From an uncultured Actinomycetes bacterium (GTDB taxonomy: Bacteria; Actinomycetota; Actinomycetes; S36-B12; UBA10799): 64,000 nucleotides of DNA. The position numbers and the translations under genes were made by a program. Under the pieces are notes generated by a model. The model saw only the letters and a program-made list of their open reading frames with translations. It had not been told where the DNA came from and ran no database searches. Every line of letters begins with the position of its first letter. Within the stretch, counting starts at the first letter, position 1. Positions 1 to 64,000 of the stretch are shown here, piece by piece. The stretch lies in the NCBI GenBank assembly GCA_963752505.1, contig CAVVYM010000006.1, positions 192,379 through 256,378 on the forward strand, written 5' to 3'.

Positions 1-1564
1 CTGCCACCACGTTGTCGTGCACTCCGACGGTAGTCCAGTAGGCGCTACCGTCCTCCGAACCCACCAGCACGCGCGTCACCGCGTCGGTTCCGCGCACGCC
101 CTCCACGATGCGCACCTTGTAGTCGGCCAGGGCGATCTCGTCGAGTTCGGGGTAGATCTGCGAGAGCGCCAGGCGCAGGGCCTTGTCCAGCGCGTTCACC
201 GGCCCGTTCCCCTCGCCGGTTGCCACGATGCGTTCGCCGCCGGCGTGCACCTTGACGGTGGCCTCACTCAAGACCTCACCGTCTTCGCGCTGTTCGACGA
301 TGGCTCGCCATGATTCCACGCTGAACCCGCGCACCGACTCGCCGAGCGCGTTACGCACGAGCAACTCGAAGGAGGCGTCTGCGGCTTCGAAGGTCCAGCC
401 CTCGGACTCCAACTCTTTGACGTGCTCCACCACGTCGGACACCACCGAAGGTGTCGAACTCAGGTCGATTCCCAGTTCCTTGGCCTTCAGCTCCACTGAT
501 GCTCGCCCCGCCATCTCGGTGACCAGCACCCGCATGTCATTGCCCACGAGTTCCGGGTCCATGTGGTTGTAGAGGTCCGCGTCGACTCGCAGGGCGGAGG
601 CGTGCAGGCCGGCCTTATGCGCGAAGGCGCTCACACCGACGTAGGGCTGGTGGGTGTCGGGGGGCAGATTCGCGATCTCGGCGAGGGCATGCGACGCCCA
701 CATCAGGTTGGCCAGCCCCTCCGGCGGAAGCACGGGGATCCCGAGTTTGAACGAGAGATTGCCAGCCACGGCGAAGAGGTCGGCGTTGCCTGTGCGCTCC
801 CCGTAGCCGTTGGCCGTCACCTGGGCGTGCGTGGCCCCAGCCTCCACCGCTGCCACCGTATTGGCCACCGCGCAGCCGGTGTCGTCCTGGCAGTGGATGC
901 CGATCCGTGCCGCCGGTAGAGCGTCCGCCACGGCCCCCACGACGCGCGCAATACCGCCGGGGAGCATGCCGCCGTTGGTGTCGCAGAGCACCACGGCTTC
1001 CGCCCCCGCCTCGTGCGCGGTGCGCGCGACTGCCACTGCGTAGTCCGAATCATGGGCGTAGCCGTCGAAGAAGTGCTCGCAGTCGACGAAAACCCGCCGA
1101 CCGGCCGCCCGCAGGTACTCCACCGTCTCGCGCACCATGTCGAGGTTCTCCCCGAGCGTGGTCTTGAGGGCCTGCGTGACATGCCGGACGTCGGACTTCG
1201 CCACCAATGTGATCGCCGGGGTCTCCGCGGCCAGCAGCGCCGCCACCTGCGGGTCGGTCTTCACGTCGACGCCGGCCTTCCGGGTTGCACCAAAAGCAAC
1301 CAGCACAGCGTTGTTGAGCGGCAGTTCATCCTTGGCGCGGGCAAAGAACTCGGTGTCCTTGGGCAGCGCGCCCGGCCAACCGCCCTCGATGAAGCCGACT
1401 CCCAAGTCATCGAGGATGCGCGCCACAGCCAACTTGTCGTTGACCGAATAGGAGATGCCTTCGCGTTGGGCGCCGTCGCGAAGTGTGGTGTCGTAGAACT
1501 GGAATCCGGTCGTCGTGGGATCGAAGTCCGTCACCGGGGGGAACTGGGGGTATTGCGCTGACAT
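1..1564 (-). CDS. cimA: Citramalate synthase (LeuA/CimA family), 3' end outside window
   Basis: Not in the ORF track because it runs off the edge. Manual translation from ATG 1564 gives MSAQYPQ...FYDTTLRDGAQREGISYSVNDKL...FIEGGWPGA, then DTNGGMLP and GYGERTGNA. It follows leuB-ilvE as is typical in actinomycetes. Confidence 0.9.
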   Translation of the reverse strand, partial: MSAQYPQFPPVTDFDPTTTGFQFYDTTLRDGAQREGISYSVNDKLAVARILDDLGVGFIEGGWPGALPKDTEFFARAKDELPLNNAVLVAFGATRKAGVDVKTDPQVAALLAAETPAITLVAKSDVRHVTQALKTTLGENLDMVRETVEYLRAAGRRVFVDCEHFFDGYAHDSDYAVAVARTAHEAGAEAVVLCDTNGGMLPGGIARVVGAVADALPAARIGIHCQDDTGCAVANTVAAVEAGATHAQVTANGYGERTGNADLFAVAGNLSFKLGIPVLPPEGLANLMWASHALAEIANLPPDTHQPYVGVSAFAHKAGLHASALRVDADLYNHMDPELVGNDMRVLVTEMAGRASVELKAKELGIDLSSTPSVVSDVVEHVKELESEGWTFEAADASFELLVRNALGESVRGFSVESWRAIVEQREDGEVLSEATVKVHAGGERIVATGEGNGPVNALDKALRLALSQIYPELDEIALADYKVRIVEGVRGTDAVTRVLVGSEDGSAYWTTVGVHDNVVA

Positions 1565-1627
1565 TCTGCTTCCAAAGTTTGTGAGGTGAGGTGAATCGGG
1601 GCGTCGGGCCGTGATTCAGGAGTCCAA

Positions 1628-1660
1628 CCTCGTCGCTGCCGGCCCGCGGCAACGCCGAGG
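1628..1660 (-). terminator. GC-rich hairpin immediately after the ilvE stop (no U-tract)
   Basis: Minus strand reads CCTCG-GCGTTGCCG...CGGCAGCG-ACGAGG, an imperfect inverted repeat. Confidence 0.4.
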
Positions 1661-2755
1661 TCAGCCAATTCGACGAACCCAACCGTGTTGGTCGGGGGCG
1701 CGCCCGGTCTGAATGTCCAGTAGGGATTGGCGCAACTGCATGGCGATGGGCCCCGGAGTGCCGTCGCCGACCTCCCAGCTGTGGGTGCGTGACCGCACCG
1801 ATCCCACGGGTGTGATCACGGCCGCCGTGCCGCAGGCGAAGACTTCAGTGATCTCACCCGATTCACAACCCTCCCGCCACTCGTTGCGATTGATGCGACC
1901 TTCGCCCACGTCGTAGCCGAGGTCAGCTGCCAACGTGAGGATCGACTCACGGGTGATGCCCGGCAGCAGGGTGCCGGTCAGCGAGGGAGTGAGCAGGCGC
2001 GCGTGCGGACCCTCGCCGTAGACGAAGAACAGGTTCATCCCACCCATTTCCTCGATCCACATGCGCTCTGCCGCGTCGAGCCACACCACTTGGTCGCATC
2101 CGCGTTCGGCCGCCTCGGCCTGTGCCAACAACGAGGCGGCATAGTTGCCGGCGCACTTCGCCTCTCCCGTACCGCCCGGGGAGGCCCGGACGTAGTCGTC
2201 GGTGAGCCACACCGAGACCGGCGTTATACCGCCCGTGAAATAGGCACCGGCCGGCGCGGCGATGATCAGGAAGGTGTATTCGTTCGCGGGGCGCACACCG
2301 AGGCCCACTTCGGTGCCCATCATGAAGGGGCGCACGTACAGCGATCGCTCCGCATCTTCGGGGACCCAGCGGGACTCCAACGCGACCAGCGCCTCGACAC
2401 CGGAGACGAACGTGTCCTCGGGAATCTCCGGCATCGCCAACCGCGCCGCTGATCGGTTGAACCGGGCCGCGTTGCGTTCAGGCCGGAATAGGGCGACGCC
2501 ACCATCGGCGAGGCGATACGCCTTGAGTCCTTCAAACACGCTCTGCCCGTAGTGCAGCGCGTTGGTGGCCGGGTCCAGCACCAGCGGCGCGTAGGGCACG
2601 ATCTCCGGCGGACTCCACACGCCGTCTCGAAACACCGCCCGCACCATGTGATCGACGGGAAACTTCGCGAATCCGGGGTTGCTGAGGATTCGGCTCAGCC
2701 CGTCGTCGGTGGTCGGCGTCGCCGTGTGGTGGATGGCAATGCTGTGCGAACTCAT
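1661..2755 (-). CDS. ilvE: Branched-chain amino acid aminotransferase
   Basis: [24 protein letters not shown] (PLP lysine), [27 protein letters not shown]. Confidence 0.97.
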
Positions 2756-3807
2756 GGTGCTCCTTGCGCGACGGCCTCGGCGAGCGTATCGCCGATCTCG
2801 CTCGTGCTGCGCTGGTCGTTTCCGCGCGAGGCGAGATCGGCCGCCACCGCATCCTCCACCGCTAGCGAGGCCTCGGGCAGGCCGAGGTGATCGAGCATCA
2901 TCGCCACACTCAGGGCGGTTGCGGTGGGATCGGCCAGGCCCTTGCCAGCGATATCCGGCGCACTGCCGTGAACCGGCTCGAACATGCTCGGATTGGTGCG
3001 CGTTGCGTCGATGTTGCCGCTGGCGGCGCGCCCGATTCCGCCAGCGATGGCCGCGCCGATGTCGGTGATGATGTCGCCGAACAGGTTGTCCGTGACCACC
3101 ACGTCAAACCGACCAGGGTCGGTGATGAAGAACATCGAGGCGGCATCCACGTGCACGTAGTCAGTGGTGACATCGTCGAATTCGGCTGCGACCTCGTTGA
3201 ACACGCGGGTCCACAGGGCACCGGCATTAGTGAGCACGTTGGTCTTGTGCACCAGCGTCACGTGGTTGCGGCGCCGAATGGCACGGTTGAACGCGTCGCG
3301 CACGATGCGCTCCACGCCGAACGCCGTGTTGAGGCTCTCCTCTACCGCCACCTCGTGCTCGGTGCCCGTGCGCAGCGACCCGCCGGCCCCGACGTAGGGA
3401 CCCTCGGTGCCCTCGCGGCACACCACCATGTCGATGTCGGCGGGCCCGAGGCCGGCCAGGGGGGTAGTGACCCCGGGATACAGCTTGACCGGACGGAGGT
3501 TGACGTGGTGGTCGAGAGCGAAGCGCAGTTTGAGCAGCAGGCCGCGCTCGAGCACGCCGGGCGGCACCGAGGGGTCACCGACAGCTCCCAGCAGTATCGC
3601 GTCGTGATCGGCCACCTCCGCGAGCACTGAGTCCGGCAGCACTTCGCCGGTCGCGTGGTAACGGCGAGCGCCGAGGTCATAGTCATCGGTCTGGAAGTCG
3701 ACGCCGAAGCGGTCACCGGCGGCCGACAGCACCTTGAGCCCTTCGGCTACCACCTCGGTGCCAATGCCGTCGCCAGGGATGACCGCGATGCGGTGGGAAG
3801 TGGACAC
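2752..3807 (-). CDS. leuB: 3-isopropylmalate dehydrogenase
   Basis: [37 protein letters not shown]. Start placed at GTG 3807 (TACCCT lies 6 nt upstream). Stop overlaps the ilvE start. Confidence 0.95.
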
Positions 3808-3920
3808 GCGTCTAGGGTAGTGGTCGGCGCCGGAAGTGCGTGCCAATGGTGGCACTACCTCGGGCGCGTGAGGTGCGTACCCGGCCCGGGCTGCTACTTT
3901 TGACCCACTATGTTGCAGAG

Positions 3921-5754
<1,834 letters not shown>

Positions 5755-5820
5755 ACCGCCGGTAGCACCGCCACGGGCCTGGGGTAGCGGCCCCGGCCCG
5801 TGGTCTGCCACGGTGAGCAT

Positions 5821-6288
5821 ATGGACTATGAGATTGCGCAAGTCGAGTTGACGGCAACCCCCACGGCAGTTGTCCGGGGGACCACTCCACAGGCGCAGAT
5901 TCCGGACTTCCTCGGGTCGGCTTTTGGGGAAGTGATGCGGGTGCTTATTGCCCAAGGCGTGCAGCCGACCGGCATGCCCTACGGCTGCTACTCCCCGCCG
6001 GCCGATGGGGTCTTTGAACTCGAGGCTGGCTTCGCAACGGGCTCCCCGGTGCAGCCGACAGGGCGGGTGGAAGCCTCGGAACACCCTGGCGGCTCTGCCA
6101 TCCAGGTGCTCCACCGCGGGTCTTACGACGAGGTCGGCGCCGCCTACGAAGCCGCCGAGCGGTGGATGTCGGAGCAGGGTTGGGAATCAATCGGTGCGCC
6201 CTGGGAGGAGTACCTTGATGACGCGTCGGTGCCGGAACCGCGCACCCTCGTCACCTGGCCAAGCCGACCTCGGGCAGGGCTGGCCTAG
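5821..6288 (+). CDS. GyrI-like small-molecule-binding domain protein
   Basis: IPDFLGSAFGEV, HRGSYDEVGAAYEAAERWM, GAPWEEYL; ATG 5821. Confidence 0.85.
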   Translation: MDYEIAQVELTATPTAVVRGTTPQAQIPDFLGSAFGEVMRVLIAQGVQPTGMPYGCYSPPADGVFELEAGFATGSPVQPTGRVEASEHPGGSAIQVLHRGSYDEVGAAYEAAERWMSEQGWESIGAPWEEYLDDASVPEPRTLVTWPSRPRAGLA

Positions 6289-6425
6289 CCGCGCTTCCGG
6301 ACATTTCTGTTTGGGGGCCTCGATGGTGTCGACGACCGTCGACGCCGGGGGTCGCAATGTGGCCGCATTCAGTGCATGGCACGAATTCCACGTAGTGCAG
6401 TCATCACGGGTATGGCAAACCTACG

Positions 6426-6935
6426 TCAGGCGGCAGCCATCCCGGCGAAACCCACCCACAGCAACATCACGGCGAACGCACCCATGGCGGCGACTTGGCG
6501 CCACGGACGGGTGCGTTCGTCTGTAGGTGTGAAGAGCAGCATCAGGGCAACCGCTCCTAGGTAGAACCCGAACACGAGGAAAGAGGCTGCTTCGACCACG
6601 ATTCCCCAGTCGAGTACGACGGCGAGGATGGCCAGCAGCCCCCAGGCCAGATTTGCCAGGCCTACTTCGATCTGGAAATTGTTGCGACGACCGATCCCCC
6701 AGCCCATACGCGCCGCATCGGACGCGTGGAAGATCGAGTGCCGAACGAACGAGAGCATGCCACTGACCCCCACCGCCAGTAGCGCTCCGAAAGTCAGCGA
6801 GGGTGGATCCTGGTTGAGTTCGCTGAACGCGATGAAGATACCGACGGCGCCTGCCACGTAGGTGGCGATCATCAGCAGCACTGCGGGCCTGGTGCTGGGA
6901 CCGGGCTCGGCGGCCGGCGCGGCGGACTCTGTCAC
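6426..6935 (-). CDS. Multi-pass membrane protein (DUF6790-like)
   Basis: About 5 hydrophobic segments; AARMGW...FQIEVGLANLAWG motif. Confidence 0.7.
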   Translation of the reverse strand: MTESAAPAAEPGPSTRPAVLLMIATYVAGAVGIFIAFSELNQDPPSLTFGALLAVGVSGMLSFVRHSIFHASDAARMGWGIGRRNNFQIEVGLANLAWGLLAILAVVLDWGIVVEAASFLVFGFYLGAVALMLLFTPTDERTRPWRQVAAMGAFAVMLLWVGFAGMAAA

Positions 6936-7342
6936 CTCACCAGTATTACCAGTGCGATCAGCGCGACGCCCGCGACGATGACGATGGCCGCCACCAGGGG
7001 GTTGAATCGCTGTTCGTGACCGTCGGTTTCGGCGCCGGATCCCCCGGAATCGGCCACCGCGTCGGTCGGTTGCGCCGATTCCTGACGGTCGTCGTCGCGT
7101 CCGTCGGCGGTTTCGGCCATCGCCGTCTGGACCTCGGCAGGGAGGTCGGAGTCGTCTGGTGCGTCGTCATGCTGTGTATCCCCTTGTGAGTCGATTCCCT
7201 CCGACGACAGCAGCGATCGCACGATTGACAGGTCGCGGGCGCATTGCTGACACTCTGCGACGTGATCAGCGATGTCTCTGGGCACCTCGGCGTCCATGGC
7301 GAGCAGGGCCAACTGCTCGCCGGTCGCGTGGTCGGGAGTCAT
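6932..7342 (-). CDS. Small protein with anti-sigma-type zinc motif, acidic linker and C-terminal TM helix
   Basis: H...HVAECQQC (HxxxCxxC), D/E-rich middle, LVAAIVIVAGVALIALVILV end; 4-nt overlap with the downstream gene. Confidence 0.65.
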   Translation of the reverse strand: MTPDHATGEQLALLAMDAEVPRDIADHVAECQQCARDLSIVRSLLSSEGIDSQGDTQHDDAPDDSDLPAEVQTAMAETADGRDDDRQESAQPTDAVADSGGSGAETDGHEQRFNPLVAAIVIVAGVALIALVILVR

Positions 7343-7382
7343 GTGCGTCGGTGAGTGAAGAACATCCGCCGGTCCTACGGCG

Positions 7383-8966
7383 CTACTCGCCCAGGTCGAC
7401 GGCCCGAGCGATGCTGGCGCCTATGCCTTCGGCGATCGTCGCCACCACGTCGTCGGCCACGCTGGTATCGACACTCAACACCATCGTCACCCCGTCGTCG
7501 GTACGGCTCACCTGCATGTTGGCGATGTTCACGCCTGCCTCACCGAGACCACCGCCGACGACGCCGACCACACCCGGCCGATCTGCGTACCGGAAGACCA
7601 GCATGTGCTCGCTGACCGGCACGTCCACGGTCGCATCGTCGATCTCGACGATCTTCGGTTCGTCGCGCAAACCGACGACGGTGCCGGCCACGGAGAGTCG
7701 GCAGCCGTCGGAGCACGACACTGCTACCTTCACCAACGCGCGATGGTCGTCGTACTCGCCCTCGGTGACCAACGACGTCTCGACGCCGCGATCACCAGCC
7801 AGCACCGGCGCGTTGACATAACTGACGGGCTCGTCGATGAGCACGGAAAACATGCCCTTCACCGCCGCCAACTCCAGGATGCTGACGTCGAATTCGGCCA
7901 ACTCCCCCAGCACGTCCACGTCAATCCGGGACACCGGGGCGGGTGCCAGCGCGGTGGCCATCCGCCCGAGATTCTCGGTGAGTTCCAGGAAGGGCCGCAC
8001 CGGCTCGGCGATCACGCCACCGCGCACGTTCACCGCGTCGGGCACCAATTGCCCCGCAAGTGCCTGGCGCACCGACTTCGCGACCGCCACTCCGGCCTTC
8101 TCCTGCGCCTCATCGGTCGACGCGCCCAGGTGCGGAGTGGCAACGACGTTGTCGAGGGTGAACAGCGGCGAGTCGGTGCAAGGTTCCTTCGCATAGACGT
8201 CCAGACCCGCACCCGCGACGCGGCCGTCCGCCAGTGCTTCGTAGAGGGCCTGCTCGTCGACGATGCCGCCACGTGCGGCATTGACGATGTGCACGGTCGG
8301 CTTCACCTTGCGCAGAGCTTCGTCGCCGATGAGGCCGAGGGTGTCCTTGTTCTTGGGCAGGTGGACCGTGATGAAGTCGCTTTCCGCGAGCAGTTCGTCG
8401 AGGTCCACCATGCGCACGCCCAACTGCGCGGCCCGAGTGGGCCGCACGAAGGGGTCGTAGGCGATGAGTTTGACGCCAAATGCACTCAACCGCTGTGCGA
8501 CCAGAAGCCCGATCCGCCCGAGGCCGACCACGCCGACGGTCTTGTCGGCGAGTTCGACCCCTGAGTACTTCGAGCGCTTCCATTCACCGTTGCGCAGGGC
8601 GGCGTGGGCCGGGCTGATGTTGCGCGCGCTGGCGATGAGCAGGCCAACCGCAAGCTCGGCCGCACTGACGATGTTGGAGGTGGGGGCGTTGACCACCATG
8701 ACGCCCTGTTGGGTGGCAGCGCCAACGTCGACGTTGTCGAGTCCCACCCCTGCGCGCGCGACGACCTTGAGGTTCTTGGCCGCCGCCAGGGCCTCGGCGT
8801 CTACCTTCGTGGCCGACCGGATCAGAATCGCGTCGACGTCTGCGATGGCCGGCAGCAGTTCGGCCCGGTTGGCCCCGTCACAGTGTCGCACCTCGAAATC
8901 GGGACCCAGCGCAGAAATGGTGGCAGGTGAGAGTTCCTCGGCGATCAGGACGACAGGCTTCGACAC
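7383..8966 (-). CDS. serA: D-3-phosphoglycerate dehydrogenase
   Basis: RAGVGLDNVD, GLGRIG, NAARGG, TPHLGAST, C-terminal ACT domain (DRPGVVG). Start at GTG 8966 with GGAG RBS. Confidence 0.96.
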   Translation of the reverse strand: MSKPVVLIAEELSPATISALGPDFEVRHCDGANRAELLPAIADVDAILIRSATKVDAEALAAAKNLKVVARAGVGLDNVDVGAATQQGVMVVNAPTSNIVSAAELAVGLLIASARNISPAHAALRNGEWKRSKYSGVELADKTVGVVGLGRIGLLVAQRLSAFGVKLIAYDPFVRPTRAAQLGVRMVDLDELLAESDFITVHLPKNKDTLGLIGDEALRKVKPTVHIVNAARGGIVDEQALYEALADGRVAGAGLDVYAKEPCTDSPLFTLDNVVATPHLGASTDEAQEKAGVAVAKSVRQALAGQLVPDAVNVRGGVIAEPVRPFLELTENLGRMATALAPAPVSRIDVDVLGELAEFDVSILELAAVKGMFSVLIDEPVSYVNAPVLAGDRGVETSLVTEGEYDDHRALVKVAVSCSDGCRLSVAGTVVGLRDEPKIVEIDDATVDVPVSEHMLVFRYADRPGVVGVVGGGLGEAGVNIANMQVSRTDDGVTMVLSVDTSVADDVVATIAEGIGASIARAVDLGE

Positions 8967-9085
8967 GTAGGCTCCAAAGAGGTGGGTTTGACGTCTCCCA
9001 TCATATCGGCGCACAGGGCCGCCGAATCCTCCGCAGCCCGTGAGATTGGCCACGTAGTCGGTGGCGTCATTGGTAGCGTCGACGA

Positions 9086-10003
9086 ATGGCAACCGACCAA
9101 GTGACCCCCGCCAATCGCGATCTGCGCAGCCCACTTGTGGCCGCGGCCGAAGCCCAGCGGCCGACACGGTGGTGGGTAGCCGTCCTGGTTGTTGTGCTGT
9201 GCCTGCTCAGCGTTGGCCTCACCGGCGGGTTCGCCACCGAACTCGAGGCCGGATCGCTGGCCTACCAGTCCGTGTTCACGTTCTCGTTCCTTGTGGGCAT
9301 CGGAGTCCTCGCGCTGTGGCTGGTGTTCAAGGAGAAGCGGCCGTTTCACACCGTCGGGTTCTTGGGCCGGTTCGGCCCCGGCGCGCTGCGATTCGTCATC
9401 GGCATCGCCTCAGGGGCCCTCTCCATGGCCGCGGTCGTCGGCCTGCTCATGATCTTCGGCGCGTACGGCCGGGTTGACACTCCGGCGGGCGCCGCGTCGG
9501 GATCCGCCGCGCTGGCGGCAGTTGCTCTCATGATCGTCGGCTTCGGCGTTCAGGGATCCGCGGAGGAGATCTGGTACCGCGGCTACCTGCTGCAGACTGC
9601 CGCCCGACAGTTGCCGCTGTGGTTTGCGATGGCACTGCAGGCCGTGCTCTTCGGCGTGACGCATGCAGCGAATCCTGGCGATTTCAGTGCTGTCGCCCTG
9701 CTCAACATCGTGCTCGTCGGCGTCATGCTGGGCTTCATTGCCTTGGGCCAGGGATCGCTGTGGGCGGTGTGTGGCTGGCACGCCGGTTGGAACTGGTGCC
9801 AGGGCAACGTGTTGGGGATTCCGGTGAGCGGTGAGGGCATGAACAACTCGTTGCTGTTCCTGGCTCCGGCATCGGATGCGTCGATCACCGTGTCCGGTGG
9901 CACGTTCGGGGTGGAGGGCAGCATCGTGTTGTCGGTGCTGCTGCTCATTGCTTCGATTGTCGCCGCGGTGTACTACCGCCGTGCCGTCGGCGCCAAGCGC
10001 TGA
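9086..10003 (+). CDS. CPBP (CAAX/Abi family) intramembrane metalloprotease
   Basis: EEIWYRG, LFGVTH, HAGWN motifs; many TM segments. Confidence 0.92.
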   Translation: MATDQVTPANRDLRSPLVAAAEAQRPTRWWVAVLVVVLCLLSVGLTGGFATELEAGSLAYQSVFTFSFLVGIGVLALWLVFKEKRPFHTVGFLGRFGPGALRFVIGIASGALSMAAVVGLLMIFGAYGRVDTPAGAASGSAALAAVALMIVGFGVQGSAEEIWYRGYLLQTAARQLPLWFAMALQAVLFGVTHAANPGDFSAVALLNIVLVGVMLGFIALGQGSLWAVCGWHAGWNWCQGNVLGIPVSGEGMNNSLLFLAPASDASITVSGGTFGVEGSIVLSVLLLIASIVAAVYYRRAVGAKR

Positions 10004-11210
10004 ACGAAGCGACTGTTCCAGCGTCCGGCCGCGACAGCCAGGGCCACGGATGCACTTCGACGGGCTTGATGTCGTCCGCAAGGCGTCGCCAGCCGGGCAC
10101 CGGCGCGAAGGTGGTGGCCACCCGAGCCTCCGCGAGCACCGCTGCCGGATCACCCCGCACGACGTGTAGTTCGCGCAGGGCTCCGAGTTCCGCGAGGCAC
10201 TCGGCGAGGAAGGTCAACCGCTTGCCACTGAGTCGCAGTCGTGCGAGCAGCGCCTCGTCGAAGACGAAGAGCAACGGAAGTGCGGGGTGGGCGCGCGCAG
10301 CCGGATCGTCGGTGCCGAGCGATTCCGCCGTGAGCCAGACCAGATCGGGTTCGGCAGTCCGCAGAGTCTGCTCGGGGCCCGCGGTTGTCTCGGGATCTGG
10401 ATCAGCGCGCAATCGAGGATCCGGATCCGCCAGTGCCTGCGGCGACACCTCGGAGGGCCACTCCTCGATCGGACACCTCGCAGCGAGAGGGCACGAGGCG
10501 CATAGGTCGGGTGCGCGACGAAGCACCTGCTGCCGGGAAAATCCGTAGGGTCGACCGGTCGCAGCTCCGACCGTCCACTGCCAGCCAAGCCGGTTCGCAG
10601 CCCGTGACCCGTCGAGCAGATGCCGGAAGAAGTGGTCCTCCCCCGTTCGCCAATCCCAGCCCTGACGGACGGTCCAGTGCGAGGCGAACCACATGCGAGT
10701 CTGGTTGACGAGCCAACCATCATCTGCCAGTTCACGATTCACCAGTCGTAGGCAAGCCATCTGCGCCGTGGCGGTGGAGGGAGCGTCGTAGGTCTCGTCG
10801 CCGCGCGCCGATACCTCGTACCGCAGAGGCGACCGCGTGGCGCCACCGAGTCTTGCGTACAGGTGCCGCGCGTACTCCGCCCACAGCAGCTCGTCGCCGA
10901 ACTTGGCCACGTCCCGAGCAGGGCCGCGGGCTCCATGGTTCCGGACGCGCACGAGGGTGAGCAGTCCGTGGCGGATGTAGGGGCTCAAGCCGGACGCACC
11001 CCGTCGCGCGGGCGGCCACACGTCGTTCCGTCGCCCGGCGTAACCCGCGACGTTGAAGCGCGCTAGTGCAGCGTCGGCCGCCGACTGGCCGCCACGGAAC
11101 GCCCTGCTGGCAGTTGCCGGGCCGGCGAACAGTCCGCTCAGGTGGGTGCCGACCCACCGCTCGACACCCGCCGTGTCCCCCGCCGCCGGCAGCGAGGGAA
11201 GTCGCATCAT
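9945..11210 (-). CDS. Photolyase/cryptochrome-family protein with inverted domain order
   Basis: N-terminal FAD domain (SGLSPYIRHGLL, GWLVNQTRMWFAS, HLLDGSRAANRLGWQW). C-terminal alpha/beta antenna-like domain (LFVFDEALL...KRLTFLAECLAEL...VVRGDP). Start at ATG 11210, after the ilvC stop. Confidence 0.85.
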   Translation of the reverse strand: MMRLPSLPAAGDTAGVERWVGTHLSGLFAGPATASRAFRGGQSAADAALARFNVAGYAGRRNDVWPPARRGASGLSPYIRHGLLTLVRVRNHGARGPARDVAKFGDELLWAEYARHLYARLGGATRSPLRYEVSARGDETYDAPSTATAQMACLRLVNRELADDGWLVNQTRMWFASHWTVRQGWDWRTGEDHFFRHLLDGSRAANRLGWQWTVGAATGRPYGFSRQQVLRRAPDLCASCPLAARCPIEEWPSEVSPQALADPDPRLRADPDPETTAGPEQTLRTAEPDLVWLTAESLGTDDPAARAHPALPLLFVFDEALLARLRLSGKRLTFLAECLAELGALRELHVVRGDPAAVLAEARVATTFAPVPGWRRLADDIKPVEVHPWPWLSRPDAGTVASFSAWRRRHGGSTPRRQSKQ

Positions 11211-11226
11211 GTCGCCGACAGTGCGA

Positions 11227-12934
<1,708 letters not shown>

Positions 12935-12943
12935 GTGCTTCTC

Positions 12944-14695
12944 CTACTCCATCCGGTCCCAGGCCGGCGCGAGGTCGCGGGCCATGGTGATCTCGTCGTT
13001 GCTCGTTCCGGCGGGCACCATCGGCCACACCATTGCGTCGCGGTGCACCCGGAAGTCGATGACCACGGGGGCGTCATTGAGGCTCAGCGCCTTCTCGATC
13101 GTGGCGTCCACCTGCTCCGGGGAATCCACGCTGAAGCCGTAGCAGCCGTAGGCGTCAGCCAACTTGACGAAGTCCGGGAAGTTGTGGCTGTGCAGGTCGG
13201 TGTTCGAGTAGCGCTGGTTGTAGAACAGCGTCTGCCACTGGCGCACCATGCCCAGCGAGGAGTTGTTGATGATCGCGACCTTGATCGGGATCTCGTTGAT
13301 GGTGCAGGTGGCCAGCTCCTGGTTGGTCATCTGGAAACAGCCATCGCCGTCGACTGCCCACACCGTGGCGTCCGGCCGTCCGACCTTCGCCCCCATCGCG
13401 GCCGGCACTGCGTAGCCCATGGTGCCGAGGCCGCCGGAATTGAGCCAGGTGCCCGGGTTCTCGTAGTCGATGAACTGTGCGGCCCACATCTGGTGCTGGC
13501 CGACACCGGCGGCGATAAGCGCATCAGGTCCGGAGATCTTGCCAAGGCGCTCGATGACGTACTGCGGCGAGAGCGTGCCATCGTCGGGCAAGTCATAGCC
13601 CAACGGGAACCGCCCTTGCAGGTCCTCCAGCGTGCGCCACCACGAGCCGTAGTCGCCGATGCGTCCCGCTTCGTGCTCGGCTGCGAGCACATCGATGAGT
13701 TCGGCCATGACGAGGCGGGCGTCGCCCACGATCGGCACGTCGACCTTGCGGTTCTTGCCGATCTCGGCGGGGTCGATATCGGCGTGGATCACCTTGGCGT
13801 CAGGCGCGAAGGAGTCCAGTTTGCCCGTCACGCGGTCGTCGAATCGGGTCCCGATCGCGATGAGCAGGTCCGACATCTGCAGGGCTGCCACGGCGGAAAC
13901 CGTGCCGTGCATGCCCGGCATCCCGAGGTTGAGTCGGTGGCTGTCCGGAAAGGCGCCGCGGGCCATCAACGTGGTCACCACGGGGATTCCGGTCATCTCC
14001 GCGAGTTGGTACAACTGCGAGGCCCCGCGGGAACGGATCACGCCACCGCCGATGTAGAGCACTGGACGGCGCGCTTCGAGGATCATGCGAGCGGCGTCGC
14101 GGATCTGGCGCGAGTGCGGCTTCACCGTGGGCTTGTAGCCGGGCATGTCGATGCCTTTTGGCCACGAGAAGGAGGTGGCCGCCTGCAAGGCGTCCTTGCT
14201 GATGTCCACCAGCACCGGGCCGGGCCGGCCGGTTTCGGCGAGGTGGAACGCCTCCTTGATGGCCCGCGGAATCTCAGCAGGATCGGTGACGAGGAAGTTG
14301 TGCTTCGTGATCGGCTGGGTGATGCCGGAGATGTCGGCTTCCTGGAAGGCGTCGGTGCCGATCGCCTTGCTGGGCACCTGGCCGGTGATGGCGACGATCG
14401 GCACCGAGTCCATGTGCGCGTCCGCGAGCGGCGTCACCAGATTCGTGGCACCGGGCCCGGAGGTGGCCATACACACGCCCACCCGTCCGGTGGCCGAGGC
14501 GTAGCCCTCCGCAGCGTGGCCCGCACCTTGTTCGTGACGTACGAGGATGTGACGGATCTTCGATGAATCCATGATCGGGTCGTAGGCAGGCAAGATGGCC
14601 CCACCGGGGATGCCGAATACGGTGTCGACACCGACCTTCTCCAGAGCCTTGACGAGGCTGGCTGCGCCGGTCATCTCATTGTCGGAGGCTGTCAT
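12944..14695 (-). CDS. ilvB: Acetolactate synthase large subunit
   Basis: [38 protein letters not shown]...NN TPP-binding motif. Confidence 0.97.
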
Positions 14696-14748
14696 CTGAT
14701 CCTCACTGCTTGTTGGTGGTGCGGGTGATTGGTACTGGTGTGTTCACG

Positions 14749-14782
14749 AAAAAACCCCTCGATCCCGATGGGAGGAGGGGTT
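14749..14782 (-). terminator. Attenuator terminator upstream of ilvB
   Basis: Minus strand AACCCCTC-loop-GAGGGGTTTTTT, between the leader peptide and ilvB. Confidence 0.85.
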
Positions 14783-14800
14783 CGCGCAACGGCGTCTTGC

Positions 14801-14839
14801 TCAGCCGATGCGCGAGTTGCCTACGAGAATCATGCTCAC
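14801..14839 (-). CDS. ilvB leader peptide MSMILVGNSRIG
   Basis: GTG AGC ATG ATT CTC GTA GGC AAC TCG CGC ATC GGC TGA. Adjacent Ile-Leu-Val codons; TAATCT lies 7 nt upstream; followed by the terminator. Confidence 0.8.
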   Translation of the reverse strand: MSMILVGNSRIG

Positions 14840-14985
14840 GCCCAATAGATTAGCGCGGGCGACTCAACGGCGCACCTGCGGCCCCACGATTCACGACTCT
14901 CCGTTGAGGCGGGGGGCAACGAGGGGTTGCCGATACTGCAGCCACCTGGCTAGGTTCACCGAAACCAACAACGGAAGGTCGTGCC

Positions 14986-15357
14986 ATGGAGCTTGGAGTG
15001 TTCTCAGTGAGTCTCGCGGTGAAGGACCTCGAAGCCTCTCGTCGCTTCTACCAGGCGCTCGGGTTTGAGCAGTTCGGCGGCGGAACCGACATGAACTATC
15101 TGATGCTCAAGAACGGCGACGCCATCATCGGGCTGTTCCAGGGCATGTTCGAGGGCAACATCCTGACCTTCAACCCGGGCTGGGATGCGAATGCCGAGGA
15201 ACTGCCGGAATACACCGATGTGCGCGAACTGCAGCGTCGACTCAAGGATCAGGGTCTGGTCCTGGACGCGGAGGCCGACGAGGACTCGAGCGGGCCGGCC
15301 AGCATCATGCTCACGGACCCCGACGGCAACGCGATTCTGCTGGACCAACACCGCTGA
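14986..15357 (+). CDS. VOC/glyoxalase family protein
   Basis: [53 protein letters not shown]. Confidence 0.9.
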
Positions 15358-15438
15358 CGCCCCCCGGCGCCGCTGCACCGTTCAAGCGCCCGCGGGCGAC
15401 CGTCAGGCGCCCCGGCGTGCACCACGGGCCGTCCGCCC

Positions 15439-15867
15439 ATGACTTCCACATCCGGATCGGTCACCACACCGGCGACTCCCTCAGCCCGGCCGCGAATCCG
15501 ACCGGGCTGGCTGTTGGCCTTCGCTGCCTGGGCCATCTACCCCTTCGGTATGGGGATGGCCTGGCTGGTCTCGGACAACCTCGACAAGGACACGGCGGAG
15601 GTCCTCAAGGACGTCTGGTGGGTGCTTGTGATCCTGGCGATAGTCCTGCACCGGCTCTACGACTTCGCCGCAGATGCCCGCGGCGCTGGCCGGGGCGCCG
15701 AGCCAGGAGGTCTCAGTCGCAGACGGCGCCGCGTGAGGCCGAGCCGACCAACCTGGTGTACTTGGCCAACACACCACGGGTATAACGCGGCGGCAGCGGC
15801 TCCCACAGTTCCCGGCGACGGGCCAACTCGTCCTCGTCCACCAACAGGTCCAAGGTGCGGGCGCTGA
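15439..15867 (+). CDS. Hypothetical small membrane protein (2 TM); 3' part overlaps ilvD
   Basis: Fills the gap between the VOC gene and ilvD. Hydrophobic [21 protein letters not shown] and [12 protein letters not shown]. The last ~50 codons overlap ilvD antisense. Confidence 0.45.
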
Positions 15868-17386
15868 GGTCGATCCGAATCCGATCGCCCTCCTCCACCA
15901 GCGCAATCGGGCCGCCGTCGGCAGCCTCCGGTGCGACGTGACCGATGCACAGGCCCGTCGTGCCACCCGAGAATCGACCGTCGGTGATGAGCATGACGTC
16001 GCGGCCGAGCCCCGCCCCCTTGATGGCGCCGGTGATCATCAGCATCTCGCGCATTCCCGGGCCACCTTTCGGGCCCTCCCAGCGGATCACAACCACGTCA
16101 CCGGCCTGGATCGTGCCGTCCTCGAGCGCGGCCATGGCCTCTTGCTCGCGCTCAAACACCCGGGCGGTGCCCTCGAACTTGTCGACGTTCACACCGGCGT
16201 TCTTGCACACCGCGCCCTCGGGGGCCAGCGAGCCGCCAAGGATTGTGATGCCGCCGTGGCTGTCGAGCGGTGTGGCCATGGCCCGCAGGATGTCGCCGTC
16301 GGGGTCAATCGAATCCAGATCGGCGAGGTTCTCGGCCACCGTCTTGCCCGTGACCGTCAGGCAGTCGCCGTGCAGCAGTCCGGCATCGAACAGGGCGCGC
16401 ATCACCACCGGCACGCCGCCGACGCGGTCGACATCGCTCATGACGTAGCGCCCGAAGGGCTTCACGTCCGCGAGCAGCGGAACTTTGGAGCCGATGCGGT
16501 GGAAGTCCTCGATCTCCAAGTCGATGTCGGCCTCGTGCGCGATGGCCAGCAGGTGCAGCACCGCGTTGGTGGAACCGCCGAACGCCATAACGACCGCGAT
16601 GGCGTTCTCCAGTGATTTCTTGGTGATGATGTCGCGAGTGGTGATGCCTTGGCGAATCAACTCCACCACGGCCGAACCGGAAGCACGCGCGATGCCGTCG
16701 CGGCGGCGGTCGACCGCGGGCGGCGCAGCCGAACCGGGCAGCGACATGCCCATGGCTTCGGCGGCACTGGCCATGGTGTTGGCGGTGTACATGCCACCGC
16801 AGGCGCCTTCGCCGGGGCAGATCGCGCGTTCGACCGCATCGACCTCCTCGCGTGTGATGAGGCCCCGGGCGCAGGCGCCCACCGCCTCGAAGGCGTCGAT
16901 GATGGTGACGTCGCGGTCGCCCAACCGCCCGGGCAGGATCGATCCGGCGTACACGAAGACGCTTGCCACGTCGAGTCGCGCCGCCGCCATCAGCATGCCT
17001 GGCAGGGACTTGTCGCAGCCGGCGAAGTTGACCATCCCGTCAAGCCGCTCGGCCTGCATGACCGCTTCCACCGAGTCCGCGATGATCTCTCGGCTCACGA
17101 GCGAGAAGTGCATGCCCTCGTGGCCCATCGAGATGCCGTCGGACACGCTGATCGTGCCGAACTGCATGGGGAAGCCCCCGGCCGCGTGCACACCCTCCTT
17201 GGAGGCCTTCGCCAGCCGCTCCAAACTCAGATTGCACGGCGTGATCTCGTTCCAGCTCGACGCTACGCCGATCTGCGGCTTGGGCCAGTCCTCGTCGGTC
17301 ATGCCCACGGCGCGGAGCATGCCGCGCGCGGCAGCTCGCTCGAGGCCCTCGGTGACGTCTTTGCTGCGGGGTTTGAGATCGGTCAT
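15713..17386 (-). CDS. ilvD: Dihydroxy-acid dehydratase
   Basis: [54 protein letters not shown]. Confidence 0.97.
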
Positions 17387-17568
17387 GGCTCACAGCCTAG
17401 TGAGCGGCTCAGCCCGGCGTCACAACACAGGTCGCCCAGGGTGGCTCGGCTTGTGGCCGCCCATGCGGTGCGGCGTTCCCAAAGCTCGTTCGTCACCGCT
17501 TCGGCACGCGCAGCCCGGAGTTGATCTTCAGACCCCGGGGCACGTTGGGGCACAACCGCATCCGCACA

Positions 17569-18510
17569 ATGGACGGCGTGGAACCGCACCTGAACTACCG
17601 ACGTTTCAGGTTCCCGAGCGCGGACGGGACCTCACTTGTCGGATGGAGCAACGACGCCGACGGCAAGCCGCCGTTGATCGTCGCCAACGGGCTTGGGACG
17701 CCACCGGAGGCCTGGCCCACTCTGCTCAGCGACGAACCGGACTATCACGTAGCTGGCTGGAATCACCGGGGCGGGCTCGGGTCGGACAAGCCCGCCGACC
17801 CGGAGCGAATCGGCGTCGCCGACCACGTGGACGACGCATTTGCGCTCATGGACGTCATGGGTTGGGACACCGCGGTCGTCGTCGGGTGGTCGATTGGTGT
17901 CAACGTCGCCTTTGAAATGGCCAATCGGGAGCCAGATCGGGTAGCGGGCATCGTCGCTTTGGCGGGCGTCCCAGGCGGCACATTCGAATCCGGCTTCGCG
18001 AGCCTCATGGTGCCAAAGCCGCTGCGACGGCACGTATCCATGGGTGTGGTGCGCGGCGGTCGGATGCTCGGTGCGCCCCTGACCGCCCTCGCCCGAACAG
18101 TGCCCAAGGGCAGGCCGTTCGCGGAGGTGTTGCGCTGGAGCGGCTTCATGATGCCTCACTCAAACCCGGACCACACGCTGCCCTGGATCAAGGCGTTCCT
18201 GGAGCACGACTTCCACTGGTACTTCACGCTGGGAGTCGCTGCCGCCGAGCATGAACCGCTCGACCCCTCATTCGTCCAGGTGCCCGTGACCGTCGCTGCG
18301 GGTGGCTTCGACGTGATGACGTCGGCCCGAGACATCATGGCTTTCGCCGAGAAGATCCCGCATGCCGCCGTCCACCTTCTCCACGGCACCCACATGCTGC
18401 CCTTGGAGTTTCCGGACAAGGTGCTGGAGATGGTCCACGACGTCTATGAAAAGACGTTGGACATAGGCCACATCAGCCACGCAGCCACCCCACGGTCGTC
18501 CACGGCCTAG
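17569..18510 (+). CDS. Alpha/beta hydrolase
   Basis: ANGLG oxyanion loop, GWSIG nucleophile elbow, GTHMLPLEFP His. Confidence 0.85.
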   Translation: MDGVEPHLNYRRFRFPSADGTSLVGWSNDADGKPPLIVANGLGTPPEAWPTLLSDEPDYHVAGWNHRGGLGSDKPADPERIGVADHVDDAFALMDVMGWDTAVVVGWSIGVNVAFEMANREPDRVAGIVALAGVPGGTFESGFASLMVPKPLRRHVSMGVVRGGRMLGAPLTALARTVPKGRPFAEVLRWSGFMMPHSNPDHTLPWIKAFLEHDFHWYFTLGVAAAEHEPLDPSFVQVPVTVAAGGFDVMTSARDIMAFAEKIPHAAVHLLHGTHMLPLEFPDKVLEMVHDVYEKTLDIGHISHAATPRSSTA

Positions 18511-18532
18511 TGCGCCACGTTGCGTGCGCCCC

Positions 18533-19531
18533 TCAACCTGGCCACCCGCGGGCGCGGAGCCGTTGGGCAATCGCGTCAAGCACCGCGTGGGTGCGATAAG
18601 CCATTCCGGCGGCCGCCCAGCGAACCATGCCGTGGCCTGCGTCGCGCAGCGCCTGCTCGCGGGCACTTTGGTGAACCAAGGATTCGTCTGGCTCGCCGAC
18701 CGTGCCGTCGTACTTGATGCGCCCGTCGCATTCGCCGATCAGGTCGAACTCCTCCCAGTAGAAGTCCACACGCATCACGCCGGCGCCAGTCTCGATGTGT
18801 GCCTGGCAGCGTGGCATTGGGAGACCTGCGTCCACGATGTGACCGAACGACAGCGACTCAGCTGGCGATTCACGCAACGGGTTGGTGTGCGTGATGACCT
18901 GGGCCACCGCCGGACTGTGGTGCGCCCGGCACACGGGCGCGTGCAGGAGTGGCTGCAGCGCGGCCATCTTGGCGGCGTGTGGGAGTTCCGCCGTGCCGTG
19001 GTTTCGGGACCCGCCGCGGAAGGCCGCCAGGTTTCGGCGCGCGATGAAGTCCGTGACCATCAGTGCCTCCGGCAGCGCGAACTCCGCCGCGAGATCTATC
19101 GCGGTGCGGGCTTGGCTGGTGAGGCGCAATCCCGCGTACACGGCCCCATCCACGTCGGTGACGGCATCCGCCGGCAGCCGCCGCACGAGGACCTGAGGCC
19201 TGATTGTGCTGCGGGCTGTGGGAGTGACGTTGCGGGTGAAGCGAGGTTGCGCCTGCGCTACCGTCTCGGAGTTCAGCAGCGGGAGGCCGTGCACGAGTGC
19301 GGCGGTCTCGTGGCTGGCCACCAAGTTCGGGTTGCGCAGCTGATGGGCCAGGGCGGTCACGAGATGCCTGTCCGGCTGCACCTCGGGCATTGATCCGGCG
19401 GCGATGAAGACACCTCGAATGATCACCGCGGTTTCCCCTCGGCTGATTGAGGCGGCCAGCGTCTTGGGAGATACTCCCGACGTTGCACGGGTGAAGGGAA
19501 CGGCTGGTGGGGTCCATCTCGAGCGCGGCAT
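18533..19531 (-). CDS. AbiEi-like / DUF559-Vsr-type PD-(D/E)xK nuclease-domain protein
   Basis: ASHETAALVHGLP, LTSQARTAIDLA, ESPAES, RVDFYW...IGECDGRIKY...EQALRDAGHGMVRW; start uncertain. Confidence 0.75.
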   Translation of the reverse strand: MPRSRWTPPAVPFTRATSGVSPKTLAASISRGETAVIIRGVFIAAGSMPEVQPDRHLVTALAHQLRNPNLVASHETAALVHGLPLLNSETVAQAQPRFTRNVTPTARSTIRPQVLVRRLPADAVTDVDGAVYAGLRLTSQARTAIDLAAEFALPEALMVTDFIARRNLAAFRGGSRNHGTAELPHAAKMAALQPLLHAPVCRAHHSPAVAQVITHTNPLRESPAESLSFGHIVDAGLPMPRCQAHIETGAGVMRVDFYWEEFDLIGECDGRIKYDGTVGEPDESLVHQSAREQALRDAGHGMVRWAAAGMAYRTHAVLDAIAQRLRARGWPG

Positions 19532-19956
19532 TCGACGAGCATGCGGTTGCGGCACTGCACGGCGAAGCACGCCAGCCTCATCTGTGGATAAACGCCGACT
19601 AGATACGCGATTGCCCCGGGTCTCAGGTCGATCGATGGCGAACTGCACAATTTCGTGCACTTTATGCGGTCAAATCGGAGCCGTAAGTAGCTGGAAATCT
19701 TGCAGGTGGCCCTCTCGACCCCAATCAGCGGCTGGAAAGGGATAGGAACCTTTGCCACTGGCTTCAACTGCTGCGAACAGACCCAGGGAGGGTGAGGCGG
19801 GTTGAAGCGGGATGGCATCGCGCGGGCGGCAATTGGTGTCGGCCCGGCGGCCGGCAGTGTTGCCTCCGCGAAAGGTGCCGGGGCGACCGGTTGTGCGACC
19901 GCCCCAGAAGTACCCGACACCAGTGGGGCAATCCGCCAACTGACCGAGCTGATCCA

Positions 19957-20898
19957 CTAGCCAACCGGCCCGCGCAACACCTCAACTGCGGCGGCCAGGT
20001 CCGCGGGGTAGCTCGACGAGAAGCGTAGGCGCTCACTCGTGGCAGGGTGGGCGATTTCGAGCTCCTGGGCGTGCAGCCACTGACGGGTCAGGCCTAAGCG
20101 TTTGGCGAGCACAGGGTCGGCGCCGTAGGTGAGGTCGCCGCAGCAGGGGTGGCGCAGGGCCGCGAAATGCACCCTGATCTGGTGGGTACGCCCGGTTTCG
20201 AGGTGAACCTCCACCAGCGACGCGTAGGGAAACGCCTCAAGGGTGTCGTAGTGGGTGATGCTGGGCTTGCCGCCGGACACCACCGCGAACCGATGATCGG
20301 CCGTGGGGTGACGGTCGATGGGGGCGTCGATTGTGCCGCGGGACGGATCTGGATGCCCCTGCACCAGCGCGTGGTAGACCTTGTCGACGCTGCGCTCGCG
20401 GAACTGCTGCTTGAGGCTTGAGTAGGCCCCAGCAGAGCGGGCCACAACCATGAGACCACTGGTGCCCACGTCCAGTCGGTGCACGATGCCTTCGCGCTCG
20501 GGCGGGCCCACTCGGGCCACCTCTATTCCCTGCGCGGCCAAGCTCGCTGTCACGGTGGGCCCGGTCCATCCGGGACTGCCGTGCGCAGCCACGCCCACCG
20601 GCTTGTCGATCACAACGAGGTCCTCATCGAGATAGACCACTTCGAGCGGCGTGGTGTGCGCCGTCCCGATGGGCGCCGGGACATCTTCGGCGACTGTTGG
20701 CTCCGGCAACTCAACCACGATCGCCGAATCTTCCATCACGCGATGGGACTTCGCCACGACACGATCGTCGACGGTCACTGCGCCATCGTCAACGAGCCCG
20801 GCCGCCGCCGAGCGCGATAGCCCCAGCATGCGAGCCACAACGACATCGATCCGCTCCCCCGCCAGCGACTCGGGCACCGGCAGATAGCGGCGACTCAC
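19957..20898 (-). CDS. rluD: RluA/RluD-family pseudouridine synthase
   Basis: S4-like N-terminus, [32 protein letters not shown]. Confidence 0.92.
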
Positions 20899-21494
20899 GC
20901 CGACGCGCCGTGGGCGGTCCCGGAATTGCGCGCGCCCGATTTCGATGAGTCGGCGTGTCTCGTGCCGTCGAAGTCGATGCCCAACAACGCGAGCACGACC
21001 ATGAGAATCGCCGAACCCACAACAGCCATGTCGGCAACGTTGAACACCGGCCAGAACGGCAGTGCCAGGAAATCCACGACGTGGCCGCTCAATCCGCCCG
21101 GCTCACGAAAGACGCGGTCGGTGAGGTTTCCGATCGCGCCGCCGATCATGCCGCCGATGGCTATCGCCCACCACACCGAACGCAGGTTGCGAGCCCGGAA
21201 CATCAGCACGGCAACGATCACCAGGGCGATGAGGCTGACGAAGATGGTCGATCCCGCGCCCAGCGAGAAGGCGGCCCCCGGATTGCGCACGAAAGTCAAC
21301 TGCAGAACGCCCCCGATCACCTCTACCGGCGGTTGCCCCTCCAGTCGAGCCACCGCCCACACCTTGGTGAGTTGATCGACGATGAGCACCACGACCGCCG
21401 CGATCACCACCACGAAGGTGGTTTTGCGTCGAAGCGGCGGAGCCTCCGCGGCACCACCCTGCGGCGCTGGGGTACCTGCGCTGATGTCAGCCAC
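20895..21494 (-). CDS. lspA: Signal peptidase II
   Basis: [36 protein letters not shown]; GTG 21494 overlaps the dksA stop. Confidence 0.95.
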
Positions 21495-21876
21495 CCTCGG
21501 CGATCTTGCAGCCCATGCACATGGTCGCTCGCGGGTAGACCTCCAGCCGGGCGCGTCCGATGGACTGCCCACAGCTCTCGCATACCCCGTAGCTGCCGGC
21601 GTCGATCCGCCCGATGGCGTGCTCGATCTGCCGCAGGGATTCACGCACCTGCTCCACCAGGAACATGTCCTGCTCGCGCTCAAAAGTCTTGGATCCGACA
21701 TCGGCCAGATCGTCACCGCTGCCATCGCCGGAGTCGGAGATGAGGCCCGCAATGTCGGACTCCGAGTCGGAGATGTCGCTTCGCAGTTCGGCGGCTTCCG
21801 CCTCCAACTCACCTCGCAACGTCGCAAGTTCGGACTCGCTGAACAACTCAACCGCCGGACTGGTCATACTCGACAT
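21487..21876 (-). CDS. TraR/DksA C4 zinc-finger protein
   Basis: DDLADVGSKTFEREQD, YGVCESCG...RLEVYPRATMCMGC. Confidence 0.9.
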   Translation of the reverse strand: MSSMTSPAVELFSESELATLRGELEAEAAELRSDISDSESDIAGLISDSGDGSGDDLADVGSKTFEREQDMFLVEQVRESLRQIEHAIGRIDAGSYGVCESCGQSIGRARLEVYPRATMCMGCKIAEGG

Positions 21877-22036
21877 CCCTTCGCCTTCAACAGTGCGTGC
21901 TGACCACCGAGGGTACCTGAGTCCCCTAGCGGCAACCCAATTCGGCATTCCGTCAAGCGGTATTCTTTGGTGCCGGCGTGGATCGCACGATGCCACCCAC
22001 GCCCTCGTGCGATGCGAACCCAGCCATGGAGGTGGG

Positions 22037-25000
22037 ATGTACCGGCCTGTCCCCGCTCGAATCGACTTGCCTGCGATGGAGCTTGAAATCCTGCGGCAGT
22101 GGCAGGAGCGCAACGTCTTTCACCGCACGCTAGCCGCCACCCGCGAGGGCGAACCCTGGGTCTTTAACGAGGGGCCGCCGACCGCTAACGGCACCCCCGG
22201 CACCCACCACATTGAGGCCCGGGTGTTCAAGGACGTCTTCCCGCGTTTCAAGACCATGCAGGGACGCTACGTGCCCCGCAAGGCCGGGTGGGATTGCCAC
22301 GGACTGCCCGTGGAGTTGGCCGTTGAGAAGGAGTTGGGGTTCTCCGGCAAGCCCGACATCGAGGCCTACGGAATCGAGGAGTTCAACGCGAGATGCCGCG
22401 AGTCGGTGCTGCGCCACGTGGCCGAATTCGGCGTCATGACCGAGCGCATGGGCTACTGGGTGGACATGGACGATGCCTACTGGACCATGTCGAGCGACTA
22501 CATCGAAAGCGTGTGGTGGTCGCTGGCGCAGATCCACAAAGCCGGTCTGCTGGTGGAGGATCACCGCGTCTCGCCGTACTGCCCGCGTTGCGGCACGACC
22601 TTGAGCGATCACGAGCTGGCGCAGGGCTACGAGACCGTGCACGACCCCTCGGTATTCGTGCGCATGCCCGTCACCTCCGCCGACATCCTCGAGCAGTTCC
22701 CCGGTCTGACCCTGCTGGTGTGGACCACAACTCCCTGGACGCTCGTCTCCAACACTGCCGTGGCCGTGTCACCCACCGCCAACTACGTGGTGATGCGCAC
22801 ACCGGACGGCGAAACCCTGCTCGTCGCCGAAGCGCTGCAGGAGCGCATCTCACCGGACGCCGAAGTGCTCGCGACGCTGCCAGGCACCGAATTGGAACAC
22901 CTGGGCTACACACCGCCGTTCGACCTCGTCGACGTGCCGGATGCCCACTTCGTGATTCTCGGCGACTACGTCACCACCGACGACGGTTCCGGGCTGGTGC
23001 ACATCGCGCCGGCCTTCGGAGCTGATGACCTCACCGTGGCTCGGGGCTATGAACTGCCGGTGATCAACCCGGTCCACGCCGACGGCACGTTCGACGCGCA
23101 GGTGCCGTTGGTGGGTGGGATGTTCTTCAAGGACGCCGACCAGGTGCTGGTGGCCGATCTGCAGGCGCGAGGGCTGCTGTTCCTCCTCCTGGACTACGAA
23201 CACAACTACCCGCACTGCTGGCGCTGCCACACGCCGCTGCTCTACTACGCCCAGCCGTCCTGGTACATCAAGACCACGGCGATCAAGGATCGACTGGTCC
23301 GGGAGAACGCCTCGACCAACTGGATCCCGGAGACGATCCGCGACGGTCGCTTCGGCGACTGGCTGGCCAACAACATTGACTGGGCCCTGTCCCGCAACCG
23401 GTACTGGGGCACACCCCTGCCGCTGTGGCGCTGCCCGGCCGGGCACATCACCGCCGTGGAGTCGCTGGCCGACCTCTCGGACAAGGCTGGCCACAACGTT
23501 GAGGGGCTCGACCCGCACCGGCCCTTCGTCGACGACGTGACCATCAACTGCGACACCTGCGGCGTCCCCGCCACCCGGGTCCCCGAGGTCATCGACTGCT
23601 GGTATGACTCCGGTGCCATGCCGTTCGCGCAGTTCGGGTACCCGCATCGCAACGTCGACCTGTTCAAGGCTCGCTACCCTGCCGACTTCGTGTGCGAGGC
23701 GATTGACCAGACCCGAGGCTGGTTCTACACGCTTATGGCGGTGGGCACCCTGGTGTTCGACCAGTCGTCCTACCGCAACGTGCTGTGCCTCGGTCACATC
23801 TTGGACGCCGACGGCCGAAAGATGAGCAAGCACCTCGGGAACGTGCTCGAGCCCATCCCGCTCATGGATGCCCACGGCGCCGACGCGGTTCGCTGGTTCA
23901 TGCTGGCGGCCGGTTCGCCGTGGCAGGCCCGACGCGTGAGCCACGAGGCCATCGACGACGTCATCCGCCGCGTGCTACTCACCTACTGGAACACCGTGAG
24001 TTTCCAGTCGCTCTACGGCCGCATCGCCAACTGGGATCCGGCCGCTGATCGCGAGGGTCTTGCGTACACGTCATTGGATAGGTGGGTGCGTTCGGAAGGC
24101 CAGCGGGCCATCCGCGAGGTCACCGTGGCGCTGGAGGCCTTCGACACCCAGGTCGCGGGGCGCGTCCTCACCGACTTCGTGGATGACCTCTCCAACTGGT
24201 ACGTCCGCCGCAGCCGACGCCGATTCTGGCAAGGCGACCCGGCTGCCCTCGCCACGCTCCACGAAGCGCTGCAGACCGTGACCCTACTCATGGCCCCGTT
24301 CACACCGTTCATCACCGAGCGCGTCTGGAACGACCTCTTCGCAGACGCGTCCGGTGTCGACTCGGTTCACCTGGCCAGGTGGCCACAGGTGGATGAGGCG
24401 CTCATCGACGACTCGCTGGCCGCCGACGTCGCCACGATTCGCACCCTTGTCGACCTCGGCCGGTCAGCCCGCGCCGAGTCAGGAGTACGCACCCGCCAGC
24501 CGCTCGGCCGCGCGCTGGTGGCGTCGACCCGATGGAACGCCATGGCCGATGACCTCCGAGCCCAGTTCACCGACGAGGTGAACGTCCTCTCGGTAGTGCC
24601 GCTCGCTGACGAAGCAGGCGACCTGGTGGAGGTGACGGTGAAGCCCAACTTCCGCGCGCTCGGCAAGCGATTCGGCAAGCGCACACCGGTTGTTGCCGGG
24701 GCGCTGCAGCAGCTGCCCGGAGCCGATGTGGCAGCCCAGCTGCGCGAATCCGGATCCGTGACAGTCGCGACCGCCGACGGCTCCGAGGAGTTGACAGCCG
24801 ACGACGTCATCGTCACCGAACGGCCAGTGGCCGGGTGGAGCGTGGCCAGCACGGACGGAGCCACGGTGGCGTTGGACCTGGAACTCACCGACGAACTCAT
24901 CGGGCTAGGTAACGCCCGTGAAGTCGTGCGAGCGCTGCAAGAGGCACGTAAGAACGCCGGCCTCGACGTGACCGACCGCATCACGGTCGCCTATGAAACG

Positions 25001-25159
25001 GCAACGGACGACGCCCTCTCTGTGCTCAGCCAGCACGGAGCGAGTATCGCCGATGAGATTCTGGCCGTGCGATTCGAGCCCGGAACCGTGCCCTCCGATA
25101 GCGCAACCGACCTGCCCGACTTGGGCATGAAGTTCAGCCTTGCGGTGGCCGACGCCTGA
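22037..25159 (+). CDS. ileS: Isoleucyl-tRNA synthetase, type 2
   Basis: EGPPTANGTPGTHH, GWDCHGLP, WTTTPWTL, DQTRGWF, KMSKH; ATG 22037 after GGAGG. Confidence 0.97.
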   Translation: MYRPVPARIDLPAMELEILRQWQERNVFHRTLAATREGEPWVFNEGPPTANGTPGTHHIEARVFKDVFPRFKTMQGRYVPRKAGWDCHGLPVELAVEKELGFSGKPDIEAYGIEEFNARCRESVLRHVAEFGVMTERMGYWVDMDDAYWTMSSDYIESVWWSLAQIHKAGLLVEDHRVSPYCPRCGTTLSDHELAQGYETVHDPSVFVRMPVTSADILEQFPGLTLLVWTTTPWTLVSNTAVAVSPTANYVVMRTPDGETLLVAEALQERISPDAEVLATLPGTELEHLGYTPPFDLVDVPDAHFVILGDYVTTDDGSGLVHIAPAFGADDLTVARGYELPVINPVHADGTFDAQVPLVGGMFFKDADQVLVADLQARGLLFLLLDYEHNYPHCWRCHTPLLYYAQPSWYIKTTAIKDRLVRENASTNWIPETIRDGRFGDWLANNIDWALSRNRYWGTPLPLWRCPAGHITAVESLADLSDKAGHNVEGLDPHRPFVDDVTINCDTCGVPATRVPEVIDCWYDSGAMPFAQFGYPHRNVDLFKARYPADFVCEAIDQTRGWFYTLMAVGTLVFDQSSYRNVLCLGHILDADGRKMSKHLGNVLEPIPLMDAHGADAVRWFMLAAGSPWQARRVSHEAIDDVIRRVLLTYWNTVSFQSLYGRIANWDPAADREGLAYTSLDRWVRSEGQRAIREVTVALEAFDTQVAGRVLTDFVDDLSNWYVRRSRRRFWQGDPAALATLHEALQTVTLLMAPFTPFITERVWNDLFADASGVDSVHLARWPQVDEALIDDSLAADVATIRTLVDLGRSARAESGVRTRQPLGRALVASTRWNAMADDLRAQFTDEVNVLSVVPLADEAGDLVEVTVKPNFRALGKRFGKRTPVVAGALQQLPGADVAAQLRESGSVTVATADGSEELTADDVIVTERPVAGWSVASTDGATVALDLELTDELIGLGNAREVVRALQEARKNAGLDVTDRITVAYETATDDALSVLSQHGASIADEILAVRFEPGTVPSDSATDLPDLGMKFSLAVADA

Positions 25160-25165
25160 TTCGAG

Positions 25166-25804
25166 TCAGGAGCGCGGCGGCGGGAAGGTCCAGGATCCTC
25201 CCGCAGTCGGCGGCTGCGGGTTGGCGACCGGCTGAGCCGGACGCTGCGGGTTGGCGACCGAGGCCCCGGTCGGCGGCGGCAGGTTGGTTGTTGGCCGTCC
25301 CGTGGGCGGCGGCGTCGCCGCGAGCGGGGGCCCTGCGACACCGGGCCGTTGCGGCCCTCGAGGCCCCGGCCCGTTGATGACCGATCCCGCGCCCGGCCGC
25401 GCGGTCGGCGCCGGACCGCCGTTCCACACCGGAGGGCTGGCCTGCGCCGCACGGCGCGGCTGGAACTGCTGTGGCGCTGGCAGCGCCGGAGTTCCCCACC
25501 CCGGCGGCCCACCTGCAACCGGTGCTCCGCCGAGCAACGCGAGCAGCTGGCGGGCCGTGGCGCGGGCCTGTTCCAAGTTCGCGGCGTGGGCGCGGTCGAT
25601 GTCGCCGAGCTGGCGTTGCAGGCGACCGATTTCGACGACCATCTGCTCCATGCTCCACTCGATTTGATCGAGGAACGAGTCGACTTCCTCCACGTCGTAG
25701 CCGAGGCGCATGCGGGTCGTGGTGAAGACCACGGACCTCACTTCGCTGGGGGTGACGGGCCTACGGTGCGGACCCGGAGAGGCGCCGCGCGCTGAATAGG
25801 ACAC
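25166..25804 (-). CDS. divIVA: DivIVA-domain protein with Pro-rich tail
   Basis: TPSEVRSVVFTTTRMRLGYDVEEVDSFLD; syntenic position after sepF-yggT. True start may be near 25756. Confidence 0.75.
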   Translation of the reverse strand: MSYSARGASPGPHRRPVTPSEVRSVVFTTTRMRLGYDVEEVDSFLDQIEWSMEQMVVEIGRLQRQLGDIDRAHAANLEQARATARQLLALLGGAPVAGGPPGWGTPALPAPQQFQPRRAAQASPPVWNGGPAPTARPGAGSVINGPGPRGPQRPGVAGPPLAATPPPTGRPTTNLPPPTGASVANPQRPAQPVANPQPPTAGGSWTFPPPRS

Positions 25805-25883
25805 CTAACACCACTCCTGCCGAAGGATCGTCGAGTCGTCACTGGTCTTCTGATGATCACGCCGGTGACGACTGCTCTGGTAG

Positions 25884-26168
25884 CTACAAGGCAGACGCCA
25901 ACGCGATGCCCACCTGCAACAGTATGAGCAGGACCAGGAATGAAAGATCGAGCGCCACCCCGCCGAGTCGCAACGGAGGGATGAATCGGCGCAGAAAATT
26001 CAGTGGCGGATCCGTCACTGTGTACACGGCTTCGGCGGCCACCAAGATGATGCCCTTCGGGGTCCAGTCGCGGGAGAACATCTGGATGAGGTCGAAGGCG
26101 AAGCGGGCGAAGAGCACCAGAATGTACAGCCACAGCACCGTCGCAACGATCTGCCCGATGCTGCTCAT
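25884..26168 (-). CDS. YggT/SepG membrane protein
   Basis: EAVYTVTDPPLNFLRRFIPPLRLGGVALDLS. Confidence 0.93.
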   Translation of the reverse strand: MSSIGQIVATVLWLYILVLFARFAFDLIQMFSRDWTPKGIILVAAEAVYTVTDPPLNFLRRFIPPLRLGGVALDLSFLVLLILLQVGIALASAL

Positions 26169-26195
26169 GGAGTTCTCCTGAATAGGGGTGCTGAA

Positions 26196-26660
26196 TCAGC
26201 GGGCGAAGTGAGCTGCGCCGCTCACCTGCTCGCGCGCAATCGCGGAGACATCCACTCCGTCCGGAGACAGGAGGAACACCTTCGGCGTAATGCGCTCAAT
26301 ACTTCCGTGCAGCCCAAATACTAGTCCGGCGGCAAAATCCACGATTCGCTTGGCATCGGCATCGGACATTGACGTGAGGTCCATGATGACTGGCGCGTCG
26401 TTGCGGAACTCTTCACCGATGCGGCGAGCGTCGTTGTACGTGGTAGGCAGGACACTGGTGATCCGGTAGCCCGGGCGCTCCCATGGCCGCGACAATTGGT
26501 GCACCGATCCGTGCCCGGAATCCTCGTGCACAGAGGGCTCACCGGAGCTCTGGGTCACCGCGACTCGATCAACCGGGCGATGCCCATCGTGATCGGTGTA
26601 GTACTGGTCGTCCTCGACAAGACCGAGGTAGGTGGCCATCCGTCGGATCGCACCAGCCAT
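26196..26660 (-). CDS. sepF: Cell division protein SepF
   Basis: MAGAIRRMATYLGL, YNDARRIGEEFR, AKRIVDFAAGLVFGLHG, VFLLSP. Confidence 0.95.
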   Translation of the reverse strand: MAGAIRRMATYLGLVEDDQYYTDHDGHRPVDRVAVTQSSGEPSVHEDSGHGSVHQLSRPWERPGYRITSVLPTTYNDARRIGEEFRNDAPVIMDLTSMSDADAKRIVDFAAGLVFGLHGSIERITPKVFLLSPDGVDVSAIAREQVSGAAHFAR

Positions 26661-26732
26661 GAAAGTCTCCTCCTGCACCGATGTTGAAAACGTCTGAGAT
26701 TGCGCGTGTTTCGGGTCCGCGCTAACTGCACG

Positions 26733-27485
26733 TTACCCGACCGAAGGCCTCGGTCCGAGGATCGCCGTGCCCAGACGTACGTGTGTCGCGCCAGCCGCGA
26801 TAGCCGCTGCGAAGTCCCCGCTCATACCGGCCGAAATCTGGGTAGCGGACGGGTACTTGCCCTGGATGTTCCGGGCGACGTCGGCGAGCACAGCGAAGGC
26901 TGCGGCGGGGTCGCCGCCCAGCGGCGCCATGCCCATCACCCCACGTAACTCAAGGTGCTCCGAGGCAGCAATCGCATCCGCGACCGCCAGGGCGCTTGCA
27001 GGTTCGACACCGCCACGGCCGCCCTGGGCTGCTGGCGCAGTCGGCGCGACGGGGTCGAGATTGACCTGCACCAGACAACCGATGGTGCGCTCGTGGGCAG
27101 CTGCCCCTCGTTCCAGCGCGGTGACGAGGCTGAGTCGATCCACCGTGTCTATCTGGTCGGCGTAGGCGGCCACCGCCCGCGCCTTATTGCTCTGCAGCTG
27201 GCCGATGAAGTGCCACGTCACCGGTTGCGAACCCACTTCGGCGTGCTTGGCCGCAGCCTCCTGATGCCGATTCTCGCCCACCTCGGTGATTCCGGCCGAC
27301 GCTAGGGCCACGATGTCCGAAGCCGGGAACTTCTTGGTGACGGCCACGACCTCGACGTCGGCTGGCTCGCGGGCTGCGGCGCGCGCCGCAGCGGCAATCG
27401 CGTCCCGTGCCTGCGCCACGCCCGACCGCAGCTGGGCCGCCCGCTCTGGTGTCGGCGTGCTGCTGTCAGCGGTCACTGAGTCCAC
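26733..27485 (-). CDS. YggS PLP-homeostasis protein
   Basis: VAVTK, GENRHQE, WHFIGQLQSNK, SAGMSGD, GATHVRLGT. Confidence 0.95.
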   Translation of the reverse strand: MDSVTADSSTPTPERAAQLRSGVAQARDAIAAAARAAAREPADVEVVAVTKKFPASDIVALASAGITEVGENRHQEAAAKHAEVGSQPVTWHFIGQLQSNKARAVAAYADQIDTVDRLSLVTALERGAAAHERTIGCLVQVNLDPVAPTAPAAQGGRGGVEPASALAVADAIAASEHLELRGVMGMAPLGGDPAAAFAVLADVARNIQGKYPSATQISAGMSGDFAAAIAAGATHVRLGTAILGPRPSVG

Positions 27486-28222
27486 CAGACGGCGACACCC
27501 TGTCGACCGGTCTTACCGTCACGACGGTAAGAGAACAGCTGTGGATCCTCCGCCGTGCAACCACCCACCTGTTCCACCATCAGACCGACTGCTCGCAGTT
27601 GAGCCATCAGGCCGGCGCGTACGTCGATGGCTGGCTGACCATCGGGGGCCACTGCAGCGCTGGCAGGGGCAGCGTCAGCCGCCAGCCGAGCACGGTCGGG
27701 CGGCACCGGATAACAGGATCCGCAGATTGCCGGGCCCAACGAGACTCGAATCCGATCCTTGGCTGCGCCAAGATCCTGCATTGCCACCAGGGCGGCCCTC
27801 ACCACTCCGGAGACCATTCCCTGCCAGCCGGAGTGCACCGCGGCCACGACTCCAGCTTCGGCATCCACGAGTGCGACGGGCACACAGTCCGCCGAGAGGG
27901 CCACCACCACGAGACCTGGGGTGGCCGTGACGAGGCCGTCAACGGACTGCACCTCGCCCTGGGTGCCCGAGTCGACCACTTCGACATCGGCACTGTGGCA
28001 TTGGCGCATGAAGACGACGTTCGAAGCATCAACCCCCGCCAACTCCGCAACTCGCGCACGATTGGCTGCGACGTGGGAAGGGTCGTCTCCGACGTGAGCC
28101 GCCAGGTTCCAGTCGTCGAACGGCGCGTCCGATACCCCGCCAAGCCGTGACGTGAAGACCCAATGGGCCTGTCGATCGGACGTTGTGGTTGGAGGCGAGA
28201 CGCTGCCATGCCAATACGTCAC
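27473..28222 (-). CDS. pgeF: PgeF/YfiH peptidoglycan editing factor
   Basis: NLAAHVGD, QCHS, ADCVPV, HSGWQG, FSYRR. Confidence 0.92.
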   Translation of the reverse strand: MTYWHGSVSPPTTTSDRQAHWVFTSRLGGVSDAPFDDWNLAAHVGDDPSHVAANRARVAELAGVDASNVVFMRQCHSADVEVVDSGTQGEVQSVDGLVTATPGLVVVALSADCVPVALVDAEAGVVAAVHSGWQGMVSGVVRAALVAMQDLGAAKDRIRVSLGPAICGSCYPVPPDRARLAADAAPASAAVAPDGQPAIDVRAGLMAQLRAVGLMVEQVGGCTAEDPQLFSYRRDGKTGRQGVAVWWTQ

Positions 28223-28233
28223 GCGCGCACTGC

Positions 28234-29382
28234 CTACTTCAGGAAATCCGGCACGTCGAGATCTTCATTGCCCGTCGCCTCTGAGTCGAATTGCACATCG
28301 CGCACCGCAGACTCGCTGCTGGTACGGCCAGCGGCGGAACGGGCGGCAGCGGCCGTCGCGGCGGCGGAAGCACCCGAGGCGCCAGCGTCACGAGCCTGGC
28401 CCTGCTTGGCGTTCTTGGGCTTGAGCGGCTGCGGCTGCCCACCGTCGAAACCGGCGGCGATGACGGTGATACGCACCTCGTCGCCGAGGGTGTCGTCGAT
28501 GACCGCGCCGAAGATGATGTTCGCTTCCGGATGTGCGGAATCGGCCACCAGTTTCGCCGCTTCGTTGATCTCGAACAGGCCGAGGTCGCTGCCGCCAGAG
28601 ATGCTGAGCAGCACGCCGTGTGCGCCTTCGATGCTCGCCTCGAGCAAGGGCGAGGAGATTGCCTCTTCAGCCGCGGCCACAGCACGGTTCTCACCGCGGG
28701 CGGAGCCGATGCCCATCAAGGCGGATCCGGCGCTGTGCATAACCGACTTCACGTCGGCAAAGTCAAGGTTGATCAGACCGGGGGTGGTGATGAGGTCGGT
28801 GATACCCGACACGCCCTGGTAGAGAACCTGGTCGGCCTGCTTGAAGGCGTCGATCACGCTGATCTTGCGGTCCGAGAGCATGAGCAGTCGGTCGTTGGGG
28901 ATCACGATGAGGGTGTCGACCTCAGTGCGCAGGCCGTCGATGCCACTCTCTGCCTGCGTGGCACGGCGCCGGCCTTCGAACATGAACGGCCGGGTCACGA
29001 CACCGATCGTGAGCGCGCCCATGCCCTTGGCGATCTTCGCAACCACCGGGGCGCCGCCGGTGCCGGTGCCACCACCCTCTCCCGCAGTGACGAAGACCAT
29101 GTCGGCACCCTTGAGGACCTCTTCAATCTCCTGCTGGTGGTCCTCGGCCGCCTTCTTGCCGATTTCTGGGTCCGCTCCAGCACCCAAGCCGCGGGTCAGT
29201 TCGCGGCCGATGTCGAGCTTGACGTCGGCGTCGCTCATCAACAGTGCCTGAGCATCCGTGTTGATCGCGATGAATTCGACCCCCTTGAGACCCGATTCGA
29301 TCATGCGGTTGACCGCGTTGACGCCGCCGCCGCCGATACCGACGACCTTGATAACGGCGAGATAGTTTTGCGGAGACGCCAC
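28234..29382 (-). CDS. ftsZ: Cell division protein FtsZ
   Basis: [26 protein letters not shown]-terminal LDVPDFLK. Confidence 0.99.
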
Positions 29383-29513
29383 GTGTTGTTCCTTCCGAGG
29401 TTGTCGCTTGCGCGCGACGATGCTGGTCTGCAGGTGAATCGCTGTGAGCAGAGCCTACGCGCTGGCAACCCCGCGCCCGCAGCCAACCTCACAATAAGCT
29501 CCCCATCTCACCC

Positions 29514-29543
29514 AAAACTCTCAACTTCAAGTCAAAGGTTTGA
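29514..29543. promoter_or_regulatory. AT-rich imperfect palindrome upstream of ftsZ (FtsR-like operator candidate)
   Basis: AAAACTCTCAACTTCAAGTCAAAGGTTTGA, with core AACTT-N8-AGGTT, in the ftsQ-ftsZ spacer. Confidence 0.5.
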
Positions 29544-29706
29544 TGGGGCCTTCAACGATTCTTCCGCTACGCTAGCCACCCCTCTGACGTAGGGCAAGGC
29601 GCCCCGCAGTGGAAGTCAGCAATCTCCTGGCGGATCGCCAGCCCGATCAACCACTGCAGCCCCACTGGGTAACAAAGCACCCTATTTCTGATCCCTGTGT
29701 TGAGAC

Positions 29707-30693
29707 TTACTGTTGCGGGGCGGTCAACTGTGCCGGCTGCTCGCCGCCGCTGCCCGGCTGGGGTTCAACCAGAGGTTCAACCCCTGTTCCGGCGGGATCT
29801 TCGCTCTCACCCGCTCCAGTTTCGTCCGTCACCGCGCCGACTTGCTGCTCGGCCTCGGCAGACGGTGTCGGGGTGGGTGTCACAGGGCCCCCGAGGGCTT
29901 GATCCGCCAGGCGTGCAGGCCGTTCGGCAGCCGTGACCGGAGCCCCCGGCGCAGACAGGTCGTACCAACCCGATTCCGGTACCGACAACAGCAGCACGCT
30001 CAACGTTCTGGCCTTGATGTCGTTGCTCTCAGGAGCGCCCCACCGAACAACCCCACCGTCGTCACGCAGGGTCAGTTCTACGACGTCATCCTTGATGGCC
30101 GCCCATTGCACAACTGCCAGCACCTCCGGACTGATGTTGGCCAACGCCTCGGTCAACTTCGGAAGCTCTTCGCGCGAGCCGAGCAATTCCGGCACGTTGT
30201 CAGGCTTGTCAGCGATGCTAGCCATCGCTTGCGCGTCCGACCCGAGCACATCGAACTGGTCACCACCGGTGCCGACGAACCCCACGGGCAGGCGTTCCTC
30301 GATAGCGACCACGAGCGTCGCGGGCCAACTGCGGCTCACGCGCGCCGATCTCACCTCGACCAGTTGGCTGACCTCGGCTGCAATCGTGGCCGTGTCCACC
30401 GACGCGAGTGGCACACCGAGCGCACCAGCGGCCGCGGTTGAAACGGGTTGCTTCAGACCGGCGGACGCACCGACCACTTGCACTTGCTGCACCCGCAGCC
30501 ACGGCGAGCCCCACACCAGCCAGCTGGCACCCGCCAGGAGCGCCAGTGCGGCGAGCACCGCGACGCCTGCCTGAATCCATCGCCGCCGGTCGATGCGCGC
30601 CAGTCGAGGACGCTGTCGTCGGCGTCGACGCGCACCGTTGGTGGCTGCGCCGTCTTCGGGCCGGGTGTCTGTCGGCCGTTGCGTCAGTGTCAT
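29707..30693 (-). CDS. ftsQ: Cell division protein FtsQ
   Basis: Basic N-terminus, single TM, POTRA domain (VSRSWPATLVVAIEERLP), VRWG...K, YDLSAP; position between murC and ftsZ. Confidence 0.9.
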   Translation of the reverse strand: MTLTQRPTDTRPEDGAATNGARRRRRQRPRLARIDRRRWIQAGVAVLAALALLAGASWLVWGSPWLRVQQVQVVGASAGLKQPVSTAAAGALGVPLASVDTATIAAEVSQLVEVRSARVSRSWPATLVVAIEERLPVGFVGTGGDQFDVLGSDAQAMASIADKPDNVPELLGSREELPKLTEALANISPEVLAVVQWAAIKDDVVELTLRDDGGVVRWGAPESNDIKARTLSVLLLSVPESGWYDLSAPGAPVTAAERPARLADQALGGPVTPTPTPSAEAEQQVGAVTDETGAGESEDPAGTGVEPLVEPQPGSGGEQPAQLTAPQQ

Positions 30694-32111
30694 TGATCGT
30701 CTGCTCGGACCTCGAGGAGATCCAGAATTGCCGGGGCCATGAGGGCGACATCGCCCTGACCGATGGTCATGATGATGTCTCCCGGTTGAGCCCGGTCCAC
30801 TAAGTGTCCTGGCACCGCGGGTGAACTGGGTTCGAAGAGAACCTGCTCGCCCGGCAACGGAACCGCTGCGGCCATGGTCTGGCCGCTGGCACCGGGTATG
30901 GGCTCCTCGCCGGGCGCGAAGACCTCGAGCACCACAACTTCATCGGCCAGGCCCATCGCCTCGCCGAATTCCTGGACGAACATGGCCGTGCGGTAGTAGT
31001 GGTGAGCCTGGAAGGCCATGATGATCCGACCCTCACCGGCAACTTCTCGCGCCGCTCGCAGGGTGGCCTCGACCTCGGTGGGGTGGTGGGCGAAATCGTC
31101 GAACACTCGGATACCCGCGACTTCCCCGCGGAAGTCGAACCGTCGCCGGGTGCCGGTGAAGTCCTCCAACCCGCGGGCGGCGTCCACATCGGAAAAGCCC
31201 AGACCGATCGCCGTGGCAAGCGCGGCCGTGGCATTGAGAACATTGTGCGCCCCCGGCACCTGCAGCGTGATGCGCGGCGTACGCACGCCGTGCACCGCGA
31301 CGTCGAAAGTCCACCCGGTGCCGCTGCGGTCATGCACGGAAATGTGGTAATCCGCCTCTTCGGAGAAGCCGTAGGTGCGCACATCGACCCCGGCTTCGCG
31401 GCCAACTCGAATCACCCGCCGTGTCTGTTCATCATCAACGCAGGCCACGACGAACCCCGACCGTTCTCCGATGTCGAGTGTGAACTGTTCGAAGGCTTCG
31501 ATGAGAGTTTCGAAGTCCTTCCAGTAGTTGAGGTGATCGGGCTCGACGTTGGTGATGATGCCGGCGATGGCGCCGAAGCGGAGGAAGGAACCATCACTCT
31601 CATCGGCTTCGGTGACGAACACGTCCCCCGACCCGCGGTGGGCGTAGGCGCCGGTCTCGTGGAGCTCTCCACCAATCGCGAAGCTGGGTTCGGCGCCGCA
31701 ATTCTGCAGTGCGACGGTGAGCATCGATGTGGTGGTGGTCTTGCCGTGTGTGCCCGTGACGGCCACCACTCGGCACCCCTGCATCACCAGCGCTAGGGCG
31801 TCGGAGCGATGGAGGATCGGAATCCCGAGTTCTTCGGCACGGCGAACCTCGGGGTTGTCCGCCGAGATCGCAGTCGAACGCACGACCACCGTGGTGTCGT
31901 CGCGCAGGTGAGCCGCATCGTGGCCGATGGCGATTTCCGCTCCAAGTGCGCGCAGGGCCGTCAGGCGACGGGAATCCTTGGCATCGCTGCCGGTCACAGT
32001 GACGCCCTCGGCCAGCAGAATCCGGGCGATGCCCGACATACCGGAGCCGCCGACGCCGATGAAGTGCACCGGCCCGGCGCCCATCTGTACTTGTGACGAT
32101 TGTTCGGTCAT
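30690..32111 (-). CDS. murC: UDP-N-acetylmuramate--alanine ligase
   Basis: HFIGVGGSGMSGIA, GTHGKTTTT, EADESDGSF, DDFAHHPTE. Confidence 0.96.
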   Translation of the reverse strand: MTEQSSQVQMGAGPVHFIGVGGSGMSGIARILLAEGVTVTGSDAKDSRRLTALRALGAEIAIGHDAAHLRDDTTVVVRSTAISADNPEVRRAEELGIPILHRSDALALVMQGCRVVAVTGTHGKTTTTSMLTVALQNCGAEPSFAIGGELHETGAYAHRGSGDVFVTEADESDGSFLRFGAIAGIITNVEPDHLNYWKDFETLIEAFEQFTLDIGERSGFVVACVDDEQTRRVIRVGREAGVDVRTYGFSEEADYHISVHDRSGTGWTFDVAVHGVRTPRITLQVPGAHNVLNATAALATAIGLGFSDVDAARGLEDFTGTRRRFDFRGEVAGIRVFDDFAHHPTEVEATLRAAREVAGEGRIIMAFQAHHYYRTAMFVQEFGEAMGLADEVVVLEVFAPGEEPIPGASGQTMAAAVPLPGEQVLFEPSSPAVPGHLVDRAQPGDIIMTIGQGDVALMAPAILDLLEVRADDQ

Positions 32112-33188
32112 TCATCCTCCTGCGGCTGCGGCGCGAAGCGTCATCTCAACGAGCTTCTCGGTGGCACCTCGGGTGCCCTGGCTTGCTGCGGCGTTCGACA
32201 TGGTGGCGATCGTGGCGGACTCGGTCAACAGCGGCACCACGGCCTCCAGGAGCGCCGACGCGTCGAGATCTTCATCTGCCACTTCGATGCCGCCACCGGC
32301 CTGAATGACCCCCTGGGCGTTGCGACGCTGCTCCCCGTTGCCAACCGGCAGCGGGACATACACCGCGGGCAGGCCGACGGCGGAGAGTTCACCCACGGTC
32401 ATGGCACCGGCTCGGCACAGGGCAAGATCCGCCGCGGAGTAGGCCAGATCCATCCGGTCGACGTAGTCGACGGTCACGAACCCCGGCACGGCCTCGGGTG
32501 GGTGCTGATCGGCGTTCTTGCGTCCGACCGCATGCAGCACCGATATGCCGGCCGCTGCCAGTTCCGGTGCGGCGGCCACAACGGTGTCGTTGAGCCGACG
32601 GGCGCCCTGCGAACCGCCAAACACGAATAGCACCGGGCCCTCGGACGGGAGACCGAAGAAGTCCCGGGCAGCAGCGCGGTGAGTGGCGCGGTCGAGGTGC
32701 GCGATGACCGGGCGCAACGGTAGACCGACGAGCGTGGCGTGGGGCAGCGATCCCGGTGCCGTCTCCGCGACGTACGGCGTGAAGCGGGCACCGATCCGAT
32801 TGGCCAGGCCGGCCTTGGCATTCGCTTCGTGCACCACGATGGGAATCCGCTTGCGTGCTGCGAGATAGGCGGAGAGCGCGACGTAGCCGCCAAAACCGAC
32901 CACCACGTCTGCGTCTCGACGTTCGAGCGCCTCGCGTGTGCTGCGCACCGAGGTCCGGACCCGACCTGGCAAGGTCACGAGCTGGCCGTTGATGGACCGG
33001 GGCATCGGAATGGGCTCGACGATGTCGAGTTCGTAACCGCGCGCTGGTACCAGCGAGGTCTCCAGTCCTTTCGCGGTTCCCAGCGCCGACACCGTGATGT
33101 CAGGCGACGACGCCACGAGGGCATCTGCGAGGTTCAAGGCGGGCTCAATATGACCCGCGGTGCCACCACCGGCGACGACAACATGCAT
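32112..33188 (-). CDS. murG: Lipid II GlcNAc transferase
   Basis: GGGTAGHIEP, GFGGYV, HEAN, GGSQGA, CRAGAMTV, EQRRNA; ATG 33188. Confidence 0.96.
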   Translation of the reverse strand: MHVVVAGGGTAGHIEPALNLADALVASSPDITVSALGTAKGLETSLVPARGYELDIVEPIPMPRSINGQLVTLPGRVRTSVRSTREALERRDADVVVGFGGYVALSAYLAARKRIPIVVHEANAKAGLANRIGARFTPYVAETAPGSLPHATLVGLPLRPVIAHLDRATHRAAARDFFGLPSEGPVLFVFGGSQGARRLNDTVVAAAPELAAAGISVLHAVGRKNADQHPPEAVPGFVTVDYVDRMDLAYSAADLALCRAGAMTVGELSAVGLPAVYVPLPVGNGEQRRNAQGVIQAGGGIEVADEDLDASALLEAVVPLLTESATIATMSNAAASQGTRGATEKLVEMTLRAAAAGG

Positions 33189-33190
33189 CT

Positions 33191-34480
33191 CTAGCGCGCC
33201 GCCGACGAGGGAGGGCCGGCAGCAGCGTTGTTTTCGCTGCGACGAGCCTGCGAAACGCGTTTCATCCGGCGGCGTTGCAGGGCACGTGCCCGGATCGTCG
33301 CTGCGGCCGCGGGCTCCTGCCGCGCAAAGGCCAACAGCACTCCCATGGCACATAGCGTAAACAGCAGCGAAGTCCCGCCGTACGAGACCAAGGGCAGCGG
33401 TACCCCGGTGACGGGCATCGTCCCGATCACCGCACCGATGTTGATCATTGATTGGGTAACGATCCACGCAACGATTGCCACCGTCGCCAGGCGCACGAAC
33501 AGCGAGTGGGTGCGCCTCGCAATGCGGATGCCGAGCAGACCGACGAACAGGAACAAGATCATCACAACCAAGGTGCCGATGAGGCCGAGCTCTTCGCCGA
33601 TGATGGCGAAGATGAAGTCGTTGTGCGCCTCCGGCAGAGCACCCCACTTCTCACGGCTCGCCCCGAGACCGACGCCCCACCAGCCGCCGGTGGCAAGCGC
33701 CATGCGGCCGTGAATCACCTGCCAGCCGGCCCCGGTCGGGTCGGCCTCGGGATCCAGCCAGGTGGCGAATCGCTGCATGCGGTAGCCCTCAGTGAGCGAC
33801 ATGTATGCGATCAGCAGGAGCAGCGCGCTGCCGATGGCGATGAAGAACCGGAACGGGATGCCGACCATGAGCAGCATCGCGGCGATCATGGGCATGAAGA
33901 CGAGGGCGGTACCGACGTCGCCCTCCAGGAGCACGAGCACCACGACGAGGCCTGCCATGGGTAGAAAAGGCAGCGTCACGGCGCGCCAGTTGTCCCACGA
34001 TCCGGAACGCATGCTGAGCAGGCGCGCGCCCCACAGCGCGAGCGCCAGTTTGGCGATTTCGCTGGGTTGCAGGTTGAAGCCACCCGGCATGCGGATCCAG
34101 TTCTGCTGGCCGCCGACGTTCACGCCGATGCCCGGAATGAGCACCAGCACGAGCAGAATCAGCGCCACCATCATCAAGATCGGTGCCGCACGAACGTAGA
34201 AATGCAGCGGTCGGCGAGACAGCCAGAGCATGGCAGGCACGCCGATGAGGGCGGCGAGGAACTGCTTCTGGAATTGGCTGAAGATCGATCCGCTGTCAGC
34301 GATCGACTCGACCGACGACGCGCTGAACACCATCACCAGGCCGAGTCCGAGCAGGGCCAAGATGATGATCAGCAGGAGCGTGTAGTCCGCAAGAGGGTGA
34401 TCCAGGAATGAGAGTTTGCGCTCCGCTTCGGCGCCCTCGCGCGAGCGGCGTCGACGCCGGGAGGTGCCGGTGGACGACAA
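33191..34480 (-). CDS. ftsW: SEDS peptidoglycan polymerase FtsW
   Basis: MVFSAS, QPSEIAK, LPEAHNDFIFAIIGEELG, PVTGVPLPLVSYGG. Confidence 0.95.
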   Translation of the reverse strand: MSSTGTSRRRRRSREGAEAERKLSFLDHPLADYTLLLIIILALLGLGLVMVFSASSVESIADSGSIFSQFQKQFLAALIGVPAMLWLSRRPLHFYVRAAPILMMVALILLVLVLIPGIGVNVGGQQNWIRMPGGFNLQPSEIAKLALALWGARLLSMRSGSWDNWRAVTLPFLPMAGLVVVLVLLEGDVGTALVFMPMIAAMLLMVGIPFRFFIAIGSALLLLIAYMSLTEGYRMQRFATWLDPEADPTGAGWQVIHGRMALATGGWWGVGLGASREKWGALPEAHNDFIFAIIGEELGLIGTLVVMILFLFVGLLGIRIARRTHSLFVRLATVAIVAWIVTQSMINIGAVIGTMPVTGVPLPLVSYGGTSLLFTLCAMGVLLAFARQEPAAAATIRARALQRRRMKRVSQARRSENNAAAGPPSSAAR

Positions 34481-34484
34481 GTCC

Positions 34485-35924
34485 TCACTCCCCTTCGAGG
34501 GCACGAACCGCAGCAGCAAATGCGTCGCCGCGCTCGGCATAGTCCACGTACATGTCCCGTGAGGCGCAGCCCGGCGCCAGCAGGACGGTATCCCCCGGCT
34601 CAGCCAACGCGGCTGCCGCCTCGACCACTGCTGTCATCGCACCAGTGTCGGTGTCAGCGACCTCAACCACCGGAACATCCGGTGCGTGTCGGGCAAGTGC
34701 ATGCGCGATCACCGCGCGGTCCAGCCCGACGAGCACGACGGCGCGCATCCTGGGCGCTGTGGCGATGACGAGCTCGTCGAAATCTTGGCCCTTCGCCTGC
34801 CCGCCGGCCACCCACACGACGGATTCGAAAGCTCGCAGCGACGTCAAGGCCGCGTGCCAGTTCGTGGCTTTCGAGTCGTCGATGTAGCGCACACCGCCCA
34901 CCACGCCCACCTCTGCGATGCGGTGAAGCGCCGGCACGAACGTGCGCAGGCCTTGGCGGATGGCGCCAGCGGGGACTCCGTAGGCGCGCACCAGAGCCGC
35001 TGCCGCGAGGGCGTTCTCAACCTGGTGGGGCGCGCTGGGGACCACATCGGTCACAGCGGCCAACTCCTGTGCGGAGGTGGCTCGTTGAGCCGTGAAGGCC
35101 CGATCCACGAGGAGGTCCTCCACCACTCCGAGCTGGCTGGGCGCCGGCACACCCAGGGTGATTCCGATCGCGCGGCACCCTTCGACCACCTCGGCGTCGA
35201 CCACCATCTGCTCCGTGACGGGATCCGCAGTGTTGTAAACGCAGGCGACCTGGGTTCGCTCGTAGGCGGTGCCTTTGGTGGCGACGTAGTCGTCGTAACT
35301 GCCGAAGTAGTCCACGTGATCCGGTGCCACGTTGAGACACACGCACGCCAGCGGCGAGACCGAGTACACGAAGGGCAGATGCGGGGCGCCAACCTCCACG
35401 ACCAGCACGTCGTAGGGTTCCGGGTGGATCACCGCGTCGATGAGGCTCACCCCGATGTTGCCGACCGCGGCCGTGCGCAGACCCGCCGCGGCAAGCATCG
35501 CCGCGGCCATGATCGTGGTGGTCGTCTTTCCGTTGGTGCCGGTCACGTAGAGCCACGGCGCAGGCTTCTCGGCCGGTCGCAACCGCCAGGCCAGTTCGAA
35601 CTCTCCCCACACCGGAGTACCCCGCTCGCGGGCAGCGGTGATCCAAGGCGAGTCCAGCGGGATACCGGTCGACACGACCAGCACATCCCCCGGCGGTAGT
35701 TCGTCGCCAGCACCGAGGTGCACGTCGGCGCCGAGCACCTCGAGGATCTGCGCCTTCTCGGCGAGCGCCGGGGTGTCGAAGGAGTCGATCACGGTGACGC
35801 GGCCACCTCTGCCCAGCAACGCAGCCGCGCCCGAGTAGCCGGCGACGCCGAGGCCAGTAACGATGACATGGAGGGACTCCGGTGCCACGTCAAGGTCGAA
35901 TCCGGGTCCACCCGTCTCAATCAT
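34485..35924 (-). CDS. murD: UDP-MurNAc-Ala--D-Glu ligase
   Basis: TGTNGKTTT, GNIG, DDSKATN, GGQAKG, LLAPGCASRDM; ATG 35924 overlaps the mraY stop. Confidence 0.95.
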   Translation of the reverse strand: MIETGGPGFDLDVAPESLHVIVTGLGVAGYSGAAALLGRGGRVTVIDSFDTPALAEKAQILEVLGADVHLGAGDELPPGDVLVVSTGIPLDSPWITAARERGTPVWGEFELAWRLRPAEKPAPWLYVTGTNGKTTTTIMAAAMLAAAGLRTAAVGNIGVSLIDAVIHPEPYDVLVVEVGAPHLPFVYSVSPLACVCLNVAPDHVDYFGSYDDYVATKGTAYERTQVACVYNTADPVTEQMVVDAEVVEGCRAIGITLGVPAPSQLGVVEDLLVDRAFTAQRATSAQELAAVTDVVPSAPHQVENALAAAALVRAYGVPAGAIRQGLRTFVPALHRIAEVGVVGGVRYIDDSKATNWHAALTSLRAFESVVWVAGGQAKGQDFDELVIATAPRMRAVVLVGLDRAVIAHALARHAPDVPVVEVADTDTGAMTAVVEAAAALAEPGDTVLLAPGCASRDMYVDYAERGDAFAAAVRALEGE

Positions 35925-36988
35925 GTGCGCACCCACTCGGCATAGAACAGCGACAGACCCAGCCCGACGAACAGACCTTGGAGAATCCAGAAACGCGTCA
36001 CAATCGTCACTTCGCCCCAGCCCTTGAGTTCGAAGTGATGGTGGAGGGGGGCCATGCGGAACACCCGTTTGCCGGTCAGTTTGAACGAGGCCACCTGCAG
36101 GATCACCGAGACCGTGGTGAGCAGGAACAGGCCGCCAATGAGCACCAGCAGCAATTCGGTCTGGCTGAAGATCGCCAGGGCCGCGATGGCGCCACCGATT
36201 GCCAGCGACCCGGTGTCGCCCATGAAGATCTGCGCAGGTGAGGTGTTCCACCACAGGAAGCCGACACAAGCGCCGGCACACGCTGCGGCGAAGACCGCAA
36301 GGTCCAACGGATCTCGCACCTCGTAGCAGCGTTCGAAGCGGGTGAATGCGCAGTTCTGGCCGTATTGCCACACGCCAAGCAGTGCGAAGGCGGCAAAACT
36401 GGCCACGGCAGCTCCCGCCGCCAGGCCGTCGAGGCCATCTGTGAGGTTCACCGCGTTCGTCGTAGCCGTAATGAGAAGCCAGATCCACAGCACGGCGAGC
36501 GCGATGGGAAGCACGATCGGGGTATCGCGCACGAACGAGATCGCCTGTGACGCCGGAGTGCGATCGAACTCGTCCGGGAAGGACAGCGACATGACCGCGA
36601 AGGTGATGGCGATGAACGCCTGACCGCCCAGTTTTGTCCGAGCCCGCACGCCAGTGCTGCGTTGCTTGAAGATCTTCAGGTAGTCATCGACCATGCCGAC
36701 GAGCCCGAGGCCCACTGTGAGATAGAGGGCCAGCAGTCCGCTGACCGTCGGGGGACGCCATGCCACCAGGTGGGCCACGGCGTAGCCGAGGAGCACCGCG
36801 ATGATGACCGCCAGGCCACCCATGCTGGGCGTGCCCTTCTTGCCCTCATGCTCGGGGTACTGGATCCCGTCCTTGGAAACTCGGATGGCCTGAGCGAGTC
36901 GGCGACGACGCAGCACGCTGATGAGCAACGGGGTGCCCAGCAGGCTGACGGCGAGCGCGACCGCTGCGGCGAGTACTACCTGAATCAT
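35921..36988 (-). CDS. mraY: Phospho-MurNAc-pentapeptide transferase
   Basis: KKGTPSMGG, DDYLK, NAVNLTDGLDGL, FMGDTGS, MAPLHHHFE. Confidence 0.97.
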   Translation of the reverse strand: MIQVVLAAAVALAVSLLGTPLLISVLRRRRLAQAIRVSKDGIQYPEHEGKKGTPSMGGLAVIIAVLLGYAVAHLVAWRPPTVSGLLALYLTVGLGLVGMVDDYLKIFKQRSTGVRARTKLGGQAFIAITFAVMSLSFPDEFDRTPASQAISFVRDTPIVLPIALAVLWIWLLITATTNAVNLTDGLDGLAAGAAVASFAAFALLGVWQYGQNCAFTRFERCYEVRDPLDLAVFAAACAGACVGFLWWNTSPAQIFMGDTGSLAIGGAIAALAIFSQTELLLVLIGGLFLLTTVSVILQVASFKLTGKRVFRMAPLHHHFELKGWGEVTIVTRFWILQGLFVGLGLSLFYAEWVRT

Positions 36989-38392
36989 GCGTCCTCCTCC
37001 GAGAGCAAGGACATCGCCAACCGTTCCAGCCCGGCCGAACGGGAGGCCTTGACCAACACGATGTCGCCCTCGGTCACGTCCGATTCGAGCACCGCGAGTG
37101 CCTGCTCGATATCGGGCACCCACATGGATTCGTTCCCCCACGAACCCTCGTGGGCCGCGCCCAAGTGCATCGGCTTTGCGCCCTCTCCGACGACGATCAG
37201 GCGGTCGACGTCAAGCCGCACCGCCAGTCGCCCGATTGAATCGTGGGCGGAACGAGATTCGTCGCCGAGTTCGAGCATCTCCCCCAGCACCGCCCACGTC
37301 CGACCGCCGCTGGCTCGACCCATGGCGACCAGTGCCTTGAGCGCGGCGCGCACGGATTCGGGATTGGCGTTGTAGGCGTCATTGACCACGGTCACACCGG
37401 ACGCCGTGGTGGTGATCTCCATGCGCCACCGACTCTGCGACGTCGCCGCGCTCAGGGACACAGCGACGTCGGGCAGTCCCATCCCGACGCCGAGAGCAAC
37501 CGTGGCGGCCGCGGCAGCGTTGGCTGCCATGTGTTCGCCGGAGACCTGCAGCGCCACGTCAGCGACCTCTTCGCCCGACGTCAGCCGAAAACTTGGCCGT
37601 GCCCGGGCATCGAGGGTCACGTCGGTGACGCGCACATCCGCCGAGGGCGACTCGCCGAAGCGCAGCACCCGGGCTGGCGTGCGCTCGGCCATGGCGCTCA
37701 CCAAGGGATCGTCGGCGTTGAGGACCGCCAGTCCGTCCTGCGTGAGGCTTTGCACCAGTTCGGACTTGGCCTCGGCGATCGCTGCTTGACCACCGAACTC
37801 GCCCACGTGGGCGGACCCCACGTTGATCACGAGTCCGACATCCGGTGCGGCGATGCCAGCACAGATACGCGATGTGCCCTTTGCCCCGCGCTCCCATTTC
37901 AAGCACCAGAAATCGCGTCTCGGCATTGCATTGCAGCACCGTCAGCGGCAGGCCGAGCTCGTTGTTGAACGACCCTTGCGGCGCCACCGTGGGCCCGAAA
38001 GTGGCAAGCACCTGACCCAACATGTCCTTGGTGGACGTCTTGCCAGACGAGCCGGTGATTCCGATGGTCGTCAGTTGCGGCAATTGTCGGTGCACGGCCG
38101 CAGCCAACCGACCGAGGGCCGCAACCGTGTCGGACACCACGATTGCGGGGCCGGCCTCAATCGGCCGCTCGCAGAGGATCGCGGCAGCACCGGCATCGAA
38201 AGCCGGGCCTGCGTAGTCGTGACCATCGCTGTGTTCTCCGGCTATCGCAATGAAGAGATCACCGGGTTCGACCTTTCTCGAATCGATGGCGACCCCGGAG
38301 ATGCGCACATCACCGGGGTCGCCGCCGTCGGATGCGCCGAGCAAGGAGCCCTCGACTGCCTCCTGCACCTGACGTAGTGACAGCGTGATCAT
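36985..38392 (-). CDS. murF: UDP-MurNAc-tripeptide--D-Ala-D-Ala ligase, with a 1-nt frameshift near 37858
   Basis: N-half DSRKV, TGSSGKTSTK, SFNNELGLPLT, LEMGARG. C-half in another frame: NVGSAHVGEFG, NDAYNANP, GEMLELG, LVKASR. Confidence 0.93.
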
Positions 38393-39879
38393 TGCGCGAC
38401 ATCCTCCAGCGCGGCGGCGAGTTCCTCAACATCATCGAAGTGGTGCGTCACGGAGCCTACTTGTTGGCCTTGTTCGTGCCCTTTGCCGAGCACCAGCACT
38501 GCGTCGCCCGCCCCTGCCAGCGCTACCGCTGCCCGAATGGCCGCCTGCCGATCACCGATCTCGTGCACCTCGGCCCGTTCGTCGTCGGGCACGTCGCTCA
38601 CGCCCGCCAGCATCGCCGCTCGGATCAGCGCCGGATCCTCCGAACGAGGATTGTCGTCGGTGACCACGACCACGTCGGCCAGTCGGGCAGCGGCCTCACC
38701 CATGAGCGGCCGCTTGGAGGCGTCCCGATCTCCGCCGCAGCCGAGGACGGCGATGACCCGGCCGTGGGTGGCGATGATGGCGCGTTCCACGGCGTCGGGG
38801 GTGTGGGCGTAGTCGACGAAGGCCCGGATGCCGCGCTGGTTGAACACCGACTGCATGCGACCGGGAACGCCCGGGCACGCCCGGACTCCGACTGCGGCCA
38901 CCTGCAGCGGAACCTCCACTGCCACGGCCGTCGCCAGCGCGCCGAGTGCGTTCGCCACGTTGAATACCCCGGGCAGGCCAACTCGGCAGGGAACGGGCTC
39001 GCCTTCCGGTGGCTTTGCCAGGAAGTCGCTGCCGTGGTCGTCGGGCTGCACGTCGGCGACAGTCCAGTCGGCGTCGACACCAGTCACCGCGTAGGTGACA
39101 GCCGTGGGCCACCTCGTGGCCAACTGCTCGCCCCAGGAATCATCCAGGCAGATGACTCGGTGGGATGCCATGGTGAACAACGTGGCTTTGGCCTCGAAGT
39201 AGTCGGCCATGGTGCCGTGGAAATCCAAGTGGTCCTGGGTGAGATTCGTGAACACTGCAGCGTCGAACTCGACGGCGTTCACCCGGCCGAAAGCCATGGC
39301 ATGCGAGGACACCTCCATCACGACTGCGGTCACGCCCTCGTCCCGCATGTGGCCGAGGATCGCGTGCACATCGACCGCCTCGGGTGTGGTGCGTTCAGTT
39401 TGCAGCAATCGACCGGCAACGCGATGGCCGGTCGTGCCCATGACTCCGGTGACGTGTCCGGCAGCGGCCAGCACGGACTCGATGAGGAAACTCATGGTGG
39501 TCTTGCCGTTTGTGCCGGTGATGCCCACCACCAGCATGGAGCGCGACGGGTGGCCGTAGACCCTCGAGGCAACCTCCCCCGCCAGCGCGCGCGGATCCGC
39601 GACCACGATGAGCTCGACGGATCCCGCCGCCGCGCTGGCCGCAACCAGGTCGGCCCCCGCTGCGTCGGTCAGGATGGCCGCTGCACCGGCTTCGGCGACG
39701 GCTTCGGCGAAACGAGCGCCGTGGACATTGGCTCCGCCAACGGCGACGTAGAGATCACCCGGCAGCACGACGCGCGAGTCCATGACCACACCGGTGACGG
39801 ACACGTCGGAAGGGTGGCCCGGGAACAGTTCAGCCAGCGAGATCGGCCGAGTCTGCGGCCGGGGTGAAGGGATAACCAC
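38389..39879 (-). CDS. murE: UDP-MurNAc-dipeptide--diaminopimelate ligase
   Basis: TGTNGKTT, TTPE, MEVSSH, NLTQDHLDFH, VDYAHTPD, DNPR (DAP-type), GKGHE. Confidence 0.96.
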   Translation of the reverse strand: MVIPSPRPQTRPISLAELFPGHPSDVSVTGVVMDSRVVLPGDLYVAVGGANVHGARFAEAVAEAGAAAILTDAAGADLVAASAAAGSVELIVVADPRALAGEVASRVYGHPSRSMLVVGITGTNGKTTMSFLIESVLAAAGHVTGVMGTTGHRVAGRLLQTERTTPEAVDVHAILGHMRDEGVTAVVMEVSSHAMAFGRVNAVEFDAAVFTNLTQDHLDFHGTMADYFEAKATLFTMASHRVICLDDSWGEQLATRWPTAVTYAVTGVDADWTVADVQPDDHGSDFLAKPPEGEPVPCRVGLPGVFNVANALGALATAVAVEVPLQVAAVGVRACPGVPGRMQSVFNQRGIRAFVDYAHTPDAVERAIIATHGRVIAVLGCGGDRDASKRPLMGEAAARLADVVVVTDDNPRSEDPALIRAAMLAGVSDVPDDERAEVHEIGDRQAAIRAAVALAGAGDAVLVLGKGHEQGQQVGSVTHHFDDVEELAAALEDVAQ

Positions 39880-39883
39880 GGCG

Positions 39884-41728
39884 TCAGGAAGTCGTGGGGT
39901 CTTCGCCGACGAAGATGGGCAGCAGCGGCTCATCGTTGTTCGTGGGCGGAATCCCCAACGAGATCAGCGCGGCTGTCATCACCTCCTTGAATACCGGAGC
40001 ACCGTTCGACGAGCCCATGTAGGTCCCCTTGGGATCCTGCACGATGACTGCCGCTACGAGCTCGGGGTCGTCGGCCGGCGCAACACCGATGAAGCTGGCG
40101 GTGTAACCCCGGTAGCAGCCGCAGCTGTCGTCGATCCGGTTCGCGGTGCCGGTCTTGCCACCAACCCGGTAGCCGGGAATGGCGGCGTTGCTTGCCGTGC
40201 CGTCGGGGCTCACCACACCTTCCATCATCTTGAGAACGGCATCTGCGGTTTCCGGTTCAACGACTTTGGTGGTCTCCGGACCTTCAATCGGCACTTCCTC
40301 GCCGTCGGCACCGATGACGGATTCAACGATGTGCGGTTGCACCCGCACACCCTCATTCGCGATGGTCTGGAAGATCGACGTGATCTGCAGCGCCGATACC
40401 GACAGACCTTGGCCGAAGGCCAGCGTGGGGAACGTCGAATCTGTCCATTCAGAGGTCGGCGGCACGTAGCCGCTTGCCTCACCCGGGAAACCGGCGCCGG
40501 TGGGATCGCCGACCCCGAATCGACGTAGGTACTCGTAGAACTTGTCTTCACCGATGAGCTCGGCGGCCTCGATGGAGCCGGTGTTCGACGACTTCGCGAG
40601 GATTCCCGCCAGTGTCATCTCGTAGGTGGGGTGCGGGTCGTGGTCGCGGAACGTGCGCGTTCCCCGGTCGATGCTGTCCTTCACCGTGAACGGCGTGAGC
40701 GGATCCGCCTTGCCTTCGTTGATCACTGCGGCCATCGTCATGATCTTCGACGTCGAACCAGGTTCGAAGGCCTCCACGACCGCACGGTTCTGCAGGTCCT
40801 CGGGCTTGCCGGAACCTGGATCGTTGGCATCGACGGTGGGCACGGAAGCCATCGCCAGGATGCGGCCGGTCTTGACCTCCATCACGATGACCGTCCCGCT
40901 CTGGGCCCGGGACGCCGCCACCTGCCTGCTGATCGCGTCCTGAGCCAGAAACTGCAGGTCCTGGTCCAGCGTGAGACGCAGCGAGTCACCGGTCTGCGGT
41001 GCGACCAACTCATCAGTCGCGGTGGGGATCAGCCGTCCGTTGGAGACCTCCACCCGCCGCAAACCGTCCACCCCGGCCAGGGTGTCCTCTTGAGCCACCT
41101 CCACGCCTGCCAACCCGTGACCGTCGAGGCCCACGTAACCGATGACGTTGGCCGCGAGGTCACCGCCCGGGTACTCCCGGTTCAGAGTCGGTTCGAATCC
41201 GAAGGCGGGCTCCTCCATCTCACGCAACGCCGAGGCCTGCGCAGGCGTGATGAAGCGTGCCACGTAGGCGAACTTGGCGTCGCCGACCAGGGCCTTCTCG
41301 ACCTCGTCCGCAGGCAGGTCGACGATCGGTGCGATCCGAGCTGCCAAGCCAGGAGCGTCTTCGACGAGCGTTTGATCCACCGCGAAGTTGAAGGCCTCGA
41401 CCGACTGCGCGAGAGGCATGCCGTTGATGTCGTAGATGGTGCCTCGCTGACCTGCCAGCGGAGTAGAGGCGAGGCGGGAGGATTCGGCCCGTTGGGCCAG
41501 GGCACCGGTATCGACGATCTGCACTTGGATGAGCCGCAGCGCCGACACCACCGTAAGGAGGACGAGCACCAGCGAAATGATGCGCATCCGCTTGACTGGG
41601 CTACCCCGACGATAGGTGAGGTCGCCGTCGCGGTACTTCTGCCACCAATTGCGCCGGGTCGGCTGCGACGAACGGTGTGGTTGACGGCTACCCGACCCGG
41701 CGGGCGGCGGAGTGCGCGTGGCGCTCAC
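39884..41728 (-). CDS. ftsI: Class B penicillin-binding protein FtsI
   Basis: RGTIYD, EPGSTSK (SxxK), SSN, GKTGT; single N-terminal TM. Confidence 0.95.
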   Translation of the reverse strand: MSATRTPPPAGSGSRQPHRSSQPTRRNWWQKYRDGDLTYRRGSPVKRMRIISLVLVLLTVVSALRLIQVQIVDTGALAQRAESSRLASTPLAGQRGTIYDINGMPLAQSVEAFNFAVDQTLVEDAPGLAARIAPIVDLPADEVEKALVGDAKFAYVARFITPAQASALREMEEPAFGFEPTLNREYPGGDLAANVIGYVGLDGHGLAGVEVAQEDTLAGVDGLRRVEVSNGRLIPTATDELVAPQTGDSLRLTLDQDLQFLAQDAISRQVAASRAQSGTVIVMEVKTGRILAMASVPTVDANDPGSGKPEDLQNRAVVEAFEPGSTSKIMTMAAVINEGKADPLTPFTVKDSIDRGTRTFRDHDPHPTYEMTLAGILAKSSNTGSIEAAELIGEDKFYEYLRRFGVGDPTGAGFPGEASGYVPPTSEWTDSTFPTLAFGQGLSVSALQITSIFQTIANEGVRVQPHIVESVIGADGEEVPIEGPETTKVVEPETADAVLKMMEGVVSPDGTASNAAIPGYRVGGKTGTANRIDDSCGCYRGYTASFIGVAPADDPELVAAVIVQDPKGTYMGSSNGAPVFKEVMTAALISLGIPPTNNDEPLLPIFVGEDPTTS

Positions 41729-42273
41729 TGAGCAGGCTCCGCGGGCACCGTCGTGGCGGGAACCAGACCCACCGCAACTTCCCCGCCACCATCGGCCGTG
41801 GGGGTCACGTCGCCGTCGACCCCCAGATCGCGGGTCGGGTCCGGGCCTTCCGCGGCTTTCGGCTCCCCCAGCAACTGCCCAGTGCGCAGGTCGACGAAGA
41901 CGGGATTCGGGTTCATGACCATGCCCATGTCAGCTGCCCGCTCGGCGAGGGCTCCGGGGGTGTCGAGCAACGCTAGTTCGTTGGCCAGCGCCTGCTCCTG
42001 CATGACCAGCGATGACTTCTCTGTCATCAGTTCGTAGCGTTGAAAACTCCCCTTTGCCATCAAGGTGTTCAACGCGAGCATCACCACCAGGCTCACGGCC
42101 AGTGCTGCTGCCACGAGCAGCAGAAATGTGCGGTTGCCGAGATTCGCGATGGGCCGCATCGCCACGATGCGTTGGGCCAGGCCCGCACGGGAACGTGATT
42201 GCGTGCGTGGGTGGCGCCGCAGCGTGGGCACAGTAACCAAGACCCGTGACGTGTCGTGCGGCATCGCGGTCAC
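41725..42273 (-). CDS. ftsL: FtsL-like cell division protein
   Basis: One TM, coiled coil, LAERAADMGMV; located between rsmH and ftsI. Confidence 0.8.
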   Translation of the reverse strand: MTAMPHDTSRVLVTVPTLRRHPRTQSRSRAGLAQRIVAMRPIANLGNRTFLLLVAAALAVSLVVMLALNTLMAKGSFQRYELMTEKSSLVMQEQALANELALLDTPGALAERAADMGMVMNPNPVFVDLRTGQLLGEPKAAEGPDPTRDLGVDGDVTPTADGGGEVAVGLVPATTVPAEPAQ

Positions 42274-43250
42274 GGGTTCACCTCCACTCGCTCGACGGCT
42301 CGCAATCTCACCGATGCGGACCGGGGGTTCTCTGCGATTTCCGTCGCTGACGCTACCTCCGCACCCCTCGTCAGCAGTCGGAAGCGAGGCCGCGCGTCGT
42401 CAGGAATCACGGGAAGATCAGGCGGGGCGCTGACCTGGGACGCGGAAGCGAAAGTTCTCTTTACGATTCGGTCCTCGAGTGAGTGGTAGGCCATCACCAC
42501 GACCCGACCGCCGACCGGCACCAGATCCAGTGCCTGCGGCAGAACGCGTCGAATCCCTCCCAGCTCGTCGTTTACTTCGATGCGCAGCGCCTGAAAGGTC
42601 CGCTTGCCCGGATGACCCCCGGACCGTTGCGAGGCCGCCGGGATCGCCCGTTGCAGCACAGCAAGCAGGTCCGAACTCCGCTCGAAGGGCTGCCCGTCGC
42701 GCTGGGCGACGATGGCGGTGGCGATTCGTTTGGCATACCGCTCTTCGCCGTACTCCCGCAGGATTCGAGTGAGGTCGGCCGTCGAATAGTGCGCCAGGAT
42801 GTCGCGCGCAGTCAGGTCGGACTCCGGATTCATGCGCATGTCCAGCGGGGCGTCGACCGAGTAGGCGAAGCCACGGTCGGCGACGTCGATCTGCATGCTC
42901 GACAGTCCGAGATCCAGCAGGACTGCTCGGACTCGGGCGGCAACGCCCAACTCGTCGACGACGGACGCCATCTGGTCGTACCACGCGTGTGCCGGCACGA
43001 AACGCGCACCGAACGGGGCCAGCCGCCGCGACGCGTTGTCGAGAGCCTGTGGGTCGGTGTCGATCCCTACCACCGTCACCTGCGGGAATGCTCGCAGCAC
43101 GGCCTCGGTGTGGCCACCGAGGCCGAGGGTGCCGTCGATGAGAACCGGCGGCCCGGCGGCCGAATCTGCGGCCTCAGTGGAATCCGTTTGCAGTGCAGGA
43201 CCCAACAGTGCCACGCAGCGATCCAGCAACACCGGGATGTGGTGCGACAC
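42270..43250 (-). CDS. rsmH: 16S rRNA m4C1402 methyltransferase
   Basis: HIPVLL, DGTLGLGGH, DLGLSSMQ, RTFQALRIEVN, YHSLEDR, NPRSAS. Confidence 0.97.
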   Translation of the reverse strand: MSHHIPVLLDRCVALLGPALQTDSTEAADSAAGPPVLIDGTLGLGGHTEAVLRAFPQVTVVGIDTDPQALDNASRRLAPFGARFVPAHAWYDQMASVVDELGVAARVRAVLLDLGLSSMQIDVADRGFAYSVDAPLDMRMNPESDLTARDILAHYSTADLTRILREYGEERYAKRIATAIVAQRDGQPFERSSDLLAVLQRAIPAASQRSGGHPGKRTFQALRIEVNDELGGIRRVLPQALDLVPVGGRVVVMAYHSLEDRIVKRTFASASQVSAPPDLPVIPDDARPRFRLLTRGAEVASATEIAENPRSASVRLRAVERVEVNP

Positions 43251-43331
43251 CGGGGCACCTCCTTGTGCAGCGACGGTTCCAGCTTGCGGTGACTTGCGGG
43301 GAACCCGAGTGCCGCAGCAGCTCGGGGGTTC

Positions 43332-43373
43332 AAAAAGGGGCTCACCGCCACGTGTGATCGGTGAGGTGAAGCC
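43332..43373 (-). terminator. Terminator-like hairpin between mraZ and rsmH
   Basis: Minus strand CTCACCG-ATCACACGTGG-CGGTGAG-CCCC-TTTTT. Confidence 0.55.
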
Positions 43374-43389
43374 AGGGAGGTGAAATGGT

Positions 43390-43516
43390 CATGCCGCCTG
43401 GTCCCGTCCCGTCACGACTCACGGCTATGCACCGGGGAAGTGTGCACAGGGCGCGGTGTCGGGGATCGGGGAAGTACCCCCGGCACACAGTCGACGGGAA
43501 AGGGCCACACGGCATG
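43390..43516 (-). ncRNA. mraW-motif-like structured RNA with two CUUCCCC loops
   Basis: Outer stem CATGCCG/CGGCATG and TCCCGTC/GACGGGA encloses two hairpins whose loops read ACUUCCCCG on the minus strand (GGGGAAG on + at 43434-43440 and 43468-43474). It sits upstream of rsmH(mraW), as the known motif does. Confidence 0.75.
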
Positions 43517-43521
43517 GCGGA

Positions 43522-43959
43522 TTAGAACAGCCCGGGCACCACCTCCTCGGAGAGATCCGCGAACTGCGGCTCCTGGGAGTCCAGGTAACGCTCCCATTCG
43601 GCGGGATTCCAGATCTCCACCGTGGCGTGGTTACCCACCACGACACAGCCAGCCTCAGGATCAAGACGGGCATAGTCGCGCAGCGCTGGCGGCAGGGTGA
43701 CGCGACCCTGACGATCCGGCACTTGGTCGAAAGCGCTGGAGAAGAAGATCCGGGAGTAGGCACGGGCCCGCGCATCCGACCTGGACGCCTGCAGGATGCG
43801 ACTTGCGTAGTCCTTGAACTCCTCGGCGGGCCACACCACCAGGGAGCGATCTTGACCCTTGGTGAGCACCACGCCTGCCACGAGGTCATCGCGAAACTTG
43901 GCGGGCAGCGTGAGGCGACCCTTGTCGTCAAGTTTCGGGTGGTGAGTGCCCAGGAACAC
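43522..43959 (-). CDS. mraZ: Transcriptional repressor MraZ
   Basis: FLGTHHPKLDDKGRLTLPAKFR, PDRQGRVTLP, VEIW; GTG 43959 with GGAGG RBS. Confidence 0.97.
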   Translation of the reverse strand: MFLGTHHPKLDDKGRLTLPAKFRDDLVAGVVLTKGQDRSLVVWPAEEFKDYASRILQASRSDARARAYSRIFFSSAFDQVPDRQGRVTLPPALRDYARLDPEAGCVVVGNHATVEIWNPAEWERYLDSQEPQFADLSEEVVPGLF

Positions 43960-43999
43960 GGCAAACCACCTCCACATTGTGCGCCCGAACTCCAGTTCG

Positions 44000-44066
44000 C
44001 CCCACTTTACCCCACTTCACCCCACAATCAACCCTCAGATGGTGCCATGGCCCCACTTCACCCCTC
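44000..44066 (-). promoter_or_regulatory. MraZ binding boxes (GTGGG at 10-nt period)
   Basis: CCCAC on + at 44001, 44011 and 44021, with a further copy at 44052, directly upstream of mraZ. Confidence 0.8.
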
Positions 44067-44154
44067 ATGGCGTCGCTTGTGATCACACGGGGCACCTGCA
44101 ACTGCGCGGGGACGGACGTGGTCAGCGCTCGCCGGTGGAATGTTTCACGGCATG

Positions 44155-44193
44155 AAAAAAACCGAGCGCCCTCATGTTGAGGGCGCTCGGTTT
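44155..44193 (-). terminator. Intrinsic terminator after the DUF3040 gene
   Basis: Perfect stem ACCGAGCGCCCTCA/TGAGGGCGCTCGGT followed by a U-run on the minus strand. Confidence 0.9.
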
Positions 44194-44206
44194 GTCTGTC
44201 GTGTAA

Positions 44207-44614
44207 CTACTCGGGGTCACCTTCATGGCGGTGACGCCAGCGATCCTCCATCTTCCCCATGAAGCCGCCTGATTCGGTGGGGCTCCCGGTGGAACCGCTT
44301 GAGGGCCCGGGTTGTGCGCCCGCATCCTTCTTGGCCGCGGGCGCCTCCGTCGTGGTCCCGCCGGTGAACGCCAGAATCGCTCCCCCGAGCATCACTACGA
44401 ATCCGATCACACCGACCACGGGTAGTTTGACTGCCACGCCTGCCAGAAGGAGCCCGAGGCCCAGCGCGGCGACCACCACGCCCAGAACCAGTCGTTTGCG
44501 CGAGCCCTGCCGGATGACCGGTTGGCGCAGGGTCGAGGCAAACTTGGGATCCTCGGCGTATAGCGCCCGCTCCATTTGTTCAAGCAGACGCTGCTCGTGC
44601 TCGGATAGTGGCAC
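44207..44614 (-). CDS. DUF3040 membrane protein
   Basis: PLSEHEQRLLEQMERALYAEDPKFA, two TMs, FMGKMEDRWRHR; GTG 44614 with GGAGG. Confidence 0.9.
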   Translation of the reverse strand: MPLSEHEQRLLEQMERALYAEDPKFASTLRQPVIRQGSRKRLVLGVVVAALGLGLLLAGVAVKLPVVGVIGFVVMLGGAILAFTGGTTTEAPAAKKDAGAQPGPSSGSTGSPTESGGFMGKMEDRWRHRHEGDPE

Positions 44615-44775
44615 GGCCCACCTCCACGTCGAGATTGTTTTGTCGGCCGCTCGTCGGCTGAGAAGCCCAGGATAGGCGCGTTCACCGTGATTGCGAAACC
44701 CAGACTGGGAAATGCTTGGTGAAAATTGCGCCTGACCTCCGCTCGGCTCAGCCGACAGGTCCGACATCTGACTTC

Positions 44776-46014
44776 TCAAGTATCCTCCCACGGCTGGCGC
44801 ACGACCAGCCGGGCCGGTCGGATCGCATCCTTGCCATAGCGACGACTGGCCCGGTCCACCGCCTGTTCGGCTTCCCGCCACCCGTGCTCGCGTTCACCCA
44901 GCAGAAGTTGATGCGGGGCTCCGTCGGAATCACTGAGGTTCGCCATGCGGACTCCCACGAGTCGGATGCGTGCCCGCTGGAGACCCAAGGCCTCGAGTAG
45001 TTGGTTGGCCGTGCGATAGACCTCCTGCCCGACATCCACCGGTTCGGCCAATGTTCGGCTGCGTGTGAGAGTGGTGAAGTCCGCGAATCGAACTTTGAGC
45101 ACCACGGTGCGACCCACCACTCCGGCCGCACGCATCCGGGCGGCCACCCTCTCGCTGAGGCGCAGCACCTCCGCAGTCACGACCGTCATATCGTCCACAT
45201 CGACCGGGAAGGTCTCCTCGGCTCCGATGCTGCGTTCCGGCTCGTCGCGCCGCACGGCCCGCTCATCGCGTCCCCACGCCAGGGCGTGCAGCTGCCTTCC
45301 GGCGGCATCGCCCAGCGCCCGTTGCAGGGTGACCGGCGGAGTACCAGCGAGGTCACCCACGGTGCGCAGTCCGAGGCGGTGCAACTGCTCCTCAGTACGC
45401 TGACCCACGCCCCACAGTGCCCCCACTGGAAGGGGATGCAGGAAGGCGACCACCTCGTTGACCGGCACCACAAGCAAGCCGTCGGGTTTGCTCTGCGTCG
45501 AGGCTAGTTTGGCCACGAACTTGGTGCTGGCCACACCAACAGAAGCGACCAGCCCCTGCTCGTCGTGAATCCGTGCTCGGATCAATTCGGCGATCTTCCG
45601 AGGGGAGCCCAACCTGCGCAGCGCTCCTGCAACGTCGAGGAAGGCCTCGTCGAGCGCCAAAGGTTCGACGAGATCGGTGATGCTGCGAAACACCTCCATG
45701 ATCCCTTCGCTGGCGCGAGCGTAGTGACGATGATCCGGTGTGATGACGACGGCGTTGGGTGCGAGTCGACGTGCCCGGGCCATCGGCATCGCCGAATGCA
45801 CCCCCAACTCCCGTGCTTCGTAGGTGGCGGAAAGAACCACACCCCGGTTGCCGGAGCCACCGACAATCACCGGTTGCCCCCGCAGGTGGGGTCGGCTGAG
45901 CAATTCGACCGAGGCGTAGAAGGCGTCCATGTCGACGTGGAGGACGGTGCATCCCGTGTCGTCGTCACCTGCCGACGACAGCCGCGGGCCCCGATTGAGT
46001 TGGGACCTACTCAT
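44776..46014 (-). CDS. dinB: DNA polymerase IV (Y family)
   Basis: HVDMDAFYASVE, SATYEAR, LDEAFLD, AKLAS...KPDG, RLVGV, QLLL clamp motif. Confidence 0.95.
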   Translation of the reverse strand: MSRSQLNRGPRLSSAGDDDTGCTVLHVDMDAFYASVELLSRPHLRGQPVIVGGSGNRGVVLSATYEARELGVHSAMPMARARRLAPNAVVITPDHRHYARASEGIMEVFRSITDLVEPLALDEAFLDVAGALRRLGSPRKIAELIRARIHDEQGLVASVGVASTKFVAKLASTQSKPDGLLVVPVNEVVAFLHPLPVGALWGVGQRTEEQLHRLGLRTVGDLAGTPPVTLQRALGDAAGRQLHALAWGRDERAVRRDEPERSIGAEETFPVDVDDMTVVTAEVLRLSERVAARMRAAGVVGRTVVLKVRFADFTTLTRSRTLAEPVDVGQEVYRTANQLLEALGLQRARIRLVGVRMANLSDSDGAPHQLLLGEREHGWREAEQAVDRASRRYGKDAIRPARLVVRQPWEDT

Positions 46015-46026
46015 CCCTGACCCCTC

Positions 46027-49000
46027 TCATCGGCCCGAACTTCCGTGACTGCTGTGCCACAGTTTGGCGGGCGCGTCCTCCGCGGCCGACACAGCGCCCA
46101 CAATGCCGCGGCCATTTGCGACATCGCCACCTGCGGGGCGGATGTCGGCATACGGCGACTTCCGGAATCCGCTGGCGTACTGCCAGACACGGCCGGCCGG
46201 CGTCCTGGCACCACGGCCGGCATCTGCCGGGCTCGGGGCATTCATGATGACCTCGCCGACCGCAGCGACCCCTCCTGTGAGCCATATCCGATGCATGGCG
46301 GTCAGATCCCAGCAGCCAGTGGCCCGCAACGACACTCCCCGGGGCCCGGTACGGCGTACCCGTCCGCGCACCAGAAGCAACCAGGAACCGAACACCACCT
46401 GGGCGTATGGGTCTTGAGCATCGGGAAAGAACGTGGTGTCAATCGGCCCCGCCCCGTCGTCCAGGGTGAGGAACACCACCCGATGCCCACTGCGGATCGG
46501 CGGCGTTTGGGTTGCGACCTTGACTCCGCCCACCACGATCTCCTGGCTGGAGCGGCACTTCAGCAGCCCAGTCGATCGAGTCGCCCCGAGCTCAGCAAGC
46601 ATGGGTGCGTAGAAGTCGACCAAATGCGCGCTGGCGTCGAGGCCGAGCACCGCGAGTTCGGCCTGCACCCGGTCGCTTGCAGACATCTCCGGCAGACCAC
46701 TCGGCGTGGTGGTCACACACGACTCCCCCAGGTCCAAACTCAACTGCACTGTCGGAGCGGATGACGCCGCCACTGGCGCTTGCCCCTGGCGCCTGGCCGC
46801 GGTCACCGAATCGAAAGTGGTCGCCGGATGGGAGGTCGGTGCCCCTGCCCGTCGACGCTTCTTGGACCCGTTGTGACGCCGGTCGATGCGATCCACCCGG
46901 TCGAGATCTGCGACCTGCAACAGCAGATCTCGGCGGGTGATCCGGCGCTGCCCGTTTCCGGCGACCACTGCCATGCCGAGCACCGAATCGAACGCACCGG
47001 TGACGATCAACCCCTCCACCGTCGTTTTGCTCGCCCCGGAGCGTCGCCAGAAGTCGGGGAGATCAAGGTAGGGCTGACCCGCCACGATGCTCGCCACTTC
47101 GGCATCGCTGATCCCCTTGACCTCGGCGAGCGCCAACCGGATCCCATAGCGTCCCGTGGTCTCGTCGTGCTCCACCTGGTAGGTGGCAACCGAACGGTTG
47201 ACGTCCAGCGGTAGCACGGCAATTCCGTGCTGGCGGGCGTCATCGAGGATGAGCCGCTTCGGATACATGCCGGGGTCATGGGTGAGCACACCTGCGTAGA
47301 ACGCGGCCGGATGATGGGCTTTCAGCCACGCCGAGTGATAGGTGGGCAGCGCGAAAGCCGCCGCATGGGCCTTACAGAAGCCAAATGAGGCAAAGGCGCG
47401 CAGCACCTCCCAGGTGGCCTCGATCGTGGCGACGTCGTAGCCCTTCTCGTGAGCGAGCCGGTAGAACCAGCCCCGCACCTGTTGCTGGCCATCGGGACTG
47501 CCCATGGATCGGCGTACTTCGTCGGCCTCGGCGTGGCTGCAACCGGTCATTACCGCGACGATGCGCAGCACCTGCTCGTGATAGACCACCACGCCATAGG
47601 TTTCCGCGAGTGCCGGACGGAGATCGTCATGGATGTACTCGGGGGCCCGCCAGCCGTGACGTGCCCCGAGGAAGGGGGTGATCATGTCGCTCTTCACCGG
47701 ACCGGGGCGGAACAGGGAGATGTCGATGATGATGTGGTCGAACGTCTCCGGGGCGAACTTGCCGAGTAGTTCCCGTTGACCGGGCGATTCGATCTGGAAG
47801 CAGCCCAACGTGCGAGTGGAACGAATCAACTCGAACGTGCTCGAATCATCGAGCGGAAGGTCGTCGAGCACGATCTCTTCAGCATCCACCCGGCGCACCT
47901 CGGCCACCGCATGCTGCAGCGCCGATTGCATCCGGATGCCCAGCACATCGAGTTTCAGGAAGCCGAGAGCCTCAACTTCGTCCTTGTCGAACTGACTCAT
48001 CGGAAAGCCCTGCCAACTGGCTTCCACCGGTGTGCGGTCGAGCATGGTGGCATCCGACAGCAGCACTCCGCAGGGGTGGACCGCAATATGGCGGGGTAGA
48101 CCGTCAAGCGACTCGACCAGATCGAGGAACACGTCCAACTCGCCGCTGGCTGCCAACTGGCCGATACCCGAACTCCGCAATTCGGGCAGATCCTGCAACG
48201 CCGATCGCACGTCGGCCGCCCGGATGTGGGGGAAGGCCTTGGCGAAAGTGTCGATCTCGCCAGGGGGCATGCCCAGGGCGGCACCCACATCGCGGATTGC
48301 GTGGCGCACCCGGTAGGTATCACGCATCGAGACGCACGTGCAGCGCTCACCGCCGAATCGGTCGAGGATCCGCTCGTACACCTCGGTCCGGCGTGCTGAT
48401 TCGACATCGACGTCGATGTCGGGCAGGGATCGCCGCAACGGGGAGAGGAACCGCTCCATCAACAGGTCGTGTTTCAGCGGATCGACCCCGGAGATGCCCA
48501 GAAGGTGGTTCACCAGGCTCCCCGCACCTGACCCTCTGGCAGCTGCGCGCACGCCCATCTCACGGATGAGATCAACAACCTCGGCGACGGTGAGGAAGTA
48601 GCCGGCGAATCCAAGGTCCGCGATGGTGGCCAACTCCGCCTCGAGCCGGTCGCCGGCAGCACGGCGATGCCCCCAGCCTCGGCGGTTCAACTCGGCCTCG
48701 CAGCGCGATCGGAGGAGGTGCTGCGCTTGCGCCGCTTCGGCGTCCACCAGCGCCCGGCTTCGTCGGCGAGTGTCGTATCCGGCGAGCACTGCGCCCACCT
48801 CTCGGGTGGCACCGGTTCCAAGTGCGCCCCGGCGCTGCACCACCTCGAGTTCGGGCACGTGGATGTCGCCAAGGCCCACGTCCGCAATCGGATCGAGCAA
48901 GCACTCCTGGGCCACCGCAACAGTGCTGGCCAGCAACTCCCGACCCAGGGACGCCACGCTGCCGGTGTCGACGAAACCGGCGATCTCTGCAACCACCGGG

Positions 49001-49842
49001 CGCAGTTGCTCCCAACTCTTGAGGTAACCCTGTGCGTTGGCGCGGTCAAGATGGCGCACATCGAGCGGCACGAGTCGCCGAATGGCGTCTAGCGTGTCGG
49101 CCACCGGAGCGCTCGCGGCAGACACATAGCGAACGGCGTTGCTCAACACCGCTGCCACCCCGCACTGCTTGGCCACCGACAGTAAGCCCGCAGCCGCCCG
49201 AGCCGAACGCACCACAGCGTTGGCAGATCGTCCGGCTGCTCCCCCTCCCCCGTCTCGGCTGCGGTGCGATGCCACCTCTACCCGCACCGCCGCTGGTCCG
49301 ACTCGGGCGAGCCACCAACGGAGTTCGGTCGCCGCGACATCTGGTCGCCGCCTGGCAACTGCCTGCCCAACAGTCGAATCGGCTCCGAGAAGCACGATGA
49401 GATCCCCGTGACGGACGTACTCAGCGATGAGTTCTGCCGTCGCCGCCGGCTTTCCGCGCTCCCCTCCGAGGTGGACTGCGGACACCAACCGGCACAGCGC
49501 CGCCCACCCCCGCCCGCCACGTGCAAGCACGACGGTGCGCGAATCGGCCTCCCAGACTGCTGCTCCACCACGAGTCGGAGTCCGCTTCGGACGACCCGGG
49601 CCGCCCGCTTGGGACACCTGCTGGTGCGTAACGGAGAGATCGACCCCCAAGATGCAGCCAACTCCCGCCTCGCGGCACGCCTGTGCGAACCTCACAGCGC
49701 CGTAGAGACCGTCACGATCAGTCAGGGCGATCGCACGCTGCCCCAATTCAGCGGCCTGGTTCACGAGTGCGTCGGGTGCCGAAACACCGTGACGCAAGGA
49801 GAAGCTCGAGACCGTCCGGAGGTGGACAAACGGATCCATCAT
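46027..49842 (-). CDS. dnaE2: Error-prone DNA polymerase III alpha (actinobacterial DnaE2 type)
   Basis: Degenerate PHP (TDRDGLYG), RGSGAGS, PDIDVD, KLDVLG, FGFCKAHAAAF, OB fold, terminal LWHSSHGS. Confidence 0.92.
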   Translation of the reverse strand: MMDPFVHLRTVSSFSLRHGVSAPDALVNQAAELGQRAIALTDRDGLYGAVRFAQACREAGVGCILGVDLSVTHQQVSQAGGPGRPKRTPTRGGAAVWEADSRTVVLARGGRGWAALCRLVSAVHLGGERGKPAATAELIAEYVRHGDLIVLLGADSTVGQAVARRRPDVAATELRWWLARVGPAAVRVEVASHRSRDGGGGAAGRSANAVVRSARAAAGLLSVAKQCGVAAVLSNAVRYVSAASAPVADTLDAIRRLVPLDVRHLDRANAQGYLKSWEQLRPVVAEIAGFVDTGSVASLGRELLASTVAVAQECLLDPIADVGLGDIHVPELEVVQRRGALGTGATREVGAVLAGYDTRRRSRALVDAEAAQAQHLLRSRCEAELNRRGWGHRRAAGDRLEAELATIADLGFAGYFLTVAEVVDLIREMGVRAAARGSGAGSLVNHLLGISGVDPLKHDLLMERFLSPLRRSLPDIDVDVESARRTEVYERILDRFGGERCTCVSMRDTYRVRHAIRDVGAALGMPPGEIDTFAKAFPHIRAADVRSALQDLPELRSSGIGQLAASGELDVFLDLVESLDGLPRHIAVHPCGVLLSDATMLDRTPVEASWQGFPMSQFDKDEVEALGFLKLDVLGIRMQSALQHAVAEVRRVDAEEIVLDDLPLDDSSTFELIRSTRTLGCFQIESPGQRELLGKFAPETFDHIIIDISLFRPGPVKSDMITPFLGARHGWRAPEYIHDDLRPALAETYGVVVYHEQVLRIVAVMTGCSHAEADEVRRSMGSPDGQQQVRGWFYRLAHEKGYDVATIEATWEVLRAFASFGFCKAHAAAFALPTYHSAWLKAHHPAAFYAGVLTHDPGMYPKRLILDDARQHGIAVLPLDVNRSVATYQVEHDETTGRYGIRLALAEVKGISDAEVASIVAGQPYLDLPDFWRRSGASKTTVEGLIVTGAFDSVLGMAVVAGNGQRRITRRDLLLQVADLDRVDRIDRRHNGSKKRRRAGAPTSHPATTFDSVTAARRQGQAPVAASSAPTVQLSLDLGESCVTTTPSGLPEMSASDRVQAELAVLGLDASAHLVDFYAPMLAELGATRSTGLLKCRSSQEIVVGGVKVATQTPPIRSGHRVVFLTLDDGAGPIDTTFFPDAQDPYAQVVFGSWLLLVRGRVRRTGPRGVSLRATGCWDLTAMHRIWLTGGVAAVGEVIMNAPSPADAGRGARTPAGRVWQYASGFRKSPYADIRPAGGDVANGRGIVGAVSAAEDAPAKLWHSSHGSSGR

Positions 49843-50276
49843 CACCCCGTCTGCCTCAAAACCGGCATAGCACCCAGCTCCTGCTGGTGCGCCACCCCTA
49901 ACTGCCGGCACACCAAATCGAGGAAGCACTCCGCATCCCGGGTGAGATCTGCTGCCTCCCGCGGCGTCACCTGCCCCAGACCCGCTTCAGCGGCGGCCCG
50001 CTTTGACGCTCCCGCTGCGAAAAAGGCCGCCCACTCCGAAAACTCGGGCGCCATGACCGTCAGCAAGTCCCATGCGCTGCGCGGCCGGCGACGCCCATTC
50101 GGTTTGCCCTTGCACGCGAGGACGGCGGCGGCTGCGCGGAGCGCCGCCAGGTGGGCCAGCGCGTACTGCTCACGTGGTTGTTCGGCACTCGAAGCAGCAG
50201 CGATGCCGCGTGCCGAAGCAGCCAGCAGATCCTTTGCAGCCGACGGTACCCGCGCGGGTGTCGGAACGTGGATCAT
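49842..50276 (-). CDS. SAV_6107-family HEPN domain protein
   Basis: YALAHLAALRAAAAVLA, SAWDLLTVMAPEFSEWAAFFAAGASKRAAAEAG, READLTRDAECFL-like end; AGGAGG RBS; stop overlaps the dnaE2 start. Confidence 0.85.
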   Translation of the reverse strand: MIHVPTPARVPSAAKDLLAASARGIAAASSAEQPREQYALAHLAALRAAAAVLACKGKPNGRRRPRSAWDLLTVMAPEFSEWAAFFAAGASKRAAAEAGLGQVTPREAADLTRDAECFLDLVCRQLGVAHQQELGAMPVLRQTG

Positions 50277-50319
50277 GGTCAATCCCTCCTTGATGTGGTG
50301 AATGGCGTCGCTTGGTTCG

Positions 50320-50682
50320 TCAGTCCCAGACCCGAGTGAGCCACCATCGCTCCGATCCGGGTTCGTACACGAGGTCGTAAGTGCCGGGTGCCGACTCCGC
50401 CAACCTCGGACGCCGCTCAGCCCTCGCCGTGACCCGCCACACCAGGTGCTCTGCCAACTCGCCATCGAACGTCATCGGTATGGCTCGCGGGCTAAGCGCA
50501 GCGCCGCGTCGCCACCATGGGATCGCCTCGATCCAGTGGCTCAACACATCAATGACCCGATACCACCGTTGACCGCGACGGAAGCGCACTGGAGGTGACT
50601 CCGTCGTGATCAACGCACCCTCCCCACCTGTGGGTGAGCTGGCGGTCTGCACCAGGCAGATGTCCTGGTGTCGTCTGCTCAT
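50320..50682 (-). CDS. DUF6504-family protein
   Basis: PVRFRRGQRWYRVIDVLSHW...PWW, EHLVWRV, YDL...WWLTRVWD; GGAGG RBS before ATG 50682. Confidence 0.8.
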   Translation of the reverse strand: MSRRHQDICLVQTASSPTGGEGALITTESPPVRFRRGQRWYRVIDVLSHWIEAIPWWRRGAALSPRAIPMTFDGELAEHLVWRVTARAERRPRLAESAPGTYDLVYEPGSERWWLTRVWD

Positions 50683-50795
50683 GAGGCCCCTCCGATCGCT
50701 GGTCCACCTGAGGAGGCGGACGGGTTGATGTGTTGCTGTGGTGACTGCCGTGGCTGGTCGCAGTAGTGCTGAGTAGTTCCCCATGACAGCCATAA

Positions 50796-50811
50796 TCGAA
50801 CATAGGTACGA
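50796..50811. promoter_or_regulatory. LexA (SOS) box
   Basis: TCGAAC-ATAG-GTACGA, one mismatch to the actinobacterial TCGAAC-N4-GTTCGA. A weaker copy TCGAACATATTTACTA lies at 50867-50882. Confidence 0.8.
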
Positions 50812-50905
50812 CAAATCCAGTGGAGCAGGGTTGAACTCACCGCGTCAAGACGTTTGACACATTTTATCGAACATATTTACTAAGACTTGGTGCTAGCCTC
50901 TGACC

Positions 50906-51079
50906 ATGACCGGCACCCAACCTCCGGCGGGGGCCGACCTCCCCCCGGTAGCCGCCAGATTCCGGCAACTACTACTCGACAGCGACCACCCCGACACCGT
51001 CGTCGCACTGCCCGACAGCGCCCGCACCGCCGCGGAGGCAGCAGTCGCCCTGGGCACCACGGCCCGCCGACAACCGTGA
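50906..51079 (+). pseudogene. Truncated YbaK/EbsC-family aminoacyl-tRNA deacylase (N-terminal 57 aa only)
   Basis: Manual translation: MTGTQPPAGADLPPVAARFRQLLLDSDHPDTVVALPDSARTAAEAAVALGTTARRQP*. LPDSARTAAEAA-ALG is the YbaK N-terminal motif; the downstream KSL motif is absent. Confidence 0.7.
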
Positions 51080-51114
51080 CCTGACCCCACCTGCGACATC
51101 CCCGAGAAGTAGCG

Positions 51115-51138
51115 AAACCTGTTGCACTGCAACGGTTT
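51115..51138. promoter_or_regulatory. Palindromic operator candidate
   Basis: AAACC-T-GTTGCA-C-TGCAAC-GGTTT upstream of the 51213-55466 gene run. Confidence 0.45.
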
Positions 51139-51212
51139 TGATGAGATGGGAATCACTCGAAACGGGGCCCTTCAGCCCTGGCATTCCGGCCGGAAATCCG
51201 TACCGTGGAAGT

Positions 51213-51791
51213 ATGGCTGCCACCCCACCTTCCGCACCTGCCGCCGACCACGTGTCGGCCGTCGACGTGCACGCGGAGCACCTCGTGGTGCGCAGCCGGC
51301 TCGGCTCACGCGTGGTGGGGCCGCTGACCTTCGACATAGCGCCCGGAGCCTTGGCGCTTGCGACCGGCGACAGCCCCGCCGGCCGCTGGGCACTGGCCGC
51401 CGCACTCACCGGTCGACTACCGCTGGAGCGCATGCGCGCCGTGGGATCGCTGTCCGTGGGAGGCATGACGACACCGCCGATGATCCGCAACGTCTCGGTG
51501 CTGGCACAGTCATGGCGCATGCGGCGGGTACCCGAACCCAGTGACCGCCGACTGGGGGCCATGGCGTGGGCCCGGCGCACGGACGCGGGCCTCGTCGTGC
51601 TCAGCCCAGGCCTCGATGGACTGGACGCCGCACAGCGCCAAGTGGTGCTCATTGGGGCTCAGGAGTTGGCCGCGGAGGGCCGCACTGTGCTGGTCACCGC
51701 GCCGCAGAGCGCGATCGGGGCCGCAGAGCGGCACCTGGTGAGCGATACCATCGCGTTGGCCACAGTCGGCCGCACAACCTCTGCAGCCTGA
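51213..51791 (+). CDS. Degenerate ABC-ATPase-like protein
   Basis: GPLTFDIAPGALALATGDSPAGRWAL (decayed Walker A), LVVLSPGLDGLD (decayed Walker B/D-loop), GRTVLVT. Confidence 0.6.
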   Translation: MAATPPSAPAADHVSAVDVHAEHLVVRSRLGSRVVGPLTFDIAPGALALATGDSPAGRWALAAALTGRLPLERMRAVGSLSVGGMTTPPMIRNVSVLAQSWRMRRVPEPSDRRLGAMAWARRTDAGLVVLSPGLDGLDAAQRQVVLIGAQELAAEGRTVLVTAPQSAIGAAERHLVSDTIALATVGRTTSAA

Positions 51792-51799
51792 GGAGGGCG

Positions 51800-52702
51800 A
51801 TGGACGCGCGCGATGTGCTCACTTTGGGCATCTGGCATCCGGCAACGGCACTGATGGACCGACTCAGTCCGACGCCGCAGGGCTCACGGATCCCGGCGAC
51901 TCCGGCCCCGGACTTCGCTGCCGGGCTAGCGTTCCACAGCCTCGGGCACGGCACTCCAGTAGTGCTGCTGCATGGCCTCGCGTCCAACCGCGGCGCCTTC
52001 AACCCGGTGTTCACCGAACTAGCCCGTCACCACCGGGTTATCGCGGTGGATCTGCCCGGCCACGGCGACTCGAACGCGCTTCATCCCGGCGAGCCGTTGA
52101 CTCCGCGCGCACAGGCCTTCGCGGTCGGAGAGTTCCTTGACACGTTGGGAATCGAACGAGCCCACCTGGTGGGAAATTCACTCGGCGGCTGGGTCGCCCT
52201 TGAACTCGCCGCAGACGGCCGCGCCCTCACGGTCACCGGACTGTGCCCTGCCGGCCTATGGCGGCCGCTGCGCAGTCGCAGCCCACTCCTTGAGTTCAAC
52301 CGTCACGCGGCCCAGGCAACCGGCATGCTGGGCGAGTTCCTCATGCTGATCCCCCAGCTGCGCGAACTCGTGTTCGCCGGGGCCCTCGCGCGGCCCTACC
52401 GGTTGGACTTTCCAACGGCGCGGGCGGCAATCGCGGCCCAACGCGTCGCCACCGGCTACGACGAAGCGCACGACGGCATCGTGGGTGCGAAGTTCGATCG
52501 AGCGCGCATGGTCACCGCAGAGGTTCCGGTCACCATCGCCTTCGGCGACGACGATCAGTTTCTGCCGGAATCCACCAGTCAGTTGCGCCACCTGGCACCA
52601 CTGCATTCCCGCTGGGTGGTGATGCCTCGGGTCGGACACGCTCCGATGTGGGACGACCCGGAGGGCACTGTCGCGCTGATTCGGTCCACCATCAGCGGCT
52701 GA
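51800..52702 (+). CDS. Alpha/beta hydrolase
   Basis: LLHGL, DLPGHG, GNSLGG, GHAPMWDDP; GGAGG RBS before ATG 51800. Confidence 0.9.
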   Translation: MDARDVLTLGIWHPATALMDRLSPTPQGSRIPATPAPDFAAGLAFHSLGHGTPVVLLHGLASNRGAFNPVFTELARHHRVIAVDLPGHGDSNALHPGEPLTPRAQAFAVGEFLDTLGIERAHLVGNSLGGWVALELAADGRALTVTGLCPAGLWRPLRSRSPLLEFNRHAAQATGMLGEFLMLIPQLRELVFAGALARPYRLDFPTARAAIAAQRVATGYDEAHDGIVGAKFDRARMVTAEVPVTIAFGDDDQFLPESTSQLRHLAPLHSRWVVMPRVGHAPMWDDPEGTVALIRSTISG

Positions 52703-52715
52703 ATCACCGTCTACC

Positions 52716-53453
52716 ATGCCAATCGTGGGCGATTCCCTGGTTCAGATGTACGTCTGGCGGGTTCCGTCCCGTCGACTGCCGAACGCCCTGGCGCGCATGG
52801 CGGGTGGCCGCCGAGCACTGCGGCGGGTACCCGGAGTCGCCTTCGCGAAACTGTTGGGCACCGGATCAGGCGACACTTTCACCACGCGGGATGCCGACCT
52901 CAATCACTGGGCCATGCTCGCCGTGTGCGACACGACCGAATCTGCCGACGGACTCGCTGCATCATCGATCGTGCGGTCCTGGGCGGAGATCGCCGAGGAG
53001 TCCCTGCGAATCGACCTGACCCCACTGATCAGCAGGGGCCAGTGGAGCAGGCAGGAGCCGTTCGCAGTGGACCATCCGCCGAGGCGCTGGGATGGGCCGG
53101 TGGCCGCACTCACCCGCGCGCGCATCAGGCCCCGCATGTGGCGCCGTTTCTGGTCGCAGGTGCCGCCGGTGGCCGACGACCTGCGCGGCCGATCCGGACT
53201 GGTTCTCAGCCTGGGTATCGGGGAAGCCCCGGTCGGACTGCAGGGAACTTTCAGCGTCTGGGAATCGAACGCCGCACTGACCGAATTCGCCCAACGCGGC
53301 CAAGCCCACCGGGACGTGATCGCCGCGACCGGACGGCTGAACTGGTACGCCGAGGAATTGTTCGCACGCTTCGCCGTCACCGGTAGCCGAGGTAGCTTCA
53401 ACGGAGTGGCCATCGAGGCGCCACCAACGTCCGGGGGCCCCGCACCGTCATGA
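52716..53453 (+). CDS. crtA: Spheroidene monooxygenase-like protein
   Basis: FAKLLGTGSG, GIGEAPVGLQGTFSVW, AHRDVI, WYAEELFARF. Confidence 0.8.
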   Translation: MPIVGDSLVQMYVWRVPSRRLPNALARMAGGRRALRRVPGVAFAKLLGTGSGDTFTTRDADLNHWAMLAVCDTTESADGLAASSIVRSWAEIAEESLRIDLTPLISRGQWSRQEPFAVDHPPRRWDGPVAALTRARIRPRMWRRFWSQVPPVADDLRGRSGLVLSLGIGEAPVGLQGTFSVWESNAALTEFAQRGQAHRDVIAATGRLNWYAEELFARFAVTGSRGSFNGVAIEAPPTSGGPAPS

Positions 53454-54262
53454 CGTCCCTCGCCACCCGACTGCCGTGGGTCTTCACCTGCGCCGCAATC
53501 CTGGCCCAAATCGCGTGGCCGCTCACGAGCGGCACCGGTCGCGTGATCAACACCACCGTCGTCGTGGTGCTGTTCGCTGCCGCGTCGGTAAGCCACGCCG
53601 CAACGCAGCGGGGGTGGCGATGGGCTGTCGGCTACACCGCGATCGCGCTGGCGATCGGCCTCGGTGTGGAGGTGCTCGGCACTGGCACCGGGTTCCCCTT
53701 CTCGGCCTACGAATACACCGAAACGCTCCAGCCGCAGGTGCTTGGCGTGCCGGTATTGATCCCGCTGGCCTGGACGATGATGGCGTACCCGGCTTGGTTG
53801 GTCGGTCGTCGTCTGACCGGCGGTCGAGCGGTCCCCGGGATCATCGTGGGTGCCTACGCCCTCGCATCGTGGGACGTCTTCCTCGACCCGCAGATGGTGG
53901 GAGAGAACTACTGGGTGTGGCTCTCCGAGGGTCGGGGGCTGCCCGGGATCGACAACATTCCGCTGGCCAACTACGCCGGGTGGCTGCTGGTGTCGCTCGT
54001 GCTGATCGGCGCCATCACACTGCTCCCCACCGACCGGGTTGTGCGTCCCTGGTCTGCCGCCGATGAGGGCGTGCCCGCGGTGTTGTATGGCTGGACGTGG
54101 CTCGGCGGAATCGTCGCCAATGCGGCCTTCCTCGGCCGGCCGGCCGTGGCCCTCTGGGGCGGCCTGATCATGGCTGTGGTCGCGGTGCCCTACTTCTCCA
54201 GCGTCATCCGCGACGGTCGCGGTAACCGCGTCGCCCACCCGACATCTGCGATGCAGGACTGA
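53450..54262 (+). CDS. cruF: Carotenoid 1',2'-hydratase (CruF/DUF422 family)
   Basis: EVLGTGTGFPFSAYEY, GVPVLIPLAW, WDVFLDP, IPLANYAGW. Confidence 0.82.
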   Translation: MTSLATRLPWVFTCAAILAQIAWPLTSGTGRVINTTVVVVLFAAASVSHAATQRGWRWAVGYTAIALAIGLGVEVLGTGTGFPFSAYEYTETLQPQVLGVPVLIPLAWTMMAYPAWLVGRRLTGGRAVPGIIVGAYALASWDVFLDPQMVGENYWVWLSEGRGLPGIDNIPLANYAGWLLVSLVLIGAITLLPTDRVVRPWSAADEGVPAVLYGWTWLGGIVANAAFLGRPAVALWGGLIMAVVAVPYFSSVIRDGRGNRVAHPTSAMQD

Positions 54263-54272
54263 CGGGCCCGCC

Positions 54273-55466
54273 ATGACCGCTCACCTGCCCCGTCGACGAA
54301 CCGCCTGGCGTATCTCGCTCGCGGCCGCTGCGATCCTCGCCGGCGTCGGCACGCTGAACAGCCTGCGCAATCTGCGTGTGGTTCCCGCTCCCCCGGCCGA
54401 CACTCCGACAACTGCCCGGCAGCGGGAGAGCATCACCGATTCAGTCTCGATTCTGCTTCCCCTGCGCGATGAAGCGCACCGGGTCGAGCCCTGCCTGGCC
54501 GCGCTGGCCGCCCAGGATTGCAGCGAGATCATCGTGCTCGACGACAACTCCAGCGACGGCACCGCTGAGGTCGTGCGCAGGGTGCTCGGTGGCGATGCGC
54601 GGCTGCGTCTCCTCGAAGACGGATCCGAACCACCAGCTGGCTGGCTCGGAAAGACCTGGGCCTGCGCCCGCCTCGCGGCGCAGGCAACCGGCCAGGTACT
54701 GGTCTTCGTCGACGCTGACGTCGTGCTCAGCCCCGACGCTACGCTGCAGGCCCGCAGGATGCTCGAACGTGCCGACTACGACGTCATCTGCCCGTATCCG
54801 CGACAAGTGGCGGTCGGGATCATCGGCCGATTGGTACAGCCCCTGCTCGAGTGGTCGTGGCTGACGACGCTGGTGCTCGACCGCGCCGCCACCAGCACCC
54901 GGCCGAGCACCGCGACCGGCAACGGGCAGTTCCTCATGATTCGACGTCGCGCCTACGCCGCCGCCGGTGGTCACAGTGCCGTGCGATCCGACGTGATCGA
55001 AGACGTCGCACTCGTACGAGCAGTCAAGCGAGTCGGCGGAACAGGCGGGATGGCCGACGGGTCGCTGCTGGCAACCTGCCGGATGTACGACTCCGACCAG
55101 GAATTGATAGCCGGCTACACCAAGAGCCTGTGGTCCGCCTTCGGCTCCGTGCCGGGGGCAGTCGGCGCTGTCGGGATGATGGGCATGGTCTACCTCATGC
55201 CGGCCATCGCGGTGCTCGTGGGGCCGACTCGAACCGAGCGCCTGCTCGGCCTCGCCGGCTACGGTGCCGCTGCGGCGGGCCGCGTAGCGGTGGCTCGGCG
55301 CACAGGCCAACGGGTGGTGCCCGATGCGCTGGCGCATCCGTTCAGCATCGCTGCGTTCGCCGGACTGGTCGCCACATCGTTTCGCCGTCGACGGGCCGGG
55401 CAACTCAGCTGGCGAGGTCGTCCGGTGGTCGTGGTGCCGCGTGGTACCGGGGGGCCTCGCCCGTGA
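54273..55466 (+). CDS. GT2 glycosyltransferase (carotenoid glycosyltransferase, CruG-like)
   Basis: PLRDE, DDNSSDGT, PAGWLGKTWAC, FVDAD, NGQF, IEDV, CRMY, WRGR. Confidence 0.85.
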   Translation: MTAHLPRRRTAWRISLAAAAILAGVGTLNSLRNLRVVPAPPADTPTTARQRESITDSVSILLPLRDEAHRVEPCLAALAAQDCSEIIVLDDNSSDGTAEVVRRVLGGDARLRLLEDGSEPPAGWLGKTWACARLAAQATGQVLVFVDADVVLSPDATLQARRMLERADYDVICPYPRQVAVGIIGRLVQPLLEWSWLTTLVLDRAATSTRPSTATGNGQFLMIRRRAYAAAGGHSAVRSDVIEDVALVRAVKRVGGTGGMADGSLLATCRMYDSDQELIAGYTKSLWSAFGSVPGAVGAVGMMGMVYLMPAIAVLVGPTRTERLLGLAGYGAAAAGRVAVARRTGQRVVPDALAHPFSIAAFAGLVATSFRRRRAGQLSWRGRPVVVVPRGTGGPRP

Positions 55467-56145
55467 CCGCAGCCCAGAGCCGGGTGCCGTACTCGAAGTG
55501 CCACCATTCCCTGGCCAGCACCACGAATCCCTCGCTACTCATGGCCGCGTAGAGCAGCCGCCGCAACTGCCGGGCCGTCGAATCAGCGGGTGACGCCGGA
55601 CTCACGTGCTCCAGCGCAGCGGCGAACGCACGCTCGGTGAACTCGTCGAAGTCCGTGCCGAGGCCAAGAGCCTGGCCCTCGAAGGTCAAAGTGAGGTCGA
55701 CCGTGCCGCCGGTGCTGTGCGGGGTAGGTCTGCGTGGATCACCCGACGGCCTCGCCACGAACCCCACCGGTAGTCCCGGTTGCGCGTAGGCACGGTCGTA
55801 GAGGAACTGCTGCAACCGCGGGTCGCGCCAAGCATCGAAAACGGCGATTCCGAATGGTTCGGGCAGCCTCGCGGCGGCCGCTGTGAGCCGCTCGACCGCG
55901 CCCGACCGCAGGTAGGCGCCATCGACGGCGTAGGGGAATCCGTGCCGCGCATACACCGCAACGTTGTGGACTCCGTCGAGGCGTACCAGCGGCTCACCGT
56001 CACCGACAGCGTCATCGCCAACCGCAGGCAGCGGCCCTGCCCCGACCTCATCGGCATCCAACAGCGTGGGCAGCGGATCGACGATGACCTCGGTGGCCGC
56101 CGCGAGGGGGTGACCGGGCACCGTGGCCCACGCGTATTCGGACAT
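55405..56145 (-). CDS. D-Ala-D-Ala dipeptidase (VanX/M15D family)
   Basis: VFDAWR, PHSTGGTVDLTL, GTDFDEF, EWWHFEYG. Confidence 0.88.
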   Translation of the reverse strand: MSEYAWATVPGHPLAAATEVIVDPLPTLLDADEVGAGPLPAVGDDAVGDGEPLVRLDGVHNVAVYARHGFPYAVDGAYLRSGAVERLTAAAARLPEPFGIAVFDAWRDPRLQQFLYDRAYAQPGLPVGFVARPSGDPRRPTPHSTGGTVDLTLTFEGQALGLGTDFDEFTERAFAAALEHVSPASPADSTARQLRRLLYAAMSSEGFVVLAREWWHFEYGTRLWAAVTGEAPRYHAAPRPPDDLAS

Positions 56146-56188
56146 GGGCACATCGTGCCGCATCGGAGGGCTCTGGCACGCTGGGGGC

Positions 56189-57682
56189 GTGGCACGCATC
56201 GTGGTGGTTGGCGCCGGCATGGGCGGCATGGCGGTGGCGGCGCGGCTCTCCGTGAAGGGGCACGCCGTGACGATCCTGGAGCAGGGTGACACCTACGGGG
56301 GGAAGCTCGGCTCCTACCGCCGCGATGGTTTCGCGTTCGACACCGGGCCCAGCCTGCTCACGTTGCCTGCGGTGTACCGCGATCTGTTCATCAAGACCGG
56401 CCGCTCCGAACTCGATGATGTGGTCGACCTACGGCCCGTCGAACCCGGCTTTGCCTACACCTGGGCCGATGGCACGCGCGCGGAACTCCCCGGCGCGGGA
56501 GCCGGGGCTGTTGCGGCCGCCCTCGGCGACGCCCTCGGGGGTTCAGCCGCCGACGACTGGAAGGCGTTGATGCGCCGTGCAGCCGCCGTGTGGCGCCTGA
56601 CCCGACGTCCGGTGCTGGAATCGCCGTTGACCAGCCTGCGTGACCTGCTCCCCCTGGCGCGCAGCGCCTCGGACATTCGCCTGGTCGCCCCCTGGCAAAC
56701 GCTGCGCCGGGCGGGCACGTCACAACTGCGCGACCCGCGCCTGGTCACCCTGCTTGACCGCTACGCGACCTACACCGGATCTGACCCGCGCAAAGCACCT
56801 GCGGCCTTGATCACCGTGCCCTATGTGGAGCAGGCTTTCGGGGCCTGGCACATCGGCGGCGGGATCCGCATGCTCGCCGACGCGCTCTACGCGCGCCTGC
56901 TCGAGCGTTCGGTCAACGTCGAATTCGGTGCGCCGGTGAGCCGAATCGAAACTGCTGGTGGACAGGTGCAGGCCGTGCACACCGCGAATGGGCAGCGCCT
57001 CGAAGCCGACGTTGTCGTGGCGAACGCCGACGCCACCGCGGTCTATTCGACGTTGGTCGATGATCCTGCCGCCCGGCCGGCCGCCCGATCTCTGGCCAAA
57101 GCGACGCCGTCGTTCTCCGGGTTCGTTCTACTGCTTGCCGTGAAGGGACGCACACCGGGCCTGGAACACCACAACGTCTGGTTTCCGGCCGACTACGACG
57201 CCGAGTTCGACTCACTGTTCGGCCGTGGCGCCAAGCCGGTGGAGGATCCGACCATCTACGTGTGCTCGCCGCACGACGACCTCATGCGTCCGGATGCGGA
57301 CCACGAATCCTGGTTCGTGCTGGTCAATGCACCGCGCCAGGGCACCGGACCGGGCTGCATCGACTGGCGCGCGCCGGGACTGGCGCAGTCCTACGCCGAC
57401 CACCTCATTGGCGTCATGGCGCGACGCGGCATCGACGTCGGCGATCGTCTGCTGTGGCGTGTGATTCGCACTCCCGCGGACCTTGAGGAGGAAGCGGCGG
57501 CTCCGGGCGGCGCCATCTACGGCACGTCCTCGAACGGCACCCGCGCTGCCTTTCTGCGCCCTGCCAACGAATCGCCGGTCAAGGGATTGTTCCTGGTGGG
57601 CGGATCCTCGCACCCCGGCGGCGGTTTGCCGCTGGTTGGGATGAGCGCGGAGATCGTCGCCAACCTCATCGGCCGGGCGTGA
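56189..57682 (+). CDS. Phytoene desaturase-family enzyme (probable CrtD-like 3',4'-desaturase)
   Basis: VVVGAGMGG, FDTGPSLLTLP, RYATYTGSDP, GGAIYG, VGGSSHPGGGLP. Confidence 0.85.
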   Translation: MARIVVVGAGMGGMAVAARLSVKGHAVTILEQGDTYGGKLGSYRRDGFAFDTGPSLLTLPAVYRDLFIKTGRSELDDVVDLRPVEPGFAYTWADGTRAELPGAGAGAVAAALGDALGGSAADDWKALMRRAAAVWRLTRRPVLESPLTSLRDLLPLARSASDIRLVAPWQTLRRAGTSQLRDPRLVTLLDRYATYTGSDPRKAPAALITVPYVEQAFGAWHIGGGIRMLADALYARLLERSVNVEFGAPVSRIETAGGQVQAVHTANGQRLEADVVVANADATAVYSTLVDDPAARPAARSLAKATPSFSGFVLLLAVKGRTPGLEHHNVWFPADYDAEFDSLFGRGAKPVEDPTIYVCSPHDDLMRPDADHESWFVLVNAPRQGTGPGCIDWRAPGLAQSYADHLIGVMARRGIDVGDRLLWRVIRTPADLEEEAAAPGGAIYGTSSNGTRAAFLRPANESPVKGLFLVGGSSHPGGGLPLVGMSAEIVANLIGRA

Positions 57683-57693
57683 CCGACGCACCG

Positions 57694-58365
57694 TCAGGCG
57701 CTGTTGCCGTTGAGCCGCCGGCGAATCGTAGCGAGCACCTGACCGGTGCCGACCGTAGCCAGCCCCAACGCCACTGCGGCACCGACGACAGCCAACAGCA
57801 CGACGTCGCCGCCGTAGAGACCGTCCGCAAAGAGAAACATCCCGACAACGAGAACACGGCTGGGGCGCTCCCACACACTCACCACGCCGATCTCGCTCAT
57901 GCCCGCGGACCCGGCACGGGCCCTGGCGTACTCCTGCAGGAACGTGAGAACCGCGGCGAGGGCACACACCCACGCTGGCGCCCCCGCCAGCCACAGGGCG
58001 AAGAGGAAGAGCATGTCCGCCACGCGGTCCACCACTGAGTCGTAGACATAGCCCCAGGTCGTGGTGCGCGACGTCATCACAGCCACGGCACCGTCGAGGT
58101 TGTCGACCAACCCGGACACGAGCACGAGAACTCCGGCCAGAACCAACCACCGGCCACCCGCCCAAGTCGCGAACACCGCGCCAGCAACGATGACGAGTCC
58201 GCCGGTGGTCACTGCGTTCGGCGACGCCCGCACGGCCACCAACGGCCGCGCCAGGGCGTGCACCACCGACAGCCAGAAGTGCACCAGCCGATTCGACGCC
58301 GGATCCATGCCGCCGTGAAGGTCAGCCCAGCGGCGCAGGTACTCCTCTCGGCTCATCACGGGCAT
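57694..58365 (-). CDS. CDP-alcohol phosphatidyltransferase family protein
   Basis: SPNAVT, DNLDGAVA...WGYVYDSVVDRVAD, YARARA; coupled to the metF stop. Confidence 0.9.
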   Translation of the reverse strand: MPVMSREEYLRRWADLHGGMDPASNRLVHFWLSVVHALARPLVAVRASPNAVTTGGLVIVAGAVFATWAGGRWLVLAGVLVLVSGLVDNLDGAVAVMTSRTTTWGYVYDSVVDRVADMLFLFALWLAGAPAWVCALAAVLTFLQEYARARAGSAGMSEIGVVSVWERPSRVLVVGMFLFADGLYGGDVVLLAVVGAAVALGLATVGTGQVLATIRRRLNGNSA

Positions 58366-59246
58366 CAGCGCGCTTCGAGTCCCAACTCCCGGAACACCTG
58401 CAGGGTGGAGTTTGACCGGTTCAGGGTGTAGAAGTGCAACCCAGGAGCACCTTCGTCCAACAAGTTCTGACACATCTGCGCAGCCACTTCGACCCCGAGG
58501 TCGATCACTGCCTCGGAGTCATCGCCCAGGGCCAGGAATCGCTCGGCCAGTGCGGTGGGGAACGCTGCGCCGGAGAGTTTGGCGAACCGCTGGATCTGGC
58601 TCACGTTCGTGACAGGCATGATGCCGGGCAGGATCGGCATGTCGACGCCAATCTGCGCCGCGCGCTCCACCAGCCGGAAGTAGTCCGCGGCGTCGAAGAA
58701 GAACTGGGAAATGGCGAAGTCCGCCCCCGCCTCCTGCTTGCGCAGGAGCACCTTCGCATCGTCATCCAGGCTGGAGGCCTCGGGGTGACCCTCCGGGAAC
58801 GCCGCGACTCCCACGGTGAAATCCCCGCGACTCTCCACCAACGTTACGAGTTCGTCCGCGTGCTCGAGCCCACCCGGATGCGATTCCCATGGTGCATCGA
58901 GGCCGCCGGGCGGGTCGCCGCGCAGCGCCAGCACATGATGGACACCCGCCGCCGAGTAGGCATCGACTATCTCGGTGAGTTCGTCGCGGGTGGACCCAAC
59001 ACAGGTGAGGTGGCCCACGGGCAGCAGATCCGTCTCTTGCGCGATTCGGCCGGTCAGGCGGATCGTGCGGTCGCGGGTGGATCCGCCTGCACCGTAGGTG
59101 ACCGAGACGAAGGTCGGCGCCAGGTGATGGAGATCATTGATGGTGTGCCAGAGGTTGCGCTCTCCCACGTCAGTTTTCGGGGGGAAGAATTCGAACGAAA
59201 AGGACTTCCCGCCCTCCGCAACATGCTGGGCAACTGAGAAAGACAT
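58365..59246 (-). CDS. metF: 5,10-methylenetetrahydrofolate reductase
   Basis: SFEFFPPKT, SVTYGAGG, HLTCV, LALRGDPP, SQFFF, LHFYTLNR. Confidence 0.97.
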   Translation of the reverse strand: MSFSVAQHVAEGGKSFSFEFFPPKTDVGERNLWHTINDLHHLAPTFVSVTYGAGGSTRDRTIRLTGRIAQETDLLPVGHLTCVGSTRDELTEIVDAYSAAGVHHVLALRGDPPGGLDAPWESHPGGLEHADELVTLVESRGDFTVGVAAFPEGHPEASSLDDDAKVLLRKQEAGADFAISQFFFDAADYFRLVERAAQIGVDMPILPGIMPVTNVSQIQRFAKLSGAAFPTALAERFLALGDDSEAVIDLGVEVAAQMCQNLLDEGAPGLHFYTLNRSNSTLQVFRELGLEAR

Positions 59247-59315
59247 GGTGGCAAGGATACGCCGCCCATCGACTGTCTGCGTGCTCCCGCCAACGGTGCG
59301 CCGTAGGCTGGGGCC

Positions 59316-60395
59316 ATGACGGCCTCCGACCGCCCCTCCCCGCTGGACACCGAAGATCTTCGTACTCGCGTTGGCAAATCACTGCACTCCTTCTTGGCCA
59401 GCCAGGTGGACGTACTCGACGGTGTGTCCTCCGACGTGTCGCCGCTGTCCGAATCGGTCACCGAACTGCTGGCCGGCGGGAAGCGACTCCGGCCGGCGTT
59501 CTGCTACTGGGGATGGCGCGGCGCGGGCGGCGAGGACGCCCCGGCCGCCCTCGAGGCAGCTGCGTCGTTGGAGTTCCTGCAGGCCTGCGCCCTGATCCAC
59601 GACGACGTCATGGATGGATCCGACACCCGGCGCGGGATGCCCGCCGTGCATCGCCGGTTCGCCTCACTGCACCGCGGCAACTCCTGGCTGGGTTCATCGG
59701 AGGCGTTCGGCGTCGGCTCGGCGATCCTGGTCGGCGACCTGTGCCTGTCGTGGGCCGACCAGATGTTGTTGAGCAGCGGCCTCCCTGCCGATGCCCTTGC
59801 TCGCGGCAAGCCCGTCTACGACGAGATGCGCGTCGAATTGATGGCCGGGCAGTACCTCGACCTGTTGGAGCAGGCGCGCGGCGGCGGCTCAGTGGAGCGC
59901 GCGATGAGGGTGGTGCGATACAAGTCTGCCAAGTACACCATCGAGCGCCCGCTGCACCTCGGGGCCGCGTTGGCAGGGGCCCCACGCCACGTGGTGGATG
60001 CCTACAGTGCCTACGGCCTTCCACTCGGTGCCGCGTTCCAACTGCGCGACGATGTGCTCGGCGTGTTCGGCGATCCAGAGGTGACTGGCAAGCCCGCCGG
60101 CGACGACTTGCGCGAGGGTAAACGCACGGTGCTCGTGGCTCGGGCTCTCGAATCGGCCTCACCCGGCCAGGCCCACGTGCTGCGCACCTACCTCGGCGAT
60201 CCCTCCCTGGACGCGATGCACATCGACCAGATGCGCGAGATCATTGTCGACACCGGCGCTCTGGCTCAGGTAGAGGGACTGATCGGCGAACTGGCGGACG
60301 AGGCCCACACTGCCATCGCCGAAGTCGACCTCAATCCGCCTGCGACTGAAGTCCTCACCGATCTCATCGTGGCTGCAACCTCAAGGAAGGTGTGA
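59316..60395 (+). CDS. crtE: Polyprenyl (geranylgeranyl) diphosphate synthase
   Basis: GGKRLRP, LIHDDVMD...RRG, GQYLD, YKSAKY, FQLRDD, DDLREGK. Confidence 0.88.
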   Translation: MTASDRPSPLDTEDLRTRVGKSLHSFLASQVDVLDGVSSDVSPLSESVTELLAGGKRLRPAFCYWGWRGAGGEDAPAALEAAASLEFLQACALIHDDVMDGSDTRRGMPAVHRRFASLHRGNSWLGSSEAFGVGSAILVGDLCLSWADQMLLSSGLPADALARGKPVYDEMRVELMAGQYLDLLEQARGGGSVERAMRVVRYKSAKYTIERPLHLGAALAGAPRHVVDAYSAYGLPLGAAFQLRDDVLGVFGDPEVTGKPAGDDLREGKRTVLVARALESASPGQAHVLRTYLGDPSLDAMHIDQMREIIVDTGALAQVEGLIGELADEAHTAIAEVDLNPPATEVLTDLIVAATSRKV

Positions 60396-60396
60396 C

Positions 60397-61959
60397 ATGG
60401 CGTCACTCAAGCGTTGGCTGCCGGGACCCCCTCGGACCGTGTCCGGGCCGACTGATCGCGTCGTGGTCGTCGGCGCGGGGCTCGCGGGACTCTCCACGGC
60501 GATGAGGCTGGCCGGCGCCGGTCGCGAGGTCACGGTGTTGGAAAGGGAGGCCGTCCCGGGCGGACGGGCCGGCCTGATTGAGGATTCCGGCTACCGATTC
60601 GACACTGGCCCCACAGTGTTGACGATGCCGGATCTGATCGCCGATGCCTTCGACTGCCTCGACGAGGAGATGTCCGACTGGCTCCAACTCGAACCGGTCA
60701 ATCCGCTGTACCGGGCCTACTACCCCGACGGCTCCCAACTCGACGTCCACTCTGACACCGAGGCAATGACCGAGGAGATCGAGCGGGTGATCGGTCCCGG
60801 TGAGGCCGCGGGTTACCGACGCTACGTCGACTTCGTCTCGAGCCTCTACCAGTACGAGATGCGCGACTTCATCGACCGCAACATCGACTCGCCCCTCGAT
60901 CTGCTCACCCCGGACCTCGCCCGACTGGTTGCGATCGGCGGATTCCGCAAACTCGCACCGAAGGTGGAGCAGTTCCTGCAGGATCCGCGCACCCAGCGGG
61001 TTTACAGTTTCCAGGCCATGTACGCCGGGCTCTCGCCCTATGACGCCCTGGCCATCTACGCCGTGATCGCCTACATGGACTCCGTGGCCGGGGTCTTCTT
61101 CCCCAAGGGCGGCATGCACGCGGTGCCGAGGGCCATGGCGGCAGCCGCCGAGAAGCACGGGGTGACGTTTCGCTACAACACTGAAGTGATCCGGGTTGAC
61201 CTCGACGGCGATCGCGCCACTGGCGTCATCACCGCCGATGGTGAGCGGATCCCGGCTGACGTAGTCGTGCTCAATCCCGACCTTCCCGTGGCCTATCGAG
61301 ATCTACTCGGCACAGAGCCGTGGTCCGTGCGGCGCCTCAACTACTCCCCTTCCTGCGCCTTGTTGCTCGCCGGGTCCGGGGAGCACTACTCGAAGATCGC
61401 CCATCACAACATCCACTTCGGCCGATCGTGGGAAGGCGTCTTCACCGATCTGATCGACGCCGGGAAACTGATGACCGACCCCAGCCTGCTGGTGACCAAC
61501 CCAAGTCGCAGCGACCCGAGTTTGGCGCCCGACGGCAAGGAGATCTACTACGTCCTGTTCCCCACGCCGAACCTCGATGCCGGTATCGATTGGGCATCGG
61601 AAGGGCCCCGCTACCGAGACGAGATGATCGCAACCCTGGAGGCTCGCGGCTACGTGGGCTTCGGCGATGCCATCGAGGTGGAGCACCTCACCACGCCCCA
61701 GGACTGGGCGGATCGTGGAATGGAACGTGGCGCACCGTTCGCCGCTGCGCATTCGTTCGGCCAGACCGGACCGTTCCGCCCGGGCAACCTGTGGGGACGC
61801 AACGTGGTGTTCACGGGTTCCGGGACGCAGCCTGGCGTCGGTGTTCCGATGGTGCTCATTTCGGGTCGCTTGGCCGCCGAACGGATCACCGGCCTCGACC
61901 GCTCCTACTCGTCCCGCGCAATGCGGCATGCCCCGCAATCCAGCAGAATCAGCCCATGA
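60397..61959 (+). CDS. crtI: Phytoene desaturase
   Basis: VVGAGLAG, FDTGPTVLTMP, FQAMYAG, FGQTGPFRP, QPGVGVPMVLISG. Confidence 0.92.
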   Translation: MASLKRWLPGPPRTVSGPTDRVVVVGAGLAGLSTAMRLAGAGREVTVLEREAVPGGRAGLIEDSGYRFDTGPTVLTMPDLIADAFDCLDEEMSDWLQLEPVNPLYRAYYPDGSQLDVHSDTEAMTEEIERVIGPGEAAGYRRYVDFVSSLYQYEMRDFIDRNIDSPLDLLTPDLARLVAIGGFRKLAPKVEQFLQDPRTQRVYSFQAMYAGLSPYDALAIYAVIAYMDSVAGVFFPKGGMHAVPRAMAAAAEKHGVTFRYNTEVIRVDLDGDRATGVITADGERIPADVVVLNPDLPVAYRDLLGTEPWSVRRLNYSPSCALLLAGSGEHYSKIAHHNIHFGRSWEGVFTDLIDAGKLMTDPSLLVTNPSRSDPSLAPDGKEIYYVLFPTPNLDAGIDWASEGPRYRDEMIATLEARGYVGFGDAIEVEHLTTPQDWADRGMERGAPFAAAHSFGQTGPFRPGNLWGRNVVFTGSGTQPGVGVPMVLISGRLAAERITGLDRSYSSRAMRHAPQSSRISP

Positions 61960-62453
61960 GCGATGCGACGAGCCTGTACGACCTGACCTACACAACCAAC
62001 CGCGGGGACGTGGTGCCGCTGTCGGAGTACACCGGCCGGCCGGTGCTCATCGTCAACACAGCCAGCAAGTGCGGTTTCACGCCGCAGTACGAAGGGCTGG
62101 AGGAGCTCTACCAGCAGTTCGGCGACCGCGGCCTCGTGGTGATCGGATTCCCCTGCGACCAATTCGCGCACCAGGAGCCCGGCAACGACGACGAGATTGC
62201 CGAGTTCTGTTCGCTGAACTACGGCGTGACGTTCCCGTTGTCGACGAAGATCGACGTGAACGGCTCGGATACCGACCCCGTCTTCGCGTTCTGCAAATCC
62301 AAGGCCGGTGGGCTCATGGGATCGACCATCAAGTGGAACTTCACCAAGTTCCTGGTGGCCCCGGACGGCACGACCGTCACGCGCTACGCCCCGAAGACGA
62401 ACCCCGAGACTCTCGCCCCTGATATCGAGGCAGTGCTTCCGACGCCTGAGTGA
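61956..62453 (+). CDS. Glutathione peroxidase-family (Cys-type) peroxidase
   Basis: VNTASKCGFTPQY, GFPCDQFAHQEPG, IKWNFTKFLV; ATGA overlap with crtI. Confidence 0.93.
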   Translation: MSDATSLYDLTYTTNRGDVVPLSEYTGRPVLIVNTASKCGFTPQYEGLEELYQQFGDRGLVVIGFPCDQFAHQEPGNDDEIAEFCSLNYGVTFPLSTKIDVNGSDTDPVFAFCKSKAGGLMGSTIKWNFTKFLVAPDGTTVTRYAPKTNPETLAPDIEAVLPTPE

Positions 62454-62479
62454 ATCGTCGCCGAAGTACCCCGGCGGCC

Positions 62480-64000
62480 TCAGGGATCCGGCCGAGGGGC
62501 GGTGGCGGGGCTGGGCAGCGGACCGACGATAGTCTGCCTGGCGGCCACCCCGGCCGCGATGGGGTTCTCCGGCAAGAGGCCGTGATCGCCCGGGGCGCCC
62601 AGCAGCAACCGCCGCTCCCGCGGGCTGGTCATCAGCACCACCGCGATGATGCCGGCAACGATGAGCAGCCCGATGCCCTCGGAAAGCTGCAGGTAGGTGT
62701 CCTGCGTGGAACTCGACGTGGCCAAGGCGTGCAAGGTAAACACCGCGGTGCCGAGCAGCACGACGCGGAACTCGTTGCGCCGCAGACCTGCTGCCACGAG
62801 CAGCGGCAAACACCACAGGACATACCACGGCTGCACTACCGGACCCAGAAAAACGATGGCGGCGAACGCAAGACCGGCCGCCCGGGTGGCGGATCTGCCC
62901 TCGGGTTTGAGTGCCAGCCAGGCGATGAATCCCAACGCCAACAACTGCCCGATGGCGCGCATGATGGCCACCATGGTGTCCACCGAGGCGATACCTGCCC
63001 AACTCGTCACCTGTCCGGTGATCATCCCCAGCGCAGTGGGCGGTGACAGCCAGGTACGCACCTTCCCCGGTGTCGCCAACGCATCGAGCCACCCCAAGCC
63101 CGTCCGGCTCAGCAGGCTCAGGGCCGCGAAGACGACGATGACGATCACCCCGGCGTACACCCACTTGACCACCCGCGACCAGAATCCGGCCCTCGTGCCG
63201 GCCCAGATCAGGCCGATGAACGGCAGCGCCAGCAACCCGATGGGCTTGACCGCGCCGGCCAGCGCGATCAGCACCACGGCGGTCACACAGCGGCGCTCAA
63301 TCGCCATGACGAAGGCCACCGTGATGAGCCCCACCATCAAGGCGTCGTTGTGGATTCCGACGATGAAGTGCATGTAGACCAGCGGGTTCAGCGCGACCAG
63401 CCACAGCGCCTTGGAGCTGTCTATGCCGTGCAACTGCGCTAGCCGCACCACACCCCAGGCCATCATGGCTACGCCCACCACGGCGATGAGGCGGAAGACG
63501 TAGGCACCGAACAGCGGATCACCGCCGGTGAAGTCCGCGACCCCACGTTCCAGGATCAGGAACAGCGGGCCGTACGGGGCTGGCGATTCGCCCCACAACG
63601 GGTCGGCTCCGGTGCCAAACCAGCCGGGCACCGCGACGACCCCCGAGGTGTAAGGGTCCTTCCCCTCCTGCAGCAGGAGACCCTGCGCGTAGTACGAGTA
63701 CACGTCGCGCGAGAACAGTGGGAACGCAAAGAGCAGCGGCAATCCCCAGGCGACCATGGTCCCCCAGAGCCGACGGGCATCGCGCAACGACGAGTGCATC
63801 ACCCCGAACCCCAGCGCCAGCCACGATTGCAGCAGCAGACCCACGCCCAGCAGCACCGAGATCTTGGAGATGATGGTGCCCGAGCTCGAGCCCCTCAGCG
63901 ATTCCACGAGCGGCACCGAGTTGAGCCCGGAGCTCACGGGAAGCCAGCCGACGCCCAGTGAGCCCAAGGTGATCAGCAGCGAGGCGACGACGCCCGGCAC
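62480..64000 (-). CDS. Polyprenol-phosphomannose alpha-1,6-mannosyltransferase (MptA/MptB family), 5' end may lie outside window
   Basis: PLFSRDVYSY, PAPYGPLF, LNPL, HNDALM, AVK, PVVQPWY. Confidence 0.88.
   Translation of the reverse strand: MPGVVASLLITLGSLGVGWLPVSSGLNSVPLVESLRGSSSGTIISKISVLLGVGLLLQSWLALGFGVMHSSLRDARRLWGTMVAWGLPLLFAFPLFSRDVYSYYAQGLLLQEGKDPYTSGVVAVPGWFGTGADPLWGESPAPYGPLFLILERGVADFTGGDPLFGAYVFRLIAVVGVAMMAWGVVRLAQLHGIDSSKALWLVALNPLVYMHFIVGIHNDALMVGLITVAFVMAIERRCVTAVVLIALAGAVKPIGLLALPFIGLIWAGTRAGFWSRVVKWVYAGVIVIVVFAALSLLSRTGLGWLDALATPGKVRTWLSPPTALGMITGQVTSWAGIASVDTMVAIMRAIGQLLALGFIAWLALKPEGRSATRAAGLAFAAIVFLGPVVQPWYVLWCLPLLVAAGLRRNEFRVVLLGTAVFTLHALATSSSTQDTYLQLSEGIGLLIVAGIIAVVLMTSPRERRLLLGAPGDHGLLPENPIAAGVAARQTIVGPLPSPATAPRPDP

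Follow-up and report, generated by a model that had tools for sequence, protein, structure and literature searches.

A LexA-boxed four-gene operon of an uncultured actinomycete as a probable DnaE2B-type translesion mutasome without ImuA and ImuB

The window analysed here, a 64,000-nucleotide stretch of the genome of an uncultured actinomycete, carries on its minus strand a four-gene operon that is probably a LexA-repressed translesion mutasome of the DnaE2B type, the variant without ImuA and ImuB described for Actinobacteria. Behind a LexA (SOS)-type box lie, in this order, genes for a DUF6504 protein, a HEPN_SAV_6107 protein, a DnaE2-type polymerase and DinB. This composition matches the "DnaE2B + active PolY + stand-alone ImuB-C + RecA" module of Actinobacteria, as set out in the portions of the two publications cited here (PMC6511836, NAR 2019; PMC12926913, NAR 2026). 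The likeness comprises a DnaE2 whose genome has neither imuA nor imuB, a Y-family polymerase with an apparently intact active site and a RecA-NT motif, and a small stand-alone beta-rich protein, all of them in an actinobacterium. The HEPN gene between the small protein and dnaE2 sets the present operon apart from the module as published in those portions. An earlier note on this DNA had proposed an alternative mutasome in which two small subunits take the place of ImuA and ImuB; the cassette does lack both, but the idea of an ImuA/B-free mutasome, although right, was already in print, and the published reading gives the role of ImuA to RecA.

The box, TCGTAC-CTAT-GTTCGA (50796..50811, minus strand), stands 113 nt upstream of the DUF6504 ATG and has one mismatch to TCGAAC-N4-GTTCGA, the LexA box consensus of Actinobacteria. 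It exceeds chance, as its genome-wide rarity, its company and its conservation all indicate: the 2.70-Mb genome contains no perfect box and 17 boxes with one mismatch, three of which precede recA, lexA and this operon, with the mismatch count equal at all three; the orthologous place bears a perfect box in 33 of 39 comparison loci and a one-mismatch box in three more; and L076, the closest relative found, carries exactly the same box, mismatch included. The 113-nt 5' leader (50683..50795, minus strand) has no unusual structure detected, with an RNAfold z-score of 0.02, no match in Rfam and none at E<=1 to a leader-RNA model (R1) built from relatives.

The four genes are co-oriented and tightly packed, as had been read from the sequence before. 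The DUF6504 stop (50320) is separated from the HEPN ATG (50276) by a 43-nt gap with AGGAGG inside, the HEPN stop TGA (49844-49842) has one base in common with the dnaE2 ATG (49842-49840), and 12 nt lie between the dnaE2 stop (46027) and the dinB ATG (46014). The first intrinsic-terminator-like hairpin downstream of the operon on the minus strand, with a 16-bp stem and a T run, is found at 44159..44193, and from 50811 to 44193 that strand has only one other terminator-like site, a 7-pair stem within dinB (45857-45841); such sites total 4, against 3.6 in shuffles. Between dinB and the hairpin lies a DUF3040/SCO2097-family gene (44207..44614, minus strand; PF11239 E 9.2e-28; NF058603 152 bits, cut-off 110), a conserved downstream neighbour that is syntenic in most loci and is probably outside the mutasome.

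The absence of ImuA and ImuB, noted earlier for the window, extends to the whole genome, which is 98.4% complete: a search for either gene elsewhere in it found neither imuA/imuA' nor imuB. The Pfam IMS model, which as a positive control finds six of six actinobacterial ImuB proteins (E 1e-9 to 1e-13), matches only DinB here, and an ImuB query that finds ImuB in a genome of the same family (G079) and in one of the same order (G001) finds none in the source genome (G000). An ImuA model matches RecA only, scoring 43 bits where the cut-off is 150, and an ImuA' query that matches 30 of 30 ImuB loci reaches no E value better than 0.31 in the source genome. RecA and LexA are both present. Across the sample, none of the 24 genomes with DnaE2B at the locus was seen to have ImuB, versus 11 of the 15 without it, the absences being a floor in view of the stricter first look of the ImuB query search; DnaE2B and ImuB are mutually exclusive in these genomes. 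Within one family the source genome has DnaE2B and G079 has ImuA'-ImuB, a difference showing that each system takes the other's place within a short evolutionary distance.

The C-family polymerase (1271 aa; 46027..49842, minus strand) has the Pfam domains PHP, DNA_pol3_alpha, finger, HHH_6 and OB, and scores below both NCBIfam cut-offs (DnaE, 628 of 1002; error-prone, 622 of 939). Its identity amounts to 28% with the genome's own DnaE1, 31-37% with a DnaE2A and 53-66% with its orthologues in 24 loci, in none of whose genomes ImuB was seen; the label DnaE2B denotes its composition, these identity levels and the absence of imuA/B, not placement on the published tree. The PHP motif is degenerate, as judged from the N-terminal residues against those of the genome's own DnaE1, and an internal clamp-type motif, QLSLDL, is found at residue 1033, with a QLxLxL-type motif in 20 of 22 full-length orthologues.

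DinB/Pol IV (412 aa; 44776..46014, minus strand) is the product of the only IMS-domain gene in the genome (IMS E 9.3e-48, with IMS_C and HHH; NCBIfam "DNA polymerase IV" 408 bits, cut-off 367). The DMD and DE carboxylates, from which an active enzyme had been proposed, are present in VDMDAFYASVE and LALDEAF, and DxD occurs in 31 of 31 orthologues; to judge by these residues, DinB looks catalytically intact. Its C-terminus carries the clamp-type sequence QLLLG and then a RecA-N-terminus-like motif (REAEQAVDRASRRYGKDAIRPARL). The N-terminus of the genome's own RecA contains ...LDTALAAIEKSFGKGSVMRLG..., and the resemblance is to its ...AIEKSFGKGSVMRL, in a comparison made by eye and unscored. The C-terminal motifs of DinB are conserved across 31 orthologues, with the pattern ...REAExAVDRAxxRFGxGAVRPAxL.

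The first gene of the operon, single-copy in the genome, encodes a DUF6504 protein of 120 aa (50320..50682, minus strand; PF20114 E 7.7e-7, 29.8 bits, cut-off 24.2). Its longest frame (50320-50814) extends across the LexA box, and the likely start codon is the ATG at 50682, since an SD sequence, GGAGGGG, precedes it and the resulting N-terminus, MSRRH..., is like the MSRRY/MTRRY of relatives. DUF6504 is tightly tied to the DnaE2B type across the phylum. Within the class it is found in 23 of 24 loci with DnaE2B, the exception being one DnaE2B locus without an adjoining copy (L009), versus 1 of 15 loci without; in other classes 17 of 20 loci have DnaE2 next to DUF6504, and 19 of the 20 have an upstream box with no more than one mismatch. 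In the co-occurrence survey of DUF6504, SAV_6107, dnaE2 and dinB, a check that the earlier note had suggested, DUF6504 follows DnaE2B, whereas HEPN also occurs without it.

We take DUF6504 for the published module's "stand-alone ImuB-C", an equation that profile comparison leaves unconfirmed. Aligned by hhalign with 28-29 actinobacterial ImuB C-termini it gave a probability of 0.9-1.4% and a score of 14.4, no better than shuffles, as 4 of 30 column shuffles scored as high; PF20114, even at E<=10, matched none of 6 ImuB proteins from Actinobacteria, its weak matches in five ImuB-bearing genomes fall away from ImuB, and a search for a fused DUF6504 form found none. Such results would suit a protein unrelated to ImuB-C, namely a small DnaE2B-specific accessory with its own fold, e.g., a binder of DNA lesions or of the PHP domain. 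However, PF20114 does pass its cut-off in the control genome of Caulobacter vibrioides, which we take to carry imuA-imuB-dnaE2, the place of the match in that genome not being given. Moreover, DUF6504 and the ImuB C-termini are both small and beta-rich and, as read in alignments, have in common a WW(R/D) followed, at the extreme C-terminus, by W-x-[LV]-x-x-x-x-D; a conserved C-terminal tryptophan and beta structure are described in the cited part of Aravind et al. (PMC3765255). The AlphaFold2 model (pLDDT 80.3), built of five strands and a single short helix, matched no PDB fold (best E 0.42, TM 0.36), but ImuB-C itself reportedly has no relative in the PDB. ImuB-C is also the only small partner that the published module names, and HEPN, being helical, cannot be that partner. 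On balance, a DUF6504 unrelated to ImuB-C appears quite improbable.

The HEPN_SAV_6107 protein (144 aa; 49842..50276, minus strand; PF18726 E 3e-34) has, according to its all-helical model (pLDDT 91.9), the four-helix HEPN fold; its top PDB folds are the HEPN proteins 2hsb, 1wol, 3o10 and 4nqf, the first two being the best (probability 0.96-1.00, TM 0.5-0.69, with weak E values of at least 0.17). In this fold the catalytic R-x(4-6)-H motif is presumably to be expected where the last core helix begins; the family alignment has R106-E-A-D-D-L-x-R113-D there instead, and the histidine is absent. An R37-x4-H42 string in helix 2 occurs in at least 90% of homologues, and the window's protein has Q at position 37. 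SAV_6107 is listed with a HEPN motif that is not conserved in the cited part of Anantharaman et al. (PMC3710099). Many members of the family end in a conserved ...LGLPHQxxLP tail.

Found in 154 of the 201 genomes of the class, HEPN_SAV_6107 occurs throughout the class behind a LexA box and is among the most widely kept LexA-box genes of Actinomycetes. Its position in the operon would nevertheless suit an integral, stoichiometric subunit of the mutasome that stands in for ImuA or the ImuA loop and bridges DnaE2 and other parts: besides the overlap of its stop codon with the dnaE2 start, it immediately precedes DnaE2B in 24 of 39 loci, at a distance of -2 to +66 nt in 20 of the 22 listed (111 and 205 nt in the remaining two), its sequence is unusually conserved (38-61% identity across families, alignment A2), and in L042 it comes just before imuA' behind the same box, heading an imuA'-imuB-dnaE2 operon. 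We regard this subunit role as very doubtful. HEPN is LexA-boxed with no nearby DnaE2 in several loci, six having dinB only and seven having no polymerase gene within 9 kb, and it has its own LexA box in canonical imuA'-imuB-dnaE2 genomes (L042, L031), where it coexists with ImuA' and ImuB and therefore does not replace them. Around DUF6504 in other classes it was found by tblastn or HMM in 0 of 20 loci, 17 of them with adjoining DnaE2, and PF18726 gave 5 matches only, all weak, in about 232 genomes of other classes. The main texts and one supplement of the ImuA/B-free module papers (PMC12926913, PMC6511836) contain no mention of the gene. Thus, of the two small proteins once proposed to replace ImuA and ImuB, DUF6504 keeps its close tie to DnaE2B, whereas HEPN is unlikely to be a replacement because it is class-wide and also turns up next to canonical imuA'-imuB-dnaE2, next to dinB only, or with none of these.

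It is tempting to speculate, with low confidence, that HEPN_SAV_6107 is a non-catalytic TLS manager across the class Actinomycetes, a DinI- or UmuD-like part serving whichever error-prone set is present (DnaE2B/ImuB-C/DinB, ImuA'-ImuB-DnaE2A or DinB alone); such a manager might act through RecA or the beta-clamp. Widely retained with a LexA box, the gene is a fair knockout target in a cultured, harmless relative. DUF6504 follows DnaE2B across the phylum and HEPN does not, and experiments on the core complex can therefore omit HEPN.

In the mechanism that we propose, DNA damage would lead to RecA-stimulated cleavage of LexA, freeing the box at 50796-50811 and allowing DUF6504, HEPN, dnaE2 and dinB to be co-transcribed. 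DinB would be an active Y-family polymerase docking on the beta-clamp via QLLLG and on RecA, with RecA standing in for ImuA, as the motifs and published models suggest. DUF6504 would represent a split-off ImuB C-terminal domain, of as yet unconfirmed homology, that binds the PHP domain of DnaE2, while DnaE2B, whose PHP (proofreading) motif is degenerate and which carries a QLSLDL clamp-type motif of its own, would be the second, error-prone polymerase. HEPN_SAV_6107, presumably co-transcribed with and translationally coupled to dnaE2, would be the product of a separate SOS gene and not a core mutasome subunit, most likely a non-catalytic adaptor or regulator.

An unlikely alternative reading dispenses with the complex: DnaE2B and DinB would be independent damage-inducible polymerases that share a single transcript under LexA control, from a long-standing syntenic position beside DUF3040, and the small genes would have unrelated SOS roles. 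The order ...-dinB-DUF3040 is kept in six loci without dnaE2, so that synteny alone holds neighbours together here, each polymerase has its own clamp-type motif, and the present evidence consists of genes and motifs. This reading sits poorly, however, with the tight coupling of DUF6504 to DnaE2B across the phylum, the mutual exclusion of DnaE2B and ImuA'B, the conservation of the RecA-NT-like motif of DinB, and the AlphaFold models in the cited part of PMC12926913, which favour complexes for this module type. The mutasome reading matters in that DnaE2-type mutasomes drive damage-induced mutation and, through such mutation, the emergence of drug resistance among Actinobacteria, and the operon adds one more example of the ImuA/B-free variant.

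Comparison with known systems places the operon among several related arrangements. With the mycobacterial ImuA'-ImuB-DnaE2 mutasome (Warner et al. 2010, as cited in PMC6511836; PMC10421592; both in the portions cited here) it has in common control through a LexA box, a DnaE paralogue that is non-essential and whose PHP domain is degenerate, a Y-family protein, and contacts of the clamp and RecA types, which are deduced here from motifs; the same HEPN gene even heads the imuA'-imuB-dnaE2 operon of L042. Unlike that mutasome, it has neither ImuA' nor a catalytically dead ImuB, its Y-family member keeps the carboxylates, the ImuB-C-like part is a separate gene, and its DnaE2, only 31-37% identical to a DnaE2A, has its own QLSLDL. 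The Streptomyces coelicolor dnaE2-dinB2 operon (PMC3273824; DnaE2B-iPolY-RecA in PMC12926913) likewise combines dnaE2 and a Y-family gene in one damage-inducible unit without imuA/imuB, inducibility being predicted in the present case; according to the cited portions, scDinB2 is classed as inactive and no ImuB-C is reported, whereas the DinB of the present operon looks active and is accompanied by DUF6504. In Streptomyces-like loci (L030) HEPN stays beside DUF3040, away from dnaE2. The Geobacter lexA-imuB-C-polY operon (GSU0041-0043 type; PMC3765255, PMC6511836, in the portions cited) similarly has a stand-alone small ImuB-C-type gene 5' of an active Y-family polymerase under SOS control, but it is without DnaE2, has lexA inside the operon and belongs to a different phylum. 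Finally, E. coli Pol V (UmuD'2C-RecA-ATP) is also an SOS-induced Y-family polymerase that needs RecA via a RecA-NT-type contact and a small accessory subunit, features read here from genes and motifs; in contrast to Pol V, the actinobacterial set has no UmuD-like self-cleaving subunit and includes a second polymerase, of the C family.

Read on the minus strand, the operon opens with a palindromic LexA-type box, TCGTAC-CTAT-GTTCGA (50796-50811), followed by four co-oriented genes: DUF6504 (50320-50682; Pfam PF20114, E 7.7e-7, slightly over the cut-off), HEPN_SAV_6107 (49842-50276; PF18726, E 3e-34), the C-family polymerase gene dnaE2 (46027-49842; Pfam PHP, DNA_pol3_alpha, finger, HHH_6 and OB) and the Y-family polymerase gene dinB (44776-46014; Pfam IMS, IMS_C and HHH, and NCBIfam DNA polymerase IV above its cut-off). 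Pfam and the sequence bear out the box before four packed genes that an earlier note described, and its spacing was right on both counts: HEPN's stop overlaps the start of dnaE2 by one base, and the dnaE2-dinB gap is 12 nt. The 43-nt gap 5' of HEPN contains AGGAGG. The longest DUF6504 frame reads across the LexA-type box; the true start is most likely ATG 50682, which predicts a 120-aa protein behind a leader of 113 nt, because this codon is preceded by GGAGGGG and the resulting N-terminus, MSRRH, is like the MSRRY/MTRRY of relatives. A simple sigma-70 scan returned no promoter, an uninformative result that was expected in this phylum. About 160 nt past dinB lies a DUF3040/SCO2097-family gene (44207-44614, minus strand; Pfam and NCBIfam), at whose end stands a strong terminator-like hairpin with a 16-bp stem (44159-44193, minus strand); this neighbour is syntenic phylum-wide, including at loci without dnaE2.

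Against TCGAAC-N4-GTTCGA, which we take to be the LexA box consensus, the 2.70-Mb genome holds no perfect copy and 17 one-mismatch copies, three of which lie upstream of recA (C12:137817), lexA (C12:148490) and the operon. For comparison, 40 loci around HEPN matches, drawn from roughly 40 families of the class Actinomycetes, were fetched, and one (L041) was dropped for want of a HEPN match by tblastn. Among the remaining 39, the box ahead of HEPN, or of the DUF6504-HEPN pair, is perfect in 33, has one mismatch in three and two mismatches in one; one locus is without a box and one runs off its contig. L076, the closest relative found, from a MAG labelled Actinomycetota (DnaE2 86% and DinB 90% identical), carries the same four genes and an identical one-mismatch box. 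A weak second half-box, TAGTAA-ATAT-GTTCGA (50877-50892, minus strand), whose right arm is perfect and left arm poor, sits 65 nt 5' of the main box and faces a short divergent ORF from about 50906 (plus strand).

The earlier note had reported imuA and imuB as missing from the window; profile and protein queries across the genome (98.4% complete, 12 contigs) found neither gene elsewhere. Pfam IMS matched a single gene, the operon's DinB, and since the same model matches six of six known actinobacterial ImuB proteins (E 1e-9 to 1e-13), any ImuB in this genome would have shown. The ImuB of locus L042 found none in this genome, giving only a weak cross-match to DinB; as a control it recovered true ImuB from two other genomes, G079 of the same family (E 1.9e-109) and G001 of the same order (E 6e-123). 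Besides its ImuB, G079 (L006; C6:58516-60057) holds only a LexA-boxed HEPN at the orthologous locus. The NCBIfam ImuA model reached only RecA, far under its cut-off, and the ImuA' candidate of L042 had no match in the genome (best E 0.31; control, 30/30 ImuB loci). The genome encodes one RecA and one LexA. ImuB occurs in none of the 24 comparison genomes with DnaE2B, the ImuA/ImuB-free DnaE2 type, at this locus, versus 11 of the 15 without it, the ImuB absences in these tallies being a floor because the first look in the search was stricter. The by-genome tallies of HEPN, ImuB and PF20114 include 14 genomes flagged as unpublished, and no single-locus claim depends on these. Between the window and G079, the DnaE2B and ImuB types of mutasome seem to swap within one family.

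The operon's DnaE2 falls under both relevant NCBIfam cut-offs (DnaE, 628 of 1002 bits; "error-prone DNA polymerase", 622 of 939) and is 28% identical to DnaE1, the genome's other DnaE, 31-37% to a DnaE2A of the canonical ImuA'-ImuB-DnaE2 mutasome and 53-66% to its orthologues. The PHP residues at its N-terminus are degenerate (HLRTVSS...LRHG versus HLHVHTEYS..LDG in DnaE1). At residue 1033 it carries QLSLDL, a hexapeptide of the clamp-binding type, and a QLxLxL-type motif is found in 20 of 22 full-length orthologues; in DnaE2B such a motif would allow clamp contact without ImuB. As the earlier note read from the sequence, DinB retains its DMD and DE carboxylates. Its end is formed by QLLLG and then REAEQAVDRASRRYGKDAIRPARL, a motif kept in 31 orthologues and resembling, by eye, the N-terminus of the genome's own RecA, ...AIEKSFGKGSVMRL. 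PMC6511836 and PMC12926913 describe one DnaE2B subgroup as confined to Actinobacteria, propose that RecA takes ImuA's place through the Y-family protein's RecA-N-terminus-like motif, and propose that ImuB-C, the C-terminal domain of ImuB, binds the PHP domain of DnaE2. Judged from its genes, the operon fits the composition of this published actinobacterial DnaE2B module. The alternative, ImuA/B-free mutasome suggested in the earlier note therefore holds as to composition and the missing imuA and imuB, but it was already in print (PMC6511836, 2019; PMC12926913, 2026).

That note also saw the two small genes as replacements for ImuA and ImuB, and here they part: DUF6504 follows DnaE2B, but HEPN also stands beside canonical imuA'-imuB and was not found at the out-of-class loci sampled. 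An iterated HMM search placed DUF6504 in 23/24 DnaE2B loci (not L009) and in 1/15 others (L038). Across the phylum, 93 of 251 genomes carry PF20114, and 88 of these carriers lie outside the class; at 20 out-of-class loci DnaE2 adjoins it in 17, with DinB and DUF3040 often next, and 19 of the 20 have an upstream box with at most one mismatch.

DUF6504 is a likely candidate for an ImuB-C domain, a reading drawn from shared features: a WW(R/D) motif and a very C-terminal W-x-[LV]-x-x-x-x-D are common to DUF6504 and ImuB C-termini, and DUF6504 is the only beta-rich member of the operon's two small proteins. Aravind et al. (PMC3765255) found ImuB-C to be rich in beta structure, with a tryptophan conserved at its C-terminus, in a study whose own link between stand-alone and fused ImuB-C has E-values of only 1e-3 to 1e-5. 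Modelled at pLDDT 80.3, DUF6504 shows five strands with a single short helix, and a fold search of the PDB returned no match (best E 0.42, TM 0.36); this agrees with, and does not prove, a published remark (PMC12926913 or PMC6511836) that ImuB-C is a beta-barrel without a close PDB relative. Profile comparison did not confirm the identification: when 25 DUF6504 domains were aligned in hhalign with 28-29 actinobacterial ImuB C-termini, the probability was 0.9-1.4% and the score 14.4, a score that 4 of 30 column shuffles reached and that did not exceed those of reversed or shuffled controls. PF20114 matched none of six ImuB proteins, and its weak matches in five ImuB-bearing genomes lie elsewhere than ImuB. 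In favour of the identification, PF20114 was over its cut-off in the control genome of Caulobacter vibrioides, which we take to carry imuAB-dnaE2, the locus of the match not being given. Longer, fused DUF6504 relatives were not found, in a search that is itself weak evidence; a protein atlas search returned DUF6504 clusters only, and nothing once these were skipped. PDB sequence searches with DUF6504, HEPN and ImuB gave nothing useful and no ImuB structure. A complex prediction of DnaE2 residues 1-420 and DUF6504, with HEPN as partner, scored 0.50, 0.00 and 0.00 against a mark of 0.32 and gave no answer on binding either way. The term "DUF6504" is absent from the literature searched, which covered few subscription journals.

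HEPN is present in 154 of 201 class genomes, nearly always as a single copy. Outside the class, about 232 genomes gave five weak matches, one over the cut-off and four with internal stops, and neither tblastn nor HMM recovered HEPN at any of the 20 DUF6504 loci from other classes, at most of which DnaE2 still adjoins DUF6504. Within the class, the 39 loci place HEPN upstream of DnaE2B (24), upstream of dinB alone (6), more than 9 kb from any polymerase gene (7) or beside canonical systems (2; box-HEPN-imuA'-imuB-dnaE2A in L042 and imuB-dnaE2A-box-HEPN in L031), and in all four contexts it keeps a LexA box. Boxes with at most two mismatches also occur at 43 of 79 mostly Streptomyces loci, compared with 0 of 76 control stretches; most read YCGAAC-N4-GATCGA and lie some 220 nt 5' of the HEPN match. 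In the mostly Streptomyces loci L078-L155, HEPN adjoins DUF3040 and is distant from dnaE2. HEPN is accordingly a class-wide, LexA-box-fronted gene, predicted to be co-transcribed with whichever error-prone polymerases are present. That it substitutes for ImuA or ImuB is unlikely, because it also stands, LexA-boxed, beside canonical imuA'-imuB-dnaE2, beside dinB alone and away from any polymerase gene.

The HEPN model (pLDDT 91.9) is all-helical, and its best PDB matches are the HEPN proteins 2hsb, 1wol, 3o10 and 4nqf, with weak E-values. At the position of R-x4-6-H, which we take to be the motif of HEPN RNases, the HEPN_SAV_6107 family has R-E-A-D-D-L-x-R-D, with no histidine. The missing histidine, together with a listing of the motif as not conserved for SAV_6107 (Anantharaman et al., PMC3710099), makes an RNase role improbable. 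Many homologues, not all, have a conserved C-terminal tail, ...LGLPHQxxLP, past the helical domain (LGVAHQQELG in the window), which could be a short docking motif. M. tuberculosis Rv3395A was ruled out as a HEPN gene, being divergently transcribed from imuA' (PMC8682763). The kind of operon is already published and its HEPN gene was not found in the literature searched. There, with most subscription journals outside its scope, the 2013 HEPN survey (PMC3710099) is the one paper to mention "SAV_6107", and no paper joins "HEPN" with "DnaE2"; the papers matching both "HEPN" and "LexA regulon" were two toxin-antitoxin reviews. "HEPN" is absent from the main text and part of one supplement of PMC12926913, and the supplements on the S. 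venezuelae LexA regulon contain no "HEPN", "SAV_6107" or "DUF3040", where the orthologue may bear another name.

In twelve relatives a conserved three-hairpin leader separates the LexA box from DUF6504 (L011:8308-8431, L015:9025-9166 and L037:8387-8520, L024:10043-10180 and L033:9767-9891 on the minus strand, and seven more loci). The strings UCGACCC, GGGGAAGC and CUUCCC(CC) do not vary among them; GGGGAAGC caps a long hairpin of 14 predicted pairs, nine with compensatory changes, and GGGGAAG is complementary to CUUCCCC. Rfam had no match in seven leader-bearing loci. R1, the covariance model of these twelve leaders, recovers three or four further loci and, at E<=1, has no match in the window, in L076 or in out-of-class loci. 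As the window's own leader also folds no better than shuffles, the conserved leader RNA is not part of its operon and lies outside this finding.

Ten relatives (L015, L022, L023, L024, L026, L033, L036, L037, L043 and L045) have dnaE2 and dinB separated by about 0.9 kb, with room for one gene, compared with only 12 nt in the window. An Rfam flavivirus stem-loop match inside dnaE2 (47594-47635, plus strand; 24.7 bits versus a gathering score of 38.3) is taken as chance. In one metatranscriptome (run X18), a few short, low-depth contigs cover parts of dnaE2 and the 5' end of dinB, possibly by DNA carry-over, with no cover on the DUF6504 or HEPN genes, and so do not bear on expression. Long contigs of a ~96%-identical strain in the DNA run X3 jointly span nearly the whole cassette.
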